A stretch of DNA of 33,255 nucleotides. It comes from a virus. Its lineage: Duplodnaviria > Heunggongvirae > Uroviricota > Caudoviricetes. A program made the position numbers and the translations under genes. Below the pieces are notes generated by a model. It worked only from the letters and a program-made list of their open reading frames with translations. It did no database searches and had not been told where the DNA came from. This document shows, in pieces, positions 1-33,255 of the stretch (the first letter of the stretch is position 1; each line of letters begins with the position of its first letter). The stretch lies in the IMG/VR virus record IMGVR_UViG_3300028581_000022, positions 64,001 through 97,255 of that record; one strand, written 5' to 3'.

Positions 1-938
1 CCAAAAAAATGGCGTTTAAAACAATGGTAACTGAGTTACTTTGGTTTCTACGTGGTGATACTAATATTAAATTCCTTGTTGATAATGGTTGTCATATTTG
101 GGATGGTGATGCGTATAAGAACTATTTGAAAGTGGAAGGAAAAAAGTTCCATGAAAGTACCAAAGAACTTCGCAAATGGGCTACAGTAGAAGGTCCGTTT
201 GGACCTGGTGGTCTTCTTAAAAAAGAAGAATTCATCCACAAAATAAAAACAGATGATGAGTTTGCTAAGAAGTGGGGTGAACTCGGAAAGGTATATGGGC
301 ATCAATGGAGAAGTTGGGGCGAAAGAAGGCACGATTCAATTGATAACGAGTACTTTATTGGTATAGACCAAATTGCAAACCTAATTAACAAGTTAAAAAC
401 CAATCCTGATGATAGAAGAATGATTGTCACAGCATGGAACCCATCAGAAGTTGATGATTGCGTTTTACCACCTTGCCATTATGGATTTCAAGTTTATACA
501 AGAGAGTTGAGTGAAAGTGAAAGATTTATTTGGTATGGAGATAAAATAGGTTCACATATGCATCATGACCATATTGAACAGGAAATGAATGAAAATAATG
601 TTCCAACCAGAGCAATCTCTTTAATGTTTAATATGAGGTCAACTGATGTGGGGTTGGGGTTAGGGTTTAATTTAGCTTCTTACGGACTATTATTATTAAT
701 GATTGCTAAACAAGTAAATATGGTTCCAGATGAACTTATCTATACTGGAGGAGATGTTCATTTATATAGTAATCACATAGAACCAATAAAAATACAATTA
801 GGTAGAGAACCATTCGAGTTACCGACAGTTAAATTATCTGATAAAATTGTAAGTGATATTTCAGAATATACACTGGATGATATTATTTTAGAAATTTACC
901 AATACCACCATGCTATAAAAATGCCATTATCTAACTAA
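1..938 (+). CDS. thyA: Thymidylate synthase (5'-truncated by the window edge)
   Basis: ThyA motifs ELLWFLRGDTN, LGKVYGHQWRSW, RRMIVTAWNP, catalytic LPPCH, RSTD..LG..FN.ASY and GDVHLYSNH are present. The frame is open to the window start (..T-K-K-M-A-F, part of the TTKK motif), so ATG 9 is internal. Confidence 0.97.
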   Translation, partial: KKMAFKTMVTELLWFLRGDTNIKFLVDNGCHIWDGDAYKNYLKVEGKKFHESTKELRKWATVEGPFGPGGLLKKEEFIHKIKTDDEFAKKWGELGKVYGHQWRSWGERRHDSIDNEYFIGIDQIANLINKLKTNPDDRRMIVTAWNPSEVDDCVLPPCHYGFQVYTRELSESERFIWYGDKIGSHMHHDHIEQEMNENNVPTRAISLMFNMRSTDVGLGLGFNLASYGLLLLMIAKQVNMVPDELIYTGGDVHLYSNHIEPIKIQLGREPFELPTVKLSDKIVSDISEYTLDDIILEIYQYHHAIKMPLSN

Positions 939-999
939 CTTTTATAAATTCGTATATATTTATCTTAAAGAACAATAAAATAAAGTATAAAATAATATT

Positions 1000-1251
1000 A
1001 TGAAAAATATAAACTTAGGGTTAAAAGTTAGAATAGCTTTATTAGAACAAGCCGAAAGTCTTAGATATTCACAAATAGTAGCTAATAACATCAGAGATGA
1101 GGCACTGGGCAAATCAGAAGAAGAAATTATCGAATTAATTTATGACTATGTTTTTAATGACAAATTAACAGGTCAAAAAAACGAAAATAGAACTAATAAT
1201 ATAGTTTATGGCGATGAAGATTTCATTTCCGATGTTTTATGGGTATTATAA
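1000..1251 (+). CDS. Hypothetical protein (83 aa)
   Basis: ORF with an A-rich upstream region and a TATTTAT motif at 957-963. No recognisable family. Confidence 0.7.
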   Translation: MKNINLGLKVRIALLEQAESLRYSQIVANNIRDEALGKSEEEIIELIYDYVFNDKLTGQKNENRTNNIVYGDEDFISDVLWVL

Positions 1252-1254
1252 ATT

Positions 1255-1443
1255 ATGGAAAAAGTATTAATTAGGCTCCCTAATGATTCCTATTTTGAGG
1301 AGATGCCAATTTTTTTATCAAGATTTAAAGTTGAAAAAGAATTTGAAGATGAAATTTTTGGTTGGTATGACAATACCTACATAAGTATTAAAAAAACTAA
1401 TGAAATAAGTTATATGTCGAATTTGATGGGGTTGAAAATATAA
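1255..1443 (+). CDS. Hypothetical protein (62 aa)
   Basis: Starts 3 nt after the previous stop and is followed by a terminator. Confidence 0.65.
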   Translation: MEKVLIRLPNDSYFEEMPIFLSRFKVEKEFEDEIFGWYDNTYISIKKTNEISYMSNLMGLKI

Positions 1444-1481
1444 AAATAATATTCATAAAATAAGTTCATTAAGATAATAAT

Positions 1482-1508
1482 AAAAGCACCAAGATAGGTG
1501 CTTTTTTT
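1482..1508 (+). terminator. Rho-independent terminator
   Basis: AAAAGCACC-aagata-GGTGCTTTT hairpin running into a T tract. Confidence 0.85.
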
Positions 1509-1519
1509 GTTTTTACTGA

Positions 1520-1527
1520 TATTTATA
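1520..1527 (+). promoter_or_regulatory. Putative phage late promoter core (TATTTATA)
   Basis: Recurrent motif, 16 nt before ATG 1544, with CTTTT 14 nt upstream (1501-1505). Confidence 0.65.
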
Positions 1528-1543
1528 AGAAAATATTTTAAAG

Positions 1544-1789
1544 ATGCCAAAGTTTAATCATATATATTCAATAATAGTACCTGCTCAAAGTCCTATATTT
1601 TCAGCTCACACGTATAGTGAAGTGTATGGAGGGTCAGCTGGTTGTTCAGCTATAATAAACGGTACCAGTATTAATGTTGACGCTGGTTCGACAGTGTCTA
1701 TTTTAATTAGAAGTATAAGTGGTGGTACTGGTTGTTTCTTACTAGGTGATAATAATGATGTTTACCAAGGAAGTACAGATGTTAGGTAA
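1544..1789 (+). CDS. Small beta-rich, Gly/Ser-rich protein, probably virion-associated
   Basis: 81-aa ORF with its own TATTTATA motif, at the head of the late cluster. Function inferred from context only. Confidence 0.7.
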   Translation: MPKFNHIYSIIVPAQSPIFSAHTYSEVYGGSAGCSAIINGTSINVDAGSTVSILIRSISGGTGCFLLGDNNDVYQGSTDVR

Positions 1790-1807
1790 TTTTAATCTTT
1801 AGTAATA

Positions 1808-1815
1808 TATTTATA
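1808..1815 (+). promoter_or_regulatory. Putative phage late promoter core (TATTTATA)
   Basis: Same motif, 15 nt before ATG 1831. Confidence 0.65.
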
Positions 1816-1830
1816 TAAAAACAATAAAAA

Positions 1831-2967
1831 ATGTTAAACAACTTTAAAATATTAAAAGTTAAAAATATAACTGAAACAAGTTTTACCATTGATGCTATTG
1901 TAGAAGGCGAAAGAGTATCAGTTGAATTTAAAAGAAGTGATTTGATTGAAGAACCGTTGGCATATGATGAACCATGGGTATATTCTTTTGAGTCAATTAA
2001 TTCACCAGATGGTAATGTTTATTCAATTAATGCAACTTATTTTGGTAACCCAAGAACTAATTTAGAATTTGATGAAGTTGATACTGATAGTTTAGAACAA
2101 ATAAATAAAATTAATGAAAACATATTTCCTATGAAAAAAGCTATAATTAGCCCAGTTGGTCTTAAAGGTAATGAAATCAACGAAAGAATGAAACAATTGA
2201 TGGGAATTCAATCAATTAATGAAAACAAATCTAACATTGTTGTTGAATTAACCAAGATAGGACCTGATGGTAATGCTTATGCTATCATAAGAGAAAACCA
2301 TGAATGGTACATTAAAAAAGCTAGTAAAACCAAAAATTTGGTAGCAGAAGACTTTAAGTATATTGGTGGTTTGCAAAACAAAAAACAAGAAGCTTATCCA
2401 TCATATGCAAAAGCTATAAAACATTTGAATCTTAAATTCAGAAGTCTAGCTGAAGCATACAACTATGATGGTGAAATTAATGTATTTTTGAATGATAATT
2501 TATTGTCAGAAATGGCTATGGCTGCTGGGTTTTCTGAAATGAAAGGTAATGGATTTACTGGTGAAGGAAACTTAGAAGGTAACAAACCAATGGATGAAAT
2601 GTATATGGAGGAAGTTGAAATGACCGAGGCTGAAATGGCCATTGATGAAATGATTGCTAAAGAAGAACTTAAAGGCAGTCAGAAAAAACTTGACGTAGCT
2701 GAACCAAAAGGTGAACTAACAGCTGCTGATTTTAAAAAATTAAGAGCTGGTAAAAAAGGTATGGAAGAAGGTGAAGAAATGACGGCAAAAGAAAAGAAAT
2801 TTGCTGCTTTGGCTGAACCTAAAAACAAAATTACTTACGCTGATAAAATAGCTGGTGCTAAAAAAGGTGATGTGAAAGAATCTAAGCTTTCAATTCTTAG
2901 TGCTTTAAAAGATTTTGATTCAATAATTGACAGTATTGCTGAAGGTGAAGTAAAAAAAAAAGTCTAA
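1831..2967 (+). CDS. Acidic putative internal head protein, 0-frame product (378 aa); N-terminal part of a predicted frameshift fusion
   Basis: Long ORF rich in Glu, Met and Lys with many [ILV]-x-E motifs (INE, LSE, IDE, VKE, IAE). It ends in GTA AAA AAA AAA GTC TAA. Confidence 0.85.
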   Translation: MLNNFKILKVKNITETSFTIDAIVEGERVSVEFKRSDLIEEPLAYDEPWVYSFESINSPDGNVYSINATYFGNPRTNLEFDEVDTDSLEQINKINENIFPMKKAIISPVGLKGNEINERMKQLMGIQSINENKSNIVVELTKIGPDGNAYAIIRENHEWYIKKASKTKNLVAEDFKYIGGLQNKKQEAYPSYAKAIKHLNLKFRSLAEAYNYDGEINVFLNDNLLSEMAMAAGFSEMKGNGFTGEGNLEGNKPMDEMYMEEVEMTEAEMAIDEMIAKEELKGSQKKLDVAEPKGELTAADFKKLRAGKKGMEEGEEMTAKEKKFAALAEPKNKITYADKIAGAKKGDVKESKLSILSALKDFDSIIDSIAEGEVKKKV

Positions 2968-4610
2968 AAATTAATTTAGACGAAGAAACAAAATATAAGT
3001 TAAAAATAGCAGCTCCTAGCGAGCCAGCTGTTGAGACTCCAATTGAAGAACCTATGGCTGAGCCAACTGCTGAAGAACCAGCAGCGCCAGTTGATGACAT
3101 AGCGCCTGCTGACGCATCATTAGAAGCCCCAGCAACAGATGATAAACCATTTGATGACGAGCCATTTGATGCTGGTGTTGAGGCCGATGAAGAAACGGAC
3201 CCAAAGAAATTTATCCAACAACTAACTGGTAAGTTAGGACAATCCCTTAGAAAATATAACGAAGAGCAAGGTCAACCAGATTTCGAATTAGAGAAATTTG
3301 CGATTAATTCATTATTGTCAGCCACTCACACAGGTGAAATGGACGCTGAAGACCAAAAAGATATCATAAGCAAAGTTAAAAAATCAGGTGTTGGTGACGA
3401 AGAAGCACCAGCAGACACTGAGGCTCCGTCAGAGGAAGCACCAGCTGAAGAACCATCTAGTGATTTAGATTTTGGCGGTGAAGAAGAAATCGAAGAGAAC
3501 ATGTTTATTGACAATCCTAAAAAATTAAGCATATTTGCACCAGAAGGTAGTAAAGAGGCCGAATATCAAAATACACACAATCCTATACAAAAAGAGTCAA
3601 ATAACTACATGTTTTGGCAAAATCTTAAAACCATTCATCACGCTGCTGGTGAATTATTAAAAATGAATTACGATGAAGTTGACGCTTTATTGTCAGATGG
3701 TCATGGATGGGCTTTGGACCATATAGCCACATCTGCTGATGATGTTGAAGAAGTTTATCATTTCATCGAAGGTAGATTAAATGATTACCATGTAGATTCT
3801 GATGACCAATATGAAATGGAAGATGAATGGTCAGCTCCAATGGAATTGCATAAAGAAATGATGGTTTCTGATGATTTAAAATACCATATTGAAAATGAAA
3901 TTCCTTTGAACGAAACAATATATAGAGTCGGTTCAGAAAAATATTTTAATTTGATTAAAGAAGTTAAGTCTTTATATTCAAAAGGGCTTATTAAACTTAA
4001 TGAAAATGATGCATTTATTGTTAATGAATTTGATAATCAATATATCATGCTTGAAGGTAAAAAGGTTAAGATGAACTTTATCTATGAAGAAGCTGAAACA
4101 GAAGAAATAAATGAAGCTGAAAATGTAAAAGTTGGTGACAAATTATATCATAAAAACTCTGATTCTACTTTAGAAGTAATTGATGTTACACCAAAAACAA
4201 TCAGTATGAAAGTTACAAAAACATCTGATAAAACACCTTCATATGTTAAAGTAGGTGATACATCAAAAACTGGTCCAGCTGCTATAGGTAAAACTTACGA
4301 ACTTATTAATGAAGCTGAGTATAAGGGTAAAAAAGTTCAATTAGGTAAACCTAAAAGAGGCGGTTCAAAGAAATTCTATGTTTATGTAAGAGACCCTCAA
4401 TCTGGTAACATTAAAAAAGTATCATTTGGTGCTAAGTCTGGTGGTGGTAACTTGGCTGTTAAGTTAAGAGACCCTAAAGCTAGAAAAGCATTTTCAGATA
4501 GACATAACTGTCCTTCAAAGACAGACAGAACTAGCCCAGGGTATTGGGCTTGCCGTTTGCCAAGATACGCTAAATCATTAGGTTTAGCAGGTGGTGGTAC
4601 ATGGTGGTAA
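2949..4610 (+). CDS. Modular putative internal head protein. First ATG is at 3054, but the frame is open and protein-like from 2949.
   Basis: Pro/Ala/Glu linkers alternate with globular modules (DKPFDDEPFDAGVEADE..PKKFIQQLTGKL; NYMFWQNL..DGHGWALDHI; VSDDLKYHIEN; KVGD SH3/KOW-like; AEYKGKKVQLGKP..SFG..RHNC..YWAC). The last module resembles a small T4-like phage family recalled as DUF6321 (unverified). Confidence 0.85.
   Translation, partial: SKKKSLKINLDEETKYKLKIAAPSEPAVETPIEEPMAEPTAEEPAAPVDDIAPADASLEAPATDDKPFDDEPFDAGVEADEETDPKKFIQQLTGKLGQSLRKYNEEQGQPDFELEKFAINSLLSATHTGEMDAEDQKDIISKVKKSGVGDEEAPADTEAPSEEAPAEEPSSDLDFGGEEEIEENMFIDNPKKLSIFAPEGSKEAEYQNTHNPIQKESNNYMFWQNLKTIHHAAGELLKMNYDEVDALLSDGHGWALDHIATSADDVEEVYHFIEGRLNDYHVDSDDQYEMEDEWSAPMELHKEMMVSDDLKYHIENEIPLNETIYRVGSEKYFNLIKEVKSLYSKGLIKLNENDAFIVNEFDNQYIMLEGKKVKMNFIYEEAETEEINEAENVKVGDKLYHKNSDSTLEVIDVTPKTISMKVTKTSDKTPSYVKVGDTSKTGPAAIGKTYELINEAEYKGKKVQLGKPKRGGSKKFYVYVRDPQSGNIKKVSFGAKSGGGNLAVKLRDPKARKAFSDRHNCPSKTDRTSPGYWACRLPRYAKSLGLAGGGTWW
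2952..2981 (+). other. Candidate -1 programmed frameshift / transcriptional slippage site
   Basis: A10 run (2952-2961) just before the stop, followed by the hairpin GTCTAAA-aattaa-TTTAGAC (2962-2981). The -1 frame is open from 2949 to 4610. Confidence 0.65.
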
Positions 4611-4623
4611 TAAATAATTAACT

Positions 4624-5076
4624 ATGAGTAGAATAACAAAACAAAAACAGCATTTAATTGAGCGTAAAAATAAACAGCTTTTGGGCGAACCAGAAATGGA
4701 ATGTCCAGAAGCGACTCAAGATTTGGAATTAAACACCAAAAATAGAGACGCAGCAATAAATGAACCTCATATTCAATATGGGCCATTAAATGTTGATGAG
4801 CCAGCTGATTTCTGGGAAAAGATAGCTGACCATTGGGACACTAGTGTTGAAGCCGCTATGCAATCTAAATGTGGTAACTGCGTTGCATTTGATATATCAC
4901 CAAGAATGGATGATTGTATGCCAGGTCCTGTATCTGATGACGATGGTAGGCTAGGATATTGTTGGATGCATCATTTTAAATGCCATTCAGCTAGAAGTTG
5001 TAGAACATGGGCCAAGGGTGGTCCTATTGAAGAAGATTCAATCTCCTATAAATGGCAAGAAAAAAATAAAAAGTAA
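4624..5076 (+). CDS. Cys-rich putative metal-binding protein (HiPIP-like Cys spacing)
   Basis: CGNCVAF...GYC-x12-CRTW pattern, with a basic N-terminal leader ending in LLGE. Confidence 0.75.
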   Translation: MSRITKQKQHLIERKNKQLLGEPEMECPEATQDLELNTKNRDAAINEPHIQYGPLNVDEPADFWEKIADHWDTSVEAAMQSKCGNCVAFDISPRMDDCMPGPVSDDDGRLGYCWMHHFKCHSARSCRTWAKGGPIEEDSISYKWQEKNKK

Positions 5077-5077
5077 C

Positions 5078-6778
5078 ATGAAACCATATACAGAACAAAA
5101 AAGTGGAAACATAATTAGAAGGACATTTTCGCATCTTGTTGAAAGTGAAGAACTGGTATGGCATCGTGATAGTGAAGATAGAATAGTTATTCCTTTAAAC
5201 GAAAACGATTGGATGGTTCAATTTGATAATGAATTACCTAAAAAGTTAAATGTTAATGAAGAGTTTTTCATACCAAAAAACACATTTCATAGAGTTATCA
5301 AAGGTTCTGTAGATTTGATGGTTGAAATCATAGAAACCAAATTTGAAGATGATGAATTAGTTGTTTATGAGGCTATTGAAGAGGGTAAAAAGAAAAAAGG
5401 TAAAAAGGATGCTTGTTATCATAAAGTAAGGGCTAGATATGACGTATGGCCATCAGCTTATGGGTCAGGTTCCTTGGTTCAATGTCGTAAAGTCGGTGCT
5501 GCTAATTGGGGAAATAAAACTAATGAAAATAAAGAAGAATTTCAAAATAAAGCTTTAGAAAAGATAAATAAAGTCGGTGGTTTTAATAATTTACCAGATA
5601 TAGATAAATTGGCTTTACTTGGCGGAACAAATGATGATAAGCTTAAAAAATTAAATTTAGGTAAAATTTTTAAACAAAATGGTGGTACTTTTGGTAAATT
5701 GGAAATAAAAGTTAAAGTAAAAAGTGTTAATGAACAACCGATTAACCATAAATTTAGTAAAGAATTTGCTGGTGAAGAGGGTTATTTATTTCCTTATATT
5801 AATTATACTGATGATAATGAGCCATATGTTACTGTTAGATTTGATAAGTTTGTTAGTAATTTAAATAGCTTTGGTGGTGGAAATTATGAAGAAAGACCAA
5901 TAATGTTAGACAATATTTATCCAATTGATTATGATGAAATAAAAAGTGAATTTGTTAAATATCAAAATAAAATAGATTTTGAAAGAGATGAATTTAAAAA
6001 ATCATTTGATGATTTGGAAAATATTGAAGAAAAATGGTCTGAAAAATACAAAAGAAGCATAGATTGTAATAATCCAAAAGGATTTAGCCAAAGAGCTCAT
6101 TGTCAAGGTAGAAAAAAAAGAAATGAATCCATAGAAGACAGAGAAAAATATTCAAAAGAAATGATTAAAAAAGCGCATGATGCAATTACCAGAAGAAAAG
6201 GTAAAAACTATGCGCCAGATGTTCATGAACTACAAGCTTGGATTGACAATTATTTAAAAATAAACAATATTGAATTAGACGAAGTCAAAAAAACTGACTT
6301 TTCAAAAGAAAAAGAACAGGGTCTTCATGGTTGGTTTTCTAGAAAAGGTGGTGAAGGAAAATCTCAAGGATGGGTTGATTGCAACACATGCAGAAAAGAC
6401 ACTAAGACTGGTAGGAAAAAATGCAAATCTTGCGGTAGAAAAGATGGTGAAGAAAGAGCTAAGTATCCAGCTTGTAGACCAACTCCATCTGCTTGTGGGA
6501 CACCTAAAAAGGGTGAAAGCTGGGGTAAAAAAAGCAACGAAAGCTTGTCAATGTTAGAAAATTTAAGTATCTTTGAACCTAAAAACTATATTAAAAATAT
6601 TTTAAGAGAATCATTTAATCAAGAAGACACTATGAGTGAACCAATGACACAACCAGCACCAGTAAAACCTAAAGAGGTTCCAAGTGAGCCGTTTACTGAA
6701 CCTGTTAAACCAAGTAGAAAAAATAAACCTTTTTTACCAATGCCTAACGTACAACCAGACCCAAAAGCTGAAAATTAA
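5078..6778 (+). CDS. Multi-module putative internal head polyprotein (N-terminal cupin-like domain plus basic Cys-containing modules)
   Basis: ATG 5078 (1 nt after the upstream stop) is preferred over 5018. Cupin-like WHRD..E...FIPK..FHRVIKG, followed by the modules DACYHKV..WPSAYGSG..CRK, KWSEKYKRSIDCNNPKGFSQRAHCQG and GWF..WVDCNTC..CKSCGR..YPACRP, then a Pro-rich C-terminus. Confidence 0.85.
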   Translation: MKPYTEQKSGNIIRRTFSHLVESEELVWHRDSEDRIVIPLNENDWMVQFDNELPKKLNVNEEFFIPKNTFHRVIKGSVDLMVEIIETKFEDDELVVYEAIEEGKKKKGKKDACYHKVRARYDVWPSAYGSGSLVQCRKVGAANWGNKTNENKEEFQNKALEKINKVGGFNNLPDIDKLALLGGTNDDKLKKLNLGKIFKQNGGTFGKLEIKVKVKSVNEQPINHKFSKEFAGEEGYLFPYINYTDDNEPYVTVRFDKFVSNLNSFGGGNYEERPIMLDNIYPIDYDEIKSEFVKYQNKIDFERDEFKKSFDDLENIEEKWSEKYKRSIDCNNPKGFSQRAHCQGRKKRNESIEDREKYSKEMIKKAHDAITRRKGKNYAPDVHELQAWIDNYLKINNIELDEVKKTDFSKEKEQGLHGWFSRKGGEGKSQGWVDCNTCRKDTKTGRKKCKSCGRKDGEERAKYPACRPTPSACGTPKKGESWGKKSNESLSMLENLSIFEPKNYIKNILRESFNQEDTMSEPMTQPAPVKPKEVPSEPFTEPVKPSRKNKPFLPMPNVQPDPKAEN

Positions 6779-7191
6779 TGGCAGATTTGTATCTCATATA
6801 CGTTAATATGGTTGGCAAGGATTATCAAGGTAATTACTTGTTTGAGTTTATATTTTCGGACACAACCAGAAATATTGATGGGGAAGAATGGGACACATTT
6901 CCAGCTTCTGGAAGACCACAGGCGCCACACGACTATTTCATTAAAAAAGTTGGGCGTTTGGAATCAGAGCTAAAATTGGATGTTGTTCAAAATAGTGATA
7001 CATTTGCTGTTTGGGATGCTGTTGATGGGGTTATTGGATTAGCTTGGGAAAATATAAACGCTTATGATTCATACCCAGATAAAAGACTTTGTTTTAAATT
7101 TGGCGAGAAAATAAAAGAAGTCGAAGAAAAATTATATGAAAAAGACCTAATATTAAAATATAATCAAAAATATCATGGAGAAACAAAATAG
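6778..7191 (+). CDS. Hypothetical protein (137 aa)
   Basis: TAATG stop/start overlap with the upstream gene; normal composition. Confidence 0.8.
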   Translation: MADLYLIYVNMVGKDYQGNYLFEFIFSDTTRNIDGEEWDTFPASGRPQAPHDYFIKKVGRLESELKLDVVQNSDTFAVWDAVDGVIGLAWENINAYDSYPDKRLCFKFGEKIKEVEEKLYEKDLILKYNQKYHGETK

Positions 7192-8077
7192 AGTAAACGA
7201 AGCTGATACGCCAACAATCATGGTACCAAAATCAGAATTAAAACAAACATTGTCCGATTTAAAAGGGCAAAAAGTAAATATAGTTCCAATTGACAAGAAA
7301 ATAATGGAAACTGATGGTGTTATTGAACCACAAGACCAAGCAACTATTAAGTATTTGTCAAATGTTAAAGATGCTGAAACAGGTGAGATATCACAACCAT
7401 TTTCAATTGGCGACAAAACATATCAAATGGTTAGAGCATTAACCCCAGATAACAATGTTATTATGGGTGTTTATTGTTTTGATGATATGGACGATAGAGG
7501 AAACAACATTATTCACGATATGCAATATTTTGAAGAGAATATTGCAAACCCAATGAAGGAAGCCGTAGAAATGTCAAATGAGGTAAAAAAACAAGATTCA
7601 ACTTTAGGTTTGGGTGAATACAGACATTATATTGTTAACGAAAAGACTGGTAAGTTCAGAAAATTTAAAACAATAGAGGAGTTGGCTAAGGCGACTATGA
7701 ATGAAGAAGAAAGATACATGAGTATTAGAGAATTTAAAAAATATTTTGAAGGTAAAGTTTTTGGTCCCAAAAAACACATGGTTTCTGAAGTGACACCAAC
7801 TGGTGAAGAGAGTGACGAAGAAATGAATGTAAAAGCAAAAAAACTTATGGACCTTATTAAAAAAAGAATTCCTTCAAATATCGTAGACACTATTAAAACA
7901 CCAGTTGCTAAAAGAGAAGTTATTGCGGCATTTGCTGAAATGATTGGAGTTCCTAGAAATGGGTTGTCACAGTTAATTAGTGGGTTAAAAGACATGTCAA
8001 AAGCTAATACACAACAGCCAGTAACTGAGAGCAAAGTAAAAAGAATTATCAAAGTAAAAGATATTAACAATGAGTAA
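7175..8077 (+). CDS. Hypothetical, putative head-associated protein (300 aa)
   Basis: Overlaps both neighbours. Carries VNE, VKE, VSE and VTE motifs near its ends and domain boundaries. Confidence 0.8.
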   Translation: MEKQNRVNEADTPTIMVPKSELKQTLSDLKGQKVNIVPIDKKIMETDGVIEPQDQATIKYLSNVKDAETGEISQPFSIGDKTYQMVRALTPDNNVIMGVYCFDDMDDRGNNIIHDMQYFEENIANPMKEAVEMSNEVKKQDSTLGLGEYRHYIVNEKTGKFRKFKTIEELAKATMNEEERYMSIREFKKYFEGKVFGPKKHMVSEVTPTGEESDEEMNVKAKKLMDLIKKRIPSNIVDTIKTPVAKREVIAAFAEMIGVPRNGLSQLISGLKDMSKANTQQPVTESKVKRIIKVKDINNE

Positions 8078-9341
8078 CTACAGAAAAATAGTTGAGAACG
8101 CACTTAAAAGTAACAGCAAACCTAAAACGTTAAATGAAAGCGTTTTATATCCAGAAGGTTTGACTGAGAGAATGCATCCAAAACTTGAAGAGGATTTGAT
8201 GATGAGAAAACATTCTTTGGGTAAACATCCTATTTTCCCAGAAGGTGACGAATCAATGTTTGAAGAAAAAATAATGGGAGAACGTTTTAAAGAAGTTGCC
8301 AATCGTTATAAGAGAGCTCACGATGTTGATGTAATAAATAAGGCTGATGTAATGAACGAAATGTTGCCTATGGTTTATGAAACTATGGGTATTGAAGCGA
8401 AGCACAAAAAAGCTTTGGAAGAATTGGCTGAGAAAATGATACGTGAAGAATTTGATATGAGTGAAGATGTTGTTGAAATACACGCTGAATTAACCTCAGA
8501 AATAAACATGGTTGGAACCAAAAAGAATCCAAAGCCTATGGCTGTTGAAGTTGAATTTGCGAACCATGATGAAATGGTTGGCGCAAATGAAGAAGTTTAT
8601 AAACGTAGGTTTATGAATGCAATGATACAAGGCGCTGCTAAAAAAACAAATCACATGTACCATATGGTTGATGATGAATTGACTGACTTGGACCCACGTT
8701 TACCAAACAAATATTCTAAAATGATGTCAGCAGCTGACTATATGTATTACATAATGCCAGCTATGGAAAACGGTGTTAACGGTGGTGTTGTTAGAGTTCA
8801 ATTTCCAACACAATCTAACCCTAAAGCTGTTATTTATGCACAAGCAATGGTATTCCCAGTGCTTATCCATGAACTAGTTAAAGGTGTTATGGAGCTCATA
8901 TCAGCACATGGTTTGCCAAAAGATAAAAGAATTGGTGAATATGTTATAAATAAAGCAGATTTCTTGGCTGCTGAACCATGGGATATGAGACTTGGGCCAG
9001 CATTATGGGGTCGTTTCACTTCAATGATTGACTCAGACGATTTTCATTTAAAACACCAAATTTATTGTGATTTGGCTTCTTTGCCAGTTAGAGAATTTAA
9101 CCCCAAAATGCGTGAAATTATGGCTGGAACAAAGGAAGGAAAAAACATAGTAGAAACCATTGTTAAAGAAATAAAAGCTTCTATGCAAGAAGACGAGTTC
9201 AATGAAGCAATGGACAAATTGGATAAAACAAATGAACCACAAACTGAAGAAAAATCAAGTTATAGATTTGATGAATTGTTTGGTGATGATATTGAATCGA
9301 ATGATACCAAAGAAGGTTATGATTTTGATGAGTTATTCTAA
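8070..9341 (+). CDS. Hypothetical, putative head-associated protein (423 aa)
   Basis: ATGAGTAA coupling with the upstream gene. N-terminal VEN/LNE motif and an acidic C-terminal tail; last gene before the terminator. Confidence 0.85.
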   Translation: MSNYRKIVENALKSNSKPKTLNESVLYPEGLTERMHPKLEEDLMMRKHSLGKHPIFPEGDESMFEEKIMGERFKEVANRYKRAHDVDVINKADVMNEMLPMVYETMGIEAKHKKALEELAEKMIREEFDMSEDVVEIHAELTSEINMVGTKKNPKPMAVEVEFANHDEMVGANEEVYKRRFMNAMIQGAAKKTNHMYHMVDDELTDLDPRLPNKYSKMMSAADYMYYIMPAMENGVNGGVVRVQFPTQSNPKAVIYAQAMVFPVLIHELVKGVMELISAHGLPKDKRIGEYVINKADFLAAEPWDMRLGPALWGRFTSMIDSDDFHLKHQIYCDLASLPVREFNPKMREIMAGTKEGKNIVETIVKEIKASMQEDEFNEAMDKLDKTNEPQTEEKSSYRFDELFGDDIESNDTKEGYDFDELF

Positions 9342-9367
9342 ATAAAGGCCCATTCTGGGCCTTTATT
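9341..9367 (+). terminator. Rho-independent terminator hairpin
   Basis: Perfect 12-bp inverted repeat AATAAAGGCCCA-ttc-TGGGCCTTTATT. Confidence 0.85.
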
Positions 9368-9378
9368 CTTTATTGGCA

Positions 9379-9386
9379 TATTTATA
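9379..9386 (+). promoter_or_regulatory. Putative phage late promoter core (TATTTATA)
   Basis: 11 nt before the terminase ATG, with CTTTA 13 nt upstream. Confidence 0.65.
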
Positions 9387-9397
9387 GATAAAATAAT

Positions 9398-11176
9398 ATG
9401 CTAAGTAGAGAAGAAATCTTTAAGGAATATGCAAAGTGTTTAACTAGTCCAATATACGCTATTGAGACTTATTTGGAGACATTTGATAAAACCCAAGAAG
9501 GTTTTGTACCATTTAAGTTATTTCCCAGACAAAAAGAAATCATACACGCATATCAAAAGCATAGATTTAATTTAGTTACAAAACCAAGACAGGCTGGTGT
9601 ATCTACCACAACAGCTGCTCATATGTCAATTAAAGTTAGTTTTGCTGACTCTGAAAATCCAGAAGCGGTTCTAATCATTGCGAACAAACAAGAATTGGCG
9701 TTTGAATTTTTGGCTAAAATTAAAGATTTTGTTTCACAATTACCAAGATGGGTTTGGGGAGCTGAATACTATGGTAATCAAAAAAATGAAGAAAAGTCAA
9801 TATTCCTTACTGACTCTAAAAAAGAAATAAAACTACCTAATGGTAGCCGTGTAAAAGCGGTGGCAACATCTAAAGATGCTTTGCGTGGTTTTACACCAAC
9901 TTATTTAATTATGGATGAAGCAGCATATATTGATAATGGTGCTGAGGTATTTGGTGCTGCTCTCACAGCACTTGGTACTGGTGGTCATTGTATATTAATT
10001 AGTACACCAAGAGGTATGGATGCTTTATATTACAAAACATACGACCAAGCTAGAAAAAAGGAAAACAATTTCAATATCATTGAAATGAAATGGTATGAAG
10101 ACTTGCGCTATAATAAAGATTTACGTTGGACTAAAGATGAGGTAACAGAACACGAGGTTGAATTTACCTTCGATTCTTACCAAAAAAGAATTTCAGAAGG
10201 TTGGAAACCAACATCTTCATGGTATGAAGAAATGTGTCGTGGTATGAACAATGACGCTAAGATGATTGCTCAAGAATTGGATGTTTCTTTTATTGGTTCT
10301 GGTGGAAACGTTATTGATGAACAGTATATCGAATATCAAAATAATTTTAACGTAAAGGAACCGTTGTATACAGCTGGGCCAGATGGTGACATTTGGATTT
10401 GGGCGGAACCTCAAGAAGGACATCAGTACATTTTAGCTTCCGATGTATCTAGAGGTGATGGTGAAGACTCATCTACAATGGTTATATTAGATTTTACAAC
10501 AATGGAACAAGTGGTTGAATATCAAGGCAAAATTCAACCAGATTTATTAGCACAAATAATTGAGGAATACGGAGATTTATATAAGGCTTATACAGTTGTT
10601 GATGCAACTGGTGGTATGGGTGTTTCTACTATTCTTAAATTATTAGAGTTTGGTTATAAAAGATTACATTATGATAATCAAAATGGAAAAATTTTGTCAA
10701 GTAGGCAAAGAGAGTTAAATAGTTTTAACAAAGATAATAAAATACCAGGATTTCATGCAACATCAGTTCGTTTACCAATGGTATCTAATTTGGAATTTAA
10801 AATTAGAACAGACGCTGTTAAAATTCGTTCAGTTAGAATGACGTCTGAAATGAAAACGTTTATTTATAAAAACGGTAGACCAGACCATATGGATGGTTAT
10901 CATGATGATTTGCTAATGGCTATGGCTATGTGTTTATGGGTTATTGAACATTCTTTTAAAAATCTAGAAAGATTAGAAAAACAAAATAAAGCGATGTTGA
11001 GTAGTTGGGTTGTTGGTTCACCAGCAACAAAGGAAGAGCCAGCATCTGGTAATTTTGTTAGCAAAGAAAACAGACATAAGGCGGCAACGCCAAAACCTAA
11101 ATTTAACCCAGCAATTTCTAAAAATATGCAAGACCCTTTAGGGCAATACATGTGGTTATTTAACGGAATGAGATAA
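9398..11176 (+). CDS. terL: Terminase large subunit (T4 gp17-like)
   Basis: Walker A region KPRQAGVST, Walker B LIMDEAAYI, motif III ISTPRG, and RNase H-like nuclease motifs LASDVSRGDGEDSS and HDDLLMA. Confidence 0.96.
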   Translation: MLSREEIFKEYAKCLTSPIYAIETYLETFDKTQEGFVPFKLFPRQKEIIHAYQKHRFNLVTKPRQAGVSTTTAAHMSIKVSFADSENPEAVLIIANKQELAFEFLAKIKDFVSQLPRWVWGAEYYGNQKNEEKSIFLTDSKKEIKLPNGSRVKAVATSKDALRGFTPTYLIMDEAAYIDNGAEVFGAALTALGTGGHCILISTPRGMDALYYKTYDQARKKENNFNIIEMKWYEDLRYNKDLRWTKDEVTEHEVEFTFDSYQKRISEGWKPTSSWYEEMCRGMNNDAKMIAQELDVSFIGSGGNVIDEQYIEYQNNFNVKEPLYTAGPDGDIWIWAEPQEGHQYILASDVSRGDGEDSSTMVILDFTTMEQVVEYQGKIQPDLLAQIIEEYGDLYKAYTVVDATGGMGVSTILKLLEFGYKRLHYDNQNGKILSSRQRELNSFNKDNKIPGFHATSVRLPMVSNLEFKIRTDAVKIRSVRMTSEMKTFIYKNGRPDHMDGYHDDLLMAMAMCLWVIEHSFKNLERLEKQNKAMLSSWVVGSPATKEEPASGNFVSKENRHKAATPKPKFNPAISKNMQDPLGQYMWLFNGMR

Positions 11177-11187
11177 ATCTAAATAAA

Positions 11188-11421
11188 ATGGCAAAAAAAG
11201 TATTTATTTTAAAAACTTACGGTGTTGAACTTTACAAATGGTCACCTATTGAAACTAATGTTAGGAAAAACCAAAACATTCAAAAAAAACCATATTACTG
11301 TAATGCAACGGCTGGGTCTCAAGGTCAGGATTGGATAACTAATTATGTTTATACTTTATCTGTTAGCCCAATAGGTGAGCAAGAAAGATTAGCATATGTA
11401 GAATGTGATTACGTACAGTAA
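11188..11421 (+). CDS. Hypothetical protein (77 aa)
   Basis: ORF between terL and the portal gene with an A-rich start context. Confidence 0.7.
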   Translation: MAKKVFILKTYGVELYKWSPIETNVRKNQNIQKKPYYCNATAGSQGQDWITNYVYTLSVSPIGEQERLAYVECDYVQ

Positions 11422-11467
11422 TCTTTATTTTTTAGAATTAAAACTTACATTATAAAAAAATAATATT

Positions 11468-14400
11468 ATGGCAGAAAATAGAAATTTAACTATATTTCAA
11501 AGATTAGGGCAAATTTTAGGTCCTGATTCGGCAAAATTAAAACAAAGTCAACCGCAACCACAACGTTACAATATGGGTAACGATGTATTGCTTAAAACAG
11601 ACAGCAAGGCTGACTTTGAAAGAGCTAAACTACAAACACAACAAAACAAATATTTGTCTCAAATGTGGAAAAAGGTTGAAAGCGGCCTTTTTCAACAATC
11701 AATAAACTATGAAACAACTCGTATTGGTTCGTATTCTGATTTTGAAGCAATGGAATTTTACCCAATAATTGCAGCTGCTTTGGATATCATGGCAGAAGAG
11801 TCAACGACTCTTAGTGATAAAGGTAAAGTACTTAATGTTTATTCAGATAGCAGTCGTGTTAAAGGTATCTTAGAAGATTTGTTTTTCAACAGATTAGATA
11901 TTCACACATCTTTACCAATGTGGACTAGAAATACACCTATCAGAGAAAACAGTGTTATACCATTATTAGATGGTACTGAGGTAACTATTAAAGAACTTTC
12001 TAATAGAGTTAAATCTGGTGAAGAAATATGGTCATACGCTATACAAGATGGTACCAAAGCAATTGTACCAAGTAAAATAATATGGTGTGACCTTACTAGA
12101 AAAGATTCTGAATTATATCGTGTTACTCTTGATGATGGTACGCACATTGACACAACCCCAGACCACGAATATATGCTTAGAGACGGTTCATTCAAAAGAG
12201 CTGATGAATTAACCAAAGGTCAGTCATTGATGCCTTTTTATACTAGAAAAAGTGAAAAGAAAAAAGATTGTATCGTAGGCTATGAAAAAATTTATAACCC
12301 TAACACAACTAAATATAGATTTACACATTCTTTAGTTGCACATGAATGTGTTAGAGATTCAAATTATGAAACTTCGGTTGGATGTCAATTTGATACACAT
12401 CATGCTGATTTTAATAAATTAAATAATCACCCTAGTAATTTAGTTAGATTAACCCATTCTGACCATTTTAAATTACATGTTGACCATTTTGATAAAATAT
12501 TAGGTTCGCCAGAAGTTATCAAAAAACGTATGGAAGGTATCGATAAATATTTACGTTCAGATGAAAGAAGAGAACGTTTAAGTGTTGAAATGTCTGGTAT
12601 CTATCCTAAATATTTTGAAGCATATAATAATTCTGATTTACATACAGAACATAATGAGATTCGTTCAAAAGGTATGTTATCAAATTGGAAAAATAGAGAA
12701 TTTATAGAACAAACCAAAAAAGGTATGACTATAGAAATTACTGATACTTGTTTTGACTATATTTCAAATATAATAAAAAATAACGAAAACTATGTTGGTG
12801 TTAATAAATTATCTGAATTGCTTAAAAATGATTCTGAATTTATTAATTTATTTAAAGAAGGTTATTCATTAAGAAAAGACATAGCAAAATCTATTAACCC
12901 AACTACTTTAACTAAAGTATTATTTAGAAAAACAAACCAAAATTATTTTGATTTTGTGTTGTCAATTAAACCAAGTTTGGTGATTGACAAGTCATATATA
13001 AAAGCTAAAGCAATCTATCTAGGAAAAACCAAAGAAAAGACCTTATTAAATCATAAAGTTGTTTCTATTGTTAAATTAAATGAAACATCCGATGTTTATT
13101 GTTTGGAAGCTGTTGGTCCTAACGGTGAGCATGATAGACATAATTTCCCAGTCTTAGGTAAAGATGTAAACGATTTATACTCAAGGACTTCTGGTGTATT
13201 TTTGTCCAACTGTAAATATGGTGACAACTTTGTGTTTTTGAATATTGATGACGTGCATGGTGTTACTGGCGCTAAACAAATGCCAAACTATGAAATGGAA
13301 AGAAGAGAAAGTGGTTTATTTGATATGATTACTGGTAGGGAAACACCAAATGCAAATGTAGCAGTTGCAGACAAAGTTAAATTTTACTGGAGAGGCCGTG
13401 ATGTTGAGTTTAATTCATGGCAAATTGCTCACTTTAGATTAACTGGTGATGACAGACGTTTACCATATGGTACTTCAATTTTGGAAAAGGCTAGACGTAT
13501 TTGGAAACAGCTTATCTTATCTGAAGATTCTATGTTGGTTTATCGTGTAACTCGTGCGCCAGAAAGACGTGTTTATAAAATATACGTTGGTAATATCGAT
13601 GATGCTGATGTACCAGCATACGTAAATGAAATTGCTGATAGATTTAAGAGAATTCCAATTACTGACCCACAAACTGGCCAAATGGACCTTAGATATAATC
13701 AATTATCTAACGACCAAGACTTCTTTATTCCAGTTCGTTCTGAAGATGCACCAAATCCTATTGACACACTTCCAGGTGCTAGCAACTTAGACCAAATTGC
13801 TGATATTGAATATTTGAGAAATAATTTATTTACAGCTTTGCGTGTACCAAAACCATTTTTAGGTTTTGATGAAGCAACTGGTGAAGGTAAAAACCTTGCT
13901 TTGCAAGACATTCGTTTTTCTAGAACCATAAACAGAATTCAGCAATCAATGCTTCAAGAGCTTAATAAGATTGCGATTATTCATTTGTATTTGTTAGGTT
14001 TTGATGAGGACTTTGATAACTTTACACTTACACTTAACAATCCATCTACTCAAGCTGAGATGCTTAAAATTGAACACACTCAATCTAAAGTAACACTTTA
14101 TAAAGATGCTGTGTCTGATGCTGGTAATGGATTTGCAGCTATGTCAATGACTAGAGCTAAACGAGATATATTAGGAATGTCTGATGACGAAATCAAAAAA
14201 GATTTGCTTGAACAAAGACTTGAAAAAGCAGCTGCTGCTGAATTGGCTAATTCTTCTAACGTAATCAAACATACTGGTATGTTTGATATAGTTGACAGAG
14301 TATATGGTGACATAAAATCAGCACTTAAAGGTGATGGAGAAGGCGGAGAAGCCGCTAGTGGGGAAAAAGGTGCTACAACCACAAGTGGTGGTGGTGGTGG

Positions 14401-14824
14401 TGGATTAGGCGGTTCATTTGGTGGTGGAGGCGTAGGTGGTGAAGACCTAGATTTTGGTGGTGACGAAGAAGGTGAAGGTGAAGCTGCTACTGAAGCTGGT
14501 GCTGAAGCTGAAGCTGGTGCTGAGATAGGTGGTGCTGAAGAAGATGCTACTGAGGCTGGCGCTGAAGAGGCTGCACCAACTGAAGTAACAGAATCAGTTA
14601 AAAAAATTGACAAGCTATTGAAAGAACAAAAAAGATTATTGACCAAGAAATTAGATGATAGAACCAAAAAATATAAAGGTAGATTTGTTGACGCTTTGTT
14701 AGACTCTATCATACCAACAAAAAAAGAGATTAACGAGAGAGTTAAAATTTACGATAAAAACGTAAAAATAAACAAAGATGTTGATGATATGATAAACGGC
14801 ATTGATAAAATGTTGGGTGAGTAG
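11468..14824 (+). CDS. gp20: Portal protein (T4 gp20-like) precursor containing an intein; predicted spliced length 693 aa
   Basis: Portal motifs IAAALDIMAEEST, WTRNT|CKYGDNF, RARRIWKQL.L.EDSMLVYRVTRAPERRVYKIYVGN, QDFFIPVR, IDTLPG, IADIEY, LRVPK.FLG and QDIRFSRTINRIQ. Confidence 0.95.
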   Translation: MAENRNLTIFQRLGQILGPDSAKLKQSQPQPQRYNMGNDVLLKTDSKADFERAKLQTQQNKYLSQMWKKVESGLFQQSINYETTRIGSYSDFEAMEFYPIIAAALDIMAEESTTLSDKGKVLNVYSDSSRVKGILEDLFFNRLDIHTSLPMWTRNTPIRENSVIPLLDGTEVTIKELSNRVKSGEEIWSYAIQDGTKAIVPSKIIWCDLTRKDSELYRVTLDDGTHIDTTPDHEYMLRDGSFKRADELTKGQSLMPFYTRKSEKKKDCIVGYEKIYNPNTTKYRFTHSLVAHECVRDSNYETSVGCQFDTHHADFNKLNNHPSNLVRLTHSDHFKLHVDHFDKILGSPEVIKKRMEGIDKYLRSDERRERLSVEMSGIYPKYFEAYNNSDLHTEHNEIRSKGMLSNWKNREFIEQTKKGMTIEITDTCFDYISNIIKNNENYVGVNKLSELLKNDSEFINLFKEGYSLRKDIAKSINPTTLTKVLFRKTNQNYFDFVLSIKPSLVIDKSYIKAKAIYLGKTKEKTLLNHKVVSIVKLNETSDVYCLEAVGPNGEHDRHNFPVLGKDVNDLYSRTSGVFLSNCKYGDNFVFLNIDDVHGVTGAKQMPNYEMERRESGLFDMITGRETPNANVAVADKVKFYWRGRDVEFNSWQIAHFRLTGDDRRLPYGTSILEKARRIWKQLILSEDSMLVYRVTRAPERRVYKIYVGNIDDADVPAYVNEIADRFKRIPITDPQTGQMDLRYNQLSNDQDFFIPVRSEDAPNPIDTLPGASNLDQIADIEYLRNNLFTALRVPKPFLGFDEATGEGKNLALQDIRFSRTINRIQQSMLQELNKIAIIHLYLLGFDEDFDNFTLTLNNPSTQAEMLKIEHTQSKVTLYKDAVSDAGNGFAAMSMTRAKRDILGMSDDEIKKDLLEQRLEKAAAAELANSSNVIKHTGMFDIVDRVYGDIKSALKGDGEGGEAASGEKGATTTSGGGGGGLGGSFGGGGVGGEDLDFGGDEEGEGEAATEAGAEAEAGAEIGGAEEDATEAGAEEAAPTEVTESVKKIDKLLKEQKRLLTKKLDDRTKKYKGRFVDALLDSIIPTKKEINERVKIYDKNVKINKDVDDMINGIDKMLGE
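11936..13210 (+). mobile_element. Intein (425 aa) with an HNH homing endonuclease; Pro at position 1 and Cys in block F (class-3-like)
   Basis: Block A-like PIRENSVIPLLDG, block B TTPDHEY, HNH motif THHADFNKLNNHPSNLVRLTHSDHFKLH, block F DVYCLEA and the C-terminal junction FLSN|C. Removing it restores WTRNTCKYGD. Confidence 0.9.
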
Positions 14825-14846
14825 ACTCTTTTACATAAAATAACAA

Positions 14847-14854
14847 TATTTATT
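14847..14854 (+). promoter_or_regulatory. Putative phage late promoter core (TATTTATT)
   Basis: 15 nt before ATG 14870, with CTTTT 14 nt upstream (14828-14832). Confidence 0.6.
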
Positions 14855-14869
14855 AAGTAAAATAGAACC

Positions 14870-15661
14870 ATGACAAATTTAACTAAAATAACAAAAAATT
14901 TCGGTAATATAAAAAGTGTTTACAACACACTTTTATCCGAAAGCGTTATGTCAGAGGACAAATCAAAAAAAGAGTTATTTAAAAACTATGTTAAGTCTTT
15001 AAAAGAAAACGAAATACTTAAAACACAATTTTTGGTTTATACTAACATTGAACAGAAAGTAGAGAAAGATATCAATAAGGCCAGTATGTTTGTAAAAGAG
15101 AATATTGATTTGTTTTCTAAATACAATAAAAAAGACATATTTGAAGCAAATTCAAAATTGGTGCTTGACCTTTTATTTGAAAAAGACATAGAAGATGATA
15201 AAAAAGACTTATACGAAAGTATTTCTACTCTTATCTTCACAGAAAAAACACCAGAATCAATTGATAAAATAGTTGAAGCGACTAGCAAAATAGTTGATTA
15301 CATCGTTAACAACAACGAGAAAGTAATTACTGAAAGCATAGAATTACCGAATAGCATGTTGACAACCATAATGGTTGACAAGTATAATCAAAAATACAGT
15401 ACTCTAGACGAATCAGAAAAACAAATTATAAAAGTATTGATTGAATCAACTGATGATGAAAAGAAAGAAGTTTATGGTAAAGTTGTTAGAGAGTGTATTG
15501 ATTTGATTAACGAAAAACTAAAGGATTCTGACTTGGAAACAAAAGATAAACTATTACAAGTAAAAGATAGATTACTGAGTGACAAACAAGAAATAAATGA
15601 AGAATTCATAAAGAATGTTTCTAAACTTGTTGAGCTTAGAAGTAGTTTAAAAGAAAACTAA
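14870..15661 (+). CDS. Helical hypothetical protein, probably head morphogenesis
   Basis: 263-aa charged, helical ORF directly after the portal gene. Function inferred from position only. Confidence 0.8.
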   Translation: MTNLTKITKNFGNIKSVYNTLLSESVMSEDKSKKELFKNYVKSLKENEILKTQFLVYTNIEQKVEKDINKASMFVKENIDLFSKYNKKDIFEANSKLVLDLLFEKDIEDDKKDLYESISTLIFTEKTPESIDKIVEATSKIVDYIVNNNEKVITESIELPNSMLTTIMVDKYNQKYSTLDESEKQIIKVLIESTDDEKKEVYGKVVRECIDLINEKLKDSDLETKDKLLQVKDRLLSDKQEINEEFIKNVSKLVELRSSLKEN

Positions 15662-15664
15662 AAA

Positions 15665-15898
15665 ATGGCATCACACAAAATACCTAGTGAAAATATCTTA
15701 AAGTTAAGAGAATTAACAGAAAAGATTTGCAATAGAACTCCTAATGATGAACACTATGCAATATTAAAAGAACTAAAAGACATTATTGATGATGGTAAAG
15801 AAGAGGTTTCTAATTTAAAAACAACAACATCTAAGATAAAGTGTTACGAAAAAATGTGTGTAAAGATAACGAATATACTAAACAACGTTAAATTATAG
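15665..15898 (+). CDS. Hypothetical protein (77 aa)
   Basis: Closely spaced co-oriented ORF. Confidence 0.7.
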   Translation: MASHKIPSENILKLRELTEKICNRTPNDEHYAILKELKDIIDDGKEEVSNLKTTTSKIKCYEKMCVKITNILNNVKL

Positions 15899-15900
15899 TC

Positions 15901-16239
15901 ATGGCTGATGAAACAGGAACTTGGGGTGATTACAGTAAGCTTGTTTTAAAAGAACTTGAGAGGCTTAATGATAATTATGACAGAATGAGGACTGATATGG
16001 ACAGTCGTTTTTCTGAATTAAATCAAAAGCTTACCGAAGTTAAAAATGTTGAGGGTAAAGTAGAAACTCATGCCAAATGGATTGAAAAAGTTAATGATGT
16101 TTGGTCCGCATCCCAGATGAAAGAAGCCAAAGATGAAATTTACAAACAAAAGAATCGTTGGGCTGCCGCTATAGCTATTATTACTTTTGTTCAAATTGCA
16201 ATTGGTATTGCAATTGCTTTGTGGGGTAACTTAAAATAG
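15901..16239 (+). CDS. Coiled-coil protein with a C-terminal transmembrane helix (XhlA/holin-like architecture)
   Basis: Heptad-like charged region followed by hydrophobic WAAAIAIITFVQIAIGIAIALWG. Confidence 0.7.
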   Translation: MADETGTWGDYSKLVLKELERLNDNYDRMRTDMDSRFSELNQKLTEVKNVEGKVETHAKWIEKVNDVWSASQMKEAKDEIYKQKNRWAAAIAIITFVQIAIGIAIALWGNLK

Positions 16240-16242
16240 CCA

Positions 16243-16274
16243 CTTGACACATTCATTTTTTTTCATTATACTTG
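16243..16274 (+). promoter_or_regulatory. Host-sigma promoter
   Basis: TTGACA(16244-49)-N17-TATACT(16267-72). It also reads as CTTG-N20-TATACTTG, one mismatch from the Bacteroidota -7 element TAnnTTTG. Confidence 0.75.
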
Positions 16275-16296
16275 TGTTATAAAAACCAGGTAAAAT

Positions 16297-16731
16297 ATGA
16301 AAACAGGTAAAGAAATTAAATCAACCATTTTTAAGGATTTCAATGTAATTTTTGGAAGTGTAAACAATAAGAACTCAAAGTCAGTTTACTTAAATATTTC
16401 TTCTTGGGCTGAGCCCAAAGACGATTGTGATGAAAACTACAATAGAGCGATTAGAAATTTAAATAAAAAAGTAAAACAAGTATTATTTAGTTATTCATCT
16501 AATTTAGATTTTAACAAAGAAATGACAATTGTTGATTTAGATTTGAGAGAATCTGGAATAAGAAAAGGAAAGAGAAGTTTCATGAGCTGTGAAACAACAT
16601 TTTATTTAAATGTTATAAAGCCAGTTAATACTGAAGAAATGAAAGAAAATTTAAATAAACTAGCCGAAGTATTAATTGAAGAAGTTTTTAAAAAGTGTAA
16701 TACATTTGACTTTCATAAAAGAAAAAGATAA
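16297..16731 (+). CDS. Hypothetical protein (144 aa), own transcription unit
   Basis: ORF flanked by a host-type promoter and a terminator. Confidence 0.8.
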   Translation: MKTGKEIKSTIFKDFNVIFGSVNNKNSKSVYLNISSWAEPKDDCDENYNRAIRNLNKKVKQVLFSYSSNLDFNKEMTIVDLDLRESGIRKGKRSFMSCETTFYLNVIKPVNTEEMKENLNKLAEVLIEEVFKKCNTFDFHKRKR

Positions 16732-16735
16732 AAAC

Positions 16736-16765
16736 AAACCCTAGAAATAAATCTAGGGTTTTTTT
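16736..16765 (+). terminator. Rho-independent terminator
   Basis: AAACCCTAGA-aataaa-TCTAGGGTTT followed by a T run. Confidence 0.88.
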
Positions 16766-16777
16766 GTTTGTATACGA

Positions 16778-16785
16778 TATTTATA
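16778..16785 (+). promoter_or_regulatory. Putative phage late promoter core (TATTTATA)
   Basis: 17 nt before ATG 16803. Confidence 0.65.
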
Positions 16786-16802
16786 TCTATAAGCTAGCAA
16801 AT

Positions 16803-17522
16803 ATGGATATAAATTATAAAGACTTTAAAATATTAAAACGTGGTGAAACAGGCTGGGGTGGACTAATTGAACATGATGCTGGTTATATTAGTCCTGATGA
16901 ACCTAGAAATCAAGCGTTCATAAATGAAATAAAAAAACTTGATAGTGGTAAAATGATAATAGCAGAACCACTAGTTGTTTACGTTATATTACAAAAATAT
17001 GGTGTTCTTAATCGTAACGGTAGAATATATCCAGAACAAGTTTTAAAAAAGCAAGACGAAATATATCAGAAAGCTATTAGAGAGCGTAGTGCTGTTGGTG
17101 AATTAGACCACCCAGAATCTAGCATTATTGCTGGTGATAGAATATCTCACAATATTATTGAGACTTGGTGGGAAGGTAAAACCCTTATGGGTAAAATGGA
17201 AATCCTTATGACGCCAGGTTTTATAAACTATGGTATTGTTTCAACCAAAGGTGATGAGGTTGCAAATCTTTTAAGAAATAGAATTAAGATTGGTGTTTCT
17301 TCTAGAGGTGTTGGTTCACTTAAAGAAGGTAGAAATGGTGAACAAATTGTTCAAGACGATTTTGAAATAATTTGTTGGGATGTTGTTACAGCACCATCAA
17401 CACCAGATGCTTGGATATTTAGAGATGTTGCTGAAGCTAAACCTTACGTTGAAAGCGTTGAAAAGACAGCAAGTGTAATAAAAGAAAGTTTGAAAGACAA
17501 ACTTGATAATTTCTTGTTATAA
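16803..17522 (+). CDS. gp21: Prohead core protease (T4 gp21-like)
   Basis: NRNGRIYP, AVGELDHP, catalytic-region SHNI and GVSSRGVGSL, DVVTAPSTP. The start is moved to ATG 16803 because the TTG at 16764 lies in the terminator T run. Confidence 0.93.
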   Translation: MDINYKDFKILKRGETGWGGLIEHDAGYISPDEPRNQAFINEIKKLDSGKMIIAEPLVVYVILQKYGVLNRNGRIYPEQVLKKQDEIYQKAIRERSAVGELDHPESSIIAGDRISHNIIETWWEGKTLMGKMEILMTPGFINYGIVSTKGDEVANLLRNRIKIGVSSRGVGSLKEGRNGEQIVQDDFEIICWDVVTAPSTPDAWIFRDVAEAKPYVESVEKTASVIKESLKDKLDNFLL

Positions 17523-17578
17523 TAAACATTTTTTTATAAAATTTTTAGTCTTAATATGTCTTTTCGTAAAACTAGATA

Positions 17579-17617
17579 TATTTATTAAAAAATAAGATAG
17601 ATATTGTAATATTTATC
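17579..17617 (+). promoter_or_regulatory. Tandem putative late promoter cores (TATTTATT 17579-86; TATTTATC 17610-17)
   Basis: Two copies upstream of the scaffold-capsid operon; the first has CTTTT 14 nt upstream (17560-64). Confidence 0.6.
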
Positions 17618-17639
17618 TAATAATAAAACAAACACAAAA

Positions 17640-18833
17640 ATGGCAGATAAAAAATCAATACTTGAAGAAGCTCTTTTGGATATCCAAAATATTCAAAGTG
17701 CTCTTAATGCCAACACTAAAGAAATACTTCGTAGCGTAGCTAAGGAAGAAATTGATGGTGTGGTGAAAGAGTCTCTAATCAAAGAGGCTTATGTGGAAGA
17801 AGAAATTGAAGAAGGCGCAGCCGAAAAGGTTGAAGAATCTGAAATGGAATCTGAATCAAAAATGACCGAGGGTGAAATGCCAACAGAAGGTATGTACGAA
17901 GAAGATACATACGAAGAAGGTATGGATGCAATGGCATCTGAAGAATTGGACTTAACTCAAGCGTCTGACGATGACGTAATCGCAGTTTACAAAAAATTAA
18001 GCGGTGATGACGAAATCGAAATCGTTGGTGACGAAATTCACCTAACTGTCTCTGAACCAGGAGAATACGTAATTAAATCTTCAAACCTAGGCATGGATGA
18101 TGAAATGGCTGGTGATGTCGAAGATGTTGACATTAATGTTGATGACATTGAAGGTGGTGATGAAGTAGACTACGAAATCGAAATGGGTGATGAAGAAGGT
18201 GAACCTTCTGATTTGGCTGATGTAGATGGAGAAGAAGGTGAAGAGAGAGAAGGCGAGAAAGAAGAAGAAGAAATCGATGAAGTAATTTTAAAAGGTAAAG
18301 GTATGTCAGTTGGAGGACACGTTAATAAAACTGCTACTGGTTCTACTGGTCAACCTAAAGGTGCTGGTGCTGATAATCTTAAAGAATCTGTAATCGCTAA
18401 AAAACTTGTTTCTGAAACAGCAAAAAAATACAATACTTTATTGACTGAGTCTAAAAAACTTAAAGCTGAGAACGAAGAATTTAGAAAAGCTTTGAAAGAA
18501 TTTAGAACAAAGTTAGTAGAAACTGTAGTGTTCAATAGCAACTTGACTTATGTAACAAGATTGTTCATGGAACATGCGACAACCAAAGGTGAAAAACAAA
18601 ACATCATCAAAAGATTTGATGAAGAAGTTACAAACCTTAAAGAGTCCAAAAAGTTATACAAAACTATTGCTAACGAATTAGTTTCTAGAAAGCCAATTAC
18701 TGAAGCGATAGAAAGAAAAATAATGAAAGAGGGTACCACTGGCAGTTCTAAACAATTAAACGAAAGCACCGCCTATGTTGACCCATCAACTAAGAGAATC
18801 CTTGATTTGATTCAAAGAGTTGAAAACAAATAA
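17640..18833 (+). CDS. Prohead scaffolding/core protein (gp22-like by position and composition)
   Basis: Very acidic central region, C-terminal coiled coil and many [ILV]-x-E sites; lies between the protease and the major capsid gene. Confidence 0.82.
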   Translation: MADKKSILEEALLDIQNIQSALNANTKEILRSVAKEEIDGVVKESLIKEAYVEEEIEEGAAEKVEESEMESESKMTEGEMPTEGMYEEDTYEEGMDAMASEELDLTQASDDDVIAVYKKLSGDDEIEIVGDEIHLTVSEPGEYVIKSSNLGMDDEMAGDVEDVDINVDDIEGGDEVDYEIEMGDEEGEPSDLADVDGEEGEEREGEKEEEEIDEVILKGKGMSVGGHVNKTATGSTGQPKGAGADNLKESVIAKKLVSETAKKYNTLLTESKKLKAENEEFRKALKEFRTKLVETVVFNSNLTYVTRLFMEHATTKGEKQNIIKRFDEEVTNLKESKKLYKTIANELVSRKPITEAIERKIMKEGTTGSSKQLNESTAYVDPSTKRILDLIQRVENK

Positions 18834-18862
18834 CAAAATAATAAAAAAAAAATAAAAAAACT

Positions 18863-20758
18863 ATGTCACATTTATTAACATCTGGACAAGTGGGTAACAT
18901 CGGATTAAACCACATGAAGGCTATCCGTAAAGAAACCCAATCAAAGTGGGAAAGCTTAGGCTTCCTTGAAGGTCTTAAAGGCCACGTAAAAGAAAACATC
19001 GCTCAGTTGTATGAAAACCAAGCTTCAACTTTGTTGACTGAAACTACAACTGCGACTTCTTCTGGTTCATTCGAAACAGTAGTATTCCCTATCGTAAGAC
19101 GTGTTTTCTCTAAATTATTAGCTAATGACGTTGTGTCAGTTCAAGCTATGAACATGCCTATCGGTAAATTGTTCTATTTCGTACCTCTTACATCTAGCCG
19201 TGTAGATGGTTCTACACCTCCTGTAGCTGGTAATAACTATGATAATGTTAACTATAACAGTACAAACAGTCCTTACTCAGCTCACACATCATTTGCTTCT
19301 ACTGGTATTCCATCTTGCGTATTGCCATCTAATGGAAGTTGTGCTGTAACACCTTTTATGGCTAAAAACTTATACGACATTTTCTACAATGACGGTATGT
19401 TTGACCAATCTAAAGGTACTCTTACTATCAGAACTTATACTATCACAAACGCTAACGCTTCTGCATTAAGTGCTGGTGGTTCTTTCTCAACTCCAGCTCC
19501 AAGTACTTCATGGGCTACTGCTGCTGACGGTTCTGTAAGATACGCTATGTTAACCATTAGTGGTTTCACTGGTGGTGCTGGTTCACCTGCTGGTCGTGAA
19601 GTATTGACTGGTCCTGATGGTAACAACATGGACACTGAGTCATTCTTGGCTTCATTGCACTGTGTAACAACTAACGCAATTCTTGACAAAGATGGTAATA
19701 CTATCATCGCTGCTGGTACTGAAGTTCCTTTCCGTATCGTTACTCAACAATATGGTAAAGCTATCGTTCAAACAACAAACGTAAACTCTTCTGGTTACCC
19801 AGTATTGACTACACCAAATGGTGTTATGTATGTTGAGCTTGACCTTACTCACCCAGTAGGTACAACTGCTGGTTCTGCTGCTGCTGTAGTTCCAGGTACT
19901 TCAACCTATGATGGTTATGTTGGTGCTTCTGCTACAACTATATCTGCTATCACTACAACTGCTGGTTTAGCTTTCTCATGGGCTGAATACGCTTCTCTTG
20001 AATTGGAAACTGAATTGAATGAAGTTTCTTTCAGACTTGATGAAGTTGTTGTTGCTGTTGAAGAAAGAAAATTACGTGCAACATGGTCACCAGAATTAGC
20101 TCAAGACGTTAGTGCATTCCACAACATTGATGCTGAAGCTGAATTGACTGCAATGCTTTCTGAGCAAGTTGCTGCGGAAATTGACCGTGAAATCCTTAGA
20201 GACCTTCGTAAAGCTGCTGCATGGCAATTGCGTTGGGACTACAACGGATGGAGAAGAGCTTCTTCTGCTGCTAGCCCTTACACTCAAAAGGACTGGAACC
20301 AAACTCTTATCACTAAGATTAACCAAATCTCTGCTCAAATCCACAAGTCAACACTTCGTGGTGGTGCTAACTTCATCGTTGTATCTTCTGAAATTTCAGC
20401 TGTATTCGATGACTTAGAATACTTCCACGTATCTGATGCTAACCCTGAGCAAGACCAATATAACATGGGTATCGAAAGAATCGGTACATTGGGTGGTCGT
20501 TATCAAGTATACCGTGACCCATATGCACCATCTTACTCTGTAATTATCGGTCACAAAGGTAAATCATTGTTGGATACAGGTTACATCTACGCACCATACG
20601 TGCCTTTGCAACTTACTCCTACTATGTACAATCCTTTCAACTTCGCTCCAGTGAAGGGTATCATGACTCGTTACGCCAAAAAAATTGTAAATAACAGATT
20701 TTACGGTCATGTGCGTGTAGACGGTGTACCTACTTTCAACGTAGCAGAACTTAGATAA
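18863..20758 (+). CDS. gp23: Major capsid protein (T4 gp23-like) with a large Ser/Thr-rich insertion
   Basis: FPIVRRVF, VSVQAMNMPIGKLFY, RKLRATWSPELAQDVSAFHNIDAEAEL..EIDREI, YAPYVPL, PVKGIMTRY. Codon usage looks high-expression (TTC, AAC, TAC, ATC, CGT). Confidence 0.97.
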   Translation: MSHLLTSGQVGNIGLNHMKAIRKETQSKWESLGFLEGLKGHVKENIAQLYENQASTLLTETTTATSSGSFETVVFPIVRRVFSKLLANDVVSVQAMNMPIGKLFYFVPLTSSRVDGSTPPVAGNNYDNVNYNSTNSPYSAHTSFASTGIPSCVLPSNGSCAVTPFMAKNLYDIFYNDGMFDQSKGTLTIRTYTITNANASALSAGGSFSTPAPSTSWATAADGSVRYAMLTISGFTGGAGSPAGREVLTGPDGNNMDTESFLASLHCVTTNAILDKDGNTIIAAGTEVPFRIVTQQYGKAIVQTTNVNSSGYPVLTTPNGVMYVELDLTHPVGTTAGSAAAVVPGTSTYDGYVGASATTISAITTTAGLAFSWAEYASLELETELNEVSFRLDEVVVAVEERKLRATWSPELAQDVSAFHNIDAEAELTAMLSEQVAAEIDREILRDLRKAAAWQLRWDYNGWRRASSAASPYTQKDWNQTLITKINQISAQIHKSTLRGGANFIVVSSEISAVFDDLEYFHVSDANPEQDQYNMGIERIGTLGGRYQVYRDPYAPSYSVIIGHKGKSLLDTGYIYAPYVPLQLTPTMYNPFNFAPVKGIMTRYAKKIVNNRFYGHVRVDGVPTFNVAELR

Positions 20759-20777
20759 TAAAATATCTATATAACTT

Positions 20778-20807
20778 AAAAAAGGTGAGAGAAATCTCAC
20801 CTTTTTT
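20778..20807. terminator. Bidirectional Rho-independent terminator between convergent blocks
   Basis: AAAAAAGGTGAGA-GAAA-TCTCACCTTTTTT: GNRA loop with an A6 flank and a T6 flank. Confidence 0.92.
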
Positions 20808-20821
20808 ATTTTGTATAGGTT

Positions 20822-21559
20822 CTATCTAGAAACACTAGTATTCATTCTAAAAACATACAATCTTTCTGGCAACTGATAAAATTTATAATTCGCAGCAGCT
20901 GCACGTTTCCATAAATCCCAATCTTCCATACCAATGACGTGATTATAACCACCTATTTCATCTAAAGCTTTTTTCTTAATCATAAATGTACCATGAGCTA
21001 AAAAATTTGATTGAAAGATATTTTGTTTTATTACTTCATCAGTTTCATATGCGCCTAAGCCCCATGATTGTATCATAAAATTATTATTGTTTAGTAACAA
21101 TGTTTCTGTTGCTAAAAAATCAACATCATTATTTCTAAAATAATTTATTTGTTTCTCTAATTTTTCTGGTAGATAATAGTCATCACAATCTAAATAGGCT
21201 ACTAACTCTGTGTCAATTAAAGACAAACCATGATTTTTTGCAAAGGCTAAACCTTGTTTATTGGGTCTTTCAACAATTTCTAAATTCAGTTTATAACTAT
21301 TGTTTCTTACCATAGTAATAGTATTTGGCCAACACCCATCTAACATCAACAAAACTTTAAAATCTTTGTACGTTTGCATCTCTAAGGATTGTAAAGCTTG
21401 ATGTAAAAAATAATCATAGGTACCGTTAAAACTGTGAACACACATCAAAACCGTGAGTGTTGGGTACTCATTTGTTCTGTTAATATACCCTCTCACTTTA
21501 GCGCCAAGCTCCGTGTCGTTTGAATACCGCTTCGTCATTTTTAATATTTCATTACACAT
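20822..21559 (-). CDS. Glycosyltransferase family 2 (GT-A fold)
   Basis: LTVLMCVH...QALQSLEMQTYKDFKVLLMLDG, GLAFAKNHG, DxD in YLDCDD, and EDWDLW. Confidence 0.9.
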   Translation of the reverse strand: MCNEILKMTKRYSNDTELGAKVRGYINRTNEYPTLTVLMCVHSFNGTYDYFLHQALQSLEMQTYKDFKVLLMLDGCWPNTITMVRNNSYKLNLEIVERPNKQGLAFAKNHGLSLIDTELVAYLDCDDYYLPEKLEKQINYFRNNDVDFLATETLLLNNNNFMIQSWGLGAYETDEVIKQNIFQSNFLAHGTFMIKKKALDEIGGYNHVIGMEDWDLWKRAAAANYKFYQLPERLYVFRMNTSVSR

Positions 21560-21576
21560 ATAAACTAATTTTTACG

Positions 21577-21608
21577 CAAATATACAATAAAAAACCCGAA
21601 GATGCAAA
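21577..21608 (-). promoter_or_regulatory. Bacteroidota-type housekeeping promoter (TTTG-N20-TATATTTG)
   Basis: On the - strand, TTTG (21608-21605) lies 20 nt before TATATTTG (21584-21577), an exact match to the -33/-7 consensus. Confidence 0.7.
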
Positions 21609-21619
21609 TTCTTCGGGTT
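21588..21619 (-). terminator. Rho-independent terminator
   Basis: AACCCGAAGA-tgcaaat-TCTTCGGGTT stem; the A run on the left gives a U tract on the - strand, downstream of ORF 21649-22485. Confidence 0.85.
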
Positions 21620-21648
21620 ATTTTATGCGTTAACTTTTATTTTATTTT

Positions 21649-22485
21649 TTAGGCTTTAGTAGCACAAACTGGACAATATTTATATTCTTTTTTTAATTTA
21701 TGTGCACAATTTGTGCAATATTTTTTTACGTTTACATCATCAACTGTATTAATTTTTTGAGATGCTGGTAATAACTTATATTCAACAGTATGAAAAGAAA
21801 ATGATTCAAATTTTTTAGCAACCGTTTTAAATTCTTGACTTGAATGTGAGCCTTTCTCTACTCTACCAGTTTCAATTGATTTGGACTTTTTACTTCTAGG
21901 GGTATTTCTTATACTATCTAAATCATTTGAAAAACTAAGTTTGCTATCGTATGATGTATAAGTTATATTACTATTACACAAAAAACTGCTATTACTGCTA
22001 GTGCTTGTTAAATTAAGTCCAGTAGTAGTGGTAGTATTCCCAATGATTGGTGAGCTAATGTGTGTTACCCATGGTCTATAAGTCAAATCTGGTTGTATCC
22101 AATTAAGTGCTGTTACAAATTGTTGTTCTTTATAAAATTCTACTTTTAAATCACCATTATTTTCGATTGCTTTTTTTACTTCTTCAGTATTTGCAACTTC
22201 ATAGGTATCAAATAAGAATTTTTGTGCAACATCAAAATAACGGTCAAGGAACACACGTTGACCTGGATTCAATACCAAACCACCTTGTGAGATAGCTTTT
22301 CCGTTTAAGTGAATCTTGGCTAAGATTACGTCTGATGTTGGGTTAAAGATTTCAATTTGGAACTCTTGTCCTTTTTGAAGATAGAAAGTTGGCATATCGC
22401 CATCTTTGTTGTAGAGCTTAAGTCTGCTCTTGTTTACAGCAATGTAAGCTGTTGGGACAGTTTCTGTCCAGATACTTTTTTTCAT
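21649..22485 (-). CDS. Protein with an N-terminal beta-rich domain, a Ser/Thr-rich linker and a C-terminal zinc ribbon
   Basis: C-terminal CTNC-x10-CPVC, low-complexity TTTTTGLNLTSTSSNSS linker, beta-rich N-terminus. Confidence 0.85.
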   Translation of the reverse strand: MKKSIWTETVPTAYIAVNKSRLKLYNKDGDMPTFYLQKGQEFQIEIFNPTSDVILAKIHLNGKAISQGGLVLNPGQRVFLDRYFDVAQKFLFDTYEVANTEEVKKAIENNGDLKVEFYKEQQFVTALNWIQPDLTYRPWVTHISSPIIGNTTTTTGLNLTSTSSNSSFLCNSNITYTSYDSKLSFSNDLDSIRNTPRSKKSKSIETGRVEKGSHSSQEFKTVAKKFESFSFHTVEYKLLPASQKINTVDDVNVKKYCTNCAHKLKKEYKYCPVCATKA

Positions 22486-22513
22486 GTTTATTAACTTTTA
22501 ATTTTTGTTATTG

Positions 22514-22570
22514 TACTAACACCTTTGTTGCCTAAACAACTCTAAACCGTTTTAATAGTCGGTGCTAATA
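22514..22570 (-). ncRNA. Candidate structured 5' leader (cis-regulatory RNA)
   Basis: 10-bp outer stem UAUUAGCACC/GGUGUUAGUA with 2 G-U pairs, enclosing hairpin GUUGU-UUAG-GCAAC and an alternative ACCG/CGGU helix. The G-U pairs form only on the - strand. Confidence 0.45.
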
Positions 22571-22585
22571 CGTAGTTAACGCAAT

Positions 22586-22618
22586 AATAAATATAGTAAT
22601 AAAACATTTTTTGTCAAG
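22586..22618 (-). promoter_or_regulatory. Promoter for the zinc-ribbon gene (host-type, overlapping a TATTTATT core)
   Basis: - strand: TTGACA-N16-TATATT, also readable as CTTG-N19-TATATTTA. TATTTATT lies at 22593-22586. Confidence 0.55.
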
Positions 22619-22623
22619 TGCTT

Positions 22624-23346
22624 TTATTGAAAACTTGGCCCTAATTCACAAATTGTAGATTGTATTTGGTGCCAATATGTGTCCGCTTCATCAGCTAACG
22701 AATCACCTGTCATTCTATATCTACTAATTTCATCATCCAAAGTGTTTTGAGCATCTTTTAATCTGCTCAAAGGTTGGTTAATTTTTTCCATTATCTTAAA
22801 CTTTTCTTTTTCATTTAAATGAGCTATTGCTTTTTCAGTTAAACTAAGAGCTTCTTCATAACTACCTATGGTCATTTTATTGCAGGCTGTTTTCATAGCT
22901 GGTGTCATATACTGACCATCAATCATTTCTTCATTTATAGATTGTTTAATCATATCGATTGAACCTAGTGTTTTAAAATTATTACAAAATTTATCTCCAG
23001 TACCACCATCACAAGCAACACCGATTTGATTGTTCTTTTTTAAATTTTCATAGGACTTATTTAGCAACATAACTTTGGCTGATGATTCTCCAGCTAAAAC
23101 AGTTTCAACCAATCTGTGATAACCGTCTAGTAAATAATATTTTCTATCATAAGTCATAGCTACTTGCATAGGCTTGGCTTTGCTTTTTGATGGTCTTTTT
23201 TCTTTTATATTTTTAATCGCCCATTCTAAATTAACTCTGTCCAAAATCAATGAACTAAATGGTATGTTGATTGAAATACTACCTAGATGTTCATCTGCCA
23301 TTGATTCTAAAATGACTCTTAATTTTTGTTTAATAAATGATTTCAT
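22624..23346 (-). CDS. ParB/Srx-like domain protein, possibly head-packaged
   Basis: PMQVAM..DRKYYLLDGYHRL (ParB-like DGxHR). N-terminal leader MKSFIKQKLRVILES and an internal INE. Confidence 0.75.
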   Translation of the reverse strand: MKSFIKQKLRVILESMADEHLGSISINIPFSSLILDRVNLEWAIKNIKEKRPSKSKAKPMQVAMTYDRKYYLLDGYHRLVETVLAGESSAKVMLLNKSYENLKKNNQIGVACDGGTGDKFCNNFKTLGSIDMIKQSINEEMIDGQYMTPAMKTACNKMTIGSYEEALSLTEKAIAHLNEKEKFKIMEKINQPLSRLKDAQNTLDDEISRYRMTGDSLADEADTYWHQIQSTICELGPSFQ

Positions 23347-23347
23347 T

Positions 23348-24754
23348 TTATTGAGATTTACGCAATTCTACTTGATTGATTATTTCAAATTCTAGTACGT
23401 TTTTAAGCGTTGTAACTTCTAGATTTGAGTAAGCTAATATATCGATATAATAAGTGTTTGGTATTAAACTTAAGGTATCTATTAAAAAATAATAATAATT
23501 ATTGGACATTTCTACTGGTTGGTAATCGACAACTGTTAGTTCGTTAACGCCCTCTAATACGTAAATTCTGTATTTTAAGTTATCAATATTTTGTGTTTGT
23601 TCAACTGTATAAGGTATTCTAGCAGAAACAATTGCCTTTCTAACATCACCACGTTTTATTTTTTCTTTGTTTTGGATACCGCTAATGTTAACAGCTACTT
23701 TCCTAGGCAGCATATCATTATCGCCTATGTTGTAGTAACCCATTGAGTCTTTTACAACAAAATAAAGATTTATGTCTGGTCTATTAACACCATTTAATGT
23801 TATTCCAGTCCAAACATCATTGTACATTGTTTCTACATTTGAGGCTGAAGTTGGCACCAATATATCAATTGAGTAAACGCCTAATGTAACATGTTCAACA
23901 TCTGAAGGTGTATACGCTGAAAATAAATTACCAATATTGTCATACACATTAACATATGGTTTTGTGTCTAAGTTTGTAGGGTTTCCAGCTATGTTAACGT
24001 ATAAGTATAACTTATTTGGTTTATCTAAATAAAAGTTATTTCTGTCATCCTTAATATGATTATCGTAGATTGTTTCAATGTATGGTTCATAGAACGTTTG
24101 GGTGTTATTGGTAAAGAAACCGACATATTGTAATCTAGTTGTATTCATCAACTCAAACGGTCTGGTATAAGCTATTCCTAAACCATAGTTTGTATCGCCT
24201 GTCAATAGACCATTAACATAATCTGTCATATCCATTTCAATATTTTCGTTTCCTTTATCGAAATGTTGTGTTGTTACTGTAATTGCAGATGCTGAACCAG
24301 AATATACACCAGAACCGCCTGACCAAAATTCACCAGTTCTTGGTTCAATCCAGTTTGAAGGCCCGTTGTAATAAGCACCTTGACCAGTTACTAAAATTGG
24401 TACGGAGTAATCATAACCGACACCATTATCCCAATTTTGATTAATTTTGAATAAGAGTAAATCAAACGATGTCGTTCTATCCATACCAGCCATTGTTCCA
24501 TTTAACAATTCTGTGTCAAAAGAACCCGTGTTTGTAAGTCTTAAAGTATGTGTTAATTTGGTTAAGTCAGTAAATGTACCGCCAGTATATAAAGCTCTTA
24601 ATCTAGTTTCATCAAAATGAAATAAGAAGCGGCTATATTTTTGTTCACCTATTGCACCACCGTAAAATAATTCAGTAACTGGGTTCAAACCAGTGTTTAC
24701 GTATTGGTTGCTTACAATTGTATTGTTTTTATCGAAAAATGTGTGGATTACCAT
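23348..24754 (-). CDS. Putative virion structural protein (beta-sandwich, DNRLRE-like N-terminal half)
   Basis: Asn/Thr/Gly/aromatic-rich beta composition (SRFLFHFD, WDNGVGYD, QHFDKGNENIEMDMTDYVN), with a late motif upstream. Confidence 0.7.
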   Translation of the reverse strand: MVIHTFFDKNNTIVSNQYVNTGLNPVTELFYGGAIGEQKYSRFLFHFDETRLRALYTGGTFTDLTKLTHTLRLTNTGSFDTELLNGTMAGMDRTTSFDLLLFKINQNWDNGVGYDYSVPILVTGQGAYYNGPSNWIEPRTGEFWSGGSGVYSGSASAITVTTQHFDKGNENIEMDMTDYVNGLLTGDTNYGLGIAYTRPFELMNTTRLQYVGFFTNNTQTFYEPYIETIYDNHIKDDRNNFYLDKPNKLYLYVNIAGNPTNLDTKPYVNVYDNIGNLFSAYTPSDVEHVTLGVYSIDILVPTSASNVETMYNDVWTGITLNGVNRPDINLYFVVKDSMGYYNIGDNDMLPRKVAVNISGIQNKEKIKRGDVRKAIVSARIPYTVEQTQNIDNLKYRIYVLEGVNELTVVDYQPVEMSNNYYYFLIDTLSLIPNTYYIDILAYSNLEVTTLKNVLEFEIINQVELRKSQ

Positions 24755-24766
24755 CTTTGTTTTTAT

Positions 24767-24774
24767 TATAAATA
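24767..24774 (-). promoter_or_regulatory. Putative phage late promoter core (TATTTATA on the - strand)
   Basis: 12 nt before the - strand ATG at 24754. Confidence 0.65.
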
Positions 24775-24784
24775 TCGCAAAAGC

Positions 24785-25786
24785 TTAATTAATACGGACA
24801 TTTTTCGATAACATCGATTTCTCTAAATCATTTGCTTTTGATTTAAATAAAGCAACTGTTTGTTTATTACCAGATACTGTCAAATCTGTTGCTGGATTTC
24901 CACTACCATTATGAACATGGTTTAATAAAGCATCTTTCATTAGTATTAAATATTCCAATAAAACATCGCCAAAAGGAACTTGATGAGCTTCTACTAATAT
25001 TTTATTTAATTCATCATCTGTTATAAGAACGTCTGGGTCTGTTATATTAAATCTAGGGCTTCCATCTCTATGTGTAATAAGATTAATCTTATTTGCAACA
25101 ATATTTGCTACCGTACCTCTAAGAGCAGCTTGTTGGTTCGTTGCTGGGTTTGTTACAACATCATTCTTTATTTGAATATAGGCTTGAGTTGTTGGGTTGT
25201 ATTTGAAAGGATACGGGTTATTAAGATTTGGGGTTGATTCAACAAACTTACCAGCTCTGATAACAATTTCATTTCTTTTTTGGCTAATATCTGTATTATA
25301 TCTACCTTGTATTGAAACATCATCTGGTTTTGGAAATACACCATTTAATTCAGCTATTTGTGATGGGTTTACTGTTGGTGAAGATAGAGCAAATGTAAAA
25401 CCATTTAACGCTGAATATAAATAAGGGTCCCTATCTAACAGTGGGAGCTGTGAAATTATCGGCCCAACATATAATCTATCAGCATGTTGTTGTTGGTCAC
25501 TAAAAGTAAGAATCATTACAACTTCACCTACTTTAGGTTGTATTTGTAAATGTTTTGGTAGCAACGGAAAACACCATGGTAATTCAGAATCGGTTCTGTC
25601 AGCGTCACCGCCAGTTGCGATAGGGCCTTTTATGTATACTTTTATTCTACCAAGTCCTCTATTTTGTTCTGGTCCTGTTTCGTTTTCTAAAACTTTTACA
25701 ATACCATACTTTATATTGGTGCCTGAATTGATACCATCGTAAACACTACCTTCGTTTCTTTGTGTTTTATTTGTACTATTAATCAT
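24785..25786 (-). CDS. Baseplate central spike protein (gp5/gpV-like OB fold)
   Basis: GRIKV...LPWCFPL...PKVGEVVMILTF OB-fold signature, with C-terminal NHVHNG (HxH spike-tip motif). Confidence 0.8.
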   Translation of the reverse strand: MINSTNKTQRNEGSVYDGINSGTNIKYGIVKVLENETGPEQNRGLGRIKVYIKGPIATGGDADRTDSELPWCFPLLPKHLQIQPKVGEVVMILTFSDQQQHADRLYVGPIISQLPLLDRDPYLYSALNGFTFALSSPTVNPSQIAELNGVFPKPDDVSIQGRYNTDISQKRNEIVIRAGKFVESTPNLNNPYPFKYNPTTQAYIQIKNDVVTNPATNQQAALRGTVANIVANKINLITHRDGSPRFNITDPDVLITDDELNKILVEAHQVPFGDVLLEYLILMKDALLNHVHNGSGNPATDLTVSGNKQTVALFKSKANDLEKSMLSKNVRIN

Positions 25787-25787
25787 A

Positions 25788-25964
25788 CTACTCTCCTTTT
25801 AATCGTTTAACTAGTATCTTATTAGCATTGTCAAATCTTTTTTCTATTTCAAGCAGTTTATCAAAATCTTGAATCATTTTCAATTTTAAAGCTTCATGTT
25901 CAGCTTCCATTTTTTTAATTTCAAACAAAATTTCGTTGTTTGACATATTTTCTAAATCATTCAT
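25788..25964 (-). CDS. Small coiled-coil protein (58 aa), absent from the supplied ORF track
   Basis: Translated by hand as MNDLENMSNNEILFEIKKMEAEHEALKLKMIQDFDKLLEIEKRFDNANKILVKRLKGE*. It fills the gap between its neighbours exactly. Confidence 0.8.
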   Translation of the reverse strand: MNDLENMSNNEILFEIKKMEAEHEALKLKMIQDFDKLLEIEKRFDNANKILVKRLKGE

Positions 25965-25976
25965 AGTATTAAATTT

Positions 25977-26408
25977 TTAACGTATTATACCATCTCCTAT
26001 GCCCATAGCTGTTGTAAAACCTTGGCACACTACTGGACCACCAGCGTTACCACCAAACGCTGTAACGGCCACTCCTGGAGGGATTACAACATCTACTTTG
26101 GCTTCATTTAAAATAGTGTTTACTATTTGTTGAACCCTGATTAATTCCATTGCTTCTTCAACGTTTGGTCCGTCAGCAAAAACATCACCAACAACTCTAC
26201 CAGCATCTGATTGTTTGCTTATAACTTCTGATGCTATTGCTTGTGCAGAAATTCCAGGTCTTAGCTTTGCTCCAACCATAACCAAAGGTGGTGGTAACGG
26301 TTCAACTGGTGGTTCTGGAATTTGAAAGGAGGTTAAAATTAAATTTAAAATCCCATTAATTGATGAGAAATTAAAGCCTGATGTTGGTATTGGTTTAACG
26401 TCTGCCAT
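25977..26408 (-). CDS. Putative baseplate/tail-associated protein (143 aa)
   Basis: Gly/Pro/Val-rich beta C-terminus (VVIPPGVAVTAFGGNAGGPVVCQG), located just upstream of the spike gene. Confidence 0.65.
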   Translation of the reverse strand: MADVKPIPTSGFNFSSINGILNLILTSFQIPEPPVEPLPPPLVMVGAKLRPGISAQAIASEVISKQSDAGRVVGDVFADGPNVEEAMELIRVQQIVNTILNEAKVDVVIPPGVAVTAFGGNAGGPVVCQGFTTAMGIGDGIIR

Positions 26409-27838
26409 TACAATAAATTATCTAGTAAATTTCTTATTAGGTTAGGTGGTAGCCCAATCAATGATTGTAACTGAGCTAACTTATTTGTGTTTTTTTCTAT
26501 TTGTTTTTTAGCTATAGTTTGTGCTACAAGAATAGCTATTTCTTTTAAGGCAATAGTCAATAGTATTTTAATTAATTCTACCGCAATAACTTTCATAATG
26601 TTATTAATCAAGTTTTTGTTCTTTTTGATAAAATCAATTGGGTCACTAAATGTTGCTGTCGGCCCGTATACTATTTTATAGTTTATCAAAAATACAAGAA
26701 TTACCTTTGGTGATAGAATAATTCCTACTATTGATTTAATCATCGAAACTATTATTTGTTGTATAAAATTAAGTTTTGATGAGACAACATCACTAGGGTT
26801 TGGTACATTAGCTGTACTCAAATTAGCCATGTTATTTAAGTTAGATGAAATAACATCTTTCTTTTGAGCTAACGTTGTTGCTAATAATAATTGTTGATTG
26901 TAAGAAGTCAAACTACCTATGGGTACTGAAGAAGGAATATCATTTGCGGTTTTAATATTTTTAAAACCTCTTTTTCTAGCAGCTGCTTCAGCTTGTTGTT
27001 TTAATGTTTCTTCTTTTGAGAAACTAAACGCAGAATCATTTATTGGCCCTTTGTTGACATTATTAACCATTTTGTCAACAACACCGTTTATTTTTTGTTC
27101 ATTCTCTAAAACTTTTTGTGAGATACCAGCAACTGATGAAACGGTACCATAAATGATATCCATTATTTTATTTAAAACATTTGCAGAATTTATTAATTGT
27201 AATGAATCAATAAAATCATTATTTAAATCAGTTAATGTTTTTGTGTCGTATGCTGGGGCCGCTGTTATCGTTAATGTATTATTAGGGTTACCGCCAGTAC
27301 CTAATTCATTGAAAGTTATGTTTAAAATAGGACTACCTTGTGGCCACTGATATGTAACTGTTGGATTTTGAATTACTTCATATAGAAAAGTATTTAAATC
27401 ACTACTACTTGTTAACGGTGTTACAACATCATTGTAAATTAGTTTACCTGGAACAGAATTGGGGTCTGTTCTAAGCATATCTAAAAAATCTATTTTTCTT
27501 ACTTCTATTACAATACCAGTGCCTGTTGATTGAATCCAAGTTGGTAAACTAGGGTCGACACCACAGCTAACGATTGATTTTAATTCAGTTTTTAAAGCTT
27601 TTTTTATAGCTCTTTCTATTTTAGGTAACGAATTGGTGAGTGTTTCTACAACAGTCGTTACCAATGCTTCAAAACCTACTAAAACTTTTATAAGGTCTGT
27701 TAAAAAAGTTATTGCATCACCATCATTGTTAATAGATGGCATCGATGAGCTTGACTTTAGTTTTGGCATCCCAGAAGCTAAAGTTTTTGCGGCTGCAATT
27801 TTTCCAAAAACTTTTTTCTTTTTATTTATAACACTCAT
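26408..27838 (-). CDS. Hypothetical, putative virion protein (476 aa)
   Basis: Coupled to both neighbours by 1-nt stop/start overlaps; amphipathic, hydrophobic helices at the C-terminus. Confidence 0.8.
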   Translation of the reverse strand: MSVINKKKKVFGKIAAAKTLASGMPKLKSSSSMPSINNDGDAITFLTDLIKVLVGFEALVTTVVETLTNSLPKIERAIKKALKTELKSIVSCGVDPSLPTWIQSTGTGIVIEVRKIDFLDMLRTDPNSVPGKLIYNDVVTPLTSSSDLNTFLYEVIQNPTVTYQWPQGSPILNITFNELGTGGNPNNTLTITAAPAYDTKTLTDLNNDFIDSLQLINSANVLNKIMDIIYGTVSSVAGISQKVLENEQKINGVVDKMVNNVNKGPINDSAFSFSKEETLKQQAEAAARKRGFKNIKTANDIPSSVPIGSLTSYNQQLLLATTLAQKKDVISSNLNNMANLSTANVPNPSDVVSSKLNFIQQIIVSMIKSIVGIILSPKVILVFLINYKIVYGPTATFSDPIDFIKKNKNLINNIMKVIAVELIKILLTIALKEIAILVAQTIAKKQIEKNTNKLAQLQSLIGLPPNLIRNLLDNLL

Positions 27839-28233
27839 TATAAATCTATTTCAGACTCGTTATCCGTTTCTTTTGATGTGTTTTTAAGCATTTCTCTGAT
27901 TGATTTGAAGTCACTCAAAGAAGCTGAACCACTGCTTCTTTCTGAAATGGTTGCATCAACATCGCCACGATTTTTAATTATATCGCTTTGTAATTTTGCT
28001 AATTCTAATTTGATTCTTATTGCAGAATCTTTAATTTTAAGAAGCCCACCTTTTTCTTTAGCGATTTTTGTTAAGTCGTCAACATCGGTAGGTGTTGCAC
28101 TAGTAGCAAGCTCATTTATTGTTCTTTGAGCGTCATTTATTTGTAAACAAGCATCATTATAAGTTTCTTGCATCAATGATTCGAGACTATCATTATTGTT
28201 TACCTTTACATCAGTTTTTCTTTTACGTGGCAA
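27838..28233 (-). CDS. Coiled-coil hypothetical protein (TTG start)
   Basis: Basic N-terminus PRKRK followed by two long helices; translationally coupled to the next gene. Confidence 0.75.
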   Translation of the reverse strand: MPRKRKTDVKVNNNDSLESLMQETYNDACLQINDAQRTINELATSATPTDVDDLTKIAKEKGGLLKIKDSAIRIKLELAKLQSDIIKNRGDVDATISERSSGSASLSDFKSIREMLKNTSKETDNESEIDL

Positions 28234-28249
28234 AATTTCTAAGTTTTAA

Positions 28250-28906
28250 TTAATTGTTATATTTATTCAAATTTCCTTCATAAACAACACCATTTATCTC
28301 CCTTGTTGTAGCCCATAATGGTTGTAAGTTAGATAAACAATTAACTATCTTAATAGGGGTGTTTTTATCAAAAGATGACACTGGTTTAATGTGGTCTATA
28401 TGCCATTGACCGTAATTATCCCAAGACATACCTTTAGTAAATAGTGATTCTAAATGTTGTTTAAGTTCTAAAGCTGAGTAACCTAACAAATCAATTGTTT
28501 TACCTTCTTTAGATTTACCCAGTCTTTTTAATGTGTTTTTTAAAAACAATCTCCATCTTAATGTGTGTGAATTTTTGTTATAGTTATAACGATATTTTTT
28601 CCTTTCATCAGTTTTTTCTAAATCACGATAATATTGGATGTTTTCATCATAATATTCTCGTTTCTTTTTTTTAACCTCTGGTTTAGTACTATAATTCTTT
28701 AAATACTCTTTATTTTTTTCACTGTTCGCTAATCTATACTCTATATTATATTCAGTTATTTTAACTAAATTAGTTTCTTGATATTTAATCATGTATTTTC
28801 TAGTACATGATTTACATGTATTCCCAAAACCATCTTTAGAAGTTTTACGTTTTGTAAATTCATTAAGTGTTTTAACCAAATTACATTTATTACATGTTTT
28901 TTCCAT
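28250..28906 (-). CDS. Free-standing HNH homing endonuclease with an N-terminal zinc finger
   Basis: CNKC...CKSC zinc finger and GMSWDNYGQWHIDHIKPVSSF...NLQPLWA HNH core. ATG 28906 is preferred over GTG 28921. Confidence 0.85.
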   Translation of the reverse strand: MEKTCNKCNLVKTLNEFTKRKTSKDGFGNTCKSCTRKYMIKYQETNLVKITEYNIEYRLANSEKNKEYLKNYSTKPEVKKKKREYYDENIQYYRDLEKTDERKKYRYNYNKNSHTLRWRLFLKNTLKRLGKSKEGKTIDLLGYSALELKQHLESLFTKGMSWDNYGQWHIDHIKPVSSFDKNTPIKIVNCLSNLQPLWATTREINGVVYEGNLNKYNN

Positions 28907-28933
28907 ATCTATAAATATCACCGATTTAATTAT

Positions 28934-29161
28934 TTACATCATAGCACCATCTGGTACATTTGGTGGGTTAAGGTTTCTACCTTTTTTAATTAAAGCTGTT
29001 TGTAAAGCTTTAACCGCCATTGGTGGTAAATTTAGATTGTCACACCCAATAGCATCACTTAATATTTGAGCGACTTCAAATTCATTAAAATAAATCATTG
29101 GTGGTATTGATTCATTCAATAAACGTCTATTCGCTTTATCTATAGCTGATTTTTTACTCAT
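28934..29161 (-). CDS. Small hypothetical protein (75 aa) with a basic leader ending in LLNE
   Basis: ORF with a TATTTATA motif 14 nt upstream. Confidence 0.7.
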   Translation of the reverse strand: MSKKSAIDKANRRLLNESIPPMIYFNEFEVAQILSDAIGCDNLNLPPMAVKALQTALIKKGRNLNPPNVPDGAMM

Positions 29162-29175
29162 GATTTATATTTTAC

Positions 29176-29183
29176 TATAAATA
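29176..29183 (-). promoter_or_regulatory. Putative phage late promoter core (TATTTATA on the - strand)
   Basis: 14 nt before ATG 29161; marks the start of the - strand structural operon. Confidence 0.65.
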
Positions 29184-29211
29184 CCTCAAACAAAGGTTTT
29201 ATTGCTATTTT

Positions 29212-29937
29212 CTACAACCCAGTTTGTTTTAAAAAGTCATAAAGTTGTTTATAGCGCTTCATTGCCAATCTAATGTCTTTCGTTGACAAATTGGTGTAAT
29301 TCCTCATGGTTTCTAAAACAGAGTTTTTGTTATATTTGGAACCACCTTCCATAGCTTGAAATGCTGTTTCCCAATTTTCTAATATATCAATCAAAGCATA
29401 ACCAACTTTTTTCTCGTTATCAGTTAGTTTCTTTTTTGCTGGTTGGTTTTCATCATTTAACTCTTCTTTTATACTATTTGTTATTTTACCTATGAAATCT
29501 TCCATAGAAAATGTTTCAGCATCTATTACGTAAGTTAAATCTGACCTTTCCTCCAAATCATCATACATATCTTCATATGAAGCGGTCTGTTTGATGTGTT
29601 TCTCGTCTTTGATTAAAAGACCTAGAATGTAGTTTTTACTAATGGTTCCAAAATATGAATAAGCTTTTTTTCCTCTTCCACTTTCGAACTTATGTACTTT
29701 TGTCATTAAAAACGAAATGGTGTCACTATGTAAATCTTCAAATGTTTCACCTTTTCTATATAATTTGTACCTTTTAATTATCGACTCAATCATTTTATCG
29801 AGTGGCCCTCTAAGCCACTCGTTAAAAATTTGATTCCTTTCTTCTTCGTCTGTTGATTCTAAAAATTTAATTACTGCTTCTTCTTCATTTGGACCAAAAT
29901 ACATTTCATCTTTTCTTTTGCGTCCTCTTGCCACCAT
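29212..29937 (-). CDS. Phage RNA polymerase sigma factor (gp55-like late sigma)
   Basis: Sigma region-2-like segment DKMIESIIKRY...EDLHSDTISFLMTKVHKFESGRGKKAYSYFGTISKNYI, with an N-terminal YF..EE.AV motif. Confidence 0.8.
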   Translation of the reverse strand: MVARGRKRKDEMYFGPNEEEAVIKFLESTDEEERNQIFNEWLRGPLDKMIESIIKRYKLYRKGETFEDLHSDTISFLMTKVHKFESGRGKKAYSYFGTISKNYILGLLIKDEKHIKQTASYEDMYDDLEERSDLTYVIDAETFSMEDFIGKITNSIKEELNDENQPAKKKLTDNEKKVGYALIDILENWETAFQAMEGGSKYNKNSVLETMRNYTNLSTKDIRLAMKRYKQLYDFLKQTGL

Positions 29938-30734
29938 TAGACAGTTTGTTCTTGGTACGTTATGCTTCTATCTTTTGTAAAATAGTACTCTTTTTTAGCT
30001 TGAGCTAACCACCACTTGGCTTCTACTGGTGTCATATAATCTTTATAAGACGAGAATAAAGAATCTGGTCTCTGATTCATGTGTTTATAACCAAATCTAG
30101 GGATAACCATAACTTTGATGGCTTTAAAAGTCATACGAAGTAGGAATTCATAGATGAAAGTTAGTTTGATACTTGCTTTGAAACCACCAAAGTCTTCGTA
30201 AATTGATTTCTTCATAACAATACCATCAATATTAAAGTTTTGATAAGCCAACAATGCGTTATTGTCTAAGACACCTAGTTCATCAGAAAAACTTTGGGCC
30301 CATACAGCTTCGTTTGTCAAACCAATAAATTGATTGTTTGAATCAACATCAATTACAATTGGCATAAAGATTTCAACTTCTGGATGTGCTTCACGATATT
30401 TTAAAACGTTTTTAAACCAAATTTTAGCGTATTCATCATCCATCTCTAAGAAGCTAATCCATTCAGATTTTGCAACACTCACACCATAATTTGTTTGTGA
30501 AGCAAAGTCTGTTTGACCTTCATTTTCAGCAATTGTAACTGATGATTTATAATCACCAAAATCAAAGGCTTTTACATATGTGGCAGCATCACTACCTTTT
30601 GGAACAACGATAACCAATTCATCTGGCCTTACTAGTTGTTCCTTTACACTTTGTACTGCATTAGTAAATAATTTTTTTGTATCATCGTTCAACTTGTGAA
30701 CGGGTAAAATAACGCTTATGTTGTTTTTTTCCAT
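29937..30734 (-). CDS. Glycosyltransferase family 2
   Basis: ISVILPVH...NAVQSVKEQ..PDELVIV, NYGVSVAKSEWISFLEMDD. Confidence 0.88.
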   Translation of the reverse strand: MEKNNISVILPVHKLNDDTKKLFTNAVQSVKEQLVRPDELVIVVPKGSDAATYVKAFDFGDYKSSVTIAENEGQTDFASQTNYGVSVAKSEWISFLEMDDEYAKIWFKNVLKYREAHPEVEIFMPIVIDVDSNNQFIGLTNEAVWAQSFSDELGVLDNNALLAYQNFNIDGIVMKKSIYEDFGGFKASIKLTFIYEFLLRMTFKAIKVMVIPRFGYKHMNQRPDSLFSSYKDYMTPVEAKWWLAQAKKEYYFTKDRSITYQEQTV

Positions 30735-30741
30735 TTTAATC

Positions 30742-31908
30742 TTATTTAATTAAGTTGTTAGTTTCTTCTGTGAATTCGTTATACTGTGCTTCTAAATTTT
30801 TAATTAAAAAGTCAATTTCAGCTTCTCTGTTTTTAATCAATTCACCATATATCGCTTTCATAGTTTCTTTTTGTTTCTCTTCAGTGTATTGGCCTTTACT
30901 TTCTTTGATACCTTCAAGCAAATCACTTGGTACTGAATCTTCTAGCCATACTTTAAGGTATGTAGCAATAAGTTCTGGGATGTTAATTGTAGTATTGGTC
31001 CAAACACCGTTGTTTTTAATCAAAATATTTCCATCAGCGTCTTTGCTTTCCATCCATTCTGGTACCAAGTTAGGAATTTTGCCAATTACTGGTGTCTCAC
31101 ACTCCATAGCTTCAACTGGGAAGGTTCCAAAACCAGATGGGTCATCAACCCAAATAGCCAAACAACATTTACCCAATTCTGTTGCAAATTGTTTTCTAGA
31201 CAGACCTCTAAGTTCTTTAAACGTAATCCATTTGTACATAGGATACTGCAAGTAGAATGATTTAGCAATCTTAGCAGCATCACCATGATTCCTTGTTAAG
31301 ATGGCAATCATAGGTATTTTTGGCTTATCGCTAGGTTTAAAGTATGACGGAATAGAAACTGGTACTATATGCGTTCTGATTGAAGGGAATAGAGTCGATA
31401 GATAAGACGCTTGTTTTTCGCTAGTAGTGATAACATCATTAAAACCATAATCGGTATTCCATCTTTTACCAATTGGTAACAACTCTAAAAGATAATCGTA
31501 ATTTTGAGAGAAAACAATTTTTTTACATGGGAAACCTTTCACTTGGTCCATGATGCTAGAAAATATTTCTGGGATAATAATAAAATCACTAGGGCTAATA
31601 TTCAAATTTTGACTTTCAATCGATAAGTGTGGTAGAGCAGCATACTCCTCACCCAACCAATCTGAAATACCTTGACCAGACGCATCGCCTTTTAATTTGT
31701 AATCATTTTTTTCATGTAGAATAGATGCTTTATAACCTAATTCATTTAATACTTTTACATGTTCGTAAATGTTTGCGATTCCAGCGGTAGGGTTACCTTT
31801 AGTATCAATGGCAAAAAAATAAAGGCTAAAATCTTTATTTTTCAATTTCTCCAAAACAGTCTTACCTTGGCTGATTTGTGTTTCAAATTGTTCTTTTTGT
31901 TGTTTCAT
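30742..31908 (-). CDS. GT-B fold glycosyltransferase (GT4-like)
   Basis: C-terminal nucleotide-sugar motif GFGTFPVEAMECETPVIG; N-terminal AGIANIYEHVKVLNELGYKASILH. Confidence 0.82.
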   Translation of the reverse strand: MKQQKEQFETQISQGKTVLEKLKNKDFSLYFFAIDTKGNPTAGIANIYEHVKVLNELGYKASILHEKNDYKLKGDASGQGISDWLGEEYAALPHLSIESQNLNISPSDFIIIPEIFSSIMDQVKGFPCKKIVFSQNYDYLLELLPIGKRWNTDYGFNDVITTSEKQASYLSTLFPSIRTHIVPVSIPSYFKPSDKPKIPMIAILTRNHGDAAKIAKSFYLQYPMYKWITFKELRGLSRKQFATELGKCCLAIWVDDPSGFGTFPVEAMECETPVIGKIPNLVPEWMESKDADGNILIKNNGVWTNTTINIPELIATYLKVWLEDSVPSDLLEGIKESKGQYTEEKQKETMKAIYGELIKNREAEIDFLIKNLEAQYNEFTEETNNLIK

Positions 31909-31928
31909 TTTTTTAATTTTTTGTAACG

Positions 31929-32285
31929 TTATTCTTTTTCTTTTAAGATTCCATAGTTCATTAATGTATTAAAACAAAGTTGATATGACAATGGTTTTTT
32001 TTCTAAGGCTCTATCAGCTCCTAGCGTTGTATCTTCCTCATCACCATCTTCAGATTCTAATAGTATTTCAATCATTGTTCTTAAAATATCAAAATTTGGA
32101 GCGTTGACCTCTTTCTGTTTATCAGTAATATGGATGTATTCTTCAGTTGTTAAAATATCACCATTCACATCTTTGGTAGTTTTAAATTCTTTAATTTCAA
32201 CCTTTTCATCTGGTTTTGTAATTGTGATAAATTTATCAAATGCTTTTAAATCAATGTAGTATACTACACCACCGTATTCAATCAT
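31929..32285 (-). CDS. Hypothetical protein (118 aa)
   Basis: Co-oriented ORF within the operon. Confidence 0.75.
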   Translation of the reverse strand: MIEYGGVVYYIDLKAFDKFITITKPDEKVEIKEFKTTKDVNGDILTTEEYIHITDKQKEVNAPNFDILRTMIEILLESEDGDEEDTTLGADRALEKKPLSYQLCFNTLMNYGILKEKE

Positions 32286-32286
32286 G

Positions 32287-32895
32287 TTAATTAATTTCTT
32301 CGTATGTTGTTGTTATTGTTTTGCTTAGTATTTTCGTTCTAAGGTCATGGTTTTGAATGAAATCTAAAATAGATTCAATTTCGTAATCAGCTTTGACACC
32401 TTCATTGTAGCTAGCTTTAACTTTTACACTAATTTTGTCATTTGGTTTTGATTCTAGCGCAATTGGGTTTGCGGTAATTAAAACATCTAAATCACCCCAC
32501 TCATCTTCATTTCTTTTTACAAATCTTAAACTAGTTGGTCTAGCTCCAACTTTTGATAAAAAGAATAAAGTGGCTGGAATTGATTTATTAACCTCACGGC
32601 TAACAATTTCGATTTGATGTTCTTCATCGTCTTCAATGTCCATGATGAATTCATTTAAACGATTGAAAAGACCATCTTTTAGTTGGTCAGCATGACCAAA
32701 AATTTCTAGAGGGGCTTCCAGATATAAAAAGCTATTTAATTTATTTATATCTTCAAATTCATAGTGTTGAAGCAAATCAAACGATTTAACATCACCTTCT
32801 TTAACTTTTGATTCAGCGATGTACTTATCGTAAGTATAATTAAATTGCCCTAAAAAATCTCGAAGCACTTCGTTTACACTAATACCTATTTTCAT
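32287..32895 (-). CDS. 5'(3')-deoxyribonucleotidase-like HAD-fold protein with degenerate catalytic motifs
   Basis: MKIGISVNEVLRDF aligns to the HAD I-D-x-D-G-V-L-x-D motif. Also EIVSRE, ATLFFLSK, and LITAN in place of LIDD. Confidence 0.65.
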   Translation of the reverse strand: MKIGISVNEVLRDFLGQFNYTYDKYIAESKVKEGDVKSFDLLQHYEFEDINKLNSFLYLEAPLEIFGHADQLKDGLFNRLNEFIMDIEDDEEHQIEIVSREVNKSIPATLFFLSKVGARPTSLRFVKRNEDEWGDLDVLITANPIALESKPNDKISVKVKASYNEGVKADYEIESILDFIQNHDLRTKILSKTITTTYEEIN

Positions 32896-32950
32896 AAAAC
32901 AAATTTAATATTTATTTTTGGATAAGTAAAGCAAAAAAATAAAAAAAAAA

Positions 32951-33255
32951 TTACAAAAATTTATTAACTATTTTTTTAAACCAGTTTGTATTTGTTTCTT
33001 TTGTTTTATTTGTTTTTGGTGGTTCAATTTTTTGTTGTGGTTTACCAGTATGATAAAGGTCAAATATTGGTTCTATTTGTTTTATTAATGGGTGTCTAAC
33101 AACATCATCCAAACTAAATTCTACAACATCTACTCTATCAATATTTTTAAAATGTTTTGTTAAAAACATTAATGCGCTATCATATTTGTTTTTTTGGTCT
33201 ATTTGTTTTAAATCCCCAAGTAATATCATCTTGCTATTTTCACCTAATCTAGTTA
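32951..33255 (-). CDS. phoH: PhoH-family ATPase, C-terminal part (5' end lies outside the window)
   Basis: The frame is open to the window end: TRLGENSKMILLGDLKQID...SAL...F..DDVVRHPLI, the PhoH C-terminal signature. Confidence 0.92.
   Translation of the reverse strand, partial: TRLGENSKMILLGDLKQIDQKNKYDSALMFLTKHFKNIDRVDVVEFSLDDVVRHPLIKQIEPIFDLYHTGKPQQKIEPPKTNKTKETNTNWFKKIVNKFL

What the first reader, a model, noticed from the sequence alone, without database searches (positions are those of the whole stretch)
2949..3053. Probable -1 recoding site fusing two head-protein ORFs (378-aa short form vs ~926-aa long form)
ORF 1831 ends GTA AAA AAA AAA GTC TAA. The -1 frame is open from 2949 and encodes 35 protein-like residues (SKKKSLKINLDEETKYKLKIAAPSEPAVETPIEEP) before the first ATG at 3054. 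That ATG sits in a Pro/Glu linker and lacks the A-rich context of the other starts. The A10 run (2952-2961) contains A-AAA-AAA slippery heptamers and is long enough for RNA polymerase slippage. It is followed by a perfect 7-bp hairpin, GTCTAAA/TTTAGAC, that contains the stop codon. The predicted fusion is 377 + 549 = 926 aa. Programmed frameshifts are well known in phage tail-chaperone and some capsid genes; one in a head-cargo gene of a huge T4-like phage would be unusual.
Basis: partly seen in the sequence, partly recalled or inferred. Interest (0 to 1): 0.8.

Follow-up and report, generated by a model that had tools for sequence, protein, structure and literature searches.

The report
Conserved A10 slip site joining two phage ORFs
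A run of ten A's in an uncultivated giant T4-like lake phage is a conserved slip site, so one locus should make a 378-residue protein and a 926-residue fusion; the mechanism is a known kind, but it is newly seen in this widespread gene family of unknown function.

Summary
ORF A (1831-2967) ends GTA AAA AAA AAA GTC TAA. The -1 frame is open from 2949 to 4610, and its first ATG is at 3054.

The site is a real programmed recoding site:
- In 33 distinct related viral contigs the downstream frame is always -1. The junction always carries A10 (A11 once).
- 28 of 32 have no start codon before a conserved KYKLK motif that shows coding-type third-position variation.
- No Lys codon in any run is AAG, against 23% AAG in the flanks.
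- 112 of the 150 best cluster representatives of ORF A end in KKK plus a short tail.
- More distant relatives at the same genomic position are continuous A-B ORFs. Some lack the run. Three keep A10 in frame, with stops close by in both other frames.

The proposed 7-bp hairpin exists only in the window and three close relatives. It is therefore not the conserved signal.

I favour RNA-polymerase slippage over ribosomal -1 frameshifting, about 55 to 33. No RNA data bridged the run, so this is unresolved. The "head cargo" label is unproven and the function is unknown.

This scan has already found homologous A-run sites on other DNA (e1-5387126, e1-5319240). I found no publication describing it.

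The parts
1831..2967 (+). ORF A, zero frame, 378 aa: the short product. The conserved core is residues ~101-280. Residues 1-100 are an extra N-terminal module that most homologues lack.
   Evidence: Homologues mostly start at query residue ~101. No Pfam or PHROG family.
2952..2961 (+). A10 run, the slip site. In the zero frame it reads xxA AAA AAA AAA G, so it holds two in-phase A_AAA_AAA heptamers.
   Evidence: A10 in 32 of 33 distinct related junctions and A11 in one. 0 of 102 Lys codons in the runs are AAG, against 23% of 979 flanking Lys codons; Fisher p = 1.5e-11, not corrected for phylogeny.
2965..2967 (+). TAA stop of the zero frame, one codon after the run.
   Evidence: In relatives the zero-frame stop follows the run by 1-8 codons of unconserved sequence.
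2949..4610 (+). The -1 frame (part B), 553 codons plus stop, open from just after the TGA at 2946-2948. It is reached only by slipping in the run. It holds acidic Pro/Glu/Ala-rich linkers and several modules.
   Evidence: tblastn places part B in the -1 frame relative to A in every locus that has both on the same strand.
2982..3017 (+). Conserved -1-frame peptide EETKYKLKIAAP, upstream of any start codon.
   Evidence: The motif is present in 32 of 34 junctions. Third-codon-position entropy is 1.18 bits against 0.60 and 0.49 at positions 1 and 2. 28 of 32 have no ATG, GTG or TTG between the -1-frame stop and the motif.
2962..2981 (+). 7-bp hairpin (GTCTAAA, 6-nt loop, TTTAGAC) that contains the stop codon. 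It is local to this sublineage.
   Evidence: present in the window, L001, L002 and L021 only. The mean z of downstream folding across 34 junctions is -0.57.
3054..3056 (+). First ATG in the -1 frame, most likely an internal Met codon.
   Evidence: Its upstream context is the least A+T-rich of 30 starts. In relatives the first ATG lies 23 to 395 nt after the A stop.
4314..4607 (+). Very conserved basic C-terminal domain (~98 aa, ends GGGTWW), preceded by an invariant (I/L)NE-AEY motif.
   Evidence: Alignment A2: 78% mean column identity across 30 homologues that are otherwise 40-80% identical. Matches phrog_7595, unknown function. The AlphaFold model is unreliable, pLDDT 42.

Best explanation
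The A10 run at 2952-2961 is a programmed slippage site. By default the locus yields the 378-aa protein A, which ends KKKV. In a minority of expression events the reading frame moves to -1 within the run. That gives a 926-aa A-B fusion with the junction ...EVKKKSLKINLDEETK. Part B has no translation start of its own. I think the main mechanism is slippage of the host RNA polymerase on the run: one extra A gives A11 mRNA, which is then read normally. Slippage or sliding of tRNA-Lys on the A_AAA_AAA heptamers may contribute. Shown: the anatomy, the conservation of run, offset and -1-frame coding, and the existence of natural fusions. Inferred: the mechanism, the ratio of the two products, and that both products are needed.
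For: (1) In all 33 distinct related junctions from viral contigs, B lies in the -1 frame relative to A. The junction holds A10 (29 in the same phase as here, 3 in another phase) or A11 (1), and the zero frame stops 1-8 codons later. (2) The -1-frame segment before any ATG is protein-coding. The KYKLK motif shows twofold higher third-position variation, and 28 of 32 junctions have no canonical start before it. The first ATG wanders from 23 to 395 nt after the A stop. (3) The run is selected as nucleotides: 0 of 102 AAG codons in the runs against 23% in the flanks. Elsewhere in this genome, A runs of 9 or more avoid coding sequence. (4) 112 of the 150 best representatives of 50%-identity clusters of protein A end in KKK plus 12 or fewer residues. 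(5) Natural continuous A-B ORFs exist at the same genomic position, with thyA upstream and terL downstream. P0245 (L102-L104) and at least seven others have no run. P0222, P0213 and P0225 (L101, L105, L106) have A10 kept in frame and stops within 5 codons in both other frames. (6) In favour of polymerase slippage over ribosomal frameshifting: the run is never shorter than 10, although 7 would suffice for tandem tRNA slippage. No downstream structure is conserved. The genes here almost never use Shine-Dalgarno sequences (2 of 29). The two frame configurations within one family mirror Citrobacter tssM1 and Yersinia tssM3, where transcriptional slippage on an A run was demonstrated at about 20% (PMC4256274), and Thermus dnaX (PMC5009743). 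Bacterial RNA polymerase needs long A runs to slip: at least 7 T, and more for A (abstract of PMC6260861).
Against: There is no RNA or protein evidence. The RNA-library contigs that matched do not bridge the run. The run contains two in-phase A_AAA_AAA heptamers, and ribosomes are known to slide on A runs (PMC4363877, title and abstract seen). A ribosomal mechanism therefore fits the same data. The junction peptide is identical under both mechanisms. One subclade (L015, L025, L064 and about 40 called proteins that begin MSTGLF) has an ATG 23 nt after the A stop, so B might also be initiated independently there. One contig (L107) has A11 and is in frame.
Confidence: 0.55

Rival explanations
1. 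The same two products arise, but by -1 programmed ribosomal frameshifting or ribosome sliding. Two tRNA-Lys slip back one base on A_AAA_AAA in homogeneous A10 mRNA. In this sublineage the adjacent hairpin may help.
For: Two in-phase heptamers lie in the run. The phase xxA AAA AAA AAA is kept in 29 of 33 junctions. The window has a stable hairpin directly after the run. Ribosome sliding on lysine-encoding A stretches is described (PMC4363877, seen), and E. coli dnaX uses A_AAA_AAG (PMC5009743). Many relatives have GAAGG(T/G) a few nucleotides upstream of the run.
Against: The hairpin is limited to four close sequences and starts 0-3 nt after the heptamers, not the usual 5-9 nt. Several relatives have zero predicted structure. 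The run length is held at 10 or more, although 7 would do. GAAGG encodes a conserved Glu-Gly, and this phage's genes hardly use Shine-Dalgarno sequences. The phase is also explained by common descent.
Confidence: 0.33
2. These are two ordinary genes. A ends at 2967 and B starts on its own at ATG 3054 (518 aa) or by reinitiation. The A run is just an A-rich Lys stretch.
For: Gene callers annotate the two separately. A subclade has a fairly conserved ATG (MSTGLF...) 23 nt after the A stop. A/T runs of 10 or more are not rare in this genome.
Against: 28 of 32 relatives have no start codon before the conserved, coding-type KYKLK motif. The position of the first ATG is not conserved. The context of ATG 3054 is atypical. 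The subclade's Met is ATT or AGG in L027 and L052, yet the run and the offset persist. Continuous A-B ORFs exist in relatives. No AAG occurs in any run.
Confidence: 0.05
3. This is DNA-level phase variation. Replication slippage switches the run between A10 (short form) and A11 (fusion) within the phage population, as in a contingency locus.
For: Homopolymers of 10 are prone to replication slippage. L107, nested next to the window in the tree, has A11 and is in frame.
Against: 33 of 34 run-bearing relatives in the -1 arrangement show the same 'off' length at consensus level. The independent DNA run has A10. L107 comes from a single recent assembly and may be a homopolymer error. Contigs cannot show minority variants, so a low level is not excluded.
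Confidence: 0.04
4. It is an assembly or sequencing artefact: the real gene is one ORF with A11.
For: Homopolymer errors are common in some sequencing technologies.
Against: The same length and offset occur in 33 distinct assemblies from many samples and in an independent run. 112 cluster representatives end in the KKK tail.
Confidence: 0.02

Closest known systems
Citrobacter rodentium tssM1 and Yersinia pseudotuberculosis tssM3 (transcriptional frameshifting on an A run; PMC4256274)
   Same: A long A run lies a few bases before a premature stop. Slippage gives a short and a full-length protein. Within one gene family, one member needs the slip to make the long form (tssM1, like this window). 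Another is in frame and makes the short form by slipping (tssM3, like L101, L105 and L106).
   Different: Those are bacterial secretion-system genes with A11, and the mechanism was proven by RNA mass spectrometry. Here the gene is a phage gene of unknown function with A10, nothing has been measured, and the site is conserved across far more lineages.
Thermus thermophilus dnaX tau/gamma (transcriptional slippage) and E. coli dnaX (A_AAA_AAG ribosomal -1 frameshift), as reviewed in PMC5009743
   Same: An A run yields two products that share an N terminus. The in-frame relatives (L101, L105, L106) have nearby stops in both non-zero frames, which is exactly the Thermus arrangement.
   Different: In dnaX the long form is the default and the slip truncates it. 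In this window the short form is the default and the slip extends it. There is no conserved stem-loop or Shine-Dalgarno-like stimulator as in E. coli dnaX.
Shigella spa13 / mxiE (transcriptional slippage that extends the product; PMC5009743)
   Same: The slip extends a short default product into a longer functional one. The review gives 25-30% for spa13.
   Different: Bacterial type III secretion genes with an unrelated protein.
Phage tail assembly chaperones gpG/gpGT and capsid 10A/10B-type frameshifts (PMC5009743; PMC10885494)
   Same: A phage morphogenesis-region gene that makes a short and a C-terminally extended form in a fixed ratio through a -1 shift.
   Different: Those use short heptamers, are ribosomal, and sit between the tail tube and tape-measure genes or in the capsid gene. 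This gene lies between thyA and terL, is far larger (378 and 926 aa), is unrelated in sequence, and uses a 10-nt homopolymer.
Homologous and analogous A-run sites noted earlier in this scan (e1-5387126, e1-5319240, e1-3419905, e1-3011815)
   Same: An A10 run fuses a 150-280-aa ORF to a start-less downstream frame near the head genes of uncultivated giant phages of about 350 kb. e1-5387126 shares sequence words with protein A.
   Different: They are on other genomes. Those notes are unpublished AI notes, not independent evidence.

Membership tests
Programmed transcriptional slippage sites (Thermus dnaX, Shigella mxiE/spa13, Citrobacter tssM1) | A homopolymeric A or T run of about 9 or more at the point where the reading frame changes | tested here: met
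   A10 at 2952-2961; A10 or A11 in all 33 related junctions.
Programmed transcriptional slippage sites (Thermus dnaX, Shigella mxiE/spa13, Citrobacter tssM1) | The run is conserved as nucleotides against synonymous change, and the new frame is under coding selection | tested here: met
   0 of 102 AAG codons in the runs against 23% in the flanks. The -1-frame motif has a coding-type substitution pattern.
Programmed transcriptional slippage sites (Thermus dnaX, Shigella mxiE/spa13, Citrobacter tssM1) | mRNA is heterogeneous in run length while the DNA is homogeneous | not testable with these tools
   Only assembled contigs of RNA libraries were available and none bridges the run.
-1 programmed ribosomal frameshifting (E. 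coli dnaX, lambda G/GT, T7 10A/10B) | An X_XXY_YYZ heptamer in phase with the zero frame | tested here: met
   A_AAA_AAA occurs twice within the run. The phase is kept in 29 of 33 junctions.
-1 programmed ribosomal frameshifting (E. coli dnaX, lambda G/GT, T7 10A/10B) | A conserved stimulatory RNA structure 5-9 nt downstream, or an upstream Shine-Dalgarno-like element | tested here: not met
   The hairpin is in only 4 of 34 junctions, with 0-3 nt spacing; mean z is -0.57. The upstream GAAGG codes for Glu-Gly, and Shine-Dalgarno use is rare here (2 of 29 starts). Stimulators are common but not obligatory for this class.
-1 programmed ribosomal frameshifting (E. coli dnaX, lambda G/GT, T7 10A/10B) | A trans-frame protein made from homogeneous mRNA | not testable with these tools
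   This needs in vitro translation of defined mRNA or paired RNA and protein data.
Tail assembly chaperone G/GT pair | Small overlapping ORFs directly upstream of the tape-measure gene | tested here: not met
   The gene lies between thyA and terL. The products are 378 and 926 aa, and no tape-measure gene is adjacent.
T4-type internal head (cargo) proteins processed by the prohead protease | Encoded with the head genes and carrying (L/I)-x-E cleavage sites at domain boundaries | tested here: inconclusive
   The gene is about 5 kb upstream of terL and the T4-type portal, protease and capsid genes. An invariant (I/L)NE-AEY motif precedes the conserved C-terminal domain. The motif is short and cleavage is untested.
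T4-type internal head (cargo) proteins processed by the prohead protease | Presence inside the virion | not testable with these tools
   No cultured phage carries protein A, and no proteome is available.
DNA-level phase-variable (contingency) loci | The run length differs between closely related genomes, switching the frame on and off | tested here: not met
   33 of 34 relatives in this arrangement have the same offset. Only L107 (A11) differs. Minority variants within samples could not be examined.

The most novel reading that the evidence does not exclude
In this clade of giant T4-like phages, A10 tracts may act as a reusable valve at module boundaries of polyprotein-like virion genes. Several observations point this way. 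The tract has been kept since before the lineages diverged below 50% identity. It works in both frame arrangements (default-short here, default-long in L101, L105 and L106). It can occur twice in one gene (L105). The tract would set the ratio of nested products. The long form would then be cut at (I/L)-x-E sites by the prohead protease, releasing an extremely conserved 98-aa basic C-terminal domain as packaged cargo.
Probability: 0.2. Interest if true: 0.7.

Novelty: new member of a known kind. Interest (0 to 1): 0.5.

Why it matters
Gene callers split this locus into two "hypothetical proteins" in hundreds of metagenomic phage contigs. They give the second one an arbitrary internal start. Recognising the slip site corrects that annotation: one locus, two products that share an N terminus, and a start-less 549-residue extension. 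It also adds a large, deeply conserved example to the short list of programmed A-run slippage sites. The example is in a phage morphogenesis region and occurs in both default-short and default-long arrangements. That makes it a good natural system for asking how slippage efficiency sets protein stoichiometry. It does not reveal a new mechanism, and the function of the proteins remains unknown.

Tried and rejected
RNA evidence:
- Two run searches and one read-laying run found only assembled contigs.
- The RNA-library contigs cover 2401-2609, 2975-3152, 3136-3181 and 3454-3487. None bridges the run, so they say nothing about A11 transcripts or expression.

Function:
- Pfam gave nothing for A or B.
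- PHROGs gave only phrog_7595, unknown function, on the C terminus.
- The PDB sequence search gave nothing below E = 0.3.
- The Atlas feature search gave only viral hypothetical proteins, with weak leads to DUF6321, DUF5872 and DUF5824.
- The AlphaFold model of the A core (pLDDT 73; core above 90) had no Foldseek PDB hit with E of 0.001 or less. Its best VIA-align Z was 5.6, which is below the stated noise level. In BFVD it matched only uncharacterised phage proteins.
- The model of the C-terminal domain was unusable, pLDDT 42.

Cultured relatives:
- tblastn of A against 50,697 phage records found nothing.
- B matched only a short module in Flavobacterium phage immuto and in the 642-kb uncultured phage LR756502, in uninformative contexts.

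Stimulators:
- I looked for conserved structure upstream and downstream of the run and found none.
- I considered the upstream GAAGG as a Shine-Dalgarno-like stimulator and set it aside, because it is a conserved Glu-Gly codon pair in a genome that does not use Shine-Dalgarno sequences.

Literature:
- Five full-text searches found no description of this gene family or of an A-run slip site in T4-like or huge phages.
- That library is incomplete, so this is not proof of absence.

I did not run complex prediction, because no binding claim is made.
Full report
**1. Observation**

The window is the last 33 kb of a 97,255-nt viral contig. The contig is 31% GC, is estimated by CheckV to be 28% complete, and is held by many lake-water metagenomes.

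- ORF A runs 1831-2967 (378 aa) and ends GTA AAA AAA AAA GTC TAA. The A10 run is at 2952-2961.
- The -1 frame has a TGA at 2946-2948. It is then open from 2949 to the stop at 4608-4610, which is 553 codons. Its first ATG is at 3054, 35 codons in.
- The 7-bp hairpin at 2962-2981 is real.
- A contig from an independent lake-water DNA run covers 2727-3189 without any difference.

**2. Is it more than chance?**

Within this genome alone the answer is only partly yes. A/T runs of 10 or more are as frequent as a third-order Markov model predicts (11 against 10.3).

Their placement is not random, though. There are 23 A runs of 9 or more on the two strands. Of these, 21 lie at gene boundaries, typically in the A-rich leader just before a start codon, and one lies inside an ORF. 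Only this one sits where a long ORF ends and a long open frame in another phase begins.

**3. Comparative evidence**

This is the decisive part.

- Searches of IMG/VR contigs with A and with B returned 99 loci.
- In every locus that has both parts on the same strand, tblastn puts B in the frame one base behind A.
- After collapsing identical contexts there are 33 distinct junctions. Twenty-nine have A10 in the same phase as here, three have A10 in another phase, and one has A11. All need a -1 shift. The zero frame stops 1-8 codons after the run, with unconserved tails.
- The first ATG in the B frame lies anywhere from 23 to 395 nt after the A stop.
- A peptide motif, E-(E/D)-T-K-Y-K-L-K-(L/V/I), lies 7-18 codons into the open -1 segment in most relatives, and 33-39 codons in one subclade.
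- The codons of this motif vary about twice as much at third positions (1.18 bits) as at first and second positions (0.60 and 0.49).
- In 28 of 32 junctions there is no ATG, GTG or TTG between the upstream stop and the motif. The segment is therefore translated, and it can only be reached from frame A.
- The run is also conserved as nucleotides. None of the 102 Lys codons inside the runs is AAG, whereas 229 of 979 flanking Lys codons are. Fisher p = 1.5e-11, not corrected for shared ancestry.
- An exhaustive profile-free search found 923 representatives of 50%-identity clusters related to A. Of the best 150, 112 end in KKK plus at most 12 residues.

**4. Natural fusions**

Twenty-three of those 150 representatives also contain B-type sequence in the same polypeptide. 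Their junctions fall into two types.

- *No Lys run.* Examples are P0245, P0247, P0253, P0262, P0267 and P0273.
  - P0245 is encoded at the same genomic position: KTSC protein, thyA and one gene upstream, then three small genes downstream (L102-L104).
- *KKKSL at the junction.* The DNA of three of these (L101, L105, L106) shows the same A10 followed by GT(C/T)TAA.
  - Here the upstream part is in the same frame as B, so the long form is the default.
  - Both other frames stop within five codons.
  - L101 is syntenic, with ClpC, KTSC and thyA upstream and terL downstream.
  - L105 has a second run, A11, at another module boundary in the same gene.

One contig (L107) is the window's arrangement with A11 and is in frame.

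A maximum-likelihood tree of the A core (45 rows; midpoint root, for drawing only) gives this picture:
- most of the run-less fusions fall outside a group of 37 rows (support 88/94) that holds all run-bearing forms;
- the three in-frame A10 forms make one supported clade (98/96) inside that group;
- L107 sits next to the window.

With the caveat about rooting, this suggests three things. A continuous gene came first. The run arose once and has been kept since. The frame relation changed around it. L107 is either a recent one-base variant or a homopolymer error.

**5. Signals other than the run**

- Other relatives have a 4-bp remnant or no structure at all (0.0 kcal/mol in L028 and L031-L033).
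- Mean z-scores for folding of the 50 nt downstream and the 45 nt upstream are -0.57 and -0.37.
- A GAAGG(T/G) a few nucleotides upstream is common, but it encodes a conserved Glu-Gly.
- Only 2 of 29 gene starts in the window have a Shine-Dalgarno-like sequence. The starts instead have leaders of 83 +/- 10% A+T.
- The 20 nt before ATG 3054 are 60% A+T, the lowest value in the set. This fits an internal Met codon.

**6. Mechanism**

Both known mechanisms fit the anatomy and both give the same junction peptide (...EVKKKSLK...). Protein data therefore cannot separate them.

I lean towards RNA-polymerase slippage (one extra A in the mRNA) for four reasons:
- The run is never shorter than 10, although a 7-nt heptamer would suffice for tandem tRNA slippage.
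- No stimulatory element is conserved.
- Bacterial RNA polymerase is reported to need long A runs to slip (abstract of PMC6260861).
- The coexistence of default-short and default-long arrangements around the same tract is what was shown experimentally for Citrobacter tssM1 and Yersinia tssM3. In tssM1, transcriptional slippage on A11 gives about 20% frameshifted product, and both forms and their ratio are needed (PMC4256274). The in-frame relatives also match Thermus dnaX, which has stops in both non-zero frames (PMC5009743).

Against this, the run holds two in-phase A_AAA_AAA heptamers, and ribosomes slide on A runs (PMC4363877).

My odds are:

| Reading | Odds |
|---|---|
| Programmed recoding of some kind | about 0.9 |
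| - mainly transcriptional | about 0.55 |
| - mainly ribosomal | about 0.33 |
| Two independent genes | 0.05 |
| DNA-level phase variation | 0.04 |
| Artefact | 0.02 |

**7. What the proteins are**

The neighbourhood is that of a T4-like phage:
- thymidylate synthase upstream;
- then this gene and five genes without an informative annotation;
- then a T4-type large terminase and a gp20-type portal that carries an intein;
- then a gp21-type prohead protease and a gp23-type major capsid protein.

Neither A nor B matches any Pfam family. No cultured phage has A. The confident part of the A-core model has no convincing structural neighbour.

B is acidic and rich in Pro/Glu/Ala linkers. It ends in a basic ~98-aa domain that is far more conserved than the rest (78% mean column identity). 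That domain is preceded by an invariant (I/L)NE-AEY motif, which resembles T4 prohead-protease sites.

Function remains unknown. My best guess, at roughly one in three, is a virion-associated modular protein whose short and long forms are needed in a fixed ratio.

**8. Comparison and novelty**

The device is a known kind: programmed slippage on an A run. The gene family, its phage context and its breadth are new as far as I could find in five literature searches. The breadth is at least 112 clusters at 50% identity, in freshwater and other metagenomes.

The same scan has already reported homologous or analogous A10 sites in other giant-phage contigs. This is therefore another member of that set, not a first sighting.

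- the syntenic run-less fusions;
- the in-frame A10 clade;
- the codon-level tests;
- the demonstration that the hairpin is lineage-specific.

Noticed in passing
window 11468-14824: The T4-type portal gene (PF07230) is interrupted by an intein (PF14890, residues ~164-548) with HNH-endonuclease matches.
   Followed up: no
window 1831-2130: Residues 1-100 of ORF A are an extra N-terminal module. Almost all homologues start at the Met equivalent to residue 101. In L015 and L019 a homologue of this module lies downstream as separate coding sequence.
   Followed up: partly
L105 gene nt 760-770 and 1249-1258: One relative carries two long A runs (A11 and A10) in the same in-frame gene. Each is at a module boundary and has a stop directly after it in at least one other frame.
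   Followed up: partly
window 4302-4325 (P0003 residues 452-459): An invariant (I/L)NE-AEY motif lies directly before the ultra-conserved basic C-terminal domain. It resembles a T4 prohead-protease (L/I)-x-E cleavage site.
   Followed up: partly
whole 97-kb genome (G000): 21 of 23 A runs of 9 or more lie at gene boundaries, many directly before ATG. Only 2 of 29 starts in the window have a Shine-Dalgarno-like sequence. The leaders are 83% A+T, a pattern typical of hosts that do not use Shine-Dalgarno initiation, such as Bacteroidota. This is an inference; the host was not identified.
   Followed up: partly
window 4624-5076 and 5018-6778: The 150-aa ORF and the GTG-started 586-aa ORF overlap by 59 nt in different frames. 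The start of the second ORF is uncertain.
   Followed up: no
L015, L025, L064 and about 40 B homologues (P0027-P0066, P0103-P0123): A subclade has an ATG (MSTGLF...) 23 nt after the A stop, so B may also be initiated independently there. The codon is ATT in L027 and AGG in L052.
   Followed up: partly
G000 31411-31421: A T11 run. No frame is open for 60 or more codons on both sides of it. Its context was not examined further.
   Followed up: no
window 2975-3152: A contig from a poly(A)-selected metatranscriptome library (8 differences in 178 nt, so a close relative) begins exactly at the 3' arm of the hairpin, 14 nt after the run. The reason is unknown. It may be an assembly break at a length-variable homopolymer, or chance.
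   Followed up: no

Follow-up and report, generated by a model that had tools for sequence, protein, structure and literature searches.

A proline-initiated HNH intein in the T4-type portal gene of an uncultivated phage that probably splices through an internal cysteine

A 425-aa intein that starts with proline is inserted in the T4 gp20-type portal gene of an uncultivated large T4-like phage, and it is probable, judging from the sequence and its relatives, that this is a functional mobile intein in an essential portal protein that splices by class-3-type chemistry. Proline at position 1 is incapable of an N-S acyl shift. Since the intein starts with Pro157, the rare "class 3" route, in which splicing goes through an internal cysteine, appears most likely. 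The intein belongs to a lineage of at least 170 Pro1 inteins that occupy no fewer than four insertion sites across these portals. The window, meaning the whole stretch of DNA that was analyzed, is 33,255 nt long and contains the following features.

11468-14824, + strand: portal gene of the T4 gp20 type, encoding a 1118-aa precursor (Portal_T4, 4e-68)
11468-11935, + strand: N-extein, aa 1-156, ending ...PMWTRNT, defined by empty-site alleles
11936-13210, + strand: intein, 425 aa, Pro157-Asn581, an exact insertion relative to intein-less alleles
11936-12247, + strand: HINT N-lobe, intein aa 1-104, with Pro157 in block A, the W206-C207-D208 loop, and T230-x-x-H233-x-Y235 in block B
12086-12088, + strand: Cys207 (intein Cys51), the second conserved cysteine, between blocks A and B
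12248-12490, + strand: HNH (beta-beta-alpha-Me) nuclease module, matching PHROG HNH families at 8e-9 and 8e-8
12491-13039, + strand: all-helical region after the HNH, intein aa about 186-368, with confident helices in both models; presumed DNA-binding
13040-13210, + strand: HINT C-lobe, with block F (V-Y-C545-L-E...D-R-H558-N-F) and block G (V-F-L579-S580-N581)
13100-13102, + strand: Cys545, block F:4, the predicted initiating nucleophile
13211-14824, + strand: C-extein, beginning with Cys582 (+1) as CKYGDNF..., defined by empty-site alleles, with the +1 Cys in 68/68 site orthologues

The portal assignment of the reading frame at 11468-14824 is based on its Portal_T4 domain and its location in a head-morphogenesis cluster, where TerL, prohead protease, and gp23-type capsid genes are its neighbors. 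Pfam also detected Intein_splicing in the precursor (about 2e-16 to 2e-17, above cutoff), and the predicted spliced product is 693 aa. The intein interrupts the conserved Portal_T4 domain, which is contiguous in an intein-less homologue (P0041) whose residues 89-487 match profile positions 5-426 without a break. T4 gp20 structures matched the spliced portal at 7e-23, with a pairwise match from residue 247 onward; this structural match begins C-terminal of the insertion site, and the site itself is covered by the Pfam profile only.

Intein-less alleles fixed the boundaries. More than 40 homologues with identities up to 98% had the uninterrupted junction PMWTRNT|CKYGDNF, and two syntenic intein-less DNA loci (L001 and L002) showed that 1275 nt had been inserted cleanly, with ...AAYACA on one side and TGTAAA... 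on the other. The original prediction had made Pro157 the first intein residue at a WTRNT|CKYGD junction, with WTRNCKYG as the empty allele expected if Thr156 were residue 1 instead. The alleles read WTRNTCKYG, and the homologues and both DNA loci agree on Pro157. We rejected the junction with Thr156 as residue 1, as well as a placement of Cys582 inside the intein, because no placement of the ends other than Pro157 and Asn581 restores the WTRNTCKYGD empty site. A second, independent empty site, RYNQL-SNDQ in P0001 where relatives hold P...N inteins, confirmed the Pro1 start. At the other end the intein terminates in Ser580-Asn581, followed by Cys582 as +1; this S-N terminus had been flagged as unusual and is present, but it is an ordinary feature of phage inteins (Kelley 2016, PMC5050341). 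Intein-plus and intein-minus portal alleles coexist in closely related, near-identical phage genomes.

A codon-by-codon check of the catalytic residues located Pro157 (CCT, 11936-11938), Thr230-x-x-His233, Tyr235 (B:12), Cys545 (F:4), His558 (F:13), Leu579 (G:5), Ser580-Asn581, and Cys582 (+1), and every feature described initially was found where it had been placed. Among 61 sequences there was no variation at P1, W50, C51, D52, T74, and H77 in the N-lobe or at C389, E391, D400, R401, H402, N403, F404, and N425 in the C-lobe, and His233, His558, Asn581, and Cys582 were invariant. The AF2 model of the intein (pLDDT 89.5) matched about 50 solved inteins at Z 16-19, and its HINT fold matched NrdJ-1 at Z 19.7 (rmsd 1.9 A over 142 residues; 25% identity). 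In the model, the loop that joins strands 43-49 and 55-65 holds Cys207. By its domain match, modelled fold, exact insertion, terminal Asn, and +1 Cys, the insert is identified as a HINT-fold intein.

Selection on the intein resembled that on its host protein. GC content was 28.9% in the intein vs 33.5-36.9% in the exteins. Against L005 (P0005) as the reference, dN/dS was 0.14 for the whole intein, with values of 0.09 for the N-lobe, 0.13 for the HNH, 0.18 for the helical region, 0.07 for the C-lobe, and 0.08-0.10 for the exteins; the closest intein-plus homologue was P0003. Every part of the intein is thus under purifying selection at a level like that of the exteins. The non-canonical residues at four catalytic positions might point to an element that does not splice, either a Hint insert that is decaying or can only cleave, or an assembly artefact. 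We regard this as highly improbable given the strong purifying selection on both HINT lobes (dN/dS 0.07-0.09), the identical protein sequence on 7 contigs, the more than 100 distinct natural inteins in the clade, the intact reading frame of the interrupted gene, and the interruption of an essential portal within a conserved domain.

The HNH motif (His311-His312...Asn320, Asn324...His333) is encoded at nt 12398-12466 and its catalytic residues were invariant. Pfam HNH_3 was detected in 44/51 family members (best 1e-6) and fell below the Pfam cutoff for the present sequence itself. The top Foldseek match of the module was I-HmuI (1u3e; prob 0.99, 74 columns, rmsd 2.9 A), at an E-value of only 0.11. 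The helical region had no significant fold match in a Foldseek search of the PDB and is missing from mini-intein relatives of 167-253 aa; from the models, we presume it to be the DNA-binding part of a homing endonuclease. Together, the in-frame nuclease and helical domain would drive homing into intein-less portal alleles. HNH in place of LAGLIDADG had been considered atypical, and while the domain is indeed there, a minority of inteins are already known to carry HNH in frame (bioRxiv 10.1101/2025.01.02.630785).

The Pro1 start was shared by 68/68 same-site orthologues and 174 relatives. All 68 same-site orthologues also had Cys F:4 and Asn-Cys(+1), and none had a penultimate His, which was found in 0 Pro1 inteins. 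Pro1 inteins formed one clade nested among Cys1 inteins in a tree of Pro1 and Cys1 inteins; the Bethlehem intein proved too dissimilar for a reliable alignment with them. A few members of the clade (P0153 and P0159) have reverted to Cys1 and retained the F:4 Cys, paralleling the 3/37 WCT inteins with a Ser or Cys start.

Covariation at F:4 supported the proposal that Cys545 is the initiating nucleophile. Cys was found there in 149/149 Pro1 inteins whose C-terminal half could be recognised, including 49/49 at other portal sites with Ser or Thr at +1, while Cys1 relatives in the same proteins mostly had Asp (56), Thr (28), or Asn (7), and Cys in 21. Ser or Thr at +1 cannot start splicing themselves (Tori & Perler, PMC5222942). 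The F:4 Cys is nevertheless compatible with a position-1 nucleophile, because ~24 Cys1 relatives carry it. The altered WCT triplet of the original prediction (Tyr235, and Leu at the Thr position) proved real and clade-wide: the present intein is Y-C-L, the clade is Y/F-C-L/V, and the full WCT triplet occurred in 0 Pro1 inteins. B:12, which is Tyr235 rather than Trp in the present intein, was Phe in 85, Tyr in 70, Val in 8, Trp in 6, and Ile in 4; G:5, here Leu579 rather than Thr, was Leu, Val, or Ile across the clade, with Thr in 2/149.

The replacement of both Trp B:12 and Thr G:5 argues against class-3-type splicing. In canonical class 3 inteins, splicing is lost when Trp B:12 is mutated (PMC5222942), and Thr G:5 belongs to a Cys-His-Thr triad (PMC7664689). 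A Cys at F:4 is also insufficient by itself, because WCT grafted onto a class 1 intein gave no splicing (PMC7664689). By the operational class 3 definition of a 1701-intein census (PMC7891396), the sequence nonetheless classifies as class 3, with no Cys, Ser, or Thr at position 1 (Pro157) and a Cys at F:4/C2:4 (Cys545); the class 3 features it lacks are Trp at B:12 (Tyr235), Thr at G:5 (Leu579), and Ser/Thr at +1 (Cys582). By sequence, the intein was closer to class 1. A clade profile search found class 1 inteins (NrdJ-1, E 6e-10) and retrieved none of the solved class 3 inteins even at E<=10. Structural-alignment identity was 11-16% to class 3 vs 24-28% to class 1, and the fold match to class 3 inteins (Z 16-17) was that of any HINT domain. 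The closest solved relatives in sequence and structure, class 1 NrdJ-1 and the cyanobacterial DnaB/DnaE inteins (24-28% identity for Npu/Ssp DnaB), all start with Cys1 and none with Pro.

Individual class 3 inteins shared parts of the active site with the present one. The Bethlehem "DnaB" intein (in gp11), a Pro1 intein that splices via the F:4 Cys (PMC2807308), has in common with it Pro1, Cys F:4, His at B:10 and F:13, a C-terminal Asn, and a phage host gene. The present intein differs at B:12 (Tyr instead of Trp), G:5 (Leu instead of Thr), G:6 (Ser instead of His), and +1 (Cys instead of Ser/Thr); its block B has TxxH in place of S/DxxH, and its nuclease is HNH in place of LAGLIDADG, the type of 82.5% of 1701 class 3 inteins (PMC7891396). 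The class 3 hallmark said to be shared with Bethlehem held for Pro1 and the F:4 Cys but did not extend to sequence kinship, as the Bethlehem intein scored -0.3 bits with the family HMMs, which is no detectable relationship. Bvi IcmO, a WCT-type mini-intein encoded within a gene of a bacterial plasmid, likewise has no N-terminal nucleophile, the F:4 Cys, and Cys at +1; it is the single known Cys+1 exception and demonstrates that a Cys at +1 is compatible with class 3 chemistry (PMC5222942). The metagenomic, phage-type AceL NrdHF split intein (M-C-T; PDB 6ZGQ) also lacks Trp B:12 and the penultimate His, and performs class 3 chemistry without both assisting His residues (PMC7891396); it keeps Thr G:5, is missing His F:13, has no nuclease, and had 11% structural-alignment identity to the present intein (Z 16.5). 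Msm DnaBi1 (PDB 6BS8; PMC6195587) shares the F:4 Cys and a second Cys between blocks A and B, at 15% identity and Z 17.0, and was missed by the family profile at E<=10. Among 1702 entries in Table S1 of Hoffmann et al. 2020, 7 are "FCV" variants, their triplet being that of one branch of the clade (F-C-V); these variants that census neither described nor tested; Y-C-L is absent from the table, and the one clade accession compared (PCI27525.1) is absent from the class 3 list in Table S4. Literature searches on portal/gp20 class 3 HNH inteins yielded only actinophage surveys and nothing on the Pro1 clade.

We infer the order of nucleophilic attacks, splicing itself, and the nuclease activity as follows. 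The thiol of Cys545, aided by block-B His233, would attack the Thr156-Pro157 peptide bond and hold the N-extein on Cys545 as an internal thioester branch. The N-extein would then be transferred to Cys582 (+1), and Asn581 would cyclise with help from block-F His558, a role proposed because the penultimate His is missing. An S-N shift would yield ...WTRNT-CKYGD.... Both branched intermediates would be thioesters, because F:4 and +1 are both Cys, as in Bvi IcmO.

A direct attack on the Thr156-Pro157 bond by Cys582 is possible in principle, and would make this class-2-type splicing as in KlbA, with only a structural or regulatory part for Cys545. The Cys+1 is invariant at the present site, block B retains a class-1/2-like TxxH, and the domain sequence resembles class 1 inteins more than class 3. 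We nevertheless consider this very unlikely, as this clade's inteins elsewhere in the portal have Ser or Thr at +1 and yet combine Pro1 with Cys F:4 in 49/49 cases. KlbA-type inteins keep Asp at F:4. They also start with Ala1 and have no WCT triplet (PMC2807308), and in Bvi IcmO the natural Cys+1 was unable to substitute for the F:4 Cys (PMC5222942).

Initiation by Cys545 remains our preferred reading, and the second conserved cysteine, which the original prediction did not mention, could add to it or compete with it. Cys207 in the WCD loop might be directly involved, as first nucleophile, as a step in a three-Cys relay, or as the disulfide partner of Cys545 that keeps the portal precursor inactive until it meets a reducing environment. 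Its equivalent was Cys in 166/174 Pro1 inteins vs 21/203 Cys1 relatives and invariant in the 61 site orthologues, thus co-varying with Pro1. In Msm DnaBi1, Cys48 between blocks A and B forms a redox-sensitive, regulatory disulfide with the F:4 Cys that affects splicing (PMC6195587), although that second Cys is unconserved in its relatives and near-invariant in the Pro1 clade. The two residues may not be equivalent, as they lie at different distances from the block-B His (26 residues here vs 17 in Msm). Cys207 was also missing from 8 Pro1 inteins, whereas the F:4 Cys was missing from 0, and did not covary with the F:4 Cys among Cys1 relatives. We judge a direct role of Cys207 unlikely.

Whether class 3 inteins had a divergent or convergent origin is debated (PMC7664689), and the Pro1 lineage may have acquired class-3-type chemistry independently. 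The initial suggestions of a mechanistic variant and of splicing that gates head assembly are speculative. More speculatively, and with considerable doubt, the inteins with Pro1, Cys207, and [Tyr/Phe]-Cys-[Leu/Val] could represent a second, independent origin of block-F-Cys splicing, from class 1 phage inteins and not the WCT lineage, with an active site that works without the Trp and Thr regarded as defining class 3 and a Cys207 that pairs with Cys545 as a built-in redox switch or relay, so that the portal would mature, and heads would assemble, only under certain conditions.

The Pro1 clade is a large, uncharacterised phage intein lineage without the usual class 3 signature. The literature defines class 3 by the WCT triplet, and all that this clade retains is the F:4 Cys and the lack of a nucleophile at position 1. 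With its class-1-like sequence, its Cys, Ser, or Thr at +1, and its natural Cys1 revertants, it is a ready test set for which residues the internal-Cys mechanism needs and for whether that mechanism had a single or repeated origin. Its mini-intein relatives of 155-250 aa could become protein-engineering tools, and in large environmental phages the clade marks T4-type portal genes as hot spots of intein homing.

The intein sits in a T4 gp20-type portal gene within a T4-like head-morphogenesis cluster:

9398–11176, large terminase (TerL, 592 aa), Terminase_6N
11468–14824, portal ORF (1118 aa), Portal_T4 and Intein_splicing
16764–17522, prohead protease, Peptidase_S77
18863–20758, gp23-type capsid gene

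The source record, a 97-kb IMG/VR viral contig estimated to be 28% complete, holds a single copy of the portal intein. The 1118-aa protein matched the Pfam families Intein_splicing (2e-16) and Portal_T4 (4e-68), the latter from residue 643 onward only. The portal is an essential phage protein, and the Portal_T4 match ran unbroken (residues 89–487) in the intein-less homologue P0041; the intein therefore interrupts a conserved domain. Near the portal C-terminus was a Gly/Ala/Glu-rich low-complexity stretch (~14330–14620, aa ~955–1050) that T4 gp20 lacks, and the antisense ORF over it (14098–14712) is probably a composition artefact. TerL was intein-free. The terminase product of L005 (1–1208; 1001 aa), a related phage locus with an 80%-identical portal allele, had a weak LAGLIDADG_3 match and probably carries an intein.

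Searching a 5.8-billion-protein collection returned >1600 homologues. More than 40 intein-less portals were 682–694 aa long and had PMWTRNT↓CKYGDNF (arrow, junction); the nearest matched the exteins at 96–98% identity. In 68 intein-bearing homologues the N-terminal junction was ...RN[T/L/V/M/I/A]↓P[I/V]R... and the C-terminal junction ...[S/A/M]N↓CK[Y/F]GD. A clean 1275-nt insertion separated the window from two syntenic intein-less loci, L001 and L002. The empty-site comparison therefore defines the intein as Pro157–Asn581 (nt 11936–13210), flanked by Thr156 (−1) and Cys582 (+1); no other boundary placement reproduced the empty site. The original prediction of a portal intein was fully confirmed. 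Its assignment of Pro157 as residue 1 also held, as intein-less homologues read WTRNT↓CKYGD and not WTRNCKYG. A second site, vacant in the window's own portal (RYNQL-SNDQ, aa 742–750), confirmed the Pro1 junction independently.

Beyond the occupied site, at least two others, empty in this portal, were intein-filled in relatives: 13705/13706 (RYNQL↓SNDQ), with Pro1 or Cys1 inteins, and 13780/13781 (DTLPGA↓SN), with Cys1 inteins. Related portals reached 2800–3000 aa with up to nine HINT-matching stretches (P0122, P0123), and the T4-type portals of these phages are intein hot spots. Many intein-less alleles (P0054–P0059, P0074, P0078, P0083, P0086, P0105) read WTRNT-V-KYGD, with Val for the +1 Cys. 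Splicing could not proceed from these alleles; they may resist productive invasion by the intein or represent cleavage-site variants. The 663 nt directly 3' of the insertion site (13211–13873) were identical to L002 3469–4131 (probability ~5e-6, computed post hoc). On the 5' side there were 26 differences in 653 nt, the nearest 4 nt from the junction, and beyond the identical tract 79 over the next 4 kb downstream. This pattern points to recombination that ended at the homing site, through recent gain, loss, or co-conversion.

An AlphaFold2 model of the intein from 61 family members (mean pLDDT 89.5) formed a HINT domain from intein residues 1–104 and ~369–425. The modeled domain aligned with class 1 NrdJ-1 (Z 19.7, rmsd 1.9 Å, 142 residues, 25% identity) and with about 50 other inteins (Z 16–19). 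Between the HINT lobes was a beta-beta-alpha module with invariant His-His...Asn...Asn...His that matched PHROG HNH families (8e-9) and, in 44/51 members, Pfam HNH_3 (best 1e-6); its best fold match was I-HmuI (prob 0.99 but E only 0.11). The ~180-residue helical region that followed had no significant match in a fold search. Relatives of 155–253 aa lacked the whole HNH and helical insert, which marks it as a dispensable homing module. Compared with the L005 allele, dN/dS was 0.09 for HINT-N, 0.13 for HNH, 0.18 for the helical region, 0.07 for HINT-C, and 0.08–0.10 for the exteins. These low values throughout therefore indicate purifying selection on all parts; that the intein is a non-splicing remnant is very improbable.

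The catalytic positions were as follows:

Block A, first residue Pro157
Block B, Thr230-x-x-His233, with Tyr235 at B:12
Block F, V-Y-Cys545-L-E...D-R-His558-N-F
Block G, V-F-Leu579-Ser580-Asn581, then Cys582

Pro1, Thr B:7, His B:10, Cys F:4, His F:13, the Asn, and Cys+1 were invariant in the 68 site orthologues. The positions that make up the class 3 WCT triplet (Trp B:12, Cys F:4, Thr G:5) read Y-C-L in 56, F-C-V in nine, Y-C-V in two, and Y-C-M in one. None of the 68 had a penultimate His; Ser, Ala, or Met replaced it. The S-N end and HNH domain were both present as predicted, but neither is an oddity alone, since penultimate-His loss is common among phage inteins (PMC5050341) and a minority of inteins is already known to have an HNH domain in frame (bioRxiv 10.1101/2025.01.02.630785).

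Searching 1.84 billion representatives with a profile gave 4810 proteins, including 1008 at E<=1e-30 and many multi-intein portals. HMMs of the two HINT lobes, scored on 265 retrieved proteins, recovered 174 Pro1, 203 Cys1, and two Ser1 N-lobes. Cys F:4 was present in 149/149 Pro1 inteins with a recognised C-lobe; in Cys1 relatives this position was Asp (56), Thr (28), Cys (21), or Asn (7). Pro1 inteins occupied four or more portal sites (RN(T/L)↓CKYGD, YNxL↓S..., GGQF↓TGDI, FNLQ↓T/S...), and the 49 at non-CKYGD sites had Ser/Thr at +1 and mostly Lys, Arg, or Gly as the penultimate residue yet retained Pro1 and Cys F:4. About two dozen Cys1 inteins of the same portals also had an F:4 Cys (e.g., P0124:1105, P0125:1076, P0127:1034, P0260:866) within the block F motifs DTGCITVE or DTWCMEV; they carry both candidate nucleophiles.

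Proline cannot perform the N-S shift. In the class 3 route, Cys545 would attack first, transfer to Cys582 would follow, Asn581 would cyclise with His558 assisting, and an S-N shift would complete splicing. This is the best reading and a probable one, because of the clade-wide Pro1/Cys-F:4 covariation, the persistence with Ser/Thr +1, and the strong selection on both lobes; comparatively, a class-3-type mechanism is well supported. Direct attack by the invariant Cys582, as in class 2, is quite unlikely. The Bethlehem Pro1 intein has an obligate F:4 Cys for splicing (PMC2807308), and in AceL NrdHF class 3 chemistry survives loss of Trp B:12 and both assisting His (PMC7891396).

A 1701-intein census defined class 3 operationally by no N-terminal Cys and a Cys at C2:4 (PMC7891396). 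The portal intein falls within that definition but lacks three class 3 hallmarks: Trp B:12, Thr G:5, and Ser/Thr +1. Census triplets were W-C-T (1685), F-C-V (7), M-C-T (1), and a few others, with Y-C-L absent (PMC7891396); PCI27525.1, the single clade accession compared, was not on the list. The family profile found NrdJ-1 (6e-10) and DnaE inteins, but at E<=10 none of the solved class 3 inteins; the Bethlehem prototype scored only −0.3 bits against it. Structure-based identity was 24–28% to class 1 DnaB, DnaE, and NrdJ-1 versus 11–16% to 6BS8, 6RIX, and 6ZGQ. The portal intein is not detectably related to the canonical class 3 lineage. The Bethlehem prototype is in gp11, distinct from the intein in gp52, an annotated phosphoesterase (L004 7578–9296, minus strand) with block F VWCL (Cys F:4) and the end T-G-N↓S.

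In N-lobe trees built with residue 1 left out, all Pro1 inteins formed one clade (FastTree support 0.96, 313 tips; IQ-TREE SH-aLRT 69, 146 tips) nested among Cys1 inteins. Its sole non-Pro members were two site orthologues (P0153:146–567 and P0159:148–563; 40–42% identical) with Cys1 that keep Cys51, Cys F:4, and F-C-V. Positioned deep within the clade, they look like reversions and are probably natural Pro-to-Cys revertants, useful material for asking which nucleophile acts.

Between blocks A and B, an invariant W-C-D loop holds Cys207 (intein Cys51), whose equivalent occurred in 166/174 Pro1 inteins versus only 21/203 Cys1 relatives, among which it did not track the F:4 Cys. A role for Cys207 in splicing is unlikely. 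The class 3 Msm DnaBi1 intein also has a cysteine between blocks A and B, Cys48; this possible counterpart of Cys207 pairs with the F:4 Cys in a regulatory disulfide (PMC6195587). The Pro1 portal inteins may represent an independent origin of internal-cysteine splicing together with a conserved two-cysteine switch.
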